From positions 314,961 through 378,960 of the forward strand of contig DATKWK010000017.1 in NCBI GenBank assembly GCA_035529595.1: a DNA stretch of 64,000 nt. The letters are read 5' to 3'. Below the pieces are notes generated by a model. It saw only the letters and a list, made by a program, of their open reading frames with translations, was not told the origin of the DNA and ran no database searches. This stretch comes from Candidatus Bathyarchaeia archaeon. Its GTDB lineage: Bacteria > Patescibacteriota > Microgenomatia > PFEM01 > JAFGMK01. The position numbers and the translations under genes are program-made. This document shows positions 1 to 64,000 of the stretch, in pieces (within the stretch, counting starts at the first letter, position 1; every line of letters starts with the position of its first letter).

Positions 1-85
1 GGAAATGAAATTCTAAATCTGTCCCGTCAACCCCGTCTGATGGACAAACTTAGAATTTTTTTTGTTTAGGGCAAATTAAAAGGGT

Positions 86-337
86 TTAACTATTATTCTC
101 TCTTTTCTTACTACCTCTCAAAACCGATAAAAGTATAACCGACGACAACAATCCGGCTGTAATTATTAATCCTTTACCAATTATCCTGTCGCAATCGATG
201 ATCACCGCAGCACAAGATAGACCTTCAGGACAAAGTGGTGTGCAGTTTCCTATACCCGGATTTAACGCTCCCGTTTTGAGTGCTATTCCCGCTGCCAATA
301 GAAACAAAGCCAAAATTGTCCAGATATATTTACTCAT
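86..337 (-). CDS. small Cys-rich membrane protein, hypothetical
   Basis: 83-aa ORF with two hydrophobic helices flanking a CTPLCPEGLSC...DCD motif. No family recognised. Confidence 0.3.
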   Translation of the reverse strand: MSKYIWTILALFLLAAGIALKTGALNPGIGNCTPLCPEGLSCAAVIIDCDRIIGKGLIITAGLLSSVILLSVLRGSKKRENNS

Positions 338-392
338 AAAACATCAAGTAAAATCCTCCTTCAGAACAATTGACTGAAACTCAAATTGAGCT

Positions 393-596
393 TTACTTTT
401 TATTTGGACATTCGGTTTCAGGCATTGGCGCACTCGGATAGCCATGCCTGACCCACTGCCCGTTAACACAAATCCAATCGTCTTCAGGCCCGCCGATGGC
501 AAACCTGACAGACAGCCACCCTAGTAATAAAATCGAAAAAATAAACAGGACTTTTTTCAGTTTCAATATTTTTCTTTTCCCGGTTTTTTTCGCCAT
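393..596 (-). CDS. GGPED-motif small signal-anchored secreted protein (paralog 1 of 3)
   Basis: N-terminal Lys-rich plus hydrophobic helix, then the conserved block GGPEDDWICVNGQWVRHGYP. The same block occurs in the 6280 and 27791 ORFs. Confidence 0.5.
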   Translation of the reverse strand: MAKKTGKRKILKLKKVLFIFSILLLGWLSVRFAIGGPEDDWICVNGQWVRHGYPSAPMPETECPNKK

Positions 597-600
597 AAAT

Positions 601-1026
601 TTAATAGAGACAGCCTTTTATCGGCACAGTCTTAATAATGAGATCGTACATTTGTTGATAGTTCTGGCTGAGAAGATTTTCTTGCCAGTCAAAGTAGCCA
701 TTGGCCTTTTTTAATTCCTCTTTTACCTCTGCCTCATTCAGATTGCCCCTTTTTATACACATCGGGGGCAGGTTTGGACGGGTCTGTTTTGTCTCTACGC
801 AGCGGGTGATTGTTTTAGACGCTATGGTTGAGGCGACTTTTTGACGAAGGCTCTTTAGCTGAACAAGAGTATTATTCCGCATGCTTAAGGCAGAACTAGT
901 GTAACTGGTCAAATCTTCTTCGAAGGTCCGGGGAGAATCGACAGTAATTTCCGTCTCATAAACTTTGTAAGAATCTCCAGAACCAACGTAGACTTTTTTC
1001 TTTTTCTCCGCCTTCCGAACCATCAA
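601..1026 (-). CDS. hypothetical protein (possibly the C-terminal part of the same gene)
   Basis: 141-aa ORF. It has no independent in-frame start downstream of the overlap. Confidence 0.3.
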   Translation of the reverse strand: MMVRKAEKKKKVYVGSGDSYKVYETEITVDSPRTFEEDLTSYTSSALSMRNNTLVQLKSLRQKVASTIASKTITRCVETKQTRPNLPPMCIKRGNLNEAEVKEELKKANGYFDWQENLLSQNYQQMYDLIIKTVPIKGCLY

Positions 1027-1423
1027 ATTTAAGGAAGTTTATTTGAAATCTATCGTTGGTAACCGTTGGCGCTGAGTTGTCGGCAAAACTGAAATTTACT
1101 CCCCAACCAGGCTGGGCCGGTAAAAAGTCAACCTCTAAACCGACACCGTAAACTTCCGGAAGCGTATATTCTGTCGTAAAAAGCGTAACTTGATACTTAT
1201 CTCTATTACCACTCTTGCACCCCAAGCCATTGCACCAGGATGCTTGATAAAAATTACCGACCTCAGAATAATCTTGGTAATTTTTCCAGGAAGATTTATT
1301 CCAGTTTCTTATGTATTGATCTAAAGTTTGTATCCTTTCTTTATCCTCTTTAGACTGAAAGACGAGGTTATTCCAGCCGCTAAATAGTTGGGTTTTTTGA
1401 TTGGTTTTCTGCCGCAGGTTCAC
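956..1423 (-). CDS. hypothetical protein (possibly the N-terminal part of a frameshifted gene)
   Basis: 155-aa ORF. Overlaps the next ORF by 71 nt in another frame, across an A/T homopolymer run near 990-1010. Confidence 0.35.
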   Translation of the reverse strand: MNLRQKTNQKTQLFSGWNNLVFQSKEDKERIQTLDQYIRNWNKSSWKNYQDYSEVGNFYQASWCNGLGCKSGNRDKYQVTLFTTEYTLPEVYGVGLEVDFLPAQPGWGVNFSFADNSAPTVTNDRFQINFLKFDGSEGGEKEKSLRWFWRFLQSL

Positions 1424-1533
1424 GGCTTGGGTCTTGGATACTAAAAAAATAGACTAGTAAGAAAAAGTGTGTTAGTATTTCCATACTATGGGACAGGTCG
1501 AGAGTGGGATAGATAGGGGCCCTGATTTTAGTA
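1411..1533. repeat. left copy of a ~123-bp inverted repeat (promoter plus 5' end of the NUDIX gene)
   Basis: About 85% identical to the reverse complement of 62588-62712, with a 72-nt core near 95%. Contains TAGACT-17-TAGTAT and the ATG of the 1488 gene. Confidence 0.8.
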
Positions 1534-2144
1534 AAGAAGTCTTAACTCCTATCGGGGCAGCCGGTATTCTGGTTGTGAGGCAGGGGCCTGGTGAAACAAG
1601 ATTTCTCTTAGGACAAAGATTAGGTCCATTGGAACATTTGCGCTATAGTCCTCCGGGAGGAAGATTCGAACCAGAGGAAGCAGAAGATCCCAGAAAATGT
1701 GCCGTTAGGGAACTGGTGGATGAAACAGGAATTGACGCTTCTCCTGAAGAACTAATTCAAGTTTACGAAGGTAGGCAGGTTTTTACGGAGAGTCGAGCTG
1801 TTTTTTTATATTTTGGTTATATTCTTATCTGGCAGGATAGAATGGGGGAACCGCAAAACAGAGAGCCGGATATACATAGAGATTGGCAATGGTTAAGCAG
1901 ACGTCAAATACAGGAATTAAGGGAGGCAGATCTAGCCGCTGCCGCGGTGGAGCTCTTAAATGCTTATGATAAATTTGAAATTAATCAATTGAGCAAGGCA
2001 GCTTTACCGGAAAGACTGCCTCTGAGGCATGACGTTATTGTTCCAAGATTGTTTACTGGAACAGATGATACAAGTCGTAATGATCTAGGTCTTTCAACTA
2101 CAATGAAAGATTTGGAAGAAAGAATTTCTCGCCGTCGTCCGTAA
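1488..2144 (+). CDS. NUDIX hydrolase
   Basis: Nudix-box-like GGRFEPEEAEDPRKCAVRELVDETGI. The promoter sits only ~9 nt upstream of the ATG, so the mRNA is probably leaderless. Confidence 0.55.
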   Translation: MGQVESGIDRGPDFSKEVLTPIGAAGILVVRQGPGETRFLLGQRLGPLEHLRYSPPGGRFEPEEAEDPRKCAVRELVDETGIDASPEELIQVYEGRQVFTESRAVFLYFGYILIWQDRMGEPQNREPDIHRDWQWLSRRQIQELREADLAAAAVELLNAYDKFEINQLSKAALPERLPLRHDVIVPRLFTGTDDTSRNDLGLSTTMKDLEERISRRRP

Positions 2145-2285
2145 AAGGTGCAAACTGACGTCTATTTCTATTATTGAGAGTATATTTAATCGCTTAGGAT
2201 CAGATTTATTTTGCAAACCTTGTTATACTAAGATTAGTTAATTGAATAGAAATATTGTGTCTCAACAAAAGGAGGTGCAAATATT

Positions 2286-2528
2286 ATGCCGCGCAAGAAG
2301 AAAGAAGTTTTTAAAATTAACGGTGACGAATTGCTAAAAAAGGTTAGACAACTAATAAGAGAAGGCAATGTCAGAAGAATTTCCATCAAAAACAAAGAAG
2401 ACGAGGTTATCGCCGAGTTTCCCCTGACTTTTGGGGTAATTGGCGCCGTTGTCGCCCCGGTTTTGGCTGCGATCGGTGCCATTGCCGCCTTGGTAGGCGA
2501 ATGTACGATGTCCGTTGAAAGAGACTGA
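2286..2528 (+). CDS. DUF4342 family protein
   Basis: MPRKKKEVFKINGDELLKKVRQLIREGNVRRISIKN... followed by a Gly/Ala-rich C-terminal helix, typical of DUF4342. RBS aaggagg at 2269. Confidence 0.6.
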   Translation: MPRKKKEVFKINGDELLKKVRQLIREGNVRRISIKNKEDEVIAEFPLTFGVIGAVVAPVLAAIGAIAALVGECTMSVERD

Positions 2529-2622
2529 TAGTATCCCGAAAGAGTTTAAATAATATTTCATTGGATGCTGCTGAAGGAGGTGAGGAAAAACGGAAAATAC
2601 CAGTCAACAATTATGGCAGTTC

Positions 2623-2850
2623 TTGAATAATCCGCAATTTGTTATCCCGCTTATTGTTTGGGCTGTTTTTTGGGAAGGTTTCGCTCTCTGGAAAGCAGCC
2701 ACAAAACGCCAGTTGGTTTGGTTTATTATTTTATTGATTACCAATTCACTGGGACTACTGGAAATTACTTACGTCTTTTTCTTAAACCGTTGGGATATTG
2801 ATAACGGAAAACTGCTGGTTCTTTTGGAAAAGAAATTTAAGAAAAAATAA
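2623..2850 (+). CDS. small two-helix membrane protein, hypothetical
   Basis: 75 aa with two TM helices and a WKAATKRQ loop. Confidence 0.4.
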   Translation: MNNPQFVIPLIVWAVFWEGFALWKAATKRQLVWFIILLITNSLGLLEITYVFFLNRWDIDNGKLLVLLEKKFKKK

Positions 2851-2861
2851 GATTAATCTGT

Positions 2862-3599
2862 TTATCGCTTTATTTCAAGTTTTCTGCTGCCTTCGCGGAA
2901 GCTTAAACCGGACATATCATCTTTATTTTCTCTGAGAAACTTGCTTACGTTTTCAGGGTCTTTTTGAGACATTTCCCGCAAGGTCCATCCGATTGCTTTC
3001 CGGATAAAAAACTTTGCTCGCTTGTTTTGCAGTTTGTTTTTGTATTTTTTGTCTATCCAATCTTCATTGAATTGAGATTTAGCTAGCCTAAAAAATAAGT
3101 TTCTGCTCCCCTTATTGATCCCTTCCCGGAATAATAATAACTGTGCCAAAAGAGCCGATCTTCTGATCCAAAAATCATCGTCTTTTATCCATTCTTCCAA
3201 AATTTTGTAGGCGCTTTTGTCTTTTGCTAAAATTTCCGGCATTACGGGAATGATAAAGCCATCCAGAAGGGCCCAGCCTTTGCATTCTCTGGCCCATTTT
3301 TCTATCCAGGTTAAATCTGATTTATTCATTTTCTGTTTATGAAGCTCCACGATCTCCAAGGCGAAGCTTTTTTCTTCAAAGGAATCTTGGTCCCAGAACT
3401 TTTGGGCTAATTCTAAGGCTGTTTTCTTGGAAAGATTCTTGAGTTTACTTCGGTATTTCTTTAAATGTGCTCTTCTTTTCCCTGTGGGGATGCCGTAATG
3501 AACCAGATCCGAATATAAATATTTTTTCGCCTTTTCTGCTCGTAGAGGATCTTGATTCTGCTTAAGAAAAATCCGATATCTTTTTAGAATGTTGGACAT
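2862..3599 (-). CDS. DNA alkylation repair protein, AlkD/AlkC-like HEAT-repeat family
   Basis: 245 aa with helical-repeat composition and motifs WIRRSALLAQL and IRKAIGWTLREMS typical of PF08713. Confidence 0.65.
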   Translation of the reverse strand: MSNILKRYRIFLKQNQDPLRAEKAKKYLYSDLVHYGIPTGKRRAHLKKYRSKLKNLSKKTALELAQKFWDQDSFEEKSFALEIVELHKQKMNKSDLTWIEKWARECKGWALLDGFIIPVMPEILAKDKSAYKILEEWIKDDDFWIRRSALLAQLLLFREGINKGSRNLFFRLAKSQFNEDWIDKKYKNKLQNKRAKFFIRKAIGWTLREMSQKDPENVSKFLRENKDDMSGLSFREGSRKLEIKR

Positions 3600-3786
3600 T
3601 AATCTTTAAGCTGATTTTGGTAATTATTGTTATTATTATAAGCAAACAGACTTTTCTTTAGTAGATGAGGACAAAAGACGCGTGGTGTCCATCCCCGGGG
3701 TGAATAAATTTGTCAAAGAGTGTGAGTAAAACTACGCAGAATCGATAATTTTTTACCGGAAGGAGCATTTTTGATAAAATAAATTC

Positions 3787-4314
3787 ATGTTTAACAATCA
3801 GGCCATACAACCTAAATTTCTCTATCACGCTTCTCAAAATAGAAATATAAAAATTCTAAAGCCTAGGGCTAAAAGCATTAGGAGTTCGGATGAAGGTCCG
3901 GTCGTTTTTGCATCACCCGATAAAGCTTATGCCTCAATGTTTTTGGTTCCCAGTGATGACTGTTGGACTAGTAAAGGACAATTTGATGGGTGGTACTACC
4001 AAGCCATCTCTGAAGAGGAACGATACAGGAAGTTGGATAAAGGCGGAGCTATCTATACTTTTAAATCAAATACTTTTAAGTCAGACCCGACAAGAGGCAT
4101 GAGAGAAAAAGAGTGGATAAGTAAAGAACCGGTTAAACCAGTTAAAAAGGAAATATATGAATCCGGTCTTGATGCAATGATGCAATTAGGAGTAAAGGTA
4201 GTTTTTATCAGTCCGGCAGTTTTCTCCAGGTTTAGACAAATGCTTAGAAGAGGATTAATAAAAGAAGCCTTCAAACTGATTTTTTCTCCCGATTTGACTT
4301 CGAATTTACTGTAA
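3787..4314 (+). CDS. hypothetical protein with H-Y-E ADP-ribosyltransferase-like motifs (tentative)
   Basis: N-terminal PKFLYHAS resembles the (L/Y)YHGT NAD-binding motif of Tpt1/KptA and DT-like ARTs. Later GWYYQAISEEERY supplies YY and acidic residues. Recalled from memory, weak. Confidence 0.3.
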   Translation: MFNNQAIQPKFLYHASQNRNIKILKPRAKSIRSSDEGPVVFASPDKAYASMFLVPSDDCWTSKGQFDGWYYQAISEEERYRKLDKGGAIYTFKSNTFKSDPTRGMREKEWISKEPVKPVKKEIYESGLDAMMQLGVKVVFISPAVFSRFRQMLRRGLIKEAFKLIFSPDLTSNLL

Positions 4315-4601
4315 CTAATTTACCGGAATTTTTACCCTTTTGTCATTCTAACTTTGACGGCTATCGGAGAAAGAAGTTAGCGAAGCGTAAAAACATGCGC
4401 TTCGATAATAATCCTAACGTTCCAGAAATATTATAGGTTTACATCTTAAGTTTTTGATTAGGAAATACTGGTTACTTCTTTGGCAATTTATGTTTTTCAA
4501 GCTTATTCGTTTTCTATGTTAAAATAAAAAGTACGAATTTAAAAATACGACAATTACCGACATTACCCGGCTTAATCAATTGATTTTTATTATAGAGAGC
4601 C

Positions 4602-5093
4602 TTGTTAATTCAGATGAAAACTGCTGCTTCCATTTTAAAGGTGATTTATAAAGAGTTGGTAAAAAAACACCAACAGGGGGTGTCTTTTATAATTTTTCTC
4701 TTTTTCTTGATTAGTTTTGTCCTCTCCAGAACTTGGACTTATCTTGCCTTGAGAAATATCGTCCCTGAATCTTTAACCGAAAATATTAACGGTGTCCATA
4801 TTCACCATTTCGCTTATGGAATTCTTCTAACCAGTGTTCTTGGTTATCTGGCCTTAAGTTTACCACATCGATACTTAGAAAAATGGAGAATCGAACTGGG
4901 AATATTGTATGGCATTAGCCTGGGTTTGACTTTTGATGAATTTGGAATGTGGCTGAGGTTGCGGGATGATTACCCGAGTCGTTTAAGCTATGACGCGGTC
5001 ACTATTATCGGCATTATTTTTGTCAATATCGTCTATTTTAGCGGCCTTTGGCGAAAATTGATTAAGAAAATTTATCAATGGTATTTTATCTGA
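4602..5093 (+). CDS. integral membrane protein, hypothetical
   Basis: 163 aa with 4-5 TM helices. TTG at 4602, and ATG at 4614 is the more likely start. Confidence 0.4.
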   Translation: MLIQMKTAASILKVIYKELVKKHQQGVSFIIFLFFLISFVLSRTWTYLALRNIVPESLTENINGVHIHHFAYGILLTSVLGYLALSLPHRYLEKWRIELGILYGISLGLTFDEFGMWLRLRDDYPSRLSYDAVTIIGIIFVNIVYFSGLWRKLIKKIYQWYFI

Positions 5094-5165
5094 TGACTTA
5101 GGCGATAGGAAGAAAGTCTGTAAGGTGACTAAGAACCAACCTTTTTCTATGATAAGATGATTTTA

Positions 5166-5693
5166 ATGAAAGTTGCTGTCGGTTCACTCAATCCGGTTAA
5201 AATTAAAGCTGCCAAAATGGCGTTTATAAAGGTGTTTGGTGATTGTCGAGTTATTGGCGTTTCCGTTTCTTCGGGTGTTTCCGATACTCCGCTAACCATT
5301 GAGGAGGCCATCAGGGGTGCTAAGAATCGGGCAAGAAGGGCAATTAGGAAGACTGAAGCTGATTTTGGAGTTGGTCTTGAGGGTACCTTTGAACCTACCA
5401 GTCTGGGTAATTTTCTCTGCGGTTTTGTGGCTATAGTTGATAACAAAAACAGATGGGGATTTGCTAAGGGCAGCGGTTTTCTTATGCCTGAAAAAATTGT
5501 CAATGAAGTAAAAACGGGTAAAGAATTAGGTTGTATTATGGACAAAATTACCGGGATTAAAAAAATTAAGCAGCATCAAGGCGCTACCGGATATTTCACC
5601 AAAAACTTGATCTCGAGAACTCAAAGTTTTGAACAGACTCTTATATATGCTCTTTCCAGATTCATTAGGTCGGAAATGTACGAATCAGATTAA
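5166..5693 (+). CDS. yjjX: inosine/xanthosine triphosphatase (non-canonical purine NTP phosphatase, DUF84/YjjX family)
   Basis: MKVAVGSLNPVKIKAAKMAF N-terminus and overall DUF84 pattern. Confidence 0.6.
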   Translation: MKVAVGSLNPVKIKAAKMAFIKVFGDCRVIGVSVSSGVSDTPLTIEEAIRGAKNRARRAIRKTEADFGVGLEGTFEPTSLGNFLCGFVAIVDNKNRWGFAKGSGFLMPEKIVNEVKTGKELGCIMDKITGIKKIKQHQGATGYFTKNLISRTQSFEQTLIYALSRFIRSEMYESD

Positions 5694-5717
5694 CTTTTTT
5701 TAAAATAGTGCTGGTAG

Positions 5718-6236
5718 ATGTTAAAAATTAAGCCGCCGAATTTCCGATTTTGCCCGTTTTGTGCCAAAAAACTTCAGGTTAGATCGGAAGAGGAAAGAAA
5801 AAGAAAATATTGCTCTTTATGTAGTTGGACTTATTATCCTCATGCCGGTAGTGCAGCAGCAGCGATTATTATTAGAGATAGAAAAGTGCTGATGGTCAAA
5901 AGAAGGCGAGAGCCTTATAAAGATTACTGGATGTTTCCTGCCGGTTTTATTGAATTTGGCGAACATCCTTTAGAAGCTTTAAAAAGAGAGATTAACGAGG
6001 AAACCGGTCTCCGGGCCAAAAAAGCAAGTTTACTAGATATTATTCAATCTATAGACGATGGCCGCAGTCCCGGCCATTTCATTTTTTTTTATCAAGTAAC
6101 AACCACCGGAGTTACGCTTAAAACTGATAAAGAAGAGAATCAAGATATAGCTTGGATAGAAATCGACAGACCGCCTGAAAAAATTGGCTGGCAAGCGCAT
6201 AGACTAATGCTTAAGCGTCTGCAAGAAAAAGCATAG
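5718..6236 (+). CDS. NUDIX hydrolase with N-terminal zinc ribbon (NudC-like)
   Basis: CPFC...CSLC ribbon followed by the canonical Nudix box GFIEFGEHPLEALKREINEETGL. Confidence 0.7.
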   Translation: MLKIKPPNFRFCPFCAKKLQVRSEEERKRKYCSLCSWTYYPHAGSAAAAIIIRDRKVLMVKRRREPYKDYWMFPAGFIEFGEHPLEALKREINEETGLRAKKASLLDIIQSIDDGRSPGHFIFFYQVTTTGVTLKTDKEENQDIAWIEIDRPPEKIGWQAHRLMLKRLQEKA

Positions 6237-6279
6237 ACAGTAATTTACTATACTAAATTGTTTTATTAGGTATTAGTGT

Positions 6280-6504
6280 ATGATTAAACCGGTGAAAAAA
6301 ACTTCAAATATTGCTTTGTGTGTCGTTTTTGTTACTGTAGCGGCTTGGGGGATATTAAGATTCATCTTCGGCGGTCCTGAAGATACTTGGCTTTGCCAAA
6401 ACGGTCAATGGATAAAACACGGTAATCCGGCTAAACCGCCTCCGGACACCGGTTGCGGCGAAGCTTCTTCTCAGAAAGCCGCTGAGGAGTCTAAATCCTG
6501 CTGA
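6280..6504 (+). CDS. GGPED-motif small signal-anchored secreted protein (paralog 2 of 3)
   Basis: TM helix then GGPEDTWLCQNGQWIKHGNPAKPPPDTGCGE. Confidence 0.5.
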   Translation: MIKPVKKTSNIALCVVFVTVAAWGILRFIFGGPEDTWLCQNGQWIKHGNPAKPPPDTGCGEASSQKAAEESKSC

Positions 6505-6553
6505 CACCTCCGGGGTGCACACCTATTGACACCTTGGTACATGAAAAAAATAA

Positions 6554-6572
6554 TCTCTCAGTTGTTTCTCAG
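6554..6572 (+). promoter_or_regulatory. tandem direct repeat TCTCTCAG / TTTCTCAG (11-bp register), candidate response-regulator box
   Basis: Located 9-27 nt upstream of the -10 TATAAT (6581-6586) of the RR/HK operon. The same repeat is found at 8980/8991 and 33502/33512. Confidence 0.35.
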
Positions 6573-6597
6573 TAAATTGCTATAATATGCTCGCAAT

Positions 6598-7281
6598 ATG
6601 AGGATCCTGATTGTAGAAGACGAACACAAAATTGCCAATTCCATTAAAAAAGGACTGGAACAGGAGTCTTATGCGGTTGATACGGCTTATGACGGTGAGC
6701 ATGGTTTTGATCTGGCAGTTTCCGAGGAGTACGATGTTATTATTTTGGATTTAATGTTGCCCAAAATGGATGGAATGGAAATTTGCCGGAAACTTAGACA
6801 AAATGAAGGTATTCACACTCCCATTTTAATGCTGACAGCCAAAGGCCAACTAAATGATAAGATTAACGGTTTGAATGTCGGTGCCGACGATTACTTAGTT
6901 AAACCTTTTGCTTTTACTGAATTATTGGCCAGAATTAGAGCTTTAACCAGGAGGCCGAAGAGCAGCTTAAGTCCGGTTTTAGTAACGGATAACCTGAGTC
7001 TTAATACCTTAACCTTTGAAGTACAGCGGGGCGGAAAACAAATAAAATTATCAAGAAAAGAATTTGCCTTATTGGAATATCTCTTGAGGTATAAAGGCAA
7101 AATCTTGACTAAGGATCGAATAATCAATCATGTTTGGAACTATGATGCTGATATTCTTCCTAATACGGTTGAGGTTTATATCGGTTATTTAAGAAATAAA
7201 ATTGACAAACCCTTTCGAGGCCAAAAGCCTCTTATTCAAACAGTAAGGGGTTTCGGCTATAAGATAGGAGACAAAGATTAA
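6598..7281 (+). CDS. OmpR-family response regulator
   Basis: Receiver domain (ILIVEDEHKIANSIKKGL...DLMLPKMDG...K) plus winged-helix C-terminus (LTRRP...KEFALLEYL...VRGFGYKI). Confidence 0.85.
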   Translation: MRILIVEDEHKIANSIKKGLEQESYAVDTAYDGEHGFDLAVSEEYDVIILDLMLPKMDGMEICRKLRQNEGIHTPILMLTAKGQLNDKINGLNVGADDYLVKPFAFTELLARIRALTRRPKSSLSPVLVTDNLSLNTLTFEVQRGGKQIKLSRKEFALLEYLLRYKGKILTKDRIINHVWNYDADILPNTVEVYIGYLRNKIDKPFRGQKPLIQTVRGFGYKIGDKD

Positions 7282-8309
7282 TGTTTAAATCGGCGCGGAT
7301 AAAATTAACTGGCTGGTATCTTTTGATTATTATGCTTGTCAGCCTGCTTTTCAGTGGCATAATTTATACTGCTATTTCAAAAGAATTAGAACGTGGTTTT
7401 AGACAAGCCGAAATGCATTTTAGGATGGGTGAGCCAGCTATTCCATTATTCAGGCAATCTTGGCGTTTAGAAAATGCCAGCCCGCAATTGATTGAAGAGT
7501 TGGAACTGGCTAAAAAAAGACTGGTTCTAAATTTATTATCAATTAATGGAGCAATACTGGGTTTCTCGGCTATTGCTGGTTATCTCTTGGCCGGAAAGAC
7601 GCTTCAACCAATTGAAACGGTTCTTGAAGAACAAAAAAGATTTGTTGCTGATGCCTCACATGAGCTGCGGACACCTCTGACTGCCCTTAAGACCGCAATT
7701 GAAGTTACCCTCAGGGAAAAAGATATAAGTCCTAAGGAAGCCAGGTCGGTTTTAAAAAGCAACCTTGAGGATGTTAATAATTTAGAAAATTTAGCCAATA
7801 ACCTTTTGAATTTAGCCCAGTATCAAGACAACGGTCATAATCTTATTTTTCAGGATGTCAATATTGCCGCAGTAGTCAGAAATGCCTACCGGAAGATTCT
7901 GCCTCTGGCAAAGAAAAAGAATATCAAAATAAAACTTGAAGTCGAGAAGCAAGCGGTTTTTGCAAACCAGGACAGTCTGGAGAAGATGTTGGTTAATTTT
8001 TTGGACAATGCCATTAAATATACCCCTGAAGGTGGTAAAGTTTCCATAACAGCAAAGCAGGGCAAGAAAAACCTGGTTATTAAGATTAAAGATTCGGGAG
8101 TCGGCATTCCCAAGAAAGACCTGTCTCATATTTTCGACCGGTTTTACCGGGCCGAACAGTCGCGTTCGAAGGATAAAATTTCCGGTTTTGGCTTGGGACT
8201 ATCGCTGGCCAAAAGAATTATTGAAATTCACAAAGGAAGCGTGTCTGTTGCCAGTACTTTGGGTAAGGGAACTGCTTTTACCGTTAAACTTCCCTTTAGA
8301 CATTCTTAA
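7281..8309 (+). CDS. sensor histidine kinase
   Basis: Two TM helices, H-box ASHELRTPLTALK, and N/G1/G2 boxes (NLLDNAIKYT, DSGVGI, GFGLGLSLAKRI). Start overlaps the RR stop. Confidence 0.85.
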   Translation: MFKSARIKLTGWYLLIIMLVSLLFSGIIYTAISKELERGFRQAEMHFRMGEPAIPLFRQSWRLENASPQLIEELELAKKRLVLNLLSINGAILGFSAIAGYLLAGKTLQPIETVLEEQKRFVADASHELRTPLTALKTAIEVTLREKDISPKEARSVLKSNLEDVNNLENLANNLLNLAQYQDNGHNLIFQDVNIAAVVRNAYRKILPLAKKKNIKIKLEVEKQAVFANQDSLEKMLVNFLDNAIKYTPEGGKVSITAKQGKKNLVIKIKDSGVGIPKKDLSHIFDRFYRAEQSRSKDKISGFGLGLSLAKRIIEIHKGSVSVASTLGKGTAFTVKLPFRHS

Positions 8310-8466
8310 TCTCCTTTAAGCATTTTTTCAGCTGAATTGTTTTCACTACTGACTAATGTCAAAAATACTTCCTTTCTCAAATAGAGAACTACCTATTAAG
8401 CTTTTTCTCAGATTACTGGCTTATACTGCCGGTTTAGAATTATTGGGAAGGAGGTGAAATAGAAAG

Positions 8467-8925
8467 ATGCAAAATCAAAAATCAAAAACTAAAAAATTAC
8501 TGGTGATTTTCGGCCTGGCCTGTAGTTTATTGCTACTGCTTGGTATTTTCCGTAGGGGAAAGACAGCTGTTCAGGCAGCTGCTCCGAACCAGTCGTTTAT
8601 TGACCGACTCGTAGAGCGCTTTGGTCTTAACAAAGACGAAGTTACGACTGTTATGGACGAGATGCGCACTGAGCGCCAACAGCAAAGGCAAGCTTATATG
8701 GAATCCAGATTTAATCAAGCAGTTAGTGACGAAATAATTACTACTGACCAAAAGCAAGCCTTACTCAAAAAGTATACCGAAATGGAGGACAGGCATAATC
8801 AGGAACGGGAAGAGATGAGAAAGTGGGTGGAAGAAAGCGGCATTGACTTTGATAAGCTTGCTCCTTATGGAGTTGGATTCGGCGGTAAAGGCTTCGGCCG
8901 GGGACATCATTTCGTTGGTTTCTAA
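8467..8925 (+). CDS. secreted LTXXQ-motif protein, CpxP/Spy-like (tentative)
   Basis: Signal peptide, helical Gln/Glu-rich body with repeats (VTTVMDEMRTERQQ, IITTDQKQALLKK), and a Gly-rich tail. Sits right after the TCS, as cpxP does with cpxRA. Confidence 0.35.
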   Translation: MQNQKSKTKKLLVIFGLACSLLLLLGIFRRGKTAVQAAAPNQSFIDRLVERFGLNKDEVTTVMDEMRTERQQQRQAYMESRFNQAVSDEIITTDQKQALLKKYTEMEDRHNQEREEMRKWVEESGIDFDKLAPYGVGFGGKGFGRGHHFVGF

Positions 8926-8979
8926 TCGCTGGTTCGCTATTTATCAAAAAACACTTCCTGTTCTATAATAGGGAGTGTT

Positions 8980-8999
8980 TTTTCTCAGCCTTTTCTCAG
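8980..8999 (+). promoter_or_regulatory. tandem direct repeat TTTTCTCAG x2 (11-bp spacing), candidate response-regulator box
   Basis: Lies between a -10-like TATAAT at 8963 and a second TATAAT at 9025, upstream of the HlyD/ABC operon. A single copy at 8403-8411 precedes the CpxP-like gene. Confidence 0.35.
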
Positions 9000-9064
9000 A
9001 TATTAGCAATAGAATTGCCCCGGAGTATAATAGATTAAAGATTTTACAAAAAAGGGATATTTTT

Positions 9065-10291
9065 ATGGTTAATTTTAAAAAATTAATTAATAGCCGGAAA
9101 AAAATCATTATTTTGGTGATTCTTTTATTAATTGGCGGGTTTGCTGCTTGGCGCATTTTAGGAAAGAGGGAAGATAAAACTCAATATCAGACAGTCCAAG
9201 TTGAGCGCGGTATGATCATTTCTTCAGTTTCTGCCTCCGGTCAGGTATTAAGCGTCAATATCATGAGCGCTAATACTAAGGCCTCAGGGATTGTTAAAAA
9301 GGTTTATGTCAAGGACGGCGATCAGGTTAAAAAAGGTGACAAAATCCTTGAAATAGATCTTGATTTTCAGGGAGAACAAAAGAACACCCAAGCTTGGTCT
9401 TCTTATTTATCGGCTAAAAATAGTCTGGAATCGACCAAGGTGACTCTTTATAGTCTTGATTCAGCGATGTGGGCTGCTAATAGAAAGTTAATTAATGACG
9501 CGGTTGCTCGTGGTTTGACGGTTGACGATCCGACCTACATTCAGCAGCATGATGACTGGTTAGCCGCAGAAGCAAAATATATCAACCAAAAAGCGGCGAT
9601 TAATCAATCTCAAGTGGCTCTTTCCAATAGCTGGTTAAGCTATAAACTAACTTCGCCGGTAATTACCGCTCCAACCGACGGTGTGGTTACCAGTCTGATG
9701 TATACCGAAGGGATGAGTATCGGTTCCCTGGATACGGGTTCGGCTGAATCAAACCAGAAAATCGCTACGATTCAGACCGAAGGTTTGCCGGTTATTTCGG
9801 TTAATCTCTCCGAGATTGATGTTTCCCGGGTCACGTTGGGTAAAAAAGCAACGATTATTTTAGACAGTATTGCCGATAAAACCTTTACCGGGGAAGTTAA
9901 GGGCGTTGACCGGATTGGTCAGACGGCCAGTGGTGTTACCCAATACCCGGCGATTATAAAACTTGATTCTTCCTCAGTAGAGATTTTACCGAATATGAAA
10001 GTTACGACTAATATTGTTCTTGACCGGAAGGATGATGTTTTGCTGGTACCTTCAAGTGCGGTTCAGAGTCAGAACGGCCAAAATTATGTCCAGGTGATTT
10101 TAGATGACCAACCGCAATCTGTTTTGGTAACCACGGGTTTGACTTCTGATACTCAGACAGAAATTATCTCCGGTGTGAAAGAGGGGGATAAGGTTATTTC
10201 CGGAAGCGTTTCTTCTTCCAGCCAGCAGCAGAACGGCGGATCGCCTTTTGGATCTTCCGGAATGGGCGGTATGATGAGAATAGTCCATTAG
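9065..10291 (+). CDS. efflux transporter periplasmic adaptor subunit (HlyD/MacA family)
   Basis: N-terminal TM anchor, biotinyl-lipoyl-like hairpin (KVYVKDGDQVKKGDKILEID), beta-barrel and MP domains. ATG at 9065 is preferred over the upstream ORF start. Confidence 0.75.
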   Translation: MVNFKKLINSRKKIIILVILLLIGGFAAWRILGKREDKTQYQTVQVERGMIISSVSASGQVLSVNIMSANTKASGIVKKVYVKDGDQVKKGDKILEIDLDFQGEQKNTQAWSSYLSAKNSLESTKVTLYSLDSAMWAANRKLINDAVARGLTVDDPTYIQQHDDWLAAEAKYINQKAAINQSQVALSNSWLSYKLTSPVITAPTDGVVTSLMYTEGMSIGSLDTGSAESNQKIATIQTEGLPVISVNLSEIDVSRVTLGKKATIILDSIADKTFTGEVKGVDRIGQTASGVTQYPAIIKLDSSSVEILPNMKVTTNIVLDRKDDVLLVPSSAVQSQNGQNYVQVILDDQPQSVLVTTGLTSDTQTEIISGVKEGDKVISGSVSSSSQQQNGGSPFGSSGMGGMMRIVH

Positions 10292-10307
10292 CAATTCAGG
10301 AGAAAGT

Positions 10308-11015
10308 ATGATTAAAGTTTCTCATCTTACCAAGATTTACCAGACTGGCGAAGTTGAAGTCAGGGCTTTGGATGATGTCAGTTTTGAGATAAAAAAAGGC
10401 GAATTTGTAGCGGTCATGGGGCCTTCCGGTTCGGGCAAATCAACCTTAATGCATTTGCTCGGCGCTTTGGATGTTCCTACGAGTGGCGAATATCGGTTAA
10501 GTGGAGAGAATATCGCCGATCTTAATGATGATCAGCTAGCTGAAATCAGAAATAGGAGGATTGGTTTTGTCTTTCAAACTTACAATTTGCTTCCAAGAAC
10601 CACCGCTCTGAAAAATGTGACCGTGCCGATGATTTACGGTGATGTTCCTAAAGAAGAAAGAGAAGTAAGAGCCAAGAAACTCTTAGAGATGGTCGGCTTA
10701 GGAGATCGGCTTTTCCATAACCCCAATCAGCTTTCCGGTGGCCAACAGCAGCGGGTAGCGATTGCCCGGGCTTTAGCAATGGACCCGAGCATTATTCTGG
10801 CTGATGAACCGACCGGCAATATTGCCACCAAGCAGGCTGAAGAAATAATGCTGATTCTAGAAAGTTTAAACCGGCAGGGACATACCATTGTGATGATTAC
10901 CCATGAATCGGAAATAGCCGAGCATGCCAAAAGAATCATTCACGTCAGGGATGGCCGGATAATTGAGGATAAAAAGAACGGCCGACGGCGAATCTTGTTG
11001 AAGAAAACAGAATAG
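10308..11015 (+). CDS. ABC transporter ATP-binding protein (MacB-type)
   Basis: Walker [10 protein letters not shown], signature [15 protein letters not shown], Walker B ILADEPTG. Confidence 0.9.
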
Positions 11016-11036
11016 CTATACCGGAGGATTTGAGAT

Positions 11037-12260
11037 ATGGATTATCAGGAATTAACCTTGGAAAGCTTTGGAACGCTGGCCTTAAATAAAGTCAGAACTG
11101 GTCTGGCGATGTTAGGTGTCATTATTGGCATCGGCAGTGTAATTGCTCTGATATCTTTAGGTCAGGCCTCGCAAAAGTCGGTCGAAAATCAGATTAAGTC
11201 GTTAGGTTCAAATTTATTAACTATCAGTCCGGGAGCAAGAGTCAGCGAAGGAGTGCGGGGAGCGTTTGGGGGTGTGACTACCTTGAGCTATGATGATGCT
11301 AAAGCAATTAAAAATTCTTCCCAAGTTACCACGGTAAAAGAAGTCTCGGCCGAATTCCGAAGAAATAGCCAGGTCATCGCCGGTCGGAACAATACCAATA
11401 CTCAAGTATCCGGAGTTACCCCCGAATATTCAGCTATCAGGAATATTAACCTAACCTCGGGTTTATTTATCAGCGAGCAGAATCTGACAGGTATGAATCG
11501 AGTGGCCGTTTTAGGACCCCAAGTTGCTGCCGATTTGTTTGGGGAGGGCGTTAATCCGGTTGGTAAAACGATTCGAATTGACGGTACTGCTTTTAATGTC
11601 ATCGGCCTGACTGAAAGTAAAGGCGGCAGCGGACCGATGAACGATGACGATAAAATCTATGTTCCCTTAACTACTGCTCAAAAATTTATTTTTGGGGTGA
11701 ATTACGTCAATTCGATCTACGTTGAGGCTAAAAGCGAGAAGGTCATGGATCAAGCTCGTAATGAGATCGGCTATTTGCTTTTGGAAAGGCATAAACTGAC
11801 TGATCCAACGCTGGCTGACTTTTCGATTATGTCCCAGGAGGATATTCTCAGTACCGTTTCCCAGGTAACCGGAACCTTTACTACCTTACTATCAGGAATC
11901 GCGGCGATTTCTCTGGTTGTCGGCGGAATCGGAATCATGAATATTATGCTGGTGACGGTAACCGAACGGACTCGGGAGATTGGCCTTCGTAAAGCCTTGG
12001 GTGCCAAAAAGAAATGGATTACCGCCCAATTTTTGTTTGAAGCAGCTATAATAACCCTGGTTGGCGGATTGGTCGGCATTATCGTCGGAATTGGGGTTTC
12101 CTTTTTAATCTCCAAATCAATGGGTTTGCCACCGACGCTGTCTTTGTCCTCGATACTGCTGGCTTTTAGCGTTTCCGTAGCCATCGGGGTTTTGTTCGGC
12201 TGGTATCCGGCTCGCAAGGCGGCTGCGCTTGAACCAATCGAAGCCTTACGGTACGAATAG
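11037..12260 (+). CDS. ABC transporter permease (FtsX/MacB family with periplasmic domain)
   Basis: One N-terminal TM, a ~230-aa periplasmic domain, then three C-terminal TM helices (FtsX fold). 407 aa. Confidence 0.8.
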   Translation: MDYQELTLESFGTLALNKVRTGLAMLGVIIGIGSVIALISLGQASQKSVENQIKSLGSNLLTISPGARVSEGVRGAFGGVTTLSYDDAKAIKNSSQVTTVKEVSAEFRRNSQVIAGRNNTNTQVSGVTPEYSAIRNINLTSGLFISEQNLTGMNRVAVLGPQVAADLFGEGVNPVGKTIRIDGTAFNVIGLTESKGGSGPMNDDDKIYVPLTTAQKFIFGVNYVNSIYVEAKSEKVMDQARNEIGYLLLERHKLTDPTLADFSIMSQEDILSTVSQVTGTFTTLLSGIAAISLVVGGIGIMNIMLVTVTERTREIGLRKALGAKKKWITAQFLFEAAIITLVGGLVGIIVGIGVSFLISKSMGLPPTLSLSSILLAFSVSVAIGVLFGWYPARKAAALEPIEALRYE

Positions 12261-12302
12261 AAAATTTAAAGATGGGTGACAAAAAAAGGGGAGGTGATTA
12301 AA

Positions 12303-12782
12303 ATGTCCCAAACGGGAACTGAAAATGCTAAACCAAAAGGTTTGATAAAAACCATGAATTTTATAATGGTGTTTTTGGCAATTGCGATGGCTGTTGGCGG
12401 ATTTTTTGCCGGTATGAAATATCAACAAAGCCGAAGACCATCAATTGCTGACTTTCCCGGTAACGGCCGGTTTGGCCAAAGAGGATTGAATAACGATAAC
12501 GGGCAAAACCAGCAGCGTCCGGCCGGTTCGGCAATGGTCAGGGGAGAAATCATTAAGAAAGACGAGTCAACTATTACCGTTAAACTGGCGGATGACAGCA
12601 GTAAAATTGTATTTCTTTCTGAAAATACGGCCATCAACAAAGCAACTGAGGGTTCGGCTGATGATTTGGTCAGTGGTGGAGAGGTGATGGTTTTTGGAAA
12701 TACCAACTCTGACGGCAGCATCTCAGCCAGCCAAATTCAATTGAATTTCGGGTTGGAAAGCAACTTTAATCAGACTGATTAA
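12303..12782 (+). CDS. membrane-anchored hypothetical protein
   Basis: Strong RBS aaggggaggtg 6 nt before the ATG at 12303. One TM helix, then a Gly/Asn/Gln-rich low-complexity region. Confidence 0.4.
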   Translation: MSQTGTENAKPKGLIKTMNFIMVFLAIAMAVGGFFAGMKYQQSRRPSIADFPGNGRFGQRGLNNDNGQNQQRPAGSAMVRGEIIKKDESTITVKLADDSSKIVFLSENTAINKATEGSADDLVSGGEVMVFGNTNSDGSISASQIQLNFGLESNFNQTD

Positions 12783-13146
12783 GATCCGCTTAGTATTTCT
12801 AGTGTTTTGATTTCAACTTTTTCACTGGTTTTTCAAGATAAGTAATATCTGACACGCCGGGTATATTGTCGGTTAACACTCCAGGTTAACAGTAGTAATT
12901 ATCGTCCTCTGTAAGAGTTCAGTATTACTGACACAGATAGCCTTAAGACACCCCCGAGGTGAAATATTAAGACACCTCGGAGTGGAGGGATTCTAAACTG
13001 TTACCTATTGTATTTTCTCTGGTGAATTCGATTATGTTAAAATGTATTTATGAAGCTGGTTCTTTACAGCGAGATTTTAGCTGGAAATTATGCGATCGAC
13101 GAAGACGCTCAGGAAAAGAGTTTAATATCGTTTAGCTGATAGTTTT

Positions 13147-13698
13147 ATGCAACTATTATTGCTGCCGGGAAATAGTTTCCACAACAAAGAATGGATCGAG
13201 GCGATCAAAGCTGTTCTTGAAGATAATTTCGACCTGGTAAAGATCCAATACTATCATCACTGGGAGACAGGTAAAGGCATGATTGATTTTGACTTTGAAC
13301 TTGAGGAACTGGTAAAAACCGCCGAAGATCTAAAAGATTATCTTATTTTTGGTAAATCGGCCGGAGTCCTACTGGCGCTCCGGGCGATTTATGAGAAAAA
13401 AATTGTTCCTCGAAAGTGTATTTTTGTCGGTAGTGCTGTTTGGTGGGGCAAAGGACTGGGATTGCCGCTTGATTTGTGGCTAAAAAACTTGACTGTTCCG
13501 GCTTTGTTTATCCAAAAAAGTTATGATCCGGCGATCCCTTTCAAGGAGCTTGAAAAACTCCTAAAAGTATTAAAACTAAAAAATTTCCAGTTGGCTGAAG
13601 TCCCTGGTAATGACCATGTTTACCGAGAACTTCATCAGCTTAAAAGTATCGTTCTTCCTTTTCTGAATATTACTTCAGAATATGCCGAGCAAGCATAA
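13147..13698 (+). CDS. alpha/beta-fold serine hydrolase (YdeN/RBBP9-like)
   Basis: GxSxG-type nucleophile elbow FGKSAG, a late His (NDHVY), and about 180 aa. Confidence 0.45.
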   Translation: MQLLLLPGNSFHNKEWIEAIKAVLEDNFDLVKIQYYHHWETGKGMIDFDFELEELVKTAEDLKDYLIFGKSAGVLLALRAIYEKKIVPRKCIFVGSAVWWGKGLGLPLDLWLKNLTVPALFIQKSYDPAIPFKELEKLLKVLKLKNFQLAEVPGNDHVYRELHQLKSIVLPFLNITSEYAEQA

Positions 13699-13719
13699 AG
13701 TTAGTTTTTTGATATAAAT

Positions 13720-14391
13720 ATGAAAAAATCAATCGAAATTGAGCTAAAATTTGAGATCTTGGATCCATCGCAGATCGAACATTTTTTAGAATCTTTAAAG
13801 TTCGTTTTAAAAAAAAGAATCGTTGATGTTTATTTGGATACGCCAGACGCTAATTTATTTAAACAAGGCATTTTCATCAGAATCCGTAATAATAAAAAAC
13901 TGGATTTTAAGTTTAACCCTAAACACTTCGGTGGGCACGGAAGTTATTGCCTGCACGATCATTGCCAGGAACTGTCTTTCGCTTTACCTTTAAAAACTGA
14001 TGCCGTCGCCGCAGCCAACCGAATATGTTCGGTTTTAGGTCTTAAAAAAATAATCGATCCCAATTTGGCCGGATTAAAGCAGGCGAATCATTTAATTGAA
14101 TCGGTGGTTATTGATAAGTTGAGGAGGAGTTATCAAGATAGTAAATTTAGTTATGATTTAGATGATGTTAAAAATTTAGGTCTTTTTTTGGAAATAGAAT
14201 CTTTAGTTTCGACTGATGAGAATATTGAAAAAATAAAAAAAGAAATGATTACTAGATTGAAAAATTTAAAAATTAAACATCTCAATGTTGGTTATAATGA
14301 AATTTATTGGCGAAAACATAATTTTAATCTTTATCTTCAGGGACTTTATCTGCTTGAGGAAGATTACCAAAAATATCGCCAAGGAAAATAG
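13720..14391 (+). CDS. CYTH-domain protein (triphosphate tunnel metalloenzyme, CyaB/ThTPase-like)
   Basis: N-terminal IEIELKF, which is the ExExK signature, with alternating charged beta-strands. Confidence 0.55.
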   Translation: MKKSIEIELKFEILDPSQIEHFLESLKFVLKKRIVDVYLDTPDANLFKQGIFIRIRNNKKLDFKFNPKHFGGHGSYCLHDHCQELSFALPLKTDAVAAANRICSVLGLKKIIDPNLAGLKQANHLIESVVIDKLRRSYQDSKFSYDLDDVKNLGLFLEIESLVSTDENIEKIKKEMITRLKNLKIKHLNVGYNEIYWRKHNFNLYLQGLYLLEEDYQKYRQGK

Positions 14392-14426
14392 CTTCTTCGT
14401 ATCCGAATGATATTTGATGCAATATT

Positions 14427-15176
14427 ATGATGATTACTATTTCTACCATCCATGACCCGCAAGGTATATTTCTGCCTTTAATTGGGAAGGTAAAACAGGA
14501 TTTAGAGGTTAATTTTTGTGGTACTGTAGTTGCCTATACAGCGGAAACTTCAATTACGGTTATTAAGACTTTAGAAAAGTTTAAATTAAACCCAATTTTA
14601 GGCGGTCTTTGGGGAGAAGCCAGAAAAAAAGCTTTATCTGAGGCTTTGAAATCAACTAGTGATTTTATCTTTGTTTGTGATTTTGACAAAATCCTGCATT
14701 GGCTGCTGACCGCCAAGAGTGAATTAAAAACACTTTTAAAAGTGAATCCCGAAGCTGATTATCTGATTTTGGGAAGAAGTGGCAGAACGATGGCCACTTA
14801 TCCCTTATCTTGGGTAAAAACCGAATCAATTACCAGTCACCTTATCAGTAAGATTCTTGGTTTTCCGGTTGATGCTTTGACTGCTGCTGCCATTTTAAAT
14901 CGTCGAAGTGGAGAAAAAATCGCCAGAAGTTCATGTGAAGCAAGTTGGGGTTCTTGTATCGAATGGCCGTTGATTGTTCATGCAGCAGAGCTTGATATTT
15001 CTTATCAGGAAGCTAAAGGTCTGACTTGGGAAGATCCGGATCGTTTCCGTCAAGAGATAAAAAATTGTGCTAGTCTAAACAAGTGGCAGCAGGAAAAATA
15101 CGACTCGTTTAGTGAATGGGAAAGAAGAATATCTATATTAGAGCAACAGTGGCAAGTGGTCAATAGATTTTCCTAA
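14427..15176 (+). CDS. hypothetical protein
   Basis: 249-aa ORF in coding-like context. No family recognised. Confidence 0.35.
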   Translation: MMITISTIHDPQGIFLPLIGKVKQDLEVNFCGTVVAYTAETSITVIKTLEKFKLNPILGGLWGEARKKALSEALKSTSDFIFVCDFDKILHWLLTAKSELKTLLKVNPEADYLILGRSGRTMATYPLSWVKTESITSHLISKILGFPVDALTAAAILNRRSGEKIARSSCEASWGSCIEWPLIVHAAELDISYQEAKGLTWEDPDRFRQEIKNCASLNKWQQEKYDSFSEWERRISILEQQWQVVNRFS

Positions 15177-15182
15177 TAAAAA

Positions 15183-16184
15183 ATGCGTCTAGACTATTTG
15201 AAAGAGATTTTTAAAAATCAACCTTCTTATCGCCTGAAACAAATCAAGCAGGCAATTTTTAAGGACTTGGTTGAAAATTGGTCCCAAGTCACGACTTTAC
15301 CGTTATCTCTAAGAGCAGAACTCAACCAAAAAACTCCTTTAACAACCGAAGGAACGATTTTTGCGGCCCAAAACAGTCAAGTTATCAAAGCCTTAATTAC
15401 CTTGAGCGATGGAGAAAAAATCGAAACGGTGTTAATGCGCTATGCAAACGGACGCAATACCGTTTGTCTTTCATCCCAAGTCGGCTGTTCGTTGAAATGT
15501 GTGTTTTGTGCTACCGGGAAAATGGGTTTTAAAAGGAATTTAACGTCTTGGGAAATTGTTTTACAAGCTTTATTTTTCGCCCGTTTCTTGAAGAAAAATG
15601 ATCCAAACTCTAAAGGTGTAACCAATGTCGTCTTTATGGGAATGGGTGAGCCGTTTTTAAATTACGAGAACGTCTTGGAATCAATCCGGGTTTTAAATGA
15701 TAAAGATGGTTTCAATTTAGGTATCCGTCATATCTCAATCTCCACTGTCGGTATCACTAAAGGGATTCGTAAACTTGCCGGTGAAAATCTGGGTATTAAT
15801 TTAGCTATTTCCCTTCACGCTCCAACTGACCAGTTGCGCCAAGAATTAATACCTGTCAACCAAAAATATCCCTTAAAAAAAGTTCTTTCTGCGGTTGAGG
15901 ATTATATCAGTAAAACCCATCGTAAAGTCATGTTTGAGTACGTCATGATAAAGGGGGTTAATGATTCTGATGAAGATGCTTACCGACTGGCTATTCTCGT
16001 TAAGGGAAAATTAGCGATGGTCAATCTAATTGCTTATAATCCAACCGGTATTTTCAAACCCTCTTCATCGGACCGAATCCGAAACTTCAGAAATATTCTT
16101 GAGCAAAAGGGAATTGCGGTTACACAACGCTTCCGCTTCGGACGCCGTATCAGGGCTGCCTGCGGTCAATTGGCGGTAAAATAG
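15183..16184 (+). CDS. rlmN: 23S rRNA (adenine2503-C2)/tRNA methyltransferase, radical SAM
   Basis: CxxxCxxC radical-SAM motif (CSLKCVFCATG), MGMGEP, and C-terminal Cys. Length and order match RlmN. Confidence 0.85.
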   Translation: MRLDYLKEIFKNQPSYRLKQIKQAIFKDLVENWSQVTTLPLSLRAELNQKTPLTTEGTIFAAQNSQVIKALITLSDGEKIETVLMRYANGRNTVCLSSQVGCSLKCVFCATGKMGFKRNLTSWEIVLQALFFARFLKKNDPNSKGVTNVVFMGMGEPFLNYENVLESIRVLNDKDGFNLGIRHISISTVGITKGIRKLAGENLGINLAISLHAPTDQLRQELIPVNQKYPLKKVLSAVEDYISKTHRKVMFEYVMIKGVNDSDEDAYRLAILVKGKLAMVNLIAYNPTGIFKPSSSDRIRNFRNILEQKGIAVTQRFRFGRRIRAACGQLAVK

Positions 16185-16221
16185 TACTTGACAGTTCTTC
16201 TTAAAAACTATAATTTTAACT

Positions 16222-16352
16222 AATTGTCCAGAGTGGCGATGAGGGAGCTAGCCCGTTTGAGTCGCCCAGCAACCGAATTCCGACCTAAAGTCGTATATTA
16301 CGGTGCTAACTCTAGCCCGAAGAGGGAAAGACATGGTCTATTTAGGACAAAA
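16222..16352 (+). ncRNA. SAM-I (S-box) riboswitch aptamer, candidate
   Basis: Follows a TTGACA-N17-TATAAT promoter (16187-16215). P1 is UUGUCC (16225-16230) paired with GGACAA (16345-16350). Internal GAUGAGGGA, GCUAGCCC, GCCCAGCAACC and GGUGCUAAC match conserved SAM-I blocks. Lies immediately 5' of metK. Confidence 0.55.
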
Positions 16353-16365
16353 GAATGTTAGAAAC

Positions 16366-16391
16366 TGGCCTCTCTTCGGGGAGGTTTTTTT
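16366..16391 (+). terminator. intrinsic terminator (riboswitch expression platform)
   Basis: GGCCUCUC-UUCG-GGGAGG hairpin with a UUCG tetraloop followed by U7. Located 45 nt upstream of the metK ATG. Confidence 0.6.
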
Positions 16392-16435
16392 AATATCGGA
16401 GCTGCTGATTATTTTTAACTCTATTAGGAGGATTC

Positions 16436-17548
16436 ATGAATTACTCTGTCTTTGCTTCCGAGTCGGTTTGTGCCGGTCATCCGGATAAAATTTGCGATCA
16501 GATTTCTGATGCGGTTTTGGACGCGGCTTATCAACAAGATTCTAATTCTCACACCGGAATTGAGTGTTTGGTGACCACCGATCGGGTGGTTGTCTCTGGT
16601 GAAGTTAAAACAGCGGCTAAAATAGACTATGAAACAATCGCCCGTAAAATCGTTAAGGATTTAGGTTACGATCAGCCTCTTTATCATTTTGATTACCACA
16701 CTGCTCGAGTAGACATTCTCGTGCACCAGCAATCACCGGATATATCCCTGGGTGTTGACCCCGGAGGTGCTGGTGATCAGGGAATGATGTTTGGCTATGC
16801 CTGTCGTGAGACAGATGAACTGATGCCGATGCCGATTATGATTGCCCATGCCTTAGTGGAGAAAATGGACGAGCTTAAAAGCGCCGAACTGCCCTATTTA
16901 CGCCCGGACGGTAAAAGCGAGGTCGTCGTCAGCTACGATAATGGTCGGCCAATTGCGGTTGAGGCAGTAGTTTTAGCCGTTCCGCATGATCCCAAGATCG
17001 AGAACAAACAGGCTAAGAATGATTTATATCATCAGGCGGTGATACCGGTTTTAGAACGGTTTCATCAAAAACCGGTCAAGCCGAACAAGGTGGTTCTTAA
17101 TGGCACCGGTAAATGGGAGATTGGTGGCCCGCATTCGGATATGGGCGAAACGGGACGAAAAATTATCGTTGATTCTTACGGGGGCATGGCTCGGGTTGGT
17201 GGTGGTTGTTTTTCCGGTAAGGATGTTACTAAAGTAGATCGCAGTGGTGCTTATGGGGCTCGATACCTTGCCAAAAATATTGTTGCTGCCGGCTTGGCTG
17301 ATAGATGTGAAGTTCAGGTGGCTTACGTCATTGGCCATCGGGAACCGATAGCCAGGGCAATTGAAACTTTTGGGACTGCCAAAGAATCACAGAGGATAAT
17401 TGAAAATTATGCTTGGCGATTACTGGATATGTCAGTTGCCGGAATCATAAACGGTTTGAATCTGCGGCAACCGATATATAACAAAACTGCCCGTTACGGT
17501 CATTTTGGCCATCCGGAGTATCCCTGGGAGCAAATTGTTTCCGTATGA
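16436..17548 (+). CDS. metK: S-adenosylmethionine synthetase
   Basis: SESVCAGHPDKICDQISDAVLDA and GGAGDQGMMFGYA hallmarks. RBS taggagga. Confidence 0.95.
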   Translation: MNYSVFASESVCAGHPDKICDQISDAVLDAAYQQDSNSHTGIECLVTTDRVVVSGEVKTAAKIDYETIARKIVKDLGYDQPLYHFDYHTARVDILVHQQSPDISLGVDPGGAGDQGMMFGYACRETDELMPMPIMIAHALVEKMDELKSAELPYLRPDGKSEVVVSYDNGRPIAVEAVVLAVPHDPKIENKQAKNDLYHQAVIPVLERFHQKPVKPNKVVLNGTGKWEIGGPHSDMGETGRKIIVDSYGGMARVGGGCFSGKDVTKVDRSGAYGARYLAKNIVAAGLADRCEVQVAYVIGHREPIARAIETFGTAKESQRIIENYAWRLLDMSVAGIINGLNLRQPIYNKTARYGHFGHPEYPWEQIVSV

Positions 17549-17562
17549 GAAAACAATTTTGC

Positions 17563-18879
17563 CTAATTTAGCCTGCCCATCAGCATCGGGGAGTTAAGCC
17601 GCTTCCTGTCGGTTTCTCCTTTAAGAAGATCCTTTTTTCTTGCCGGTATGTCTCCGCGGTCGCTTTGATGTTGGGGCGTTTTACAAGCAAGGCAACTGGT
17701 TCCTAAGTAAATAGTGTGTTTACCGTATTTTCCGCTTAAAAGATCAAGACTTTGGTAGATTTTAGTCATTCTTTCAAAAGTAAAAGGTTTTTCAAATAGG
17801 CTGATTTGAACTTGGTGATCTTCCATTAATTTAGTCAGAACGACACCGGTCAGACGATAAAAAAGACAAGGTTTATAAATCTGGTTGATGACCAGATTAA
17901 GGCTTTTGATAATTTCGTTCGGGAAAGCCGTCGGCCGGGTAAACTTTACCCCGACTCCCAAAGTTTCAAATGTCTGAGTTCTTAGCAGGAAGATTGCCTC
18001 CCGGGCTAGCAGATGGTGACGCCGGGCCTTGATGCAGGCGTTCTCAATGTTTTTTGAAAGCTGGCTGAGGACAAAATCACGATTATCCGAAGGCGGAGTA
18101 AAAGTTTTGAATTTTTGAATTGAGGCCCAGGTTTCTTTCTCTTCGATTTCCAGAGGGAAGATGAACTGGCCGTTTAATTCCTGCCAGATTTCCCAAATCG
18201 GTTTGGTAAATCTTTTTTTGATCCAACTTTCTTCCTTGCGCGCCAATTCCAGGGCAGTGAAAACGCCCAGTTTGGCAAGATAAGCGCTTGTTTGGCTGCC
18301 GATACCCCAAATTTTATCGACCGGTAATTTCTCCAAAAAAAGATGAATTTTTCTGCCGGGGATAACCGTTAGACCGGCCGGTTTCTGCCAGTTGCTGGCA
18401 ATTTTGGCGACCACTTTATTTGGTCCGAGGCCAATTGAAAAAGTAAAACCAAGTTCTTCCTTCAGCCTCTTTTGAATCTCAGTTACTATTTGGATATAGT
18501 TCATCCGCAGCGGCTGGCGTAAGCCGGTCAGGTCGGCGAAGCATTCGTCAATGCTATACTCCTCAACCTCTGGCGTAAACCGGCGGACAATCGCAAAAAA
18601 TCTTTGGGAAAGAAGACTGTAAGTTTCATAATCGGAAGGCAAAAAGATGGCTTGGGGGCAAATCTTTTTAATTTCTGAAAATCTCATTGCTCGGATGACG
18701 CCGGCGGCTTTAGCTTCATAGCTTAAAGAAGCGGCAATTCCCCGTTCCCTGCCGGTGACTACCGGCTTGCCTTTCAGTTGGGGGTGACGCGATTGTTCAC
18801 AGGAAGCAAAAAAAGCATCACCATCAATATGAATAATCGCTCGGGGGAAGGAAGAGACAGTTAAAGGTTGGTTGTTCAT
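17563..18879 (-). CDS. Y-family DNA polymerase (DinB/UmuC-like)
   Basis: N-terminal IIHIDGDAFFASCEQ and 438 aa overall. Overlaps the lexA stop (ATGA), consistent with an operon. Confidence 0.85.
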   Translation of the reverse strand: MNNQPLTVSSFPRAIIHIDGDAFFASCEQSRHPQLKGKPVVTGRERGIAASLSYEAKAAGVIRAMRFSEIKKICPQAIFLPSDYETYSLLSQRFFAIVRRFTPEVEEYSIDECFADLTGLRQPLRMNYIQIVTEIQKRLKEELGFTFSIGLGPNKVVAKIASNWQKPAGLTVIPGRKIHLFLEKLPVDKIWGIGSQTSAYLAKLGVFTALELARKEESWIKKRFTKPIWEIWQELNGQFIFPLEIEEKETWASIQKFKTFTPPSDNRDFVLSQLSKNIENACIKARRHHLLAREAIFLLRTQTFETLGVGVKFTRPTAFPNEIIKSLNLVINQIYKPCLFYRLTGVVLTKLMEDHQVQISLFEKPFTFERMTKIYQSLDLLSGKYGKHTIYLGTSCLACKTPQHQSDRGDIPARKKDLLKGETDRKRLNSPMLMGRLN

Positions 18880-19448
18880 TAGTATTTTCTGATCACTGCT
18901 TTGACTACCGCCGTGATGTTAAGTTCTTCTTTAGGAACAATGGCCTGGTATTTTTTGTTGGCTGGTGCCAGATAGGCTTTTCCCTGTTTTCTTTGGAAAT
19001 ATTTAATTGTCCATTCCCGGTCGACTTCGGCGATAACGATATCGCCGTCTTTCGGTTCACAGCCTCGCTGGGCCAGCACCAGATCGCCCGGCATAATACC
19101 AGCTTCAATCATTGAGTCGCCGGTGACTTTTAAGATATAGGTCGCTTGACTGTTTTCGACCAGGTAGCTTTCAAGGCTGATGGTGTCGGTCAGTTCTTCT
19201 TCGGCTGGCGAGGGGAAACCGGCTTCGATAGTTCCCAAAAGGGGAACTTGGCCGAAAAGACGGCCGGGAAGGATTTTGCCACTTTTATCTTTTTCGATCA
19301 GGCCAAGACTAATCAGTTTTTTAACCAGTTTATAAACGGCATTTTTTGACCGGAAACCAGCTAAATTCATAATCTCCCGGTAGCTGGGCATTCTTTGGTG
19401 CTTTCGGTAGAAGTCGGCGATTTGAAGATAGTATTTGTTTTTAATCAT
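18879..19448 (-). CDS. lexA: LexA repressor (winged-HTH plus S24 peptidase)
   Basis: N-terminal DNA-binding domain (MPSYREIMNLAGFRSKNAVYKLVKKL). C-terminus carries GDSM and the catalytic Lys. The ATG at 19446 is preferred over the GTG at 19478, which lies inside the operator. Confidence 0.85.
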   Translation of the reverse strand: MIKNKYYLQIADFYRKHQRMPSYREIMNLAGFRSKNAVYKLVKKLISLGLIEKDKSGKILPGRLFGQVPLLGTIEAGFPSPAEEELTDTISLESYLVENSQATYILKVTGDSMIEAGIMPGDLVLAQRGCEPKDGDIVIAEVDREWTIKYFQRKQGKAYLAPANKKYQAIVPKEELNITAVVKAVIRKY

Positions 19449-19462
19449 AGATTGTAGTTTAA

Positions 19463-19478
19463 GTGAACGATTGTTCAC
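19463..19478 (-). promoter_or_regulatory. Cheo-type SOS box GTGAAC-AATC-GTTCAC
   Basis: Perfect palindrome matching GAAC-N4-GTTC, 15 nt upstream of the lexA ATG. Flanked by TTGACA and TACAAT, which ends 2 nt before the ATG (leaderless). Confidence 0.6.
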
Positions 19479-19525
19479 TTGTCAAGAGGTTATTTACTGA
19501 AAAAAATCTATTTTTCGTTTAGGAG

Positions 19526-20023
19526 TTAAATTCTGCCTTGGTTTAGGATAGAAAGTAAGGTTCTTTGAATAGTGATTTGCTCTTCTTCCGTTGGTTGTTT
19601 TTCATTGGCTGCTTGGCCGTAAAGAATTATCTTAGTATATAAATTATCTGCGCCGCCTGGAAAACCCTTATCTTCATAAGTAAACTTTCCCAATTTAGTT
19701 GTGAATTCCTTCAGTTGATTAAATAATTCGGTCTCGACTTGGAAATCTTTCTGTTTTCCGGTAACATCGTCTAGATTTGAGGCGGTTCCGTTGCTGTAAA
19801 TAACCAGGTGGTCACGAAAACCAGCGAATCCGCCAACGGAATGATATTCGGCTAACTTGCTAATTTGAGGCGTAGGGGGAGTCGGTAAGGGTAGTCTGGT
19901 AGACTTTCGATATACAAATAGAGTAATAAATCCACCGATCAATAAAATTAAACCTATAATGATAGCCGCTAAACGTTTCTTTATTGTTCGCTCCTGAAAC
20001 GAAACTTTATTAGATGATAGCAC
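19526..20023 (-). CDS. membrane-anchored hypothetical protein
   Basis: 165 aa with an N-terminal TM helix then a Pro-rich linker. Confidence 0.35.
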   Translation of the reverse strand: MLSSNKVSFQERTIKKRLAAIIIGLILLIGGFITLFVYRKSTRLPLPTPPTPQISKLAEYHSVGGFAGFRDHLVIYSNGTASNLDDVTGKQKDFQVETELFNQLKEFTTKLGKFTYEDKGFPGGADNLYTKIILYGQAANEKQPTEEEQITIQRTLLSILNQGRI

Positions 20024-20086
20024 AAACTATTTAGTATTAAAACGTAAAGAAATGAAACATCTTCGTAGGTGATATAATTTGGAATT

Positions 20087-20485
20087 ATGATCGACCTTTT
20101 AGAACAAGAAGAGTTTTGTGGAGAACCGCCTTCATTAAGGGAATTAGGCCTAGAGAGACTTGGGATTGCTGATGGTATATTAAAAGTTGATCTTCGTGAT
20201 CCAGAAAGTGGTGCCGAATATACTGTTTCTTCATTGTTAATTGAACCCCGGGAAATGAAAGCTGGCAGAGATAAATATGTAACAATTGGCCTATGGGAAA
20301 ATAAGAACGGAGAAGAGCTTCCAGTTGGTCAAGTTAGTTTTTGTTTACCAACAGCAGCTAAACTTGCTACCTGTGATAGGTCATCGTTTTTTTTGATGAA
20401 GGATAGCGTCCCTCTTCCGGATAGATTTGACAGACTAAGACAAGCCCTCAAAACGGCTTACGGAAAAGATGACGCTAGGGCGTAA
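20087..20485 (+). CDS. hypothetical protein
   Basis: 132-aa ORF. The next ORF begins 6 nt later in another frame. Confidence 0.3.
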   Translation: MIDLLEQEEFCGEPPSLRELGLERLGIADGILKVDLRDPESGAEYTVSSLLIEPREMKAGRDKYVTIGLWENKNGEELPVGQVSFCLPTAAKLATCDRSSFFLMKDSVPLPDRFDRLRQALKTAYGKDDARA

Positions 20486-20490
20486 ATATT

Positions 20491-20835
20491 TTGCATTTAT
20501 ATCAAAGAAAAGGATTAGGTAAATTGTTATGGGCATTAGGCTTGGGAACTTTAGAATTAATGGGGTATAAAGCTTGTAGAATTTTCCAGGATGAGACTGT
20601 CATGGCAAATAGAATTTATGGATATAAAAGAGGAGAAAATGGGGAATATACTGATCGGGTAGAAAGTTTCTATGAAAGATATGGAGCAGAATTACAAAAC
20701 TTTCCTATGAAACGTATTAGATATGGTACTAAGCAAACAGAGGTTGTTGATCATTATGATCCAGTAGCTCTAACTCACTTAACCGCTGAACAAGAAGCAA
20801 TAATTACAAGATTTATTAAAAAAAACAATAAATAA
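20491..20835 (+). CDS. hypothetical protein with GNAT motif-A-like segment
   Basis: TTG start. LYQRKGLGKLL resembles the acetyl-CoA-binding Q/RxxGxG motif of GNATs. Confidence 0.3.
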   Translation: MHLYQRKGLGKLLWALGLGTLELMGYKACRIFQDETVMANRIYGYKRGENGEYTDRVESFYERYGAELQNFPMKRIRYGTKQTEVVDHYDPVALTHLTAEQEAIITRFIKKNNK

Positions 20836-20979
20836 TATTTATTTTTGCCGGGACTAGTAAACTATATTAGAGCTTAGTTCATGGGAAAGGGTTCTGACTT
20901 AAGCCTTTTAATTGCTTGCTTTCAAACTTTGTTATAATTGCAGTTACTTGAACAAAACAAAAAATAGTTTTTTAAAGTG

Positions 20980-21558
20980 ATGGCAAGAAGGCCGCTTTCT
21001 AAACAACCGATTCCTGAAAATGCCAAAAGGGTTTTCCAGGGTAAAATCTTTGCTGTTTATCAATGGGAACAAAAACTTTTTGACGGTACAAAAACAATTT
21101 TTGAGAAAATAAAAAGGCCAGACACGGTAAATGTTTTTCCGGTGACCAATAAAGGGAAAATTATTTTGTCCAAGCAAAGACAACCAGGTGATCAGCCTTT
21201 TGTCGGTTGCTTGGGCGGAAGAATAGACAAAAACGAGACTCCTTTGCAGGCAGCTAAAAGAGAGCTTTTAGAAGAAGGCGGTTTTAAGGCTAAAAAGTTT
21301 ATTCTTTGGGAAGCATCCCATCTTTTGGAAAAGATTGATTGGGTGATCTACAACTTTATTGCTAAAGATTTAATAAAGGTTGATAAAACCATTACTGATC
21401 CGGGTGAAAAGATTGAACTTTTTTCAGTTACCTTTGATCAATTTTTAAAAATTATCACTCAGGACAACTTTAGAGACATTGAAATTGCCTTAAAACTTCT
21501 TAAAATAAAAGAAAACCCAAATGAGCTTGAGAAAGTACGTCAGTTTTTTGAGGGGTAA
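20980..21558 (+). CDS. NUDIX hydrolase (ADP-ribose pyrophosphatase-like)
   Basis: Nudix box GRIDKNETPLQAAKRELLEEGGF. Confidence 0.65.
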   Translation: MARRPLSKQPIPENAKRVFQGKIFAVYQWEQKLFDGTKTIFEKIKRPDTVNVFPVTNKGKIILSKQRQPGDQPFVGCLGGRIDKNETPLQAAKRELLEEGGFKAKKFILWEASHLLEKIDWVIYNFIAKDLIKVDKTITDPGEKIELFSVTFDQFLKIITQDNFRDIEIALKLLKIKENPNELEKVRQFFEG

Positions 21559-21651
21559 ATATTTGAAGAATAAATATTGTTTATACTCAAAAACAAATTT
21601 CTTTCTTGATACTATGATTTGTGTCATGATATCAAATAATAAGCGGAATCA

Positions 21652-22134
21652 ATGATGCTAATTAAAATAAAAAAACCAAAATTAGAAGATCTATCTGAAA
21701 TAATTGAACTATGGAAAAAACAATATGCTTTTCATTATGATTTGGATTCCAAATATTACGTATCTAATTCTCCTTCGTTAACAAAAAAATTCAGAAGATA
21801 TCTTAAAAAAGCGATCGTTAAATCTCAGCCAAATATCTTGGTTGCTCAGGTCAAAGAAGAAATTATCGGTTTTATTACTTTCAGTGTGGATTCTGATGAT
21901 TATCTTGATGCCAGGATTAAAAAATTTGGTCATATAATAGAACTTTTTGTCACTGAAGAATACCGACAACAAGGTGTAGGAAAAAAACTTTCACAGGCGA
22001 CGGAAAATTATTTTTCCCGAGCGGGTATAAAATATCTTATAGTGCAATCATCTTCTTTTAATAAACTGGCAATCAATTTCTATCGGCAAATTGGTTTTGT
22101 TAATCGCCAAGTTTTGTTTTTTAAAAAGATTTAA
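21652..22134 (+). CDS. GNAT family N-acetyltransferase
   Basis: ELFVTEEYRQQGVGKKL motif A and C-terminal FYRQIGF. Confidence 0.75.
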   Translation: MMLIKIKKPKLEDLSEIIELWKKQYAFHYDLDSKYYVSNSPSLTKKFRRYLKKAIVKSQPNILVAQVKEEIIGFITFSVDSDDYLDARIKKFGHIIELFVTEEYRQQGVGKKLSQATENYFSRAGIKYLIVQSSSFNKLAINFYRQIGFVNRQVLFFKKI

Positions 22135-22136
22135 GG

Positions 22137-22907
22137 ATGTCAAAAAAACCGAAAATAATCAGATGCTATCTGGGTTATAAAGAAAAGCTTGATCAGTTAA
22201 GTTTTGAATATGATCCCCAGGGCTTAAGGCCGAGTTGGATTCATATTAAGGATCCCAAATTTAAGGCTCGGTTTTTCTCCATAATGACAAAAACCGATTC
22301 CGAAGTGCTTTACAAAAGGTTCACCGGAAATTTCTACTATCCGGTTGACTTGAAAATCAATGAAAAAGAAATAAAGCGTTTTTACCAGAAGTTCGCCTCT
22401 GTTTATGATCAAAACACCGCCAGGAACAATCAACCGATGGCTGAGTTTTTACTTACAAAAATTAAAAAACTTAAAGTCAGCCGCAAGGCAAAAGTACTTG
22501 ATCTTGGCGCCGGCACTGGGATATTTAGCGATTTGGCCTCTCAAAATGGATCTACTGATTTGACTCTTTTGGACAATTCCGAGGCCATGCTTGATATTGC
22601 CCGAACGAAGTCTTCACTTGAAAGAGCAAAATTTATTTTGGGTGATATTCGTGAACAAAAATTTAATCAGACTTTTGACTTGATTGTTAGCATCATGATG
22701 TTTGATGTAATTGACGATAGAGAACTTCCCAAAATACTTGAAAATTTAAAGAAACATCTTGAAAAAGGCGGTTATATTTTACTGATTGAAGATAAACAGA
22801 GAGCTGTTTATAAAAAATATTTTAGGACAATTGAAGAAGGTATCTTTTATATCTCCAAAAAAGATAATTTTACCAAATACTGTTTCATCGGGGGAAAAAC
22901 GGATTAA
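22137..22907 (+). CDS. class I SAM-dependent methyltransferase
   Basis: Motif I VLDLGAGTGIFS, acidic motif II, and post-I LIEDK. Confidence 0.7.
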   Translation: MSKKPKIIRCYLGYKEKLDQLSFEYDPQGLRPSWIHIKDPKFKARFFSIMTKTDSEVLYKRFTGNFYYPVDLKINEKEIKRFYQKFASVYDQNTARNNQPMAEFLLTKIKKLKVSRKAKVLDLGAGTGIFSDLASQNGSTDLTLLDNSEAMLDIARTKSSLERAKFILGDIREQKFNQTFDLIVSIMMFDVIDDRELPKILENLKKHLEKGGYILLIEDKQRAVYKKYFRTIEEGIFYISKKDNFTKYCFIGGKTD

Positions 22908-22908
22908 G

Positions 22909-24015
22909 TTATTTTTTCTCTTCTTGTAATTTCTCCATCAAAATCGAATAGAAGCGAAGGTTGTGGATTGTTGCCAGTCTGGCAGCGGTTATTTCCTTGA
23001 TTCGAAAAAGATGAGCCAGATAAGCCCGGGAGTAATTTCGGCAGAGCAGGCAATCGCAAGCGCGGCTGACCCGTTGGTCATCTTGGAAATATTTTTCTTT
23101 ATCTGGCGTAAAGAAAGAGTAAAATTTTGGGTTTCTGATGTTTATTTTCTCAATCGAGTCAGCTTCATAGACATAGAGCCGTCGGTGGCGCGCGTCCCGG
23201 GTTGGCAAAACACAATCGAAGATATGGAAACCTAAATCAACACAGCCGACAATTTCTTCTGGTTTCCCGACACCCAGGCCGTACAAAAAATAACCCTTTG
23301 GGGAATTATCGGCGATCGTTTCGGCAACAGGGTAGTTAAATTCCCCTGTTTGGGTAATCGGCCAACCGCCATAACCGAAGCCGTCAAAACCAATTTCCGC
23401 CAATCGCTGTGTACATTCTTTTCTTAAATCAAGATAGTCTCCTCCTTGAACTACGGCTAAAAGGTAGGGGCGATTATTTCCCGTTAGCCCCTTTTTTTGG
23501 CAACACTTCAAAAATTCCTGTTTTGATCGCTTGGCCCAGATAATTGTCCGCTCAACAGTTTCATTGGCTTCTTGGTGACTTGCTTTAGGTGGGGTGAAAT
23601 CGTCAAGAACAACCAGCATATCCGGATCGAGTGTCATTTGGAAGCGGATCGATTTTTCGGGTGTAAAAAGGATTTTTTTATCTCCTTGCGGATGGAAAAT
23701 TGCCCCTTTGTCGGTAACATTTCCCCTCTTACCCCCCTTTTTGGCCAAAGTCATGACTTGAAAGCCGCCGGAGTCGGAAATTACCGCTCCTTTCCAGGAC
23801 ATAAAGCCGCGAATACCTTGGTGTTTTTTGATCACTTTAGGGCCAAGATTACGGTAAAGATGATAAGTATTGACTAAGATACCCGGTGTCTTGGTTTCTT
23901 CGATATCGCGCGAATCCAGGGTCTTGATTACTGCCTGGGTCGCATCAGGGAAAAAAACGGGCAAAGGCATTTTCCGGTCGCGGCTTTTAAAAAAAATTCT
24001 TTCTTGATTCTCCAT
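22909..24015 (-). CDS. tgt: queuine tRNA-ribosyltransferase
   Basis: MPLPVFFPDAT, DSGGFQ, and C-terminal zinc site CDCLLC...H. Start refined to MENQERI at 24015, since the longer ORF adds an atypical N-terminal extension. Confidence 0.85.
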   Translation of the reverse strand: MENQERIFFKSRDRKMPLPVFFPDATQAVIKTLDSRDIEETKTPGILVNTYHLYRNLGPKVIKKHQGIRGFMSWKGAVISDSGGFQVMTLAKKGGKRGNVTDKGAIFHPQGDKKILFTPEKSIRFQMTLDPDMLVVLDDFTPPKASHQEANETVERTIIWAKRSKQEFLKCCQKKGLTGNNRPYLLAVVQGGDYLDLRKECTQRLAEIGFDGFGYGGWPITQTGEFNYPVAETIADNSPKGYFLYGLGVGKPEEIVGCVDLGFHIFDCVLPTRDARHRRLYVYEADSIEKINIRNPKFYSFFTPDKEKYFQDDQRVSRACDCLLCRNYSRAYLAHLFRIKEITAARLATIHNLRFYSILMEKLQEEKK

Positions 24016-24108
24016 AAGGATATTATAATAAAACACTGGATGTAATCCAAGGATTTTACAATGATAGCTTTTTTTGACTAATATTGTTAAAATAGTTGCT
24101 GGGTAACA

Positions 24109-24423
24109 ATGGTTGAAAACGAAACACCAATTCCAGAAACCGGCAGACAGGCTTCTTTGCAGGTTCATAATGCCTGGAGAGCAGAACGGTTTTTTGCTGC
24201 TTCGGCGGCTGCAAGTATTGGCTTGGCCGGTGAGGGTATGCTAACGATAATCTGTGACCAGATGTTTACCGATATGGCCAGAAATGTTATTTCCGGTGTT
24301 GAAATTACCCACACGGGAGGCTGGATCGGAATGGGATTATATGTTATGAGTTTATTGGCTGGTAGCACTGCTTTGGCGGCGGCGCTTTATCTTCATGGGA
24401 AAGAAAGTAGGCAAACTCGATGA
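24109..24423 (+). CDS. small hydrophobic protein, hypothetical
   Basis: 104-aa Ala/Gly-rich ORF. Weak support only. Confidence 0.25.
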   Translation: MVENETPIPETGRQASLQVHNAWRAERFFAASAAASIGLAGEGMLTIICDQMFTDMARNVISGVEITHTGGWIGMGLYVMSLLAGSTALAAALYLHGKESRQTR

Positions 24424-24800
24424 AGTTATCACTTCCTAACCTTAACCAATTTTTTGATGAAGTCGATCCGGAAAAGACGATTGACCGGGCAAAAGCCCTA
24501 ACCGATATCAGTTTAGTGGTAATTTTACAGGCCTTAGTTGAGGTTCGGGGAAAATTATCAGAGAATAGAAAAGCCGAGCTGGATCAGATTCTCCAGAATG
24601 ATAAGGGTTTGGATATGGACAAAATTTATACTTGGTTTAAGCGGATCAGGAAAAGAAAAGATCTTTTTACTGCCATAAATAATCAGATTGAAAAAGTCAG
24701 GATTGATTATATGCAAACTCATTTAAAAGCCATGCCGGCAGAAAAGAGAAAAAAGGTGATTGACCGGTTTCCTGCCCTAGAAAGTTTTGCCTCAGTTTAA
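24420..24800 (+). CDS. hypothetical protein
   Basis: 126-aa helical, charged ORF. Its ATG overlaps the upstream stop. Confidence 0.35.
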   Translation: MKLSLPNLNQFFDEVDPEKTIDRAKALTDISLVVILQALVEVRGKLSENRKAELDQILQNDKGLDMDKIYTWFKRIRKRKDLFTAINNQIEKVRIDYMQTHLKAMPAEKRKKVIDRFPALESFASV

Positions 24801-24869
24801 AATATTTTTCTTCTCTCTGATGAAATTAAAAGTTAAAGATCTGACAGAAATCAGTATTTTTTTAACTTA

Positions 24870-25688
24870 ATGAGAGGTATTACCCAAGATTTCTCAATCA
24901 AAGAAGTAGGCCAAGTCTTAGATCGCTTTTGCTGCGAATTTTGGTTTGCCCCAGCCGATAGTTTCCTAAGAGCTGCCGAAGCTTTATTGTGGTCCAGGCA
25001 AAAATTGACACGTCCGATTTTGGATATCGGTTGCGGCGACGGCCGATACAGTCGGTTATTGCTCCAGCACCAGCCTGAAATTGACATCGGTCTGGATATA
25101 AATGCCCAAGAAGTCGAGATTGCCAAAACCAGCGGTTTATACCGTCAAGTTGTCGTTGCCGATGCCGTTAAAATGCCCCTTGATGATAATTTTTTTGCCA
25201 CGGTTATCAGTAATTGCACCTTTGAGCATATTAAAGATGATCTGAAAGCGGTAAAGGAGGTTTCGCGAGTCTTGAAAGCGGGCGGGATTTTTTTGTTCAC
25301 CGTTCCTGCAGAAAGGTTATCGAAAAATCTGCAAGAAATTATCGGCAATGATTTAAAGTTTACCTTGTTTAATCAAAGAGTCAGTCATTTTCACTACCGG
25401 AGTCTATCTGAGTGGCAAAAAATCCTGAAGCAAAATCACCTAAAAGTAATCAGCCATCAGTCTTATTTGTCCCAAAAAGCGCTTATTTTTTGGTATCGTC
25501 TTTTCCGGTTAGCGACCTTAAAACTCCGGGGCCGTGAACTTTGGTCGTATCTGAAAGATTCGCGGTACGGCCGGTTATTACCTAGTGAATTGATTGGTCT
25601 TTGGGAAACTAAGTATCTAACTCGTTATTATCAGGAAATGTTTTCCAAAGATGGCAACTGGCTTTTTATCATTGCCAAAAAAAACTAA
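24870..25688 (+). CDS. class I SAM-dependent methyltransferase
   Basis: ILDIGCGDGRYS motif I and VLKAGGIFLFTVP. Confidence 0.7.
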   Translation: MRGITQDFSIKEVGQVLDRFCCEFWFAPADSFLRAAEALLWSRQKLTRPILDIGCGDGRYSRLLLQHQPEIDIGLDINAQEVEIAKTSGLYRQVVVADAVKMPLDDNFFATVISNCTFEHIKDDLKAVKEVSRVLKAGGIFLFTVPAERLSKNLQEIIGNDLKFTLFNQRVSHFHYRSLSEWQKILKQNHLKVISHQSYLSQKALIFWYRLFRLATLKLRGRELWSYLKDSRYGRLLPSELIGLWETKYLTRYYQEMFSKDGNWLFIIAKKN

Positions 25689-26789
25689 ATGAAAATTGCC
25701 GTTTTTCACAATCTGCCGCCTGGTGGCGCCAAAAGAGTTTTATACGAAGAAATTAGATTGCTAACCGTAAAAAACGAACTTCATCTTTTTGAATTGGAAT
25801 TAACCGATGAAAGTTTCTTGGATGTCAGGCCTTTCTGTGAAAAAATCTACTCCTTTCCTTTTGAAATAAATTCCTGCCTGCCTGGTTTTCTGGCGCGTTT
25901 AGAGAAGGATTACCGGAATTTTGTCTCTCTGGCAGCGCTTCATAAAAAAATTGCCAGGCAAATCGATCAAGGGAAATTTAATTTCTGCTTAGTTCATCCT
26001 GATCAGCTGACCCAAGCCCCTTTTTTATTAAAATTTTTAATCACCCCGTCGATTTATTTTTGCCAGGAACTGTTACGGATTGTCTATGAGAAAGAATTAG
26101 CTTTTGAAAAAACCGGAAATCGATTTAAAAATAGTTATGAAGAATTGACCAGGGGAATCAGAAAAAACATTGATAAAAATAACGCCTCTTCAGCAACCAG
26201 AATATTAACGTCTTCAAGGTATATCCAAGAAAAAGTAAAAAAAGCTTACAAGAAGAAAGCCGAGGTTTGTTCTTTGGGAGTTGATACCGGTCTTTTTAAG
26301 CCTTATCCGGTTAAAAGTAAAGATCAGGTTTTATTTATCGGCGGCAATGATAAAATCAGCGGTTTTGATTTTGCCCAAAATGTTTTCAGGTTAGCTGCCC
26401 TGCCGGGACTGCGGTTTAAACGGATTATTTTTTCCAAAGATTTTCGCGATCAAGATTTAGTCAAGGAATACTCCCGGAGTCTGGTAACTTTATGTACCGG
26501 TGTAAATGAGCCTTTTGGTTTAGTTGCCTTAGAGTCAATGGCTTGCCGGACACCGGTTTTGGCCGTTAACGAAGGCGGTTACCGGGAGACTGTTATTAAT
26601 GGAAAGACAGGTTTTTTACACAATAGAGACCCGGGAGAATTCGCTCAAAAAATCAAACTATTTGCCCGAAACCCTTCATTGGTTAGAAAAATAGGATTTG
26701 AAGGCCGGAAACAGGTAATCAAAAAATGGACTTGGCAAAATCATGTCCAGCGCCTGACTTCGTTAATGAAAAAGTTTGATTCTGAATAA
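25689..26789 (+). CDS. glycosyltransferase family 4
   Basis: C-terminal GT-B signature EPFGLVALESMACRTPVLAVNEGGYRETV...GFL. Confidence 0.8.
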   Translation: MKIAVFHNLPPGGAKRVLYEEIRLLTVKNELHLFELELTDESFLDVRPFCEKIYSFPFEINSCLPGFLARLEKDYRNFVSLAALHKKIARQIDQGKFNFCLVHPDQLTQAPFLLKFLITPSIYFCQELLRIVYEKELAFEKTGNRFKNSYEELTRGIRKNIDKNNASSATRILTSSRYIQEKVKKAYKKKAEVCSLGVDTGLFKPYPVKSKDQVLFIGGNDKISGFDFAQNVFRLAALPGLRFKRIIFSKDFRDQDLVKEYSRSLVTLCTGVNEPFGLVALESMACRTPVLAVNEGGYRETVINGKTGFLHNRDPGEFAQKIKLFARNPSLVRKIGFEGRKQVIKKWTWQNHVQRLTSLMKKFDSE

Positions 26790-26798
26790 GGGGGATTT

Positions 26799-27512
26799 TC
26801 ACTTCCTTCCTGTTTCTAACTTTCTTTTCGTTTCCCTGAGAGCGATTTTTGGCAGGGATTCTTGATTTTCCTCGAGGTAAGCGGTTACTTCAGCCCGAAA
26901 ATACTTAATCATACTTCTCAGCAGCCAGGAGATAGCTTTAGTGATCAGGATACTTTCTCCGGCTTTTAAATTGTCAATAACCGAGAAAGCCAGTTGGCTA
27001 AATCTTTCATCAGTTGATTGCCGGACTGGAGCAGTTAATAAAACCAGACTGGCTCTTTGTTTATTCGGATTTTCATCTTTTGCCAATTTAATGATCGTTC
27101 TTTTTCACGCTGGCCAATTACTAAGCATGTCTTGGGCTGAGAAAACAGATTGGCAGATCGAATCCACCTGTGACCAGCCACTTAAGTTATCCAACCAGCT
27201 ATCCAGACAGCCAGGACTAATCTTAGCCATCAATTTGGGGTAGCGTTGAAGCAGCATCCCGGCAAAACATTTTTCAGTGCTGTAAAAACCTCTATTTGAG
27301 AGATTAATAAGTAATAGTAGTTTGCTTAAACCTAAATCTTGGTACTTAGAAGCAAACTCCCGGGCAATTTTTCTCATCATCGGATTAGGAATATTCAACG
27401 AAGGACTGCTGCCCCCGCCATAGTCAGAGCCAAAAAATTTACTGGGACTGCCTCGATTTGATTTTAATTGGTCAAGAATTTCTCGGTAATATTTTTCCAC
27501 GATTTGTTTCAT
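26799..27512 (-). pseudogene. AlkD-like DNA alkylation repair paralog interrupted by an in-frame TGA
   Basis: ORFs 27105-27512 and 26799-27086 are in the same frame, separated by one TGA (27105-27107). Both halves align with the N- and C-halves of the 2862-3599 protein, for example ITKAISWLLRSM against IRKAIGWTLREM. Confidence 0.55.
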
Positions 27513-27790
27513 TTATTACTCACTACGGTTGGAGTTTGTAAGTGGTAAGCAGATTTTTGTTTTCCTTCCATATTTTAACCTAAACTGCCGTTTTTCACAA
27601 AGATTTCTGATCTTCTGGAGCTTTTTTGGCCCCAATCTGATGTTTTTTACCGCCGATTTAAAAGTTTCTTAATTCAAGTCAATATTATAAAATAATGATT
27701 AATTATTCAGCCGAAAACCCGTTTAGTAATTTTTAAGATCTCTCTATAGCGGGGAAGTGTTATCGTAGAAGAAAGAAAGACTAGTTTCGT

Positions 27791-28534
27791 ATGATAAAAT
27801 TCTCTTTAATGAAAAAATCACTAATTGGCGCCTCGATTATTTTTCTTGTTGCTGTTACTATTTTGGGATTGATACGCTTTGTGATCGGCGGACCGGAAGA
27901 TGATTGGCTTTGTGTTGACGGACAATGGGTAAAACACGGAAACCCACGCCATCTGGTGCCAAGAATCGGCTGTGGCGAAGCAGAGCCAGAGGAGCTGGCT
28001 AAGATTCCGCCCGCAGATGATGAACAACTAATCGGTGGGGATCAGGATGAGCATGGCTGTTTGATTGCTGCCGGTTATAGTTGGTGCGAGGTAAAACAAA
28101 AATGTTTACGCGAGTGGGAGGAGCCCTGTGAGCTGGAAGAAGTTTTTAATTTTTTCACCGCTCTTAAAGATAACGTTTTCATCAACTTTTCCGGTATCGG
28201 GATAATCGAGTTTAAATGGAATATTAAAGGGGAAAAAGTCGGCAAAGAAACAAAAATTAAGACTCTTAATTTGTCCGGGAAAGCGATTAGCGCTAGCGAA
28301 GTTTTGGAGGAAAAGATAAACGAAATTTGTGATTATTTTGAGAAAGAGGGTTTTGCGGTTAGCGTTTATAATATTGCTGCTGGAACCGTAACTGGTACCA
28401 TCGGTTATCAAAAAGATAATCTGGTTTGTTTGATTAGCAATGTCATGAGCGGTTTTGACTTTAGCGACCCCCAGGCTATTCCGACACCAAGCGGTAATGT
28501 TGATATTGAAGTCAGCTGCGGTCTCCTCGAGTAG
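27791..28534 (+). CDS. GGPED-motif secreted protein, long form (paralog 3 of 3) with extra Cys-rich and C-terminal domains
   Basis: TM helix, then GGPEDDWLCVDGQWVKHGNPRHLVPRIGCGE, then GGDQDEHGCLIAAGYSWCEVKQKCLREWEEPCE (DUF333-like Cys pattern), then a ~140-aa domain. Confidence 0.5.
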   Translation: MIKFSLMKKSLIGASIIFLVAVTILGLIRFVIGGPEDDWLCVDGQWVKHGNPRHLVPRIGCGEAEPEELAKIPPADDEQLIGGDQDEHGCLIAAGYSWCEVKQKCLREWEEPCELEEVFNFFTALKDNVFINFSGIGIIEFKWNIKGEKVGKETKIKTLNLSGKAISASEVLEEKINEICDYFEKEGFAVSVYNIAAGTVTGTIGYQKDNLVCLISNVMSGFDFSDPQAIPTPSGNVDIEVSCGLLE

Positions 28535-28586
28535 CTGTTTTCTGTCGCCTCTGGTTTATTATCGAGGTTAATGATCTTAGTTTCTT

Positions 28587-29846
28587 TTAATGCCGGCAAC
28601 TGGCTTTCCAAAAGTTGGTCAGATAACCAAACTCCAAACTATTAATAATTTGATCTGACACAATATCAATCGAACCATTATTAGATAAATAAAAGCCCGT
28701 AAAAGTAATCGCATCATCAGTATCTATTTGGTCATTCTGTCCAAAACAAATAGGTCTTATTGGCGGTAAACAGTCGTCTGGGTTTAAACAGGGATTGTCG
28801 GTACTAAGAAGTTTGGATCTTATCCCCAAGGTAATACTCGATAGTTTTTGGTAGCCGTCTTGACTGCCTTGGCTGCTAATACCCGCAATGGCCATTTTTT
28901 GAGGCGAATCCTCTTCAAAAACCCGGATAATCGCCGAATGACTAGAAACATACCCTGGAACATAGATATATGGCTTACCCGTGGAATCGGGATTATCCCA
29001 ATAACCGGAGGAGTGGACAAACCAGCCCATACCGTATGGTCCTGGTTTGATTTGTGTCCACATTAAATCGCGGTGAAAACGGCTGATCAATTGGTCGTTT
29101 AATAACCCCGCCGCGTAAAGGGCTAAATGAGCGGCGTTAGTTTTAATTCCCCCACTGCCATACCAGCTGGCATTGGGATTCGTGGTTATCGCGATGTCTA
29201 GTTTCGGATTAAGATATTCATCCAAAAGTTGCTGATATGTCTCCCGGTCATAACGGCCTTCAAAGTTATTACAAGTTCCATATGAATGGCAAGTTACCTT
29301 GGCAAGATGCCAAAGGGTAAGATTAAAACCGTTATTGCAATATTGATAGGCTTCTCCTGGCGCTTGTCTTAAATCGTAGGTCTGTGGTGGTTCGCCGGTT
29401 TCATTGCAGCCAATGATTCCTGAACGGTTACTAAGTAAGTGGCGCAGGGTTACCGGGACAGGATTGCCGTTAAGATTAAAAGTATAGCCGGAGGGCGAAA
29501 CGTCATCATCTAAGTCGACAATTCCTTTTTCTTCCAAAATCATAGTTAATGCCGTGAGGATCGCTTTCGATACCGAGGCAATACCGCTTTCTCGCTCGGC
29601 CGCACAACCGTAGCCTCTAGCATAGACTAAGTTGCCGCCGTAGATGACGCCGATTGATGTTTGGTCATAACCGATGTCTTCAACTGCCTCGTCTATCGCT
29701 GAGGCAATTTCCGGCTTTAACTTTGACGTTGCCGTTGACGGTACGGTCGCTGATGCCGGTAAAGGAAAGATGAGAATTAGCAAACTAGTTTTGATTAAAA
29801 AGAAAGTTACCAAGGGCCGAAGACACTTTTGGAGTTTTTTAACCAT
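28587..29846 (-). CDS. serine hydrolase, beta-lactamase/PBP-like family
   Basis: Signal peptide, S-x-x-K motif (SVSKAI), 419 aa. Confidence 0.65.
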   Translation of the reverse strand: MVKKLQKCLRPLVTFFLIKTSLLILIFPLPASATVPSTATSKLKPEIASAIDEAVEDIGYDQTSIGVIYGGNLVYARGYGCAAERESGIASVSKAILTALTMILEEKGIVDLDDDVSPSGYTFNLNGNPVPVTLRHLLSNRSGIIGCNETGEPPQTYDLRQAPGEAYQYCNNGFNLTLWHLAKVTCHSYGTCNNFEGRYDRETYQQLLDEYLNPKLDIAITTNPNASWYGSGGIKTNAAHLALYAAGLLNDQLISRFHRDLMWTQIKPGPYGMGWFVHSSGYWDNPDSTGKPYIYVPGYVSSHSAIIRVFEEDSPQKMAIAGISSQGSQDGYQKLSSITLGIRSKLLSTDNPCLNPDDCLPPIRPICFGQNDQIDTDDAITFTGFYLSNNGSIDIVSDQIINSLEFGYLTNFWKASCRH

Positions 29847-30098
29847 TTTCTTATTTTATCATCTTCTCCTATATCTGAGGTAATATAGCGAATTTCGCAC
29901 TTTACTTTCATTCTAAAATAACTTGACCACTAGTGATATATTTAAAGCTTTTTCGAAATGACTGATTGACTGACGTATAATTCTTACTTGCCTGGTAACT
30001 AGCCCTGGGGCTTCAATAGAATATTCTTGGCGATTTTGAAAATTTATTAATTTAAGTTAGAATTTTGATAAGGCTATCGGGAAAGGAGGTGATATAGG

Positions 30099-30695
30099 AT
30101 GAAGAAGATAATAATGATAACCTTAGCGGCATTAATACTTGTTCCCTCTTTTGTATCTGCTCAGGGGACCCAGCAGCAAAAAAGAATTCAAGACCCGTCT
30201 ACTCACGAAAGCGGTACGTCGGTTCCCCAAGGTAATCAGGTCCAGAATCAGGTCCAAGTCCAAACCCAAAATCAAGGAGAAGCCACTCAACTTCAGGTCG
30301 CCACCCAGCAGATGGAACAGCTAATGGAAATGGAGGGTTTGGAGGAAGGGGTTAGCAATCAGGTAAGAACTATTGCTCAAGAACAAGTCCAATCCCAAAT
30401 CCAGATCCAAACTCAAATTAGCCGGCTTGAGTCAAGATCCGGTTTGAGGAAGAGACTTTTTGGGCCGGATTATGGTGCGATTAAGAATCTCAAACAACAA
30501 ATGGATCAGAACGAGCTGAGAATCCAACGGCTCGAACAGCTCCAAAATCAAGTGACTAATCGGGCCGATGAAGCGCAACTGCAGGAAGCGACTCAGGCTT
30601 TGGTTGAGCAAAATACGAACTTGGAGGAGCAGATACAAGCGGAAGAGCAGGTCAGAAGTATTTTTGGCTGGCTGGTTAAGCTCTTTATTATATAG
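30099..30695 (+). CDS. secreted Gln-rich coiled-coil protein, hypothetical
   Basis: RBS ggaggtg, signal peptide, and long Q/E-rich heptad-like repeats. Confidence 0.4.
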   Translation: MKKIIMITLAALILVPSFVSAQGTQQQKRIQDPSTHESGTSVPQGNQVQNQVQVQTQNQGEATQLQVATQQMEQLMEMEGLEEGVSNQVRTIAQEQVQSQIQIQTQISRLESRSGLRKRLFGPDYGAIKNLKQQMDQNELRIQRLEQLQNQVTNRADEAQLQEATQALVEQNTNLEEQIQAEEQVRSIFGWLVKLFII

Positions 30696-30724
30696 TGATA
30701 ATCCAATCAGAGGAGGTGATTTTT

Positions 30725-30997
30725 TTGAGCGGAAAAAAACATTTTACTGCTGATGAAGCTAAGGAAATCGGCGGGCAGCTGGGGATTAAGTGGGATAAGT
30801 TTGATGTTGACCAGTTTAGGAGAGGAATGGATGTCGAGCTAGAGCACGGTTTGGCTGATCCGCACACGAATGTCAGCAACGACGACCCACTGGTCACCGG
30901 GAAAATTGCCCTGGCCCATCTGAATGAATTTCCCGATTACTACACCAGGCTTGAAAAGATGGAAAAAGAAGCCGATAACTTTTGGGGTAAAAGTTAA
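30725..30997 (+). CDS. hypothetical protein
   Basis: RBS gaggaggtg 6 nt before the TTG at 30725. Conserved-looking VELEHGLADPH segment. Confidence 0.4.
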   Translation: MSGKKHFTADEAKEIGGQLGIKWDKFDVDQFRRGMDVELEHGLADPHTNVSNDDPLVTGKIALAHLNEFPDYYTRLEKMEKEADNFWGKS

Positions 30998-30999
30998 AA

Positions 31000-31588
31000 A
31001 AAGAGCGGTTTTAATCCAGGTAAAGTGGCAGGCTTCGTATCAATTTTGAAACTTCTTTAGCTTTCTTAATGTGTTGGAGTGCTTTTTCATTAACGACATG
31101 AGTTAATTTATTGTCGGGGTACTTCTTTTCAAGTCCGAGTAATATTTGATCAAGCTGTTCGTAAGTAAGCCCCATGGCCTTTTCCCATGGTTGGTTGCCA
31201 TAGATGTCTCCGGATGATTTTTTTTGAGTTATCTCTTGAGGAACGCCAATGCTGATTGCCAGCTCTTTTATTTGCGATTTATATAAGTGTCTTAGAATGG
31301 CTATATCACAGGCGCCGTCGCTATGAGGGTCAAAGAGACCAATCGAGTATTCCGATTTGTCAAGAGTACCAATACCGCGTAATTATGAAGCCAGGCATAA
31401 ATAATATAAATGCACCATTCTCGCTCTTGCCTTAGTAAGCGAAAAGGCGTTCATTTTATACATTTCCTTACTTCTGAGTTTGAATAATAATGGCAGCTCT
31501 TCCAATCCGTACATTTCTTAGATAGTCTTCAACCTGCTCTTCACTTGGAATGCGCCCTGAAGCTTCAGACGTAGTCAGACACCATTGA
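31000..31588 (-). pseudogene. nadE: NAD+ synthetase (nadE) remnant
   Basis: A stop-bounded reading frame absent from the provided ORF list translates to RGIGTLDKSEYSIGLFDPHSDGACDIAILRHLYK...GDIYGNQPWEKAMGLTYEQLDQ, matching the NadE C-terminal half. Upstream fragments (FSLTKARARM, EEQVEDYL) lie in other frames and the PP-loop SGGxDS region is absent. Confidence 0.5.
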
Positions 31589-32551
31589 CTAGGGAAGTAT
31601 AAATGCTTCTTGGAGGTCTGGTACAAGATCTATATCTTGGGCAGTAAGTGTAAATTGTCCTAGCACTTTTCCGGTAGTGGTGGTGTTTTTTACATCAAGA
31701 TAGAGTAGAAGGTTTGCTTCTTCGTCAACACAGAAATCGAATATCCGATATTCATCTTTTACTATTTTGCACTTCGTAGAGTAGCCGGCAATCTCACGTT
31801 TACCGTTTTGCTCTTGGGCTCGTTCAAGATTTGTAATTTCAGGTAGAAGCTTACTTAAGATACGGGAATCTAGGAGACTGTTGAGAAACTCGGTAAGGGG
31901 AATCGGTGTTTGGATTTCTGCTTCAAGAAATTTTGGTAAAGCTTGATAGCATTCTGGTGGTTCGGCTGCGGTAACATTACAACTAGAATAACCGCTACCG
32001 TCAAATAAGTAAATTGTTTTGTATTCGATATTTTCCCGGTTTGTATTGAAATCAACTCGCCATCTAAAGGGATCAGGGGCAACGTATACTACTAGGGAAT
32101 TGGAAGATGACGGGCTTGCGACAGAGTCAAAAAAGGTATAGTTGGTTTTTGCTGGACTCTTTACCCATTTTTCTGCGAAACGTTCGGCTTCTTTTAAAAA
32201 TGCCCTGGGAGGCTCGGGAACTATTCCTCCTGTCATTTCACCGGTTGCCGGTCTGGCGAAACGAGAGGCCATCTTCACAAATTCAGAAAGGGCAGATAAT
32301 GTGGCCGGAGCTGGTGGTGCGGGAGTTGATGGTGTTTGGGGGTTTTGTTTCCCTAGCCGTTGGTTTTGAGAAACTGCAAAACCAATTAACCCTAGAAGGA
32401 TTAAAAATAAGGCTATTATTCCAGCCATCAAGCTAGACTTTTTTATGGGAACCTTAGGATTTTGAGTATCAAATTGAGGGTTTTCTTGAAGAGCAGTTTG
32501 AGTTTCAGTCAGCCTAGTCTTACTGTCATTTAGTCTTGTTTCTTGTTCCAT
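31589..32551 (-). CDS. membrane-anchored hypothetical protein with Pro-rich linker
   Basis: 320 aa with a TM helix followed by PQTPSTPAPPAPA. Confidence 0.4.
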   Translation of the reverse strand: MEQETRLNDSKTRLTETQTALQENPQFDTQNPKVPIKKSSLMAGIIALFLILLGLIGFAVSQNQRLGKQNPQTPSTPAPPAPATLSALSEFVKMASRFARPATGEMTGGIVPEPPRAFLKEAERFAEKWVKSPAKTNYTFFDSVASPSSSNSLVVYVAPDPFRWRVDFNTNRENIEYKTIYLFDGSGYSSCNVTAAEPPECYQALPKFLEAEIQTPIPLTEFLNSLLDSRILSKLLPEITNLERAQEQNGKREIAGYSTKCKIVKDEYRIFDFCVDEEANLLLYLDVKNTTTTGKVLGQFTLTAQDIDLVPDLQEAFILP

Positions 32552-32701
32552 AGCCTATTCTACTGTAGCATAATCTTTTTGCTCATACCAGAACTATGTC
32601 TTAAAAGCTGAAAATCTACTGGTGGTCATTCGCAAGATTTGCTAAAGTTTAAGCTAGTTGAAAGTCCATGAAAAATTGCTGTTCTAAAAAATAATGTAGG
32701 T

Positions 32702-33000
32702 ATGAACAAAGTAAAAGTTTTAATTGAGGGCTATGCCAGAGAGATAAAAGATGGTTTCGTCGCTTCGTCGACGACTGTCTTGATTAAGAGTAACGGGAAA
32801 CGAATCGTTGTGGATCCGGGAATAAACAGGAAATTGCTGCTTGCAAAACTTAGAAAAGAGGGTTTGAAATTAGAAGATATTGATTTTGTTTATATGACCC
32901 ATTACCACTTGTGAAGAACGAGAAGTTACTGATCGGAAGTCGCAAGAGGATCTTGAAAATTGCGGATTGGATTATCCCCGGTCACGGAAGAATGTTTAGG
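32702..33000 (+). pseudogene. MBL-fold metallo-hydrolase remnant
   Basis: The N-terminal 70 aa end at THYHL* (truncated HxHxDH motif). 3 nt after the stop, in frame +1, comes KRILKIADWIIPGHGRMFRNK*, the C-terminal His motif. The ~150-aa core is missing. Confidence 0.55.
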
Positions 33001-33028
33001 AATAAATAAAACAAAGGATCATCAAATT

Positions 33029-33277
33029 ATGAGTATCTGGACTAAAAATATTTTGCGTTTTAAACTGGTAAGAGTTTCAATCGCTATTGGAGTGATTACG
33101 CTGCTAATATTTTATCTGATTGATTATAACTCTGTTGAAAATAAATGCAGACGCCAGATAAATAAATCAAGCTCTTATTTGCCGATACGATCCTCAAATA
33201 AATTACAGGAGTTGCAACTTGATACGGTAAAAAATCAACTAGAAGAGGAATGTATTAATAATAACGGCGTGCGCTAA
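33029..33277 (+). CDS. small membrane protein, hypothetical
   Basis: ATG at 33029 (MSIWTKN...). The longer ORF start overlaps the MBL remnant. Confidence 0.3.
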   Translation: MSIWTKNILRFKLVRVSIAIGVITLLIFYLIDYNSVENKCRRQINKSSSYLPIRSSNKLQELQLDTVKNQLEEECINNNGVR

Positions 33278-33296
33278 TTGATATAAAAATAATTTT

Positions 33297-33557
33297 ATGG
33301 ATAAGTTTCTCAATTCTTATTGGTTTATTCTGGAAGAAACGTGGTCTCAGCTTTCTTTCCTAATTAATAAAAAGCCATCAGAGGAATATGAGTATAGTTT
33401 TTTTGCTGTCAACAAGAATGGTGGTTACCAGTCTTCAGTAATCTATAAGCAAAATGAGATATTTAATTATTGGGTTCCGGAACGTATGCAGCCTTGTGAA
33501 TTTTCTCAGGCTTTCTCAGGAAAGTATCCCGAGATAGTGAAATTAACAAATCCTTGA
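33297..33557 (+). CDS. hypothetical protein
   Basis: 86-aa ORF. Contains the tandem TTTCTCAGG repeat at 33502-33520, so it may not be a real gene. Confidence 0.25.
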   Translation: MDKFLNSYWFILEETWSQLSFLINKKPSEEYEYSFFAVNKNGGYQSSVIYKQNEIFNYWVPERMQPCEFSQAFSGKYPEIVKLTNP

Positions 33558-33629
33558 TGGTTTTTTAGTGGCGGAACTTTTTTATCTCTTTAAAACCCTG
33601 TTAGATTTTTATTCTGATAAAATCGAAAT

Positions 33630-34139
33630 ATGAAAATACTTGTATTTACAGAAGGCACTATTTTAATGCATTCGTCTGCCAAAAGCTTGATTAGAGAGCA
33701 GAGAGTTGAACAATCGAAAGCAAGATCGGAATTGTTGCCTACCCGCTTTTTTATGGAAGAGATTCCCAATGGTAATGCAGTTAAAAAATTAAAGGTTTGG
33801 AAAAATCAAGGTGCAGAGATTTTTTATCTGACCTCAAGAACTACACAAAAACAAATAGGTGATATCAAAAATATTCTTAAAAAATATCACTTTCCAGATA
33901 ATAAAAACTTGTTTTTTCGTAAAAAGGGAGAACAATATAAAGATGTAGCTGAGAAACTAATGCCTGATATTTTAATAGAGGATGACTGTGAGAGTATTGG
34001 TGGTATGTCAGAAATGACTTATCCACACATCCGAAAAGATTTAAAATCTAAGATAAAATCAATTGTTGTCAAAGAATTTGGGGGAGTAGGCCACTTACCA
34101 AGTGATTTAGAAGAACTGCAAAATTATGATTCGAAATAA
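33630..34139 (+). CDS. hypothetical protein (HAD-like features)
   Basis: 169 aa. N-terminal ILVFTEGT and alternating beta/alpha pattern. Confidence 0.3.
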   Translation: MKILVFTEGTILMHSSAKSLIREQRVEQSKARSELLPTRFFMEEIPNGNAVKKLKVWKNQGAEIFYLTSRTTQKQIGDIKNILKKYHFPDNKNLFFRKKGEQYKDVAEKLMPDILIEDDCESIGGMSEMTYPHIRKDLKSKIKSIVVKEFGGVGHLPSDLEELQNYDSK

Positions 34140-34524
34140 AGCGTATAAAACATGAAGAGTTGTTCTCTCAATAAATTTCATTATTTTTCTTACTCATTTT
34201 CTAAAAGATATCACTCAAGACGTATCAAAAATTTCTGCCACTTTTTTGGCTAACTTACCTAGTCCTAGATTTTAATTATTAAAGTAATTTACGATGGAAA
34301 AAATTAATTTGGACTTATCACAATAGAATCGGTTTGTAAAAAACGATGATTGTTAATAAGATTAGACTCTGATCAAAATCTATAATAGAAATTTAATCCC
34401 GAAACGGAGATCCCGACGCTTCGGGATGGAAAGTTTATATGTTAAGGGGAGTCAGTTCTAAAAATCGTCCTAGGCAACGTAGCTCATAGGATAGGATTTA
34501 ACTTTTTGTTATACTTCCGTTAAG

Positions 34525-35259
34525 ATGAGTTTTATCCCACTTAGTGAAACCAAAAATATACTCCGAAGAATTGGAAAGTATTGGATAGTTTTTACAGGTG
34601 ACTCAATTACCAGCTGCGAGTGGGTTCACCCGAATTGGAGAGATATTGTTATTTATGTCCTTCGAGAAGAATTGACTGTATTTTTAAAAGGCGATTGGAA
34701 AACTTCTGAATGGGAAGTAAAAGGCTTTAATTTTGCCTATGACGGAGCAACAACAAAAGATATCTTAGAAAAAATTGATAACATTCTCTTGATTAAACCT
34801 CAGCTTGTAATTGGACTTATGGGTGGAAACGACCCTGTTTTAGGAGTCAGTATTAATGAATCTATCAATAACATCCAAAAGATTTCAACGTTAGTTACGA
34901 ATTTAGGTTCAAAACTTATTTGGTGTACTTCTACACCGGCCGGGAAGGGTTCAATGAAAAATCCAGAATATGAACCATACTCTAAGGCTTTCATGGAAAT
35001 TCCCGACAAAAGAAATTTTTTTAAGGTGGATATGTTTAATCTCTATCAAAATTTTCCTACGGACAAATTTTTTACTTTTTTATCTGAGGAAAATCCGGTG
35101 GAAGGAATCAAGGAGGGCGAACCTGATTTACAACATCCCAACCAGCTAGGTAATGCTTATATCGCAAAGGTTATTCTCGAAAAAGTATTCGGAATTATTT
35201 TTGACCCTGAAAAATACATTAAAGAAACTTTTCAAGGTAAAAAGTACCCTGGTTATTAA
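34525..35259 (+). CDS. SGNH/GDSL hydrolase
   Basis: Block I FTGDSIT, block III GGNDP, block V DLQHPN. Confidence 0.75.
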   Translation: MSFIPLSETKNILRRIGKYWIVFTGDSITSCEWVHPNWRDIVIYVLREELTVFLKGDWKTSEWEVKGFNFAYDGATTKDILEKIDNILLIKPQLVIGLMGGNDPVLGVSINESINNIQKISTLVTNLGSKLIWCTSTPAGKGSMKNPEYEPYSKAFMEIPDKRNFFKVDMFNLYQNFPTDKFFTFLSEENPVEGIKEGEPDLQHPNQLGNAYIAKVILEKVFGIIFDPEKYIKETFQGKKYPGY

Positions 35260-35516
35260 GAATCCGGAAATCGTCCCACTCTGCAAAGTTCAAACCAGTA
35301 TGTAAAGCGAGCTGATAAGCGAATATTTTGCTGGAAAGATGTTTTGTAGTATAATTACTAACATGTTTGGATCGCTCTCTACAATTAAATACCCAGCTAT
35401 GCTCGTTGGTAACGAGATTTTTTTGCTGGTTTCGTAGAGAGAAGATTAAAAAACCAAATAGAAGTTAAGAAGAAACGAGACCAGCCAAAAAGGCTGGTTT
35501 TTTGGTTATAGTAATT

Positions 35517-36737
35517 ATGGCTATGCTGAGTAAAATTTCAAACGATAAAATAAAAAGTACCGTTTGGCGCTATTATCTCTTTTGTTTCCTGAAAAATTTT
35601 GCCTTTTTTTCAGCGGTACTGGTGCCTTTCTTTACCCAGTGGGGACAGATTTCTCTGACTCAGGTACAGGTTCTTCAATCTTGGTTTATGTTTTGGATAT
35701 TTCTATTGGAGGTACCGACCGGGGCAATCGCCGATTATCTGGGCCGTAAGCATTCTCTTGCCTTGGGAGCAATAATTGCAACTGTTGCCGCTCTGGTTTA
35801 TGGGAGTGTTCCTCGGTTTGCCGTATTCTTGCTGGGGGAGTTTCTTTTTGCAATGTCGGCGGCGCTAATTTCCGGAGCGGATAGTGCCTTACTTTACGAT
35901 ACGTTGAAAGAAGCCGGTAAAGAAGATGAGAGTAAAAAGATATTTGGAAGAGCCCATACTTTTCATTTGCTGGGAGTCTTTATTTCCGCGCCTTTAGGCA
36001 GTCTGATTGCGTCACACTTTAAACTGAACGCGCCCATGCTCTTTTCAGCGATTCCAATGATACTGGCAGCTCTGATAGCTTGGAGTATAAAAGAACCTGT
36101 TGTTCGCGGAAAGACTTCGGAGTCAAAACGCTACCTTGATATAGCCAAGAAAGGATTTTCCTACTTTCGTAACCACAAAACTCTGCGGCTACTGGCTTTT
36201 GATGCCATAATTGTTGCCTCTGCCGCCTATTTTGTTATTTGGCTATATCAGCCATTGTTCATAAGCATGAAAGTTCCGGTTGTTTATTTTGGTTGGTTTC
36301 ATGCTTCGTTGGTGGGAATAGAAATGCTTATAGCCAGTAACTTTGTTCGTTTAGAGAAACTGTTTGGTTCAGGGAAAGCATATTTGAGATTTACCGCGGT
36401 TATCACGAGCGTTGCTTTTCTCATAACAGCTGCTTTCCCCAATATCGTTACCGTTATTCTGCTAATCGTCTTGGCTGGAGGATTCGGTCTTACCAGGCTT
36501 GAGTTAATGTCTGCTTATATGAACAGATTTATACCTTCCGAGCAAAGGGCGACTGTTCTTTCTTCGATCTCTATGTTCAGGAGATTCACTTTAGTGTTTC
36601 TAAACCCGGTCATCGGTTTTACGGCCGATCATTCGTTAAGATTTGCTCTTATAGTAGTTGGTTTATTGCCTTGGTTGGTATTTCTTTTTTCCCCTCTGGA
36701 ACAAGAGGTATTCGAACCGGCTAAGAAAAGGACATAG
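35517..36737 (+). CDS. MFS transporter
   Basis: About 12 TM helices. ATG at 35517 is preferred over the upstream TTG. Confidence 0.75.
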   Translation: MAMLSKISNDKIKSTVWRYYLFCFLKNFAFFSAVLVPFFTQWGQISLTQVQVLQSWFMFWIFLLEVPTGAIADYLGRKHSLALGAIIATVAALVYGSVPRFAVFLLGEFLFAMSAALISGADSALLYDTLKEAGKEDESKKIFGRAHTFHLLGVFISAPLGSLIASHFKLNAPMLFSAIPMILAALIAWSIKEPVVRGKTSESKRYLDIAKKGFSYFRNHKTLRLLAFDAIIVASAAYFVIWLYQPLFISMKVPVVYFGWFHASLVGIEMLIASNFVRLEKLFGSGKAYLRFTAVITSVAFLITAAFPNIVTVILLIVLAGGFGLTRLELMSAYMNRFIPSEQRATVLSSISMFRRFTLVFLNPVIGFTADHSLRFALIVVGLLPWLVFLFSPLEQEVFEPAKKRT

Positions 36738-36765
36738 GATTTATTCTATATGCTACAATTTGGCC

Positions 36766-37266
36766 ATGAAGATTCGCTATATTGTCTGTGGGATCATCCA
36801 AAACGGAACTAAAATTGTCCTCGGAAAGAAGGCAAAAGGTGAATTTCCGTATCCTGATGTTTGGCATACAGCCGGAGGCGGGGCTGAAGATATCAAGCTG
36901 GCAAAAAGACTCTATGAAGTCGGTGATTATGATAATAAATATTTCCATAGTGAGCTCCGGAGAGAACTTAAGGAAGAGTTAAATATTGAAGTTACCAACA
37001 TTAAATGTATCGTCCCACAATATCGCTCCCAGGTCCGCCAAGATAAAACCGAGAATAAAAAGCGCGTAATGACCCACTACTATTTTTTAGAATATCTCTG
37101 TGACTACGCCGGCGGTGAATTGAGACCAGGAGATGATTTGGCAGAAGCTGAATGGTTTGAAAAAAGTAAACTGGTCTTAGTTCGCCTCACGCCCCCAAGT
37201 AAAGATCTTTATCGGGAATTAGGCTGGATTAAGGGCAAGTGCCTGCTGGAGAGCCTTATATTTTAA
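36766..37266 (+). CDS. NUDIX-like hydrolase, divergent
   Basis: WHTAGGGAEDIK...RRELKEELNI resembles a Nudix box with an insertion. Start taken at ATG 36766, because the upstream ORF extension overlaps the MFS gene. Confidence 0.4.
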   Translation: MKIRYIVCGIIQNGTKIVLGKKAKGEFPYPDVWHTAGGGAEDIKLAKRLYEVGDYDNKYFHSELRRELKEELNIEVTNIKCIVPQYRSQVRQDKTENKKRVMTHYYFLEYLCDYAGGELRPGDDLAEAEWFEKSKLVLVRLTPPSKDLYRELGWIKGKCLLESLIF

Positions 37267-37883
37267 GCCAGTACTTGGCCAAGAATAAAATCGAGATTTC
37301 CGGGCTGCTCTCCGGAAAGGCAGCTTGGTTAGGGAGCGAATATCCCTGGCCATTCGTAGAAACGGATTTTCAGATTAGAGTTGACTCCGAGTTAAAGTAT
37401 CCCAAAATAGCAGCTTACGCGATATTGGGCTTGGCTGCTTTTCTCCTCTGGGCGTCAATCCACGGTACTTATCTTGCGGTACAGCTTTTTAACAAGTTCT
37501 CAAGTTTTTAAAATCCCTTATAAATTCTGTCCATTACTTTACCCGTTCCATCTACGCGGCATTCAAAAAAGCCCGGATAATAGGTGGTACAATGGTACTC
37601 AGATTAATGGGGATTAGGGACTGAAAAATACAGTACTGAAACTTTTTTCGATGTATAAGAAATAATCTACACTGTATATCCTTTGGGGAATTTTACCACA
37701 TAAGTGATGTCCGATAATTAAGATTACTAAGAAGACACAAAACTCGACCTTCATAGCCGCTATCTGCAATTGAATATGTTTATTTAAAGGAGTCTGGATT
37801 TCGGCTATAATCAGCGTACGGAATTAAAATGAAAAGGCTGTTTTTTAATCTCAACTGTTAACAATAAAGTGCTAAAAAATCAA

Positions 37884-38852
37884 ATGAAAATTGCTAAAAC
37901 CAAAACTATTAGAATCGTTCCCAAGGCACCTTTCGATTTTGATTCTACCTTTCATAAGCCGGATCATTTCACTTCAGGTGATAATCACTGGGTGCCGGGT
38001 ATCCGTTGGCAGACTTACTATTGGCAAGGTAGAAAATTAGGCTTGAAATTTGAAGATAAGGGGGAAGTTAATTCACCTGAAATTATGGTTACTATTTATG
38101 TTAATTTTAAACCGGAGAATAAACTCGTAAGTTCTCTAATAGAAGAGCTTAAATATCGGTATAATCTTGATTTAAACCTGTCCGGCTTTTATAAAGCTTT
38201 TGCCCACGACAAAACTCTTGGCCCGGTTATTAAGCGCTGGCGGGGAATGCGGCCCGGTCATTCCAATTCCCTTTACGAATATCTGATTATCGGTATTGTT
38301 CTCCAGAATGCTACCGTCAAGCGCTCAATTCAGATGTTCCAAGCGCTTTTGGAAAATTACGGCACCCTACTTGAGTTTGACGGCCAAAAACTCTGGTGTT
38401 TCTGGCGGCCAGGCGGCCTAAAGAATGTAACCGAGGAGGAGCTAAGAAGTTTAAAAATTGGCTACCGGGCTAAGTTCATTAAACGGATCGATGACTATTT
38501 TACCAGTGGTAAAATTGACGAACTGGATTTGAGGAAAAAAGACCGGGAAATCCAAATGGAAGAACTGCTTGAATTATACGGTGTTGGACCGGCGACGGTC
38601 TGGTATCTGCTTTTCGATGTTTTTCATCACTGGAACTTTTTTAATCATATTTCTCCTTGGGAACAAAAGATTTATTCTAAATTGTTTTTTAATAGAGACC
38701 CGGAAAATCCTGTTCCGGTTAAAAAGATACTTAAATACTTTAAGAAATTTGGTAACTTTAAACGGCTGGCCGTTCATTATATCTGGGAAGATTTATGGTG
38801 GAAACGAAAAGAAAAGCATCTACCCTGGCTGGAAAAACTGATCAGGATTTAA
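37884..38852 (+). CDS. HhH-GPD superfamily DNA glycosylase (AlkA/OGG-like), putative
   Basis: Helix-hairpin-helix LLELYGVGPATVWYLL followed by an Asp. 320 aa. Confidence 0.45.
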   Translation: MKIAKTKTIRIVPKAPFDFDSTFHKPDHFTSGDNHWVPGIRWQTYYWQGRKLGLKFEDKGEVNSPEIMVTIYVNFKPENKLVSSLIEELKYRYNLDLNLSGFYKAFAHDKTLGPVIKRWRGMRPGHSNSLYEYLIIGIVLQNATVKRSIQMFQALLENYGTLLEFDGQKLWCFWRPGGLKNVTEEELRSLKIGYRAKFIKRIDDYFTSGKIDELDLRKKDREIQMEELLELYGVGPATVWYLLFDVFHHWNFFNHISPWEQKIYSKLFFNRDPENPVPVKKILKYFKKFGNFKRLAVHYIWEDLWWKRKEKHLPWLEKLIRI

Positions 38853-38924
38853 AAGCAGCAGTATACTGAAATTAGATAATGGCCTAAAATTAGATTAATT
38901 GATGGTCTTTGGCCAAGAATAATC

Positions 38925-39371
38925 ATGACAAAAAAAAGCGTTAAAATCATATTGATCCTTTTTTTCGCCATCGCTTTGGTAGCTTCTATTGCGGGAGTGG
39001 ATTTCAACCCGGGGGCGGTTCCTGAAGAGATATTCAGACAATGGAAGGGAAAACCTACCATGCCGATGTCTAAAGGGAATTATCTTATCAGTCCTCCTGG
39101 ACTTTATGCTATTAAATTTGACAAGTTTTTATTTCTGCCTCTTGGTTTTTTTGATGGCTACTGGAAACTAAGTAGCGGTGTCAGTTTTTCCTTATGGTTT
39201 ATGTGGCTAAACGTTATTGAATTTCTGTCAGTTATTGCATGGTGGATGATACTATCTATCGGAATTTACCAAATTATTAAGAGATTGCTTGATACCAAGG
39301 TTGTTGTCCCCCCAAGGCGCGACATACTGCTAAGAAAATTTCGTGCTAAAATAGCTGGTAGGAGGCAATAA
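38925..39371 (+). CDS. membrane protein, hypothetical
   Basis: 148 aa with a signal/TM helix and two further helices. Confidence 0.35.
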   Translation: MTKKSVKIILILFFAIALVASIAGVDFNPGAVPEEIFRQWKGKPTMPMSKGNYLISPPGLYAIKFDKFLFLPLGFFDGYWKLSSGVSFSLWFMWLNVIEFLSVIAWWMILSIGIYQIIKRLLDTKVVVPPRRDILLRKFRAKIAGRRQ

Positions 39372-39375
39372 TCAT

Positions 39376-39879
39376 ATGGACAAGAAATATCTCTTTACTG
39401 CTTTAGTTTTGCTTTTTCTGGCGATTCTTGCGGGTGTAATATTTTGGTTTTCCATTAAGTCAAAGCCTGCTTCAATCGAATCACCTGTTCTAACAGCTAG
39501 TCCGATGCCGACACTGATCCCAACGATCGAGCCGACAGTCCTACCTAGTCTGACAGCAACTATCTCGTCTGAAAAACCGGAAGAATCGGCTCTTGAGCAA
39601 ATAAAGCAGGCTTTTGCCCAGAAGTATGAAAAGCCTATTAGTGAAATCGAAGTCACGATCAGTAAAGATACGGGCATCTACGCCAGCGGTGGAATTAAAT
39701 TTGCCGGTGAGATTGGCGGAGCCATGTGGTTGGCCTATGACGAAGACGGAAATTGGCAGTTGGTTTTTGATGGTCAAGGAACAGTACCCTGTTCAGCGGT
39801 TGATCCTTATGATTTTCCGATCGAGATAGTGCCGGAATGCTGGGATGAAGAAGCAGGCAAGCTGGTTACTCGCAGTTAA
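39376..39879 (+). CDS. membrane-anchored secreted protein with Pro/Thr-rich linker
   Basis: TM helix, then PMPTLIPTIEPTVLPSLT, then a globular domain. Confidence 0.4.
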   Translation: MDKKYLFTALVLLFLAILAGVIFWFSIKSKPASIESPVLTASPMPTLIPTIEPTVLPSLTATISSEKPEESALEQIKQAFAQKYEKPISEIEVTISKDTGIYASGGIKFAGEIGGAMWLAYDEDGNWQLVFDGQGTVPCSAVDPYDFPIEIVPECWDEEAGKLVTRS

Positions 39880-39930
39880 ATTCTGCCATTTGTTATTATT
39901 ATTTAACTTTCAACTTTTTAAGGAGGTTGT

Positions 39931-41250
39931 ATGGAAAAGAAACGTGTGGTTATCATTGGCGCTGCCGGTCGTGACTTTCATAATTTCAACACCGTTTATC
40001 GGGATAATAATGATTTTGAAGTCGTTGCTTTTACTGCCGCCCAGATCCCGGATATCGCCGGGAGAAAATATCCGGCCAGTCTTGCCGGGTGCTTATATCC
40101 GAAAGGGATTCCTATTCTTGATGAGAATGATTTGGAGAAAGTTATTATGAAGTATAATGTTGACGAATGCGTTTTGTCATATAGTGATCTCTCTTATGAT
40201 AACGTCATGCATCTTGGTTCGCGGGTAATGGCTGCCGGAGCTAAGTTTTCCCTGCTTGGGCCGAAACAAACGATGCTTAAAAGCAGTAAACCGGTTGTTG
40301 CCGTCCTGGCGGTCCGGACCGGTTGCGGTAAAAGTCAGACTTCAAGAAGGGTGGTGGAAATCCTCAAGGAAGCCGGAAAGAAAGTAGTTTCCATCCGCCA
40401 TCCAATGCCTTATGGTGATTTGGAGAAACAAAAAGTCCAGCGGTACGCTGAGATTAAAGATCTGGAAAAATACGATTGTACGATTGAGGAGATGGAAGAA
40501 TATGAGCCGCATATTGCTATGCAGAGCGTTATTTATGCCGGTGTTGATTACGAAGCGATTTTGCGTTTGGCAGAGAGGGAGGCTGATGTAATCGTTTGGG
40601 ACGGTGGCAATAACGATATGTCTTTTTACCGGCCTGATTTAACGATTGTTGTCGCTGATCCGCTTCGTGCCGGCCACGAGATGGCTTATTATCCGGGAGA
40701 AGTTAATTTTCGGTTAGCAGACGTGATCATTATCAATAAAATTGATGCGGCCAGTCCTGGTGACGTCAAAATTGTAGAAGATAACGCCAGAAAAGTTAAT
40801 CCGAAAGCTGAAATTATTAAGGCAGAATCAGTGCTGACAGTGGGAAAACCTGATCTGATTAAAGGGAAAAGAGTATTGGTAATCGAAGACGGCCCGACTT
40901 TGACTCATGGCGAAATGAAACTCGGTGCCGGTATAGTTGCCAGCCAAAGAAATGGCGCCAGGGAACTAGTCGACCCGCGTAAGTTCGCTGTTGGAAAGAT
41001 CAAAATGACTTACGAGCATTATCCGAATATCGGTACTCTTCTGCCGGCAATGGGTTATGGGCAGGAACAAATAAGAGATCTTGAGGAAACCATCAACCGG
41101 GTTGATTGCGATGCTGTGGTTATTGGCACACCAATCAATTTGGGCCGGTTTATTAAGATTAATAAACCGTTTACCAGGGTCAGTTACGAATTATCAGAGA
41201 AAGCTAAAATAGAATTGAAAAACTATATGGAGGAGAAAAAGTTAATCTAG
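39931..41250 (+). CDS. P-loop protein of the cyclic 2,3-diphosphoglycerate synthetase / DUF1611-like family (tentative)
   Basis: N-terminal Rossmann-like VVIIGAAGRDFH and central P-loop VRTGCGKSQT. The 439-aa length matches cDPGS-like proteins. Family assignment from memory. Confidence 0.4.
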   Translation: MEKKRVVIIGAAGRDFHNFNTVYRDNNDFEVVAFTAAQIPDIAGRKYPASLAGCLYPKGIPILDENDLEKVIMKYNVDECVLSYSDLSYDNVMHLGSRVMAAGAKFSLLGPKQTMLKSSKPVVAVLAVRTGCGKSQTSRRVVEILKEAGKKVVSIRHPMPYGDLEKQKVQRYAEIKDLEKYDCTIEEMEEYEPHIAMQSVIYAGVDYEAILRLAEREADVIVWDGGNNDMSFYRPDLTIVVADPLRAGHEMAYYPGEVNFRLADVIIINKIDAASPGDVKIVEDNARKVNPKAEIIKAESVLTVGKPDLIKGKRVLVIEDGPTLTHGEMKLGAGIVASQRNGARELVDPRKFAVGKIKMTYEHYPNIGTLLPAMGYGQEQIRDLEETINRVDCDAVVIGTPINLGRFIKINKPFTRVSYELSEKAKIELKNYMEEKKLI

Positions 41251-41335
41251 AATATTGGCTGGTATGGCCTTCCGGTGGTAGATATTTTGAGACATCTAGT
41301 TTCCTATAAATATAAGAGTAATTCTATGTTTAAAT

Positions 41336-42154
41336 ATGGTTGAATTAACAGCTGGTGATAATTTATCAGAGTCAGGAGACTTTAGCCGTAAAAAGACAGC
41401 TTATTGTCAACATTTTGCCCTCTCGCATAAAGACGTGTTTCGAATTCATCAGGAGGCTGGCCTTTTAGGTTTGAAGAAAAGAGGAAGCCGTGAGTTTCGC
41501 AATGTTGCTGAACACTGTTTAGTTGCCGGTATTTTTGCTGATATTCTTTGCGAGTTAGCCGGTATGGGTCAAACAGAAAGAAATCGAGTCGTTAAGGCGG
41601 CAATTTTACATGACTGGAACAAGAGAGATGAAGTTAATAAATTGTCAAGGATATTAATTGATAAAAGCAAAATGAAAGGATATGCCAGATTATCTCTTCG
41701 AGATATCGAAGAGATTAAAACAACTCAAGCCGAATTTTTGAGAGGAAATGGTGTAGAAGCTGAAATTATTCGTTTGTCTCAGGCTAATATTCCGGAGACG
41801 GATGAAGGCCCTCAAACATTGACAGAAAAAATCGTCTGGTTTGTCGACGCCATGCTTTATGATACTGAGCCGGTAGCAGTTAGCCAAAGAATGAGTCAGT
41901 CTCAAAAACCAACCTGGGATTATACAGAAAATATTAGAATTGCTCGGAACCAGAGAATTAGTGAAGCGTATCGGGCAAGATATCGTGGTCGATCGCTTCT
42001 TGAAGTTCAACAGGCCCTAGCACCAAAGGTCAGTGCTGATATTGCCGAGGCGGTCGGTTATCAAGGCGAACCGGCTTTTTTACCAGAGTTTTTAAGAGAA
42101 CAATTTGTCCAGCGGGTCATGGGTTTTTCTGACGAAGCTAAAGCCGAAGGATAA
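41336..42154 (+). CDS. HD-domain phosphohydrolase family protein
   Basis: H...HD...D pattern (AEHCLVAG, AAILHDWNK, WFVDAM). Confidence 0.45.
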   Translation: MVELTAGDNLSESGDFSRKKTAYCQHFALSHKDVFRIHQEAGLLGLKKRGSREFRNVAEHCLVAGIFADILCELAGMGQTERNRVVKAAILHDWNKRDEVNKLSRILIDKSKMKGYARLSLRDIEEIKTTQAEFLRGNGVEAEIIRLSQANIPETDEGPQTLTEKIVWFVDAMLYDTEPVAVSQRMSQSQKPTWDYTENIRIARNQRISEAYRARYRGRSLLEVQQALAPKVSADIAEAVGYQGEPAFLPEFLREQFVQRVMGFSDEAKAEG

Positions 42155-42202
42155 GTATTCAGAAATAATTGAACTGAAAGAAAATTAGGCAATTAGACGA
42201 TT

Positions 42203-43327
42203 ATGAATATTAAGGGTAAACACTATCGAACAATTTGGCTGAAAGACGATAAAACTGTCCAAATAATCGATCAACGGTTTCTTCCTCATCAATTTATCAT
42301 CGAAGAATTGAAGGACGTCGATGAAGTTGCCCGGGCAATAAAGGAAATGCATGTCAGGGGAGCCGGGTTGATCGGGGCAACCGCCGGTTTTGGAGTTTAT
42401 CTCGCCGCCATAACTGCACCGAGGAAAGATTTTGACCGGTTTCTTCAGCTTGCCTCAAAAAGATTGATTGCTACCCGGCCGACAGCGGCCAATCTTAGAT
42501 GGGCGGTTGACAGGCAGCTTAGAAATATAGCTCTTGGTAAGACGGTTCAAGAAAAGATAATAATTGCCAAAAAAAACGCTACTGAAATTGCTGACGAAGA
42601 TGCGATGTTTTGCCGGAGGATCGGTGATTACGGCTTGAAAATTATCAAAAAAATAAGCAAGAAGAAGAAAGGACCGGTTAATATCCTGACTCACTGCAAC
42701 GCCGGCTGGTTGGCATTTGTTGATTACGGTTCGGCAACAGCGCCAATTTATCGGGCTTTTGATAGCGGGATTAAGGTGCATGTTTGGGTAGACGAGACCC
42801 GGCCCAGAAACCAAGGATCCAGATTAACCGCTTGGGAACTTCAGAAACACGGTGTACCCTATACCGTGATTGCCGATAATGTCGGTGGTCATTTAATGCA
42901 GCACGGACGGGTCGATCTGGTTATTGTCGGAACTGACAGGACAACCTATACCGGGGATGTTGCCAACAAAATCGGAACCTATCTTAAGGCTTTAGCAGCC
43001 AAAGACAACCGGATTCCTTTTTATGTAGCTCTTCCGTCGTCAACTTTTGATTGGAAAATAAAAGACGGAGTTAAGGATATTCCGATTGAGGAGAGAGGTT
43101 CAGAAGAGGTTAAATATATTCAAGGCTTATGTGAGGGGTCTATTAAAGAGGTTCTTTTGACCCCCAAAGAAAGTCATACGGCGAATTACGCTTTCGATGT
43201 GACGCCGGCCCGTCTTATTACCGGTTTAATTACCGAAAGGGGAATTTGTAAACCCAACAAACAAAGTATCTTGAAACTATATCCTGAATTTAAAAAAGTA
43301 GTAAAAGAAGATCTGAAAAATGAATAA
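42203..43327 (+). CDS. mtnA: eIF-2B-related sugar-phosphate isomerase (methylthioribose-1-phosphate / ribose-1,5-bisphosphate isomerase family)
   Basis: VQIIDQRFLP...MHVRGAGLIGATAGFGVYLAA and C-terminal PFYVALP...FDVTPA match the MtnA/e2b2 family. Confidence 0.8.
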   Translation: MNIKGKHYRTIWLKDDKTVQIIDQRFLPHQFIIEELKDVDEVARAIKEMHVRGAGLIGATAGFGVYLAAITAPRKDFDRFLQLASKRLIATRPTAANLRWAVDRQLRNIALGKTVQEKIIIAKKNATEIADEDAMFCRRIGDYGLKIIKKISKKKKGPVNILTHCNAGWLAFVDYGSATAPIYRAFDSGIKVHVWVDETRPRNQGSRLTAWELQKHGVPYTVIADNVGGHLMQHGRVDLVIVGTDRTTYTGDVANKIGTYLKALAAKDNRIPFYVALPSSTFDWKIKDGVKDIPIEERGSEEVKYIQGLCEGSIKEVLLTPKESHTANYAFDVTPARLITGLITERGICKPNKQSILKLYPEFKKVVKEDLKNE

Positions 43328-44309
43328 GGTCTATTTCTTAAAAGGTTTTAGTCGATTAGAATCAGTATCCAAAAAACTACTAGCAGGCTTTTATCGTCCG
43401 AAATCAAAGATATTGGTCAAACTGCACTTTGGCGAGCCGGGCAATCAGACCGCTTTTTTCCCCAAGGATATTAAGCCGATTGTAAATGCTTTAAAATCTC
43501 TCAAGCTTAAACCGATATTGATTGATACCCCGGTGGTCTATAATTCACTCCGAAATACGGTTGAAGGTTATACTAACGTACTCAGACAAAGAGGTTTTGA
43601 CAAGCTGGCGCCATTTGTTATTTCTGATCAGTTTATTAAGGTTAAAACCAAAGATTTTACCGCCGAAGTTTGCCGGGAGTTGGTTGAGGCAAATGGAGTT
43701 TTAGTTGTTTCCCACGTCAAGGGACATGGTTGTTCCGGATTTGGTGGTGCCATTAAAAACCTGGGTATGGGCGGTGTCAGTAAAAAAACCAAGGGAATAG
43801 AGCATGACTTAAGTAAGCCTAAGTTTGTTTCCGCATGCCGGGGTTGCGGAACTTGTGCCTCAGTTTGTCCGGCTGGGGCAATCAAGATGTTAAACGATAA
43901 AGCGGAGATTGATCTTAAGCGATGTTATGGTTGTTCCCTATGTGGAATAGTTTGTCCCTATAAATGTTTAGCACCCAAAAAAAGGAGTTTCGATGATCTA
44001 TTAGCTCAGGGAGCAGCGGCGGTAATCAATCATTTACCCCCAAAAACCTTTTATGTTAACGTGATTAAAAATGTTACCAAAGATTGTGATTGTGCCACTG
44101 ATTCAGGTAAAATTGTCGCTGGCGATTTAGGTGTTTTATTTTCCGAAAACCCGGTCGCCATCGATAAAGCCAGCATTGACTTACTGCGCCAAGCCAATAA
44201 ACGAGAAGTTTTCGAAGAAATCACCCACAAAAATCCTCTTTTGCACGTCAACTATACTGCTGGTTATATTGGTAATAACTTAAGTTATTCGCTGCTTTTA
44301 GTCTCCTAA
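43320..44309 (+). CDS. DUF362 domain protein with 2x[4Fe-4S] ferredoxin insert
   Basis: CRGCGTCASVCP and CYGCSLCGIVCP cluster motifs. Overlaps the upstream stop. Confidence 0.65.
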   Translation: MNKVYFLKGFSRLESVSKKLLAGFYRPKSKILVKLHFGEPGNQTAFFPKDIKPIVNALKSLKLKPILIDTPVVYNSLRNTVEGYTNVLRQRGFDKLAPFVISDQFIKVKTKDFTAEVCRELVEANGVLVVSHVKGHGCSGFGGAIKNLGMGGVSKKTKGIEHDLSKPKFVSACRGCGTCASVCPAGAIKMLNDKAEIDLKRCYGCSLCGIVCPYKCLAPKKRSFDDLLAQGAAAVINHLPPKTFYVNVIKNVTKDCDCATDSGKIVAGDLGVLFSENPVAIDKASIDLLRQANKREVFEEITHKNPLLHVNYTAGYIGNNLSYSLLLVS

Positions 44310-45088
44310 TGCTTATTTGTTAAACGGGCTGTGATAAAAATAAGTCCCTCATAGCCTTGATCGTATTCATTAGGAACACTACAAATTTTTATGTCACGAT
44401 AACCCAATTTGGAAAGACAGTTCTTCATGTATACCTCGTTAACTGGAAAACCGGCAAAAAAGGCGTTGCCTGACCGCCAGAAAGTGGCGTTTTTGCAGAC
44501 AAATTGGAGCAGCCAGCCTCCGGGTTTAAGTAAAAAAGTAATACTGCTCATATAGCTCTTAAATTCCTGGTCCCGGGAAGCGACAGCCTCGGTTACACCG
44601 CCGATGTAGACAACATCAAATGGTGGGTAGACTTGCGGGAAAAGCGGATTTTTTAGGCGGATGTCGCAAAAATTCAGTTTTAGGATGGAATTTATAACGC
44701 GCAGTTTCAGATGTTTGCGATTTATCCGGGTTTGACTTTTTCCCTCTAGTTTAAGAACGTAATTCAAAAATTTATCCCAATCGTAGGCAACGGGCTGATT
44801 TTCTAGCCATTTTTTCACCTCTACCAGATTTCTGTCAAGAAAATCAGTAAAAACGATTTTATTACCATAGTTGCTGGCGCTCAGAAGATGATAGATAGTT
44901 GGTCCGCCGCCGATTTCTAAAACTCTTTTTGGGCCGCCAATTTTTTTATACGCTTTGTGGATAAATTCAAGCAGAGCCTGATTTTCCGACCCGATCTCGG
45001 CATAGTACTCTTTTAAATACTCGTGCACTGAGAAGTATTTTCGGAAATTGCGTGTTTTTGTTTTCATTGTTGACAGATTGTAAACCAT
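44306..45088 (-). CDS. NNMT/PNMT/TEMT-family (PF01234-like) small-molecule N-methyltransferase
   Basis: FSVHEYLKEYY, IGGGPTIYHLLSA, FTDFLDRNLVEVKKWLENQPVAYDW, and LKPGGWL parallel the human NNMT blocks ([55 protein letters not shown]), recalled from memory. Confidence 0.75.
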   Translation of the reverse strand: MVYNLSTMKTKTRNFRKYFSVHEYLKEYYAEIGSENQALLEFIHKAYKKIGGPKRVLEIGGGPTIYHLLSASNYGNKIVFTDFLDRNLVEVKKWLENQPVAYDWDKFLNYVLKLEGKSQTRINRKHLKLRVINSILKLNFCDIRLKNPLFPQVYPPFDVVYIGGVTEAVASRDQEFKSYMSSITFLLKPGGWLLQFVCKNATFWRSGNAFFAGFPVNEVYMKNCLSKLGYRDIKICSVPNEYDQGYEGLIFITARLTNKH

Positions 45089-45094
45089 AATGTT

Positions 45095-45925
45095 ATGATA
45101 GTCACGTTGATGTCCGATAAATCAGACAACCTGATTAGCCTGATTATGCCTCTTGGTATTAATCAAGATGAGGCGAGAGTTTACTTGTATTTGCTTGAAA
45201 AAGGGACAAAAACAGCCCTCCAGTTAAGTCGCGACCTCCATATTGCCAGGACAAGAGTGTATCGGATATTGGACAAGTTGATTGAAAAGGGCTTAGTCAG
45301 TCAAAAACTTGAAGATACGGGAAAAAGATTTTTAGCTAATTCATACCATCAACTGAATTTATTATTAAAACAGCGAGAGCATGAAGTCCAGGCTCTTAGG
45401 GAATCTATACCAGTAATATTTAAGGAGCTTGAGAAGTTAGCCGCTTCTGGTAAAGAACCGTCTCACGTTCTCTATTACAGTGGCGTTAAAGGATTAAAAC
45501 AGGTAACCTGGAATTCTCTGAAAGCTAAAGACGAGCTTTTAATTTACGAAATTGCTGATATGGCAGCCTTTTTGAATTATGGCTTTTGCGAAAAAGTCCG
45601 TGAAGAATATGTAAGAAGAAAAATCTATATTCGAGAACTTACTAATTTAAGCCACCTGCCTGCCTGGACTAAGATAAAGGACTTGGTAAAAAATTATTGG
45701 CAAGTGCGGTATATTGACTCGAGAGAACTCCCGATAAAGTTTGAGGTTCTGGTTTATAACGATGTCTATGCTATGTATAATTATCAGGAAGATGATATAT
45801 TCTGTATTGAAGTTTATAACCGAGATTTAGCTGATATGCAAAAACGGCTTTTTAATTTTGCCTGGAAACGTGCCCTTAAAATAAAGATTTTAAATAATGA
45901 AGGAGAAGCACAGTTAACTAATTAA
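45095..45925 (+). CDS. TrmB-family transcriptional regulator
   Basis: N-terminal wHTH PLGINQDEARVYLYLLEKGTKTALQLSRDLHIARTRVYRILDKLIEKGLV and a ~170-aa C-terminal effector domain. Divergent from the NNMT-like gene, with starts 6-40 bp apart. Confidence 0.7.
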   Translation: MIVTLMSDKSDNLISLIMPLGINQDEARVYLYLLEKGTKTALQLSRDLHIARTRVYRILDKLIEKGLVSQKLEDTGKRFLANSYHQLNLLLKQREHEVQALRESIPVIFKELEKLAASGKEPSHVLYYSGVKGLKQVTWNSLKAKDELLIYEIADMAAFLNYGFCEKVREEYVRRKIYIRELTNLSHLPAWTKIKDLVKNYWQVRYIDSRELPIKFEVLVYNDVYAMYNYQEDDIFCIEVYNRDLADMQKRLFNFAWKRALKIKILNNEGEAQLTN

Positions 45926-46063
45926 CTGCTGATCCATAATTCGTTCGGATCGGAAATTTGATGTCCTTCCTCAAAACTCTTCCCAGCTTTTATAAACTTG
46001 CATTCATTACACAATTGTGTAATAATAAGAAAATTCAAAAGTAACCCAGTCTGAAGATATAAA

Positions 46064-46480
46064 ATGTTAAGACCAAATTCGTTATACCCGGAACTAGTTG
46101 TAGGAGCACTTATTTTTAATCCTAAAGGCCAGATATTATTAATGAAGTCCAGGAAATGGAGAAACCAATACGTGATACCGGGTGGTCACCTTGATCTGGG
46201 AGAGAAAGTTGAACAGGCTCTGAAAAGAGAAATTAAAGAAGAAACCAGTTTAAATATTTACAGTTTGAAATTTCTCAATTTTCGAGAGGCGGTTTTTGAT
46301 AAGCATGGTTGGAATAATAGACATTTAATTTTTTTTAACTATATTGCTAAGACTGGTTCTCTGGATGTAAAACTCAATTCTGAAGCCCAAGAATATTGTT
46401 GGGTAAGTTTAGATGAGGCACTGAGGTTACCATTATTGACTTATACCAGAAAAACAATCGAAGATTATAAATCTAGTTAG
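46064..46480 (+). CDS. NUDIX hydrolase
   Basis: Nudix box GHLDLGEKVEQALKREIKEETSL. Confidence 0.7.
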   Translation: MLRPNSLYPELVVGALIFNPKGQILLMKSRKWRNQYVIPGGHLDLGEKVEQALKREIKEETSLNIYSLKFLNFREAVFDKHGWNNRHLIFFNYIAKTGSLDVKLNSEAQEYCWVSLDEALRLPLLTYTRKTIEDYKSS

Positions 46481-46495
46481 ATTATTATTAAAGCT

Positions 46496-48679
46496 ATGAT
46501 TCGTAATCAAGTATTACTGACACCGGAACTGGTTTCCGAAATAAAAAAAATTGCCAGAAAACAGGGGCTTTCACAATCAGAGGTTATTAGGAAGCTCCTC
46601 GGTCGGGCCTTGGCTTTCGATGAAGGTGGTAATTTTAAAAAGGCGGCGACTCTAAGTGCTACCGGTATTTATGATTTATCTACTTTTGATTTTAAGAATC
46701 CGCGAATTGATGGTTTTAAGGAAATATTTTCTGTTGGTGGAAAAACTCCGGAGATTAAAATTGTTGGCGATGAAGTTTTTAGACACTACTTCAAATTCAA
46801 AAAATTTCCGTCAGGATTTGAATACCAGGTAGTGAAATTAAGCACTGATCTTAAGAAATTCTCGCTTAATAAAAAATTAGTTGTTCGGCGAGCCTACGTC
46901 GTTCCCGGCCTTGCAAATCCACCCGGGCCGAGGTTTTTAGGTTTAGATACGCATAAAGTGACTAAGGCAATAAAGAAAATTTTTGGTTTTGCTATTGAGC
47001 ACGAATATCATCTGGCGGAGAATTCTCAAATTTGTGCCTTTTTTTATCCCTTTGATGATCCGAGGCCAGTAGCCTCGTTACTAGAGTCGGATTTAATCCT
47101 ACCTTATGGCGGATATGCGGCTCCCTTGAACCGGCTAGCCTCGCGGGTTGAAGTTTTTGCAGTTTGGGGTAACAACGAAGGCGTTCAATCGTTCGACACA
47201 ATTGATAGGTATATTGTTGATGCTGAAAGAGACATTATCTCCGAAAAAGAAATTCCCCAAAAAACATTGATGTTTTGTACTACCAAAAAGTCTCAATCAG
47301 AAAAAATTGCCGTTCCTCAAAATAGGCAATTCGAACAAGTTTTAAGTGATAGCGAGATTCTCGAAGTAGGCAGAGTAGTTAAAGAATTGACCGCTAAATA
47401 CGGTTTGCGGCGAGTGGAATTTTCTTTCGACGGAAAAGAAACGATTACTTTTAATGAGTCCGTTCCTTATGAAATTGCTCCTCAAAAATTAGAAAGCATT
47501 GACCGACGCGGATTTATTAAAATTATCTCCTCAGAAAAAGATATTGAGGTATTAAGGAAACTCAAACTCAAACAGGTTGCCAAAGTTATTGTTTATATTG
47601 ATAAGGCTATTGTTGAAAATCGTGCTTATGATATTTTAAACAGTGTTGCCGGCTTGCCTAATAAATTTACAGTTTTATACCCCGGTCTTTCCGCTACCGC
47701 CCATGCGATGAGGATTCTTAATGATTTTGGCCATACGGCAATCGTCGTTGGCAACCGGATTTTTAAAGAAGGCGAAGAGGTGATTATCAGAGCTAAGGAT
47801 ACACAGATTGAGATTAAGGTGATTTCAAGAAAAAGCCTTAAGAATCTGATGGTTCATCTTTATGACGCAAAATTATACGGTAAAGAGCTGGTGGGCGGTA
47901 AGGCCACTAACCTTTCACTGCTTAAATCCAAGGGATTTAATGTGCCTCATGGTTGGGTTTTGACAACCTCTTTTTTCGATCAAATCGTTTCCCGGTCAAT
48001 TGACAGTCATAGCTTACGGCAATTAGAGCAAGGTCAACTTTATCACAGTAGCTTTGTTAAAAAACTTTCAGAATTCAATTTTGATATTCCTCAGGCGTGG
48101 TGGATTAAGTTCAAAAAGGCCGGTCAATTTTCTCCTAAAAAAAAGTATGCCGTTCGTTCCTCAGCTACGGTTGAAGATCAGCTAGAACACTCTTTTGCCG
48201 GTCAGTTTAAAACTTTTTTGAATGTCGGGGGGAACCGAATAACAACAAATGTTTCAGCGGTCATAAAAAGTACTTTTAGCGATCGAGTCGCCCAATATCT
48301 TTCCGCCCTGAAAAGATCCTGGTCGATAAAGATGGCGGTAATTATCCAGGAGATGGTCGAAGCGGAAAAGTCAGGCGTCATTTTTGGTAAAGACATTCAG
48401 ACCGGCAATGAAGACTTATTAATAATTGACACCGCTCCCGGCTTGGGTGAAGGAGTGGTTGAAGGAACTGCGAAAACGCAAAGAATTATCTATTCACGAA
48501 GTAAAGATGCTATTCTTGACCAAAATCAATCTCCAAAATTTCTCTCACGAATAGAAATTGACTCTCTGGTTGAAATGGCTTTAAGCGTCGAAAGAATGAT
48601 GGGTGAAACTCAAGATATTGAATGGGCGATTGATAAAAAGAACAATATTTGGTTAATCCAAACTAGAAGCCTGCGATAG
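46496..48679 (+). CDS. PEP-utilising-enzyme-like phosphotransferase with permuted domain order
   Basis: C-terminal ~290 aa match the PPDK_N ATP-binding domain (GGKATNLSLL, VRSSATVEDQLEHSFAGQFKTFLNV, MAVIIQEMVEAEKSGVIFG). The preceding segment GLSATAHAMRILNDFGHTAIVVGNR...GEEVIIRA resembles the phospho-His swivel domain. N-terminus is RHH-like. No TIM-barrel PEP/pyruvate domain. Confidence 0.55.
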   Translation: MIRNQVLLTPELVSEIKKIARKQGLSQSEVIRKLLGRALAFDEGGNFKKAATLSATGIYDLSTFDFKNPRIDGFKEIFSVGGKTPEIKIVGDEVFRHYFKFKKFPSGFEYQVVKLSTDLKKFSLNKKLVVRRAYVVPGLANPPGPRFLGLDTHKVTKAIKKIFGFAIEHEYHLAENSQICAFFYPFDDPRPVASLLESDLILPYGGYAAPLNRLASRVEVFAVWGNNEGVQSFDTIDRYIVDAERDIISEKEIPQKTLMFCTTKKSQSEKIAVPQNRQFEQVLSDSEILEVGRVVKELTAKYGLRRVEFSFDGKETITFNESVPYEIAPQKLESIDRRGFIKIISSEKDIEVLRKLKLKQVAKVIVYIDKAIVENRAYDILNSVAGLPNKFTVLYPGLSATAHAMRILNDFGHTAIVVGNRIFKEGEEVIIRAKDTQIEIKVISRKSLKNLMVHLYDAKLYGKELVGGKATNLSLLKSKGFNVPHGWVLTTSFFDQIVSRSIDSHSLRQLEQGQLYHSSFVKKLSEFNFDIPQAWWIKFKKAGQFSPKKKYAVRSSATVEDQLEHSFAGQFKTFLNVGGNRITTNVSAVIKSTFSDRVAQYLSALKRSWSIKMAVIIQEMVEAEKSGVIFGKDIQTGNEDLLIIDTAPGLGEGVVEGTAKTQRIIYSRSKDAILDQNQSPKFLSRIEIDSLVEMALSVERMMGETQDIEWAIDKKNNIWLIQTRSLR

Positions 48680-48770
48680 GTAATTTTGACGTTCCTAACA
48701 GCAAGAACTGCATTTTCCCCATTATTAGGAAAAAAATACTTTATACATTCCACATAACTATTCTACATAG

Positions 48771-48927
48771 CTGAGACTGTTGAATAACTGCCTGTCATTC
48801 TGAGTGGGTCAAAATTTAGACCCTGAAGAATCCAGGTACGAAGTACCGTTGATTACGCTTCGCTAGATCCTTCAGTCGAAGCTTCGACCTCAGGATGACA
48901 ATTGTAAAAACGATATTCAACAGTCTT
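48771..48927. repeat. ~155-bp nested palindromic element (MITE-like or structured RNA)
   Basis: 12-bp perfect terminal inverted repeats gactgttgaata / tattcaacagtc, second-tier tgtcattctgag / ctcaggatgaca, internal hairpins GGGTC-N8-GACCC, GGTAC-gaa-GTACC and GTCGAA-gc-TTCGAC. Flanked by near-identical 8-mers acatagct / atatagct. Confidence 0.45.
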
Positions 48928-48977
48928 ATATAGCTAGCTCTTGACAGAACGTTAATTTATAGATTAATGTAACCTGC

Positions 48978-48992
48978 ACCTATGGTATAGGT
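48978..48992 (+). promoter_or_regulatory. palindrome ACCTAT-GGT-ATAGGT, candidate CsoR operator
   Basis: Lies between the TTGACA-N17 promoter (48931-48966) and the RBS of csoR. Resembles TACC/GGTA-type CsoR boxes. Confidence 0.3.
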
Positions 48993-49011
48993 AATAAGAA
49001 AGGAGAAATTT

Positions 49012-49299
49012 ATGGAAAACAAGAAAACGGAAAGCAAAAAACAAGCTTCACTTCTGAATTTTAAAAAAGCCCGAAGCCATATCGGTAAGATTATCAAGAT
49101 GATTGAAAAAGACGCTTACTGTGTTGATATTATGCAGCAAAATTTGGCGGTTATCGGTTTATTGAGATCCGCTCATCAGAAACTGATGGAAAATCATTTA
49201 AATACCTGCTTTATCAAAGCCCTGGATTCAAGAAATACGCAAAAAAAGGAAAAAATGGTTCAGGAGATATTAAAAGTAGCCAGCTTATTTAACCGGTAA
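49012..49299 (+). CDS. csoR: CsoR/RcnR-family metal-sensing transcriptional repressor
   Basis: ARSHIGKIIKMIEKDAYCVDIMQQ...AHQKLMENHLNTC carries the C-H-C metal ligands in DUF156 spacing. Confidence 0.7.
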   Translation: MENKKTESKKQASLLNFKKARSHIGKIIKMIEKDAYCVDIMQQNLAVIGLLRSAHQKLMENHLNTCFIKALDSRNTQKKEKMVQEILKVASLFNR

Positions 49300-49305
49300 A
49301 TAATA

Positions 49306-50691
49306 GTGAAACCTAAAAAACCATTATCTTTAAAAGAGCAAACCTTTTTGGTTAAGAATCTGCATTGTTCTTCTTGTGAGTTGTTAATAGAAAAAAGACT
49401 CCTAAACCAAGAAAATGTGATTCGCGTTAAAGCTTCAGTAAAAGACGGCTTAGTAAAGATTAACTACCAAGGTAACGGACTTAAAATTCAAGATTTAAAT
49501 CGGCTTTTCAAAAACGAGAATTATCTTTTCTCGTATCCATCAATTGGCAGCCAAGTTAGTAAGCCTCCGAGACTGAAAGATGCTTTATCGGCGATAATGA
49601 CCGCTCTTTTGATTATCATCGGTTTTGTGCTGATTAATCAATCAGGTTTGTTGGCTTCAGTGGAAATTAAAAAGACCTCATCTTTACCGGTTTTTTTTCT
49701 TTTTGGGCTTCTGGCCGGAGTTTCAAGTTGCGCTGCTTTGGTTGGTGGTCTTGTCTTATCCATGAGCAGGCAATGGTCTTGGGCTTATTCAGGAAAGGAG
49801 TCAGTTTTAACTCGACTCGAACCTCACCTGCTTTTTAACTCCGGGCGATTAGTTTCATATGGATTATTGGGGGCACTTCTGGGCAGTATCGGGAGCATCT
49901 TTAAGCCTTCACCTTTTTTTTCCTCGATTTTAGTCATTGGAACCAGTCTGTTAATGATTATATTAGCTCTCCAGATGTTGGGGATAAGAACCTTTCGACG
50001 AATTCAGATCGCTTTACCCCGGTCCGTCACCGGCTTTATCACTAACGAGGGGAATTTTAAAGCCCGTTATCTACCCTTTGTAATGGGTGCTTTAACTTTT
50101 TTTCTACCCTGTGGTTTTACCCTGACCGCACAGGGCTTAGCAACTATAAGCGGCAGCCCGATGCAAGGGGGATTGATTATGTTTCTGTTTGCCTTGGGTA
50201 CCTTGCCTTCACTTCTGCTAATAAGCCTTTCCGGTATTGCTTTTGTACAAAAACCTTCCCGGTCTGGTCTCTATCTTAAGATAGCCGGAGTGGTGGTCCT
50301 TTTTTTTGCTTTCTTTAATCTGAATTCTCAGTTGAATACGTTAGGCTTACCTTCCCTGAGTGATTTTAGGACAAAAAAGAGTAATGCTTCGCAATCAATA
50401 GAGCAGAACATACAGGTCATTGAAATGGCAGCGTCTGCTTATGGTTATGATCCCAGTTATTTTAAAGTTAAAGTTGGTATTCCCGTGAGATGGGAGATTA
50501 CTGACAAAGGAACCAGTGGTTGTACCAGTGCGGTGATCGCCAAAAACCTGTTTGACGGGCAGATAAATCTGATTCATGGCCAGACTAGCGTTAAAGAGTT
50601 TATCCCCGAAAAACCGGGACGTTATAAGTTCAATTGCTGGATGGGAATGGTATCCGGAATAATTGAAATTGAAGGGTGGGAGCTGGAATGA
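49306..50691 (+). CDS. HMA-domain / polytopic permease / cupredoxin-like fusion protein (copper homeostasis, putative)
   Basis: N-terminal HMA CxxC (LHCSSCE), about 8 TM helices with SSCA motif (TauE/CcdA-like), and a C-terminal beta domain ending in GRYKFNCWMGMVSGIIEI. Confidence 0.45.
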   Translation: MKPKKPLSLKEQTFLVKNLHCSSCELLIEKRLLNQENVIRVKASVKDGLVKINYQGNGLKIQDLNRLFKNENYLFSYPSIGSQVSKPPRLKDALSAIMTALLIIIGFVLINQSGLLASVEIKKTSSLPVFFLFGLLAGVSSCAALVGGLVLSMSRQWSWAYSGKESVLTRLEPHLLFNSGRLVSYGLLGALLGSIGSIFKPSPFFSSILVIGTSLLMIILALQMLGIRTFRRIQIALPRSVTGFITNEGNFKARYLPFVMGALTFFLPCGFTLTAQGLATISGSPMQGGLIMFLFALGTLPSLLLISLSGIAFVQKPSRSGLYLKIAGVVVLFFAFFNLNSQLNTLGLPSLSDFRTKKSNASQSIEQNIQVIEMAASAYGYDPSYFKVKVGIPVRWEITDKGTSGCTSAVIAKNLFDGQINLIHGQTSVKEFIPEKPGRYKFNCWMGMVSGIIEIEGWELE

Positions 50692-51770
50692 AAAACAGAA
50701 AAAGGAAGATCGTTGTTGGCATGTCCGGAGGAGTCGATTCTTCGATGGCTCTAGTTTTGTTAAAACAGCAGGGTTGGCAGCCGGTAGGCGTTTCTCTAAA
50801 GTTGCCGGTCTGGCAGGAAGCGCCGGGTTTATCGGTTGAAAATATTTACAGCTCCAACCGGTCTTTGCAGATTGCTGCCAGGATTTGTCGAAACGTAAAC
50901 GTTCCCCATCACATAATCGATGTCCGGTCTGAGTTTAAAAAGACGGTCATTGGTTATTTTATTTCTGAACTTAAAAATAACAAAACTCCTAATCCCTGTG
51001 TCATTTGTAATCGCCATTTGAAGTTTAAGAAACTGCTTGAATTTGCTGAAAAAGAGAAAGCAGACTTTATTGCTACTGGCCATTACGCTCGGATAAGAAA
51101 AAACCAGCAAACCGGTAAATATGAACTGCTGAAGGCAAAAGATAAAACTAAGGACCAAACATATGCTCTCTGCTTTTTACCTCAGGAATGGTTGGGTAAA
51201 ATTGTTTTCCCCCTCGGAAATTATGCTAAAAAAGAGGTTTATCAGATAGCTAAATCCTCGGGGTTTGAATTTTTCCTGAAACGAAAACAAAGTCAGGATT
51301 TTTGTTTCGCGACCGGGTTGTCTTTGTTGTCTTTCTTGAAAAAAGAAATCGGAGAAAAAAGCGGTGACATAATAGATAATGAAGGAAATGTTTTAGGTCA
51401 ACATTCGGGTTTGCATTTTTATACCATCGGACAAAGGAGACGATTAGGTCTTTCGGGTGGTCCTTACTTTGTCAAAGGTATTGATTCGGAAAAGAATATC
51501 TTGATTGTGACTAAAAACGAAAAAGAGGTAACGCAACGAGAACTTAAACTTTACCCATTTCATTTTATCAGCGGACGTTCGCTTCCAAAAAAGCAACCTG
51601 TAATGGCAAAAGTTCGCTACCGCCAAGTATTGAGTAAGGCGCTTCTCTATCCGCCTGAAAAGAACAAACTGCGTTTGGTCTTTGGCCGACCACAAAGAGC
51701 AGTTACTTCTGGTCAGTTTGCCGTCTTTTATCAGAGTGAAGTTTGCCTGGGAGGAGGAGTGATTTTATGA
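50688..51770 (+). CDS. mnmA: tRNA-specific 2-thiouridylase
   Basis: PP-loop [12 protein letters not shown] and the [10 protein letters not shown] Cys region. ATG overlaps the upstream TGA, and its own stop overlaps the copA ATG. Confidence 0.85.
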
Positions 51771-54058
51771 AGAAGAAAATAGATTTGGACATTTCCGGTA
51801 TGCATTGCAGCGGTTGTGTCGTTAGTATTGAGACTCTTCTGAAGAAACAAGAGGGTATCTATTCAGCCAGCGTCAATTTTGCTTCCGAAAGGGCAATAAT
51901 CGAGTTTGATCCGCGAAGAATCACTCTAAAAAGGATCAAAGAAATGGTTAAGAAGATAGGTTACGAAGCCGAAGAATCGGGAGAAGATCATCAAGAAGCG
52001 GAAAGTAAAAAAATCAAGAAATTAAGAGATACTTTTCTTGGTTCATTACTCCTTGGTTTACCTCTTTTTTACCTAAGCATGGGAGATATGCTTAGCCTGC
52101 CAAGGCTACCGATCTCTACCAGCACGAATACCCTGATTCAATTTTTGTTGACAGCAGGAATTATGATTCAAAACGTACGCCTTTATATATCCGGACTTAA
52201 GAAACTAAGGCAAAAGAATCCTGACATGGATTCTTTGGTGTCGATGGGAACATTAGCTGCCTTTGTTTACAGTTTAATTGCTTCAATCAGCGTCTTTTTC
52301 GGACCGGCAAAGATAAAGGAAACTCATCTTTATTTTGAAAGCGCTGGTTTTATCTTAATCTTTATTTCTTTGGGAAAATATTTGGAGGCTATTACCAAGG
52401 AGAAAACAAGTGAAGCGGTCAAAAAACTTATCGGACTAAGACCTAAAGAAGCAACAGTAATCAGGGGAGGTGAACAAATGAAAATTCCGATATCAGCAGT
52501 ATTAACCGGCGATTTGCTTCTGGTAAAACCCGGCGAGAAGATACCGGTTGACGGTGTTGTTGTCAGCGGTTATTCGGCAGTAGATGAGAAAGCCTTTACC
52601 GGTGAGAGTCTTCCGGTTGAGAAGAAAACCGGTGATGAAGTTATCGGCGCCACAATAAATATGACTGGCATCTTAAAAATCAAAGCCCGGCATATAGGTA
52701 AAAAAATGATGCTTTCTCAAATCATTAAGATAGTCGAAGAAGCGATCGGCTCTAAAGCGCCGATCCAGCTTTTGGCAGATAAAATTTCGTACTACTTCGT
52801 TCCGGTGGTAATGGTAATCGCTTTTTTGGCCTTTTTTTTCTGGTTAATCGTCGGTCAATCATTGGAGTTTGCTTTAACGGTGTTTATTGCGGTTTTGATT
52901 ATTGCCTGTCCTTGTTCTTTAGGATTGGCGATGCCAACAGCAATTATGATGGGCGCGGGATTAGCTGCCCAACGGGGGATTTTAATCAGGAAACCCCAGG
53001 CCTTGGAAATGGCGGAAAAGGTTAATTTGGTGGTGTTTGACAAAACCGGTACCCTAACTTTGGGCAAACCAACCGTCACTGATGTTCTGTCCGTGGCCAA
53101 ACTGAAACTTAAAAGTTCATCAATAAATTCGAAACTGTCTGAAGATCAACTTGATGTTTTGCAGGCCACTGCCTCACTGGAAAAAAACTCGCAGCACCCA
53201 TTGACTCACGCAATTTTAAAAAAAGCCAACCAAGAAAATTTGAAGTTATTTAAGGTTGAAAGTTTCACCACAATTCCCGGCCAAGGAATAACAGGAAACC
53301 TGGAGTCAAAAACTCCAGGTGTTAAACTCAAACTGCTTTTGGGAAATAGAAAATTAATGGCAGAAAATCAGGTCCTGATCAAACCAGCCGGAAATAGAGC
53401 AATCGGTCAATTAGAAAATCAAGGAAAGACAGTCATGATTTTAGCAGTAAATCGACGTCTGGCCGGATTAATCGCCGTGGCTGATATTGTGAAGGATCAG
53501 GCTCAGGAGACCCTGGATCTACTTAGAAGATTAGGTAAGAAAATAGTAATTATTACCGGTGATAACCGCCGTGTTGCTGATGTAATCGCACATAAGTTAG
53601 GAGTTGATCAAGTCTTATCAGAGGTTTTACCTCAAGAAAAGTCAAAAGAGATTAAGAAATTACAGCAACAAGGCCATACCGTAGCTATGGTCGGTGACGG
53701 TATCAATGATGCTCCGGCTTTAGCTCAGGCTGATTTGGGAATAGCCTTGGGGTCCGGTACCGACGTGGCTATCGAAACAGGTGATATTATCCTGGTGAAA
53801 GACGATTTACTTGATGTAGTTAAAGCTATTGATTTGAGCCGGTACACCTTAAAGAAAATTAAGCAGAATCTTTTTTGGGCTTTTTCCTACAATATTATTG
53901 GTATTCCGATCGCTGCCGGTATTTTGTATCCGACTACCGGTTGGCTCTTGGAGCCGATGATTGCGGCGGCAGCAATGGCTTTTTCTTCAGTCAGCGTTGT
54001 AGTCAATTCGTTACTGATGAAAAGGTATCGATTATCTAAGCCTGGTACACTTCCTTAA
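51767..54058 (+). CDS. copA: copper-translocating P1B-type ATPase
   Basis: HMA GMHCSGC, CPC motif, [20 protein letters not shown] ggaggagg before ATG 51767. Confidence 0.9.
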
Positions 54059-54156
54059 AATATTTAGGTTATTCGTTCTTTATGTTTTGAGCCAAGTGAA
54101 TTTTTTTGAATCAGACCACCGGAATCGTTTTGTTTCGTGTCGATTTCTGGTTATGA

Positions 54157-54684
54157 TCAATTGCCAATATTATATCTAATATTCCATGAACATCCGGCAT
54201 CCATTGTACAGGTGTGAAGGTTAATCGTCTTGCCAACTTTGATCTCTATTTCGTGGTAACCGCACTGATTTAGGTCAATTCCAGATTTTTCATTTTCTCC
54301 CTTCAATCCAAGATTACCGGTTGACAGAATGATCGAATCCTTTTTTGGTTCAATCACTGTTAATTCGTGGCCTTCCCAACCCTCAAGCTTGATTTTTTGG
54401 TTATTTTTGAGAATTGTTATTTTACTTTCAATTTCCTGCGGTTGTTCTTCAGTCCATCCGGTCCAGGGAGAGGCAATAATTTTTAAATAGCCAAATGAGG
54501 GTGTAATTTTTGTTCCGATATCAACGCATCCCTCGGCAACTGTTTCGTTAAATACCAACGTTTGCCCCAGTCGGCACTTTCCAAAACCGGCTGTTCGGTA
54601 AAGCAAAACGAATGCCACGGTCATGGCAAGTAATACTATTAAGATGAAAACCTTTTCGGGTCTTATTTTACTCATTTTCATCAT
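54157..54684 (-). CDS. secreted hypothetical protein
   Basis: 175 aa with a signal-anchor and beta-rich body. Confidence 0.35.
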   Translation of the reverse strand: MMKMSKIRPEKVFILIVLLAMTVAFVLLYRTAGFGKCRLGQTLVFNETVAEGCVDIGTKITPSFGYLKIIASPWTGWTEEQPQEIESKITILKNNQKIKLEGWEGHELTVIEPKKDSIILSTGNLGLKGENEKSGIDLNQCGYHEIEIKVGKTINLHTCTMDAGCSWNIRYNIGN

Positions 54685-54962
54685 AATATTCTGAGGCAGC
54701 TAATTTGTCAATTAAAACCGTAGTTGTATTGGAATAAAAATCTGATGCTTTTTATTATCTGCATTTTTTTGAATTTTATTCAGAATGGCAAGGAAAAACT
54801 ACCAAATTGCTATAGTACATACTATTACCATGCAATGAAAGATTACGGGTTGAAATAAATGTTAGCGATCTTTCCTGGCCCTGTGTTCAAATTAGTCCTT
54901 CTGATGAGGTCTTGAAAACTACAGAAAAAATTAATATAGTTGCACCGATATTAGTTTGAATA

Positions 54963-55205
54963 ATGAAAAAAATAAAACTGGGTAAATACCGGCATTACAA
55001 GGGTAATTTTTATGAAGTGATTGGTATTGCCCGCCATAGTGAAACATTAGAGCAAATGGTTGTTTATCGCGACCTTTATAAGACTGATGAGTTTGGCGAC
55101 AATGCCTTGTGGGTGAGGCCATTAAAGATGTTTATGGGAAAGGCAGAAGTTAACGGTAAAAAGGTATCAAGATTCAAATATATCGGCAGCTCTTCCTGCT
55201 CCTAG
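54963..55205 (+). CDS. DUF1653 family protein
   Basis: GKYRHYKGNFYEVIGIARHSETLEQMVVYRDLY matches the DUF1653 signature. Confidence 0.6.
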   Translation: MKKIKLGKYRHYKGNFYEVIGIARHSETLEQMVVYRDLYKTDEFGDNALWVRPLKMFMGKAEVNGKKVSRFKYIGSSSCS

Positions 55206-55253
55206 GGGATTTAATCTAATTTTTTGGGTAACTTCATAGTAGAATTTTCTTGT

Positions 55254-56267
55254 TCAGCGAACGAATTGGTCTGGATCAGTTACGTAAAGCCACCAATTAT
55301 TTAAAACATTATTTTTTTTGCCCTGCCTGTTTGGAATGTGTCCCAACCACCAAGTCAGATATCCGTATGCCGTACAATCCCAAGCTCTACAATTAAAACT
55401 CGTCTTTTTTTGTAAGAGATTGGGGTAGTTATGGAAGTCGTCGCAGAAAGATTCAATCGGGTTAGTATTTGACCTATCGTAATTGACCGTGGCATTAGGA
55501 GGGACGTGAACTGTTCCGCAATGGTCGCCATCGGTGAATTTCCGCCAATCTTGACGTACTTCTGGTATTTGAATCATGGTATATTCAAAACGGTGTCCTA
55601 AGTCTTCGAGCATCTCAGTTAAACTTCTTTCATAGCTAAAGCCCATTATTGTATAAGTTTTACCGCCGCAATCGGGAAGGTTTTCTTGATTACTGTTGAT
55701 TCTTGGTCCTTTAACTGACCATTCCCAAAAGCCAAACCAAGGTCCTCCGAAAGTCCAGACTTCGCTTATCTTCCCTAATCTAATGTCCTCACACAGAGAG
55801 AGATCATCAAAAAATGCTTTATAATCGATTATTTCTCGACAGTCAGCATCAGTTTCATAAAGACATTTAGCGTAGGACTGGGCATCGGGAATAAAGCCGT
55901 TTTTTTTGATAGGGAATTTATTAAAGTTGATTCTCTTTACGATTTGATAGTTTATAGTGTTATCACTGACCGATCTGACTGTTTTAAGGTACTGATTTGC
56001 CAGCTCTTCCGGATTGTGCCAGTTGTATTTTGAAATTGTACCGATGCCGTTTGTATCTTTTGGGTTAATTATTACCAGAACAACATTTTTAAAAATAGTA
56101 TTAGGGAAAGCTTGTTTGTTATTGGTTTCTTCGGGTGAAGGAATAGTCGTTGGAATGGATTCTGGATTCTGGTTGACAATCAACCTGTTCAAATAAGGGA
56201 AGATTAATACTAAGCTGACCAGCAGGCTTGATAGTATAAGAATTAATAAACAACGTTTAGAGTGCAT
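55254..56267 (-). CDS. secreted hypothetical protein (Cys-rich C-terminal region)
   Basis: 337 aa with a signal peptide and multiple Cys in the C-terminal third. Confidence 0.4.
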   Translation of the reverse strand: MHSKRCLLILILSSLLVSLVLIFPYLNRLIVNQNPESIPTTIPSPEETNNKQAFPNTIFKNVVLVIINPKDTNGIGTISKYNWHNPEELANQYLKTVRSVSDNTINYQIVKRINFNKFPIKKNGFIPDAQSYAKCLYETDADCREIIDYKAFFDDLSLCEDIRLGKISEVWTFGGPWFGFWEWSVKGPRINSNQENLPDCGGKTYTIMGFSYERSLTEMLEDLGHRFEYTMIQIPEVRQDWRKFTDGDHCGTVHVPPNATVNYDRSNTNPIESFCDDFHNYPNLLQKKTSFNCRAWDCTAYGYLTWWLGHIPNRQGKKNNVLNNWWLYVTDPDQFVR

Positions 56268-56527
56268 AGCTTATTATATGATCGGAAGTGCCGGAAATAA
56301 AGCAAGGTATTTTATGTGGGATAGCTTGCGAGTAATGGTTTACAGGCGAACATTTTTTTTGATTGGAACTTATCTTGTAGAGAAAGTTTTGTTAGAATAT
56401 AAATAAGTTTGGTAAAATAGCTATTAAAGATAATTATCGAGATATTGAGATTACCCTTAAACTCCCTAAGGAGAAAGAAAATCCCAAGGAAGCGGAAAAA
56501 TCCGCCGTTATCAAGACGGACAAGATA

Positions 56528-56899
56528 ATGAAGAAGAGAATAATAAAATCTAAAGTCAACTTAAAAGAGTATCAACAGCTTTGTAGGCTAACAGCTAAAA
56601 AGTTTGCCGATAAAGACAAGGAAATTTCCGATTGGGGGTTAGGGGTGGCCGGCGAAGCCGGCGATTTAGCAGGTTGTATCAAAAAAACTATTTATCACGA
56701 GAATGATCAAAGACAAGGAATCAGAGAGAATATCGGTGATACGATGTGGTATCTAACGATGATCTGTAATTTTTTTGGTTGGCAACTTGAAGAGATATTG
56801 GCAGAAAACATCAAAAAACTAAGGCAGCGTTATCCGAAGGGTTTTACTCATAAAGATGCCCGTCGGCATGGAACCAGAATCGATTGGAACGAAAAATAA
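56528..56899 (+). CDS. MazG-like nucleotide pyrophosphohydrolase
   Basis: EAGDLAGCIKK...IGDTMWYLTMICNFFGWQLEEIL...KLRQRY is the all-alpha NTP-PPase pattern. Confidence 0.6.
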   Translation: MKKRIIKSKVNLKEYQQLCRLTAKKFADKDKEISDWGLGVAGEAGDLAGCIKKTIYHENDQRQGIRENIGDTMWYLTMICNFFGWQLEEILAENIKKLRQRYPKGFTHKDARRHGTRIDWNEK

Positions 56900-56994
56900 T
56901 TGATTTTGGTGTTAGATTCAGACAGGGTAGATCTTGGGGTTTGACTTCTTCTTTGGCATCGACTAACTGCGCTACTTGTGTTAAATCTGAAGAG

Positions 56995-57513
56995 ATGCAT
57001 GATCTATTTAAAAAAAGACGAAGTGTCAGAAAATATACGTCGCATCCAGTAAGTGATCGCCAAATTAAAGAGATTCTTTTAGCGGCGATGATAGCTCCTT
57101 CTGCAAATAATTTGCATCCGGTTGAATTTCTAGTTATTAAAGATAAGAAAAAATTAAAAAAGCTTTCCCAATGTGGCCTGTGGCAGCAATTTATCAAAAA
57201 TGCCCCGGTGGCGATTGTTGTGATTAGCAATCCGGTCAAAAGCAAGAATTTTTGGCTAATCGATGCCAGTATTGCTGCAGCCTATATTTATTTAGAAGCT
57301 ACCAACCAAGGATTGGCTACCTGCTGGGCAAATATCTATAAGGGTAAAACCGAGGATAGCCAAGATCGGGAAGCTTACGTCAGAAAAATATTAAGAATAC
57401 CAGTTGAAAAACGAGTGGTTTGTGTTATGCCGGTCGGTTATCCTGATGAGACAGCCAAAGAACACGATCGGGCGGATTACGATGAGAAAACTGTTCATTG
57501 GGAAAGATGGTAA
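56995..57513 (+). CDS. nitroreductase family protein
   Basis: RRSVRKY...PSANNLHP...GLATCW. ATG at 56995 is preferred over the upstream TTG. Confidence 0.75.
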   Translation: MHDLFKKRRSVRKYTSHPVSDRQIKEILLAAMIAPSANNLHPVEFLVIKDKKKLKKLSQCGLWQQFIKNAPVAIVVISNPVKSKNFWLIDASIAAAYIYLEATNQGLATCWANIYKGKTEDSQDREAYVRKILRIPVEKRVVCVMPVGYPDETAKEHDRADYDEKTVHWERW

Positions 57514-57631
57514 AGTTATCCGGTTAGTAAGTCGTGATATCTGTAATTATAACAACGTTTTTATATTCTCTATCAGACTTTTCTCCTCTCAACTGAGTTG
57601 ATTAGATGTAATCTGTAAGTGTAATTTTTGG

Positions 57632-58282
57632 TTGATTGTTCTCAATATATGCTATAATCAGCCTCAAAATATGAACGAACTGGCCGAAATAATTAAATCG
57701 ATTTTCGAGTCACGGTATCTTAAAAGAGTGGAAAGGTCAGGGACTTCTCTTTTTCTGGGAAACGAGATCCAAGAATCGGTGGTGGAACACTCCTTCTTTA
57801 CTTGTCTTTGGGCTTTAGTCATTTCCCATCTGAATCCCTCTTTAGACCTCAGTAAGCTGCTGACTATGTGTCTAATTCATGACCTTGAAGAAGTCCGTAT
57901 CGGTGATCTTAATCAGATTAATAGATCCTATTTTACCCAAGATCCTGAAATCAAAGCTTTTTCCGATATGTGGAAACGGAGTCAGTTAGGGAAGAAACTG
58001 ACAGGAATCCATAAAGAGCGTCATGCGGTATCAACTCCTGAAAGCCAGGCGGCTTATGATGCTGATGTGCTTTCAGAACTGATTCTTGAAAAAGAATATT
58101 TGGAAAAAGGGGTTAAAGAAGCCAAAGAATGGATTGAGTTTACGATAAGGCGGTTAAAAACCAAAGAAGGTAAAAAGATTGCCGCTGAAATCAATAGGCA
58201 TCATTTGGCAGAGTGGTGGGAAGAAGCCAAAAACGCAATCAGAAAACGTCACGGTTTAAAACCGGTTTCTTACAGGAAATAG
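57632..58282 (+). CDS. HD-domain hydrolase (YfbR-like 5'-deoxynucleotidase family)
   Basis: EHSFFTCLWALVISHL...LIHDLEEVRIGDLN. Confidence 0.6.
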   Translation: MIVLNICYNQPQNMNELAEIIKSIFESRYLKRVERSGTSLFLGNEIQESVVEHSFFTCLWALVISHLNPSLDLSKLLTMCLIHDLEEVRIGDLNQINRSYFTQDPEIKAFSDMWKRSQLGKKLTGIHKERHAVSTPESQAAYDADVLSELILEKEYLEKGVKEAKEWIEFTIRRLKTKEGKKIAAEINRHHLAEWWEEAKNAIRKRHGLKPVSYRK

Positions 58283-58350
58283 TCTCGCTTCGCCAATATA
58301 AGTCAAGTAAAACTTAGCTGCCGATAAACTAACTGATTTCAAGTTTCTAT

Positions 58351-58782
58351 CTATTGTGCCTTGGGAGTTTTTTTGGTTTTCCTGATCGAGATAACCAGAT
58401 AGGCTGTTGTCCCGATAACCAGAAGAAGGATATTAGCGATAATAAATAAGTTGCCCAGGGGAAAGAAAGAAAAAGCACTTCCGGAGAAACCTCCATAGAC
58501 ACCTGGAGCTTTTTCACGGCTACTGTCTAGGTTCAGTATTTGTACACCAAACGGATTCAGTATTCCTCTGCCGCTCAGAGGAGCGAATTGATCCGTTGGT
58601 GATAGATTAAACCAGCCTTCTTCCGGAGCCGGTTGGGATACAACCGGACTTTCCTGATAACGGCGTTCGCTTTCAGACTGGCGTCTAAGTTCTTCCATTT
58701 GCTGCTGGTTAATCAAGGCAATCAAAGCCGAATACGGAGTGACGATATGGGCTTGTTCCGCAAAAGCTTGGGCATTATCCAA
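58351..58782 (-). CDS. membrane-anchored hypothetical protein
   Basis: 143 aa with a C-terminal TM helix. Confidence 0.3.
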   Translation of the reverse strand: MDNAQAFAEQAHIVTPYSALIALINQQQMEELRRQSESERRYQESPVVSQPAPEEGWFNLSPTDQFAPLSGRGILNPFGVQILNLDSSREKAPGVYGGFSGSAFSFFPLGNLFIIANILLLVIGTTAYLVISIRKTKKTPKAQ

Positions 58783-59188
58783 AAAGACAAGATTTTGGGT
58801 TTGGGAATCTTGGTATTTTCTAAACTGATTCAGAAGGTATGCTTGTCTGGCAAGATAGGAGAAGAGATTACTGTCGTCTATCGTCAGTACAGGCCACTCA
58901 GGCGTGGAAGCGCTAATTGCTTCTATAGATTGTTCTTGAGAATAATACTCCAGTAGGCTCCGGTAGTGAGTTCGGTAACATCCGTGTTTTCACGCAGCTA
59001 AGTCGTTACCAGGTAATGACTGATTGCTTGAGGTAGACTATCAACTATTTGGCCGCCATTTTTTATCGACTGGGAAGTAAACTCTTGGCGGTAAGGTGGA
59101 ATTAAGTTGCTGTTGTGGAGCAAGCTAAGGTTTAATTTAACCTAAAATCTCCCAGTTTCCTGGGGTGTGAACCTAAACCACCCTTAGG

Positions 59189-59461
59189 GTGGAACTTTTA
59201 AAGTTTGGCAAGATTTTAAACAGCAGACCTTCGGGTCATGAAGCTGCATTGAGAGTCAAGCAGATAATCAATGGTCAAGGAAAAGAAGTAAAAACTATTG
59301 TGCTTGATATGGAAGATATAGATGTGTTGACACCATCTTTTGCTGACGAGTTTATAAGAGGTGTAAAAGATTTATATCCTAAAGTTAAAGTGGAATTAAA
59401 GGGTTATCAAAGCAATCCCGTGCTTCAGCAGACACTTCAAACCATCGGTCTGTTAGATTAA
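59189..59461 (+). CDS. STAS-like domain protein (DUF4325-like)
   Basis: LNSRPSGHEAALRVKQII...VLDMEDIDVLTPSFADEFI. Confidence 0.4.
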   Translation: MELLKFGKILNSRPSGHEAALRVKQIINGQGKEVKTIVLDMEDIDVLTPSFADEFIRGVKDLYPKVKVELKGYQSNPVLQQTLQTIGLLD

Positions 59462-59519
59462 AAAAGCCATTTTGAAGGAATTTGCACTTTTTTCCTGAAG
59501 ATTGTTGATGAATATTTTT

Positions 59520-59582
59520 ATATCCTCTAAACTAAAATCAAACTCTAACTTATGGTTGCAGAATAAGTCCTTTAGGGGGAGC
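59520..59582 (+). repeat. ~63-nt intergenic repeat ending in GAATAAGTCCTTTAGGGGGAGC (copy A)
   Basis: About 80% identical to 60579-60640, with a 22-nt exact core. Confidence 0.6.
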
Positions 59583-59642
59583 TAAAAAATCGCCAATCAG
59601 GCAGTTTTTTGGTAGAATAGAGAAAGATATTAAATAAACAAA

Positions 59643-59909
59643 ATGCCCTACATAGCAATATCTACTGTCGTATTAGCCATTATTACAGTAGTCGTAATTT
59701 ATATAGTAAAAAGTAGGATGAGATATATGGGGCAAGAGACGAAAAAAGAAAATAAACTAATGTTCTGGATCGGAATAGTAATTGTAGCAATAGCAGTGAT
59801 ATTTTTCTTAACAGCGAAAGAAGAATTTGAGAATAAGATGTGGGCTGTTCCTATTTGGATAATGGGGATAGGATTAATAGCGGGTTCACGATATAGATTT
59901 CTGAAGTAA
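59643..59909 (+). CDS. small membrane protein, hypothetical
   Basis: 88 aa with three TM helices. Confidence 0.35.
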   Translation: MPYIAISTVVLAIITVVVIYIVKSRMRYMGQETKKENKLMFWIGIVIVAIAVIFFLTAKEEFENKMWAVPIWIMGIGLIAGSRYRFLK

Positions 59910-59939
59910 TAAGTTTTCTTTAAGACTATTCACTAAAAA

Positions 59940-59970
59940 GGTCCGAACATCGTCCGTCAGGGGGAGCTTG
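59940..59970 (+). repeat. CGTCCGTCAGGGGGAGCT motif (copy B)
   Basis: Shares about 26/31 nt with 62496-62524, and the AGGGGGAGC core with copies A and C. Confidence 0.45.
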
Positions 59971-59996
59971 TAGCCTCAAAATGATATACTTCAGGT

Positions 59997-60527
59997 ATGA
60001 AGCTGTTTCGTTTTAGCCCAATAAAAGATAAAACTCAGTTATTTAAAGCAATTGAATATATTCATTTTGAATCATTTAGACTGTGCAAACAAAATCTTGG
60101 TTATTATTTACCAGTTGCTGGAAATGTAGGTGTCTTTTGCCATTACGAGGATGAATTTGAGCGATTGATCAAGATTAGAAAAGAGCTAACAGATCTATAT
60201 GATAATTGGAACCAGAAATATTTTCGTCTTCATAAACCAATCGTTATTCCTGCTAAAAATGACATACCAGAGACAACTTATACCTATCTTTATATCCGCA
60301 AACCTGACCCTAGCCATCATCATGTCGGTGATGTAGATTTTTATCTAGAACCCAACAAATACAGAGAATTAAAAGGATCTTTATTATCCGGAAAGATTAT
60401 GAAGGGAGTAAGAATATTTGAAAGACCCGATCTTGACTTGATTAGACTTTATGATTCAGATAGCGATATTAGTGCCTTTGTCGGTAAAAAGAAAATAACA
60501 GAGGATGTAAGAGAAGGACAAATTTAG
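59997..60527 (+). CDS. hypothetical protein
   Basis: 176-aa ORF. No family recognised. Confidence 0.35.
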   Translation: MKLFRFSPIKDKTQLFKAIEYIHFESFRLCKQNLGYYLPVAGNVGVFCHYEDEFERLIKIRKELTDLYDNWNQKYFRLHKPIVIPAKNDIPETTYTYLYIRKPDPSHHHVGDVDFYLEPNKYRELKGSLLSGKIMKGVRIFERPDLDLIRLYDSDSDISAFVGKKKITEDVREGQI

Positions 60528-60578
60528 GAAGCAAGGTTTAATTGGGGTTCTAATTTAAGGTTATTAATAACTGTCTGA

Positions 60579-60640
60579 ATATCCTTAATATTAAATCCAA
60601 ATTCTATCTTAGGTTGATGAATAAGTCCTTTAGGGGGAGC
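60579..60640 (+). repeat. ~62-nt intergenic repeat ending in GAATAAGTCCTTTAGGGGGAGC (copy C)
   Basis: Followed by a GGGGGCC-gttt-GGCCCC hairpin and a TTGACT-N17-TATAAT promoter for the 60784 gene. Confidence 0.6.
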
Positions 60641-60783
60641 AAAATTCTGGGGGCCGTTTGGCCCCAAAATTCTGCTCTGTGTGGTTTTGGAGAGAACCTC
60701 TGGTTCGCCGTGTCCGGGAAAAAAAGTTGCACTTGACTTTAGAATGTAGGGAACTATAATCGCGGTTTTGCTATAATTAAAAT

Positions 60784-62454
60784 ATGAAAACTAAACTAAT
60801 CTTAGTTTTTGTTTTAGTTCTTTCTCTTTTTCTCCGAGTTTATAAACTTGACAGCTTGGAATTATTTGGGGATGAGATCGATGTCGGTTATCATACATAC
60901 TCACTTCTAAAAACTGGCCGAGATTATCGAGGCCATCTTTTGCCTTTTTACTTCCAGTCTTTAGCAGAGTGGAGGGCGCCACTCTTGATGTATGTCTCAG
61001 TTCCTTTTGTTGCCATTTTTGGACTTAATGAATGGGGGGTTAGACTGCCAACTGTCTTTTTTGGAGTATTAAGTATTTTTTTACTTTTTAAGCTAGTGAA
61101 GATTTTGTCTAAAAGTAATTCTTTAGCTTTGTGGTCGGCTTTTGTTTTGGCAATTACCCCGTGGCACCTTCATTATTCTCGAGCTGCATTTGAAGTAACC
61201 CTATTGTTAGCTTTAATTTTGGGAGGAACGATTGTTTTTTTGAAAGGGAAATGGTCTTGGTCGGCCTTATTGTTTAGTTTAAGTTTTTACACTTATAATA
61301 CGGCTAATCTTTTTGTTCCCTTGTTCCTGCTCACCTTATTATTGTTGGCTTGGAAGTCAAAGAAGGCCGAATTTTCAAAGAAGAAACTGATTCGGGCAGG
61401 CTTGGTTTTTCTGGTAGCTTCTTTGCCTATTGTCTTGACTATTGCCAGAGGGCAGGGATCGGCCAGGTTTAGACAAATTAGTATTTTTAGTGATCAAAAA
61501 ACAGTTGGAAAGATTGTTTACAAACGGACGACGGGGATCAGTCAAGGTCAAGAAAGATTTTTTCATAATAAATTACTCGCTTGGGGAAACAATTTCTTGA
61601 GCAACTATTCTGGATTTGTCTCCCCTCAGTTTCTCTTTTTTACTGGTGATCCTAACCCTCGTCACAACCAGCCTGGGTTTGGCCAGTTTTTACTCGTGTT
61701 AGCGCCTTTTTTTGTTCTCGGATTAGAAGAGTGGGGAAGGTTTAGAGATAGGTTTTTTAAAAAAATTATTTTGTTTTGGCTTGTTTTGGGTCCTATCGCT
61801 ACTGCTCTAACTGAGGGAGGAGGTTTCCATGCAACTCGTCTTTTTATAGTTCTCCCCCCGTTGGTAATTCTAACTGCAATTGGGCTTAATTGGTTTTTTA
61901 CAATACTAAAAGGTCGTCTCAGAGCTGCTTTGTTCGTTTTAATTTTAATTAGTTTGGGGTTAAACATGGTTTTGTGGTTCCATAATTACTTGGTCCATTA
62001 TCCAAAGGAAGCAGCAGACTATTGGAATTATGGTTACAAAGAGGCTTTTACTTGGTTGCAAGGTAACGAACAAGTAGAAAGGATCTTTATAAATAATCAT
62101 CATGAACCAGCTCTAACGCGCTACTTATTTTGGAGTCGTTTGTCTCCCTTAGAATTTCAAGGAAACTTCGTAAATGACAGTTCGGTTGATAATCTTTTAC
62201 CGGACTTTGATGGTTTTCAGCTTGGGAATGTCTACTTTGGTGGAATTGATTCTAGTGATAGGGTCAACTGGTTTAAAAATAACTTAGAAAAAGGAGACGT
62301 CTACTTAGCTATTCGCAATCAAGAGGTTCCTTTTGATCAAGATCGGACAAAAGAAACACCTGGGGGGATAGAAATCAAAAAAGTTGTTTATGACCCCTGG
62401 GGGGAACCGTTAATGTATTGGTTAACAAAAGGAACTGAATGGGTCGGTGACTAA
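60784..62454 (+). CDS. GT-C membrane glycosyltransferase (GT39/ArnT/PMT_2-like)
   Basis: About 12 TM helices. The first loop carries FGDEIDVGYHTYSL (DE motif), plus a large C-terminal periplasmic domain. Confidence 0.65.
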   Translation: MKTKLILVFVLVLSLFLRVYKLDSLELFGDEIDVGYHTYSLLKTGRDYRGHLLPFYFQSLAEWRAPLLMYVSVPFVAIFGLNEWGVRLPTVFFGVLSIFLLFKLVKILSKSNSLALWSAFVLAITPWHLHYSRAAFEVTLLLALILGGTIVFLKGKWSWSALLFSLSFYTYNTANLFVPLFLLTLLLLAWKSKKAEFSKKKLIRAGLVFLVASLPIVLTIARGQGSARFRQISIFSDQKTVGKIVYKRTTGISQGQERFFHNKLLAWGNNFLSNYSGFVSPQFLFFTGDPNPRHNQPGFGQFLLVLAPFFVLGLEEWGRFRDRFFKKIILFWLVLGPIATALTEGGGFHATRLFIVLPPLVILTAIGLNWFFTILKGRLRAALFVLILISLGLNMVLWFHNYLVHYPKEAADYWNYGYKEAFTWLQGNEQVERIFINNHHEPALTRYLFWSRLSPLEFQGNFVNDSSVDNLLPDFDGFQLGNVYFGGIDSSDRVNWFKNNLEKGDVYLAIRNQEVPFDQDRTKETPGGIEIKKVVYDPWGEPLMYWLTKGTEWVGD

Positions 62455-62495
62455 TCAAGGGATATTTTCGGCTTAAGTTTTTAAGCGTTTGAGAG

Positions 62496-62524
62496 TTCGG
62501 ATAGCGTCCCACAGGGGGAGCTAG
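62496..62524 (+). repeat. CGTCCCACAGGGGGAGCT motif (copy D)
   Basis: See copy B. Confidence 0.45.
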
Positions 62525-62587
62525 GCGAGACAGAAATAAGATTGTTTTTCCCGAGGTGCAGGAAGGAAACTACCTTGAAGGTGTTAA

Positions 62588-62712
62588 CGGAAAATCCGGG
62601 CCCCGATTTCTTCCGCTCTCTATCTGTCCCATAGTATGGAAATACTAACATAGTTTCTCTTACTAGTCTATTTTTTTTAGTATCCAAGACCCAAGGCATG
62701 AACCTGCTACAT
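62588..62712. repeat. right copy of the ~123-bp inverted repeat (truncated duplicate of the NUDIX promoter and first ~18 codons)
   Basis: Its reverse complement matches 1411-1533. It would encode MGQIESGRNRGPDFPLTPSR* against MGQVESGIDRGPDFSKEVLTP at the left copy. Confidence 0.8.
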
Positions 62713-62764
62713 CTCAGAGGCGTATTCAGAAGTATATTCAAAACTTACAATCTTCGGTCACCAA

Positions 62765-63973
62765 TCAAAAATAACTACTCACTTTTATAATGCTTATTAT
62801 ATTGATATAGGCCAATGGTAAGATAATAAAAACATAATAGATCAACTTTTGGAAACGTTTCCCGATAAAGCGGGAAACCAGCAAAGAAATCGAATAAATC
62901 GAGAGACTATAGTATAAAGCGACAATACCAATAACTGGGAATAAATATCTTCCTGAAGGATGAAAGAAAATAAAATTATCGCGGATTATGGCCGCTAAAA
63001 CAATGGATAAGAATAAACAAAGCAAAGAGAGTGATTTCTTTTGAAAGCCGGTGAGTTTCTTCCGGATTTTAACCAGGTACCAGACTAAAAAAGGAAATAA
63101 TAATAAGGTGAGTTTTCTTAAAGCTGAATAAATCATTACTGGCAGATAAATGGCAAACCAACCGAAAACCCCCCAGAAACTGTGAAAAAATAATACTGAC
63201 CACTGCCTCGGGCTATTTCTAATTAGCTGATTACCAACCAGATCAGGATTGACTTTCTTGAGGGCTTGCCAGCCTAAAATATCACCATCCCCATAAAGCC
63301 TGATATTTCTGGAAAACCAAAGTATATAGAGTAATAGGCCCAAAGTTATTGCAGATAACAAAATCGATTTCCTTTTGGCTTTCTGATGCCAAAAAAGCAA
63401 GCAAATAGATATAAAAACTATAGGAAAAAGAACTATCTTGGTGAAAACAGAGGAAAATAAAAGTAAACACCAAAGAATAAACTCCTTCTTGTTCAGTTGC
63501 CGCTGTAGTCCAATTAATGAAAAATAAATAATGAAGGAGGCAAACAAATTTGATAAGGAATCATTGTTTACAGCAATACTCATGAAGGCATACATTGGAA
63601 TTAATGAAGAAATTAAGGCTGTTCCCTTAGCAATATCTGCCTTTTTAGAAAAGACAAAAAAGGTATACTGATAAATTACTAATACGTTTACTAGAGAAAA
63701 TATCAAGGAGGCTAATCTTAAGAAAAGAAGGTTTCTTGTAAGCATATAAACAGGAGTTAAGAGCAGATAATAAAAAGGGGGGTGATGAGCAAGCCCTAAG
63801 TGCTCTAAGGTAGGTATCTGGTGATTTTCAGCAATATATTTTATGTAGGCTATATGAGCTGGTTCATCTGGCGTTTGTCCAAAAGGAACCAGCCTTAAAT
63901 ATATTAGAGAAATAACTAACATCGGTAAAATAAGAAGAAGATATAATTTCCAGTAATTTTTCAATTTATACAT
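62765..63973 (-). CDS. polytopic membrane protein, possibly GT-C glycosyltransferase (DUF2142-like)
   Basis: 402 aa with more than 10 TM helices. The first loop carries GQTPDEPAHIAYIKY. Confidence 0.35.
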   Translation of the reverse strand: MYKLKNYWKLYLLLILPMLVISLIYLRLVPFGQTPDEPAHIAYIKYIAENHQIPTLEHLGLAHHPPFYYLLLTPVYMLTRNLLFLRLASLIFSLVNVLVIYQYTFFVFSKKADIAKGTALISSLIPMYAFMSIAVNNDSLSNLFASFIIYFSLIGLQRQLNKKEFILWCLLLFSSVFTKIVLFPIVFISICLLFWHQKAKRKSILLSAITLGLLLYILWFSRNIRLYGDGDILGWQALKKVNPDLVGNQLIRNSPRQWSVLFFHSFWGVFGWFAIYLPVMIYSALRKLTLLLFPFLVWYLVKIRKKLTGFQKKSLSLLCLFLSIVLAAIIRDNFIFFHPSGRYLFPVIGIVALYYSLSIYSISLLVSRFIGKRFQKLIYYVFIILPLAYINIISIIKVSSYF

Positions 63974-64000
63974 CTTTTTGTTCCAACCTTGTCTCTAATT

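Follow-up and report, generated by a model that had tools for sequence, protein, structure and literature searches.

A Patescibacteria protein family that combines two PPDK_N-type ATP-grasp domains with a putative phosphohistidine swivel domain

Within the window, the 64,000-nucleotide stretch of DNA analysed here, a single open reading frame encodes a 727-aa protein of the PEP-synthase/PPDK superfamily that has a His-carrier domain directly before its C-terminal ATP-binding domain and lacks a TIM barrel. This much of the sequence-only reading of the region was supported. The architecture is RHH, a divergent ATP-grasp (ATP-grasp'), His domain, ATP-grasp. ATP-dependent phosphotransfer to some acceptor is still the best reading of the sequence, and we propose, at a probability of about one half, that the protein is a histidine-swivel (dikinase-type) phosphotransferase in which the C-terminal ATP-grasp charges His403, the N-terminal one presents the acceptor and the RHH domain autoregulates. 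The features discussed are listed below by window position.

45998..46026, + strand: putative promoter of a NUDIX-kinase operon, read from the sequence
46006..46023, no strand assigned: putative RHH operator, a perfect 18-bp palindrome (ATTACACAATTGTGTAAT) spanning the promoter spacer and reaching into the -10 box; predicted binding site
46064..46480, + strand: NUDIX hydrolase gene, 138 aa (PF00293, E=3.1e-22)
46496..48679, + strand: kinase gene, an intact ORF (727 codons and a stop) for RHH, ATP-grasp', His domain and ATP-grasp
46496..46621, + strand: predicted RHH DNA-binding domain, aa 1-42 (RHH_1 near cutoff, AF2 helices)
46667..47470, + strand: N domain, aa 58-325, second ATP-grasp of PPDK_N type, divergent; proposed acceptor site
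47498..47830, + strand: M domain, aa 335-445, candidate cryptic phosphohistidine swivel domain
47702..47704, + strand: codon of His403 in the Thr401-Ala-His403 motif; proposed phospho-carrier
47837..48676, + strand: C domain, aa 448-727, the canonical ATP-grasp (PPDK_N, ATP-binding); His403 is proposed to be (pyro)phosphorylated here

The ATP-grasp and histidine domains

The 727-aa ORF was borne out by the sequence at 46496-48679 on the + strand, and an AF2 model of the protein reached a mean pLDDT of 84.5 and a pTM of 0.75. The ORF is genuine and one of a conserved family found only in Patescibacteria-type genomes (Patescibacteria/CPR), sampled here in Dojkabacteria, Woesebacteria and Gottesmanbacteria MAGs, with proteins of about 640-730 aa. 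A literature search found nothing on this architecture in CPR, and the PADLOC defence models gave no match to the protein.

The C-terminal domain matched PF01326 (PPDK_N) at E=8.2e-61 and 206.5 bits (cutoff 27), with the best stretch at aa 464-681, in agreement with its earlier assignment. Foldseek aligned it to the rifampin phosphotransferase (RPH) structure 5hv1 at E=7.7e-19. Residues K469, R554, E709, Q722 and R724 were invariant across the family (36-member alignment), and position 574 was mostly Thr or Ser. Lys22, Arg117, Thr136 and Glu297 of RPH-Lm, all probed by mutagenesis (PMC4844700), aligned with K469, R554, T574 and E709. The catalytic Lys, Arg, Glu, Gln and Arg residues that mark membership of the dikinase superfamily are thus present in the PPDK_N ATP-grasp.

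The region upstream of the His domain had been described as about 350 aa of unknown character. Most of it, aa ~58-325, proved to be a second, divergent PPDK_N-type ATP-grasp, as judged from profiles, Foldseek, hhalign and relatives. A profile of the N and M domains matched PEP synthase 8a8e at E=2.2e-11 and RPH at E=2.7e-7. Foldseek placed the N domain on the RPH ATP-binding domain (E=5.5e-13) and on HpeI (E=1e-10), and hhalign found the N and C domains colinear over 232 columns (E=2.7e-4). Pfam PPDK_N exceeded its cutoff in the N domain of relatives; in the 727-aa protein itself Pfam does not recognise the domain. Since the N-terminal region is a degenerate ATP-grasp copy, the first two catalytic domains stand in the canonical order of ATP-grasp followed by His domain. 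The missing TIM barrel was confirmed: there was no PF02896 match, the chain terminates with the PPDK_N domain, and the position of the barrel is occupied instead by the second, canonical ATP-grasp.

Conservation in the N domain was comparable to that in the C domain, with 16.9% and 16.4%, respectively, of columns at least 90% identical. Conserved N domain residues include R70, R131, R132, N141, K251, K256, E308, N320 and E321, and R70, R131 and E308 are the counterparts of the Lys22, Arg117 and Glu297 positions of RPH-Lm. Ser322 occupies the position of Arg724 in the C domain, and a rigid 'PGLENPPGPRFLG' loop is found where the C domain carries 'EDxxxxSFAGQ'. This conservation, together with the remodelled residues, favours a site that may be working in a changed form. 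The N domain was more canonical in two-domain relatives in which it is the sole ATP-grasp, with PPDK_N scores of 61-64 bits and 'SR' retained. Those relatives need the N domain as their ATP site, and the N domain of the 727-aa protein could therefore still bind ATP.

Between the two ATP-grasps, the stretch 'GLSATAHAMRILNDFGHTAIVVGN' at aa 397-420 had been taken as a phospho-His mobile domain signature. PF00391 gave no match in the 727-aa protein or in any of the 36 family members, even at E<=10, so the signature is not directly detectable. Indirect support for a swivel His segment came from the invariance of His403, the order of secondary structure elements, profile alignment and transitive links. 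The His of the Thr-Ala-His motif was conserved: His403 was present in 36/36 aligned family members, and only one of the wider relatives with coverage of the position lacked the His. T401 was at least 90% conserved in the family, and T401 and H403 were nearly universal in the wider superfamily. In alignments, His403 falls on the catalytic His of swivel domains of the RPH type. In the AF2 model the elements of the M domain follow the order beta-alpha-beta-alpha-beta-alpha-beta-beta-beta, and a short helix starts at His403.

Profile comparison with canonical swivel domains by hhalign gave a weak alignment (best E=0.0087, 87 colinear columns) that set His on His. The comparison with RPH-type swivel domains was marginal, at E=0.024 to 0.0087, and 2/60 column-shuffled controls equalled the real score. 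An M-region HMM that included all relatives reached no significant match to canonical PEPS/RPH swivel domains (best E=0.21), and one built from three-domain members alone gave no match to canonical swivel domains. The transitive links run through relatives: an M-only HMM found P0194 at E=3.9e-5 and P0184 at E=6.2e-7, and in the regions matched by M, PF00391 scored 28.6 bits in P0194 (cutoff 23.1) and 22.1 bits in P0184. On sequence and model together, we regard M as a true, very divergent phosphohistidine domain. The linkers that flank it are short, at ~8-10 residues.

Three module orders were seen in the superfamily: N-M-C, C-N-M and N-M alone. Relative P0145 has the order C-N-M and is RPH-like in its succession of ATP-grasp, middle domain and His domain. 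P0194 is a genuine stand-alone two-domain N+M gene without an acceptor domain. Two other N+M-only proteins gave no evidence for split genes. P0121, considered as an N+M-only split gene, is a frameshifted full-length gene. Both contigs that carry P0125 end 68 nt past its stop codon, so it is uninformative on split genes.

A predicted RHH domain, its putative operator and gene context

The N terminus had been called RHH-like, and the profile evidence leans the same way: RHH_1 scored 19.7 bits, just below its cutoff of 20.5, and 8/36 aligned members matched it, with a best E of 4.9e-5. The AF2 model showed helices at aa 10-23 and 27-39 with pLDDT 86-88. The RHH domain is confined to a Dojkabacteria-like subclade of the family and absent in P0040-P0095. 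Well over half of the listed family members lack it, so RHH regulation cannot be the core function.

Upstream of the NUDIX gene, the putative promoter consists of a -35 hexamer TTGCAT (45998-46003), a 16-nt spacer and a -10 box TAATAAT (46020-46026). In each of the upstream sequences of family loci inspected, a TTGNNN hexamer lies 16 nt before TAATAAT. A generic promoter scan did not list the promoter at 45998-46026 because TTGCAT matches TTGACA at 3/6 positions only.

The palindrome at 46006-46023 is the sole inverted repeat of its intergenic region and is unique in the window (3/100 shuffles matched). The palindrome TACACAATTGTGTAATAAT is conserved at RHH loci. At 11 distinct RHH-bearing loci, that of the window included, the motif TACACA(A/C)TTGTGTAATAAT lies upstream of the start; it was found at 0/88 other loci. 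At RHH-bearing loci the palindrome always lies between the TTGNNN hexamer and TAATAAT. A 19-nt operator scan of metagenome contigs gave 16 exact matches, 5 of them directly upstream of family genes; the remaining 11, about the number expected by chance, shared no downstream gene. The co-occurrence of operator and RHH domain suggests that the RHH domain may bind this DNA.

The NUDIX and kinase genes are probably co-transcribed, since the putative operator and promoter lie upstream of the NUDIX gene and the gap from it to the ATG of the kinase is only 15 nt. The position of the palindrome before the NUDIX gene likewise suggests a NUDIX-kinase operon. The upstream NUDIX gene had been put forward as a neighbourhood to compare among relatives, and the association did not hold: a NUDIX gene was found within 6 kb at 4/17 family loci and was adjacent only in this genome. 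A neighbourhood comparison (three loci, then ORF clustering of 17 loci) found nothing conserved beyond this weak recurrence and thus offered no hint of the substrate. Scans of the window for Rfam families and tRNAs were negative.

Comparison with known dikinases

RPH (RPH-Lm, 5hv1/5fbs), RPH-like 'PEP synthase' paralogues, PigC and RedH gave the best sequence and structure matches for both ATP-grasps. In RPH a swivelling phospho-His moves between the ATP site and a separate acceptor site (PMC4844700). The order in RPH is ATP-grasp, RIF-binding domain and C-terminal His domain, and its acceptor domain is unrelated to ATP-grasp. RPH-like proteins carry PF00391 and PF27448, neither of which was detected in the 727-aa protein. 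Orthology with RPH was rejected: NF041857 scored 129 bits against a cutoff of 999 and NF000283 76 against 1700, PF27448 was absent, and the canonical PPDK_N domain is C-terminal. PPDK_N starts within the first ~70 residues in 31/34 ORFs of other lineages and is C-terminal in 0/34, which agrees with the earlier view that this is not a standard-order RPH orthologue. Of the two observations that the sequence-only reading had itself set against its proposal, the lack of a PF00391 match was found and RPH orthology was not.

PEP synthase and PPDK share with the protein the order of ATP-grasp and His domain, and its Thr-x-His corresponds to their canonical Thr-Ser-His. They differ in that their TIM barrel (PF02896) is here exchanged for a second ATP-grasp, the first ATP-grasp is degenerate here, and their long helical linkers contrast with ~10 residues. 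Orthology with either enzyme was rejected, as the NCBIfam PEP synthase equivalogs scored at most 167.9 bits against cutoffs of 598-1063 and PF02896 did not match.

The placement of a His domain before an ATP-binding domain, earlier described as permuted, has a precedent. In plant glucan, water dikinase (potato StGWD1, GWD1) the His domain lies directly N-terminal to the ATP domain and the enzyme works in this order (PMC13553574). GWD1 and phosphoglucan, water dikinase resemble the 727-aa protein in their succession of acceptor-side domain, His domain and C-terminal PPDK_N, with a short link before the His domain and no TIM barrel. The His domain of GWD1 is only distantly similar to those of RPH and PPDK, and GWD contains a pair of CBM45 starch-binding modules as well as a central domain that is all-alpha (PMC13553574). 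Unlike GWD, the 727-aa protein has no CBM by Pfam, and its pre-His domain has an alpha/beta ATP-grasp fold. A strict GWD homologue was ruled out on the lack of both the CBM and the all-alpha central domain. GWD is also larger (about 1400 aa) and occurs in plants and algae, as against about 640-730 aa in Patescibacteria.

VadK (Rv1127c) of M. tuberculosis is a truncated, PPDK-derived protein without a TIM barrel and with proven ATP/Mg-dependent His autophosphorylation (PMC13400623). Likened by description, it is the nearest counterpart to the N+M relatives with two domains (P0194 and others). It has a single ATP-grasp and no RHH domain, and the 727-aa protein adds a second, canonical ATP-grasp. 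In HpeHI the ATP-grasp is split from a component that combines swivel and substrate domains (PMC12167813). The separable modules of HpeHI and other phenylphosphate-synthase-type dikinases match the shuffling of N-M-C, C-N-M and N-M seen in the superfamily, and HpeI (9goj) was a top fold match for both ATP-grasp domains. The acceptor module of HpeHI is RIF-binding-domain-like, whereas the one proposed here is ATP-grasp-like and all modules are in one chain.

Outside the dikinases, PutA is an enzyme fused to an RHH autorepressor domain. The 727-aa protein resembles it in carrying a predicted N-terminal RHH domain on a metabolic enzyme and a putative palindromic operator that overlaps its own promoter, with binding predicted here. 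The catalytic domains of PutA are unrelated to those of the 727-aa protein.

Proposed mechanism, alternatives and significance

Beyond what was observed on the identity of the domains, on how far they are conserved and on the joint occurrence of operator and RHH domain, we infer a mechanism in which the C domain charges the His and the N domain is the acceptor site. MgATP would be bound by the C domain, and attack of His403 on the beta-phosphate would yield AMP and a (pyro)phosphorylated His403, the chemistry of PEP synthase, RPH and glucan water dikinase. On its two linkers of ~10 residues, the M domain would then pivot to the cleft of the N domain, in which basic and acidic residues of the ATP-grasp phosphate/Mg site are retained and others lost. 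This cleft would present an anionic acceptor, most plausibly nucleotide-like or a phosphorylated small molecule, to which the phosphoryl group would be delivered. In the RHH subclade, the RHH domain would bind the palindrome overlapping the -10 box; thus the enzyme would act as repressor of its own gene and, here, of the NUDIX gene as well. A model of the N+M fragment aligned with 1dik, 1ggo and 2dik over 575-588 columns at TMq 0.49-0.55 (1dik: 575 columns, 0.55) and with 2x0s at 0.37. The structures 1dik, 1ggo and 2dik represent the state of PPDK in which the nucleotide domain has the His domain docked on it. The M linkers are much shorter than those of PPDK, so a large swivel is not assured.

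The protein may instead be a regulatory autokinase, in which autophosphorylation of His403 controls partner proteins or DNA binding by the RHH domain and the N domain acts as a scaffold for nucleotide sensing or docking; we think this unlikely, at odds well below those of the swivel phosphotransferase. VadK provides a precedent, as it has an ATP-binding and a His domain, autophosphorylates on His422 and exerts its effect through protein partners (PMC13400623). Stand-alone N+M relatives such as P0194 lack an acceptor domain, a fused DNA-binding domain with a conserved operator would suit a sensor-regulator, and there is no conserved metabolic neighbourhood. The restricted distribution of the RHH domain among the members listed argues against this view. 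The N domain, moreover, matches the catalytic C domain in conservation and contains numerous invariant charged residues, which suits an active site better than a scaffold, and a second full ATP-grasp would be superfluous for simple autophosphorylation. Somewhat less probable again is that both ATP-grasps bind nucleotides and His403 shuttles a (pyro)phosphoryl group between them, for example in ATP + NMP -> AMP + NTP or in an alarmone-like transfer, and that the N domain, as the ancestral ATP site, may charge the His. The N domain is a PPDK_N homologue that keeps R70, R131 and E308 but has no counterpart of Arg724 and no 'ED...SFAGQ' loop, and Pfam is blind to it in the 727-aa protein. It is the only possible ATP site in the two-domain relatives, and the fragment model fits 1dik, 1ggo and 2dik best. 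PPDK-type sites are able to form pyrophospho-His (PMC4844700), yet this nucleotide-to-nucleotide shuttle is without biochemical precedent. A nucleotide-pyrophosphatase-type NUDIX gene lies in the putative operon, but that linkage is found in this genome alone. More doubtful still is a specific version in which a single chain would transfer the (pyro)phosphoryl group from C-bound ATP to an N-bound nucleotide, converting NMP to NTP in one step or carrying out alarmone-like synthesis, self-regulated by its RHH domain in this lineage and paired with the NUDIX gene.

We consider it very improbable that domain models have mis-split what is in fact a working PEP synthase or PPDK (pyruvate to PEP) or an antibiotic kinase of the rifampin-phosphotransferase type. 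The top NCBIfam and PDB sequence matches are named PEP synthase, RPH or PigC, but they are limited to the ATP-grasp domain, with 167.9 bits against a cutoff of 883 for PEP synthase and 129 against 999 for RPH. There was no PF02896 match and no Pfam match between the ATP-grasps as a RIF-binding domain would give, and Foldseek finds an ATP-grasp fold in the region where a substrate domain is expected.

The His-swivel dikinases (PPDK, PEP synthase, RPH, GWD, HpeHI and VadK) illustrate the modular evolution of enzymes in textbook fashion, and known members have one ATP-grasp and one His domain, each with a different acceptor module. To these the family would add an acceptor module that is a remodelled copy of the ATP-grasp itself, natural permutations of the modules (N-M-C, C-N-M and N-M alone), and a fused transcriptional autorepressor with its putative operator identified. 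The predictions of a phospho-His at position 403, of the ATP-grasp that charges it and of the 18-bp operator are directly testable. The reduced metabolism of Patescibacteria/CPR is poorly understood, and a conserved ATP-consuming enzyme probably marks an unrecognised metabolic or regulatory step in these organisms.

Domain content of the kinase ORF

The protein is a single ORF whose modules are arranged as follows.

Window 46496-48679, + strand: kinase ORF, 727 aa
aa 1-42: RHH
aa 58-325: ATP-grasp' (N domain)
aa 335-445: His domain, predicted (M domain)
aa 448-727: ATP-grasp (C domain)

PPDK_N (PF01326) was the sole strong Pfam domain (E=8.2e-61, best stretch aa 464-681), and the top solved structure by sequence was the ATP-binding domain of Listeria rifampin phosphotransferase (RPH; 5hv6, E=1e-22, aa 447-725). 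Both results bear out the C-terminal ATP-binding domain proposed in the sequence-only reading. NCBIfam models for PEP synthase, PigC/RedH and RPH covered only aa ~450-725, with scores far under the equivalog cutoffs (PEP synthase 167.9 vs 883; RPH 129 vs 999). The absence of a TIM barrel also held, as PF02896 gave no Pfam match in the protein even at E<=10. However, the "mobile-domain signature" reported upstream of the C domain was not recovered by the standard model, PF00391, which detected nothing at E<=10. RHH_1 was sub-threshold in the Pfam scan (aa 8-35, 19.7 bits vs cutoff 20.5).

The N-terminal region had been described as unknown; profile, fold, alignment to the C domain and Pfam matches in relatives instead identified a second ATP-grasp domain. 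When alignment A2 (aa 55-447) was used as a profile, it matched PEP synthase (8a8e, E=2.2e-11) and RPH (E=2.7e-7), in each case within the latter half of the ATP-binding domain, and the single sequence gave sub-threshold PigC and PEP synthase NCBIfam matches in the same region. AF2 gave confident models both of the full-length protein (pLDDT 84.5) and of the fragment aa 55-447 (pLDDT 86.6); the top Foldseek matches of the fragment were the RPH ATP-binding domain (5hv3, E=5.5e-13), HpeI (E=1e-10) and PPDK, with generic ATP-grasp enzymes ranking next. The N and C domains were colinear in hhalign over 232 columns (E=2.7e-4), pairing Arg131/Arg554, Glu308/Glu709, Asn320/Gln722 and Ser322/Arg724. 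In relatives, the PPDK_N model scored above cutoff on the N domain (30.6-64 bits). Conservation of N equals that of C, columns at least 90% identical making up 16.9% of N versus 16.4% of C. The N domain is nevertheless remodelled, with a Pro-rich loop 'PGLENPPGPRFLG' in place of 'EDxxxxSFAGQ' and no Arg equivalent to Arg724.

The N+M profile also resembled the N-lobe of the EGFR kinase domain (9p9u_A, E=2.3e-5; ~50 further EGFR entries at E 0.06-0.16). This resemblance, at aa ~84-180 (window ~46745-47035) and centred on 'NPPGPRFLG', is probably a chance local likeness.

The M domain and the order of modules

PF00391 matched none of 36 family members, and a family M-region HMM gave no significant match to canonical swivel domains (E=0.21). 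Alignment of M to swivel domains by hhalign was marginal (E=0.024 to 0.0087), with 2 of 60 shuffled controls equalling the real score; it ran through 87 colinear columns and placed His403 on the catalytic His. The elements predicted for M run beta-alpha-beta-alpha-beta-alpha-beta-beta-beta, and His403 stands at the start of a short helix; the swivel fold has this layout.

A search of 1.84 billion cluster representatives with the N+M profile returned 488 proteins at E<=1e-3 (52 at E<=1e-30). These included two-domain proteins of ~370 aa in which Pfam found PPDK_N (61-64 bits) and then PF00391. PF00391 scored 28.6 bits in the relative P0194 (residues 299-363), over its cutoff of 23.1, and reached 22.1 bits in two-domain P0184 and 21.0 bits in P0200. 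An HMM of M only, trained on three-domain proteins only, matched the PF00391 regions of P0194 (E=3.9e-5) and P0184 (E=6.2e-7; both E-values computed as if 177,635 sequences had been searched). At the Thr401-x-His403 position, all but one of the relatives covering the site had His; comparable conservation was not seen for His413 among the wider relatives. The most divergent members carried 'VTSHMLRNFADLGITVVFIG', near 'SHGAVVAREYGIPAVVG' of RPH-like swivel domains. Judged from these sequence comparisons, M is a cryptic swivel domain, the transitive link via PF00391-positive relatives being decisive.

An ATP-grasp followed by a His domain, as in the first two catalytic domains here, is the normal order of PEP synthase and PPDK, but the slot of their TIM barrel is taken by the second ATP-grasp. 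The placement of M before C is like that in potato glucan water dikinase GWD1, where two CBM45 modules and an all-alpha central domain are followed by a His domain directly upstream of the ATP-binding domain (PMC13553574). The GWD1 His domain bears only a distant resemblance to those of RPH and PPDK (PMC13553574). The two-component dikinase HpeHI is an experimental precedent for separable modules (PMC12167813), as is VadK, a truncated PPDK derivative, for modules of this kind (PMC13400623).

One relative, P0145 (L091 3935-5899, GCA_053535835.1), is circularly permuted to C-N-M in one uninterrupted ORF, with canonical PPDK_N at aa 22-239 and the N-like ATP-grasp and His domain at aa 294-644. 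Longer N-M-C proteins reach 926 aa, and N-M alone forms the stand-alone gene P0194. P0121 (389 aa, L086 568-2597) was rejected as an N+M-only protein: an overlapping 298-aa PPDK_N gene comes next, the C terminus of P0121 is off the family consensus, and the likeliest explanation is a frameshift, or a mis-assembly, in a full-length family gene. For the 376-aa N+M protein P0125, both independent contigs (L087, L088) end 68 nt past the stop codon, so that a C-domain gene beyond cannot be seen. On L087, P0125 is preceded by genes for an NT5C-type nucleotidase, a 236-aa protein of the AA_kinase family and an RPH-like protein with PPDK_N and PEP-utilizers domains (827 aa).

Putative operator and gene neighbourhood

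Window 46006-46023: perfect 18-bp palindrome ATTACACAATTGTGTAAT, TrmB-NUDIX intergenic region

The palindrome occurs once in the window. Six further RHH-bearing loci were retrieved by protein (L001/L002, L006, L092-L095), and each has the motif TACACA(A/C)TTGTGTAATAAT 11-73 nt before the start codon; the motif was present at 0 of 88 other loci compared, RHH-less family members among them. An exact-match scan of metagenome contigs gave 16 sites, in five cases immediately ahead of an RHH-bearing family gene (two of the five on contigs already counted). The remaining 11 approximate chance expectation by our own estimate from collection size, and no common downstream gene was seen among these 11 sites. 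At one of the 11, on metagenome contig L096 (Ga0123353_10166499), only 6 nt separate the 19-nt motif from a downstream 73-aa ORF resembling, by eye, an XRE-type helix-turn-helix protein. Every upstream sequence printed has a TTGNNN hexamer 16 nt before TAATAAT, so that the palindrome occupies the spacer and overlaps the -10 box. This would be a classic autorepression geometry, with putative binding by the RHH domain.

In the window, this putative promoter stands ahead of the NUDIX gene, and 15 nt separate the NUDIX stop codon from the kinase ATG, an arrangement that suggests a NUDIX-kinase operon particular to this genome. Of 17 family loci, only 4 have a NUDIX gene, the neighbour put forward for comparison across relatives, at a distance of 6 kb or less. 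Apart from NUDIX and operator, no conserved gene context was found across the family loci compared.

A likely copper-resistance cluster lies directly downstream of the kinase (window 49012-54058).

Window 49012-49299: CsoR-type metal-sensing repressor (Pfam scan)
Window 49306-50691: HMA, DsbD_2 and cupredoxin membrane protein (Pfam scan)
Window 50676-51770: ORF resembling tRNA thiolase MnmA (by eye)
Window 51743-54058: ORF with N-terminal CxxC metal-binding motif and P-type-ATPase-like motifs

Upstream genes (window 42203-45925) encode an MtnA/ribose-1,5-bisphosphate-isomerase family protein (PRK05720, 456 bits), a protein with DUF362 and 4Fe-4S domains, a methyltransferase of the NNMT/PNMT type on the minus strand, and a regulator of the TrmB family. 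Permuted P0145 likewise has a TrmB-family gene two positions upstream, which may be coincidence. For a 439-aa protein (window 39931-41250), neither Pfam nor NCBIfam assigned a family, and the only match was a weak one to a CobW/HypB-type GTPase (residues 232-296).

Proposed mechanism and distribution of the family

The C domain retains residues aligning with RPH-Lm Lys22, Arg117, Thr136 and Glu297 (sequence alignment; PMC4844700), suggesting that His403 would attack ATP at this domain. The N domain keeps a basic residue, Arg70, at the Lys22 position, together with Arg131 and Glu308; other ATP ligands are lost. Two-domain relatives have no ATP-grasp besides N, and theirs is closer to the canonical form, which suggests that fusion of a canonical ATP-grasp may have freed N for an acceptor-site role. 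In Foldseek, the aa 55-447 model matched the PPDK structures 1dik, 1ggo and 2dik at TMq 0.49-0.55 and 2x0s at 0.37. We take the first three to be the conformer with the His domain docked on the nucleotide domain, and their better match to the predicted model would fit a docking of M in the cleft of N. Our leading guess for the acceptor is a nucleotide-like or phosphorylated anion.

Searching 5.8 billion proteins recovered ~95 near-full-length relatives (32-68% identity), with PF01326 the only precomputed domain in all of them. Those with names were Dojkabacteria, Woesebacteria, Parcubacteria or 'Patescibacteria group' MAGs. The next-best matches were ordinary RPH-like or PEP synthase proteins aligning to the C domain only. 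Scanning one genome per GTDB species gave 13 loci with a match extending past the C domain; those with a phylum-level name were Patescibacteria-type, and five had been labelled automatically, for example as 'uncultured Gammaproteobacteria' or 'Woesearchaeota'. Among 34 ORFs examined from other lineages, the PPDK_N match started within the first ~70 residues in 31 and was C-terminal in none.

An identical protein, P0001, bears the NCBI label 'Candidatus Bathyarchaeia archaeon'. The window genes look bacterial (three-domain MetK, MnmA-like, TGT, HisKA/HATPase_c, MacB/FtsX, HlyD) and the close kinase homologues are all from Patescibacteria; the MAG is probably misclassified or mis-binned.

Invariant residues in 36 aligned sequences (alignment A1) included His403, His413, Lys469, Arg554, Glu709, Gln722 and Arg724, and the N-terminal half was also rich in them. 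The RHH segment was confined to the subclade P0001-P0038. No biochemistry of the kinase family was found in the literature. The kinase ORF is a member of a real, conserved, uncharacterised CPR enzyme family. As read from its sequences, this family varies the theme of the His-swivel dikinases by carrying two ATP-grasp domains and, in the clade of the window gene, a putatively self-regulating RHH domain.
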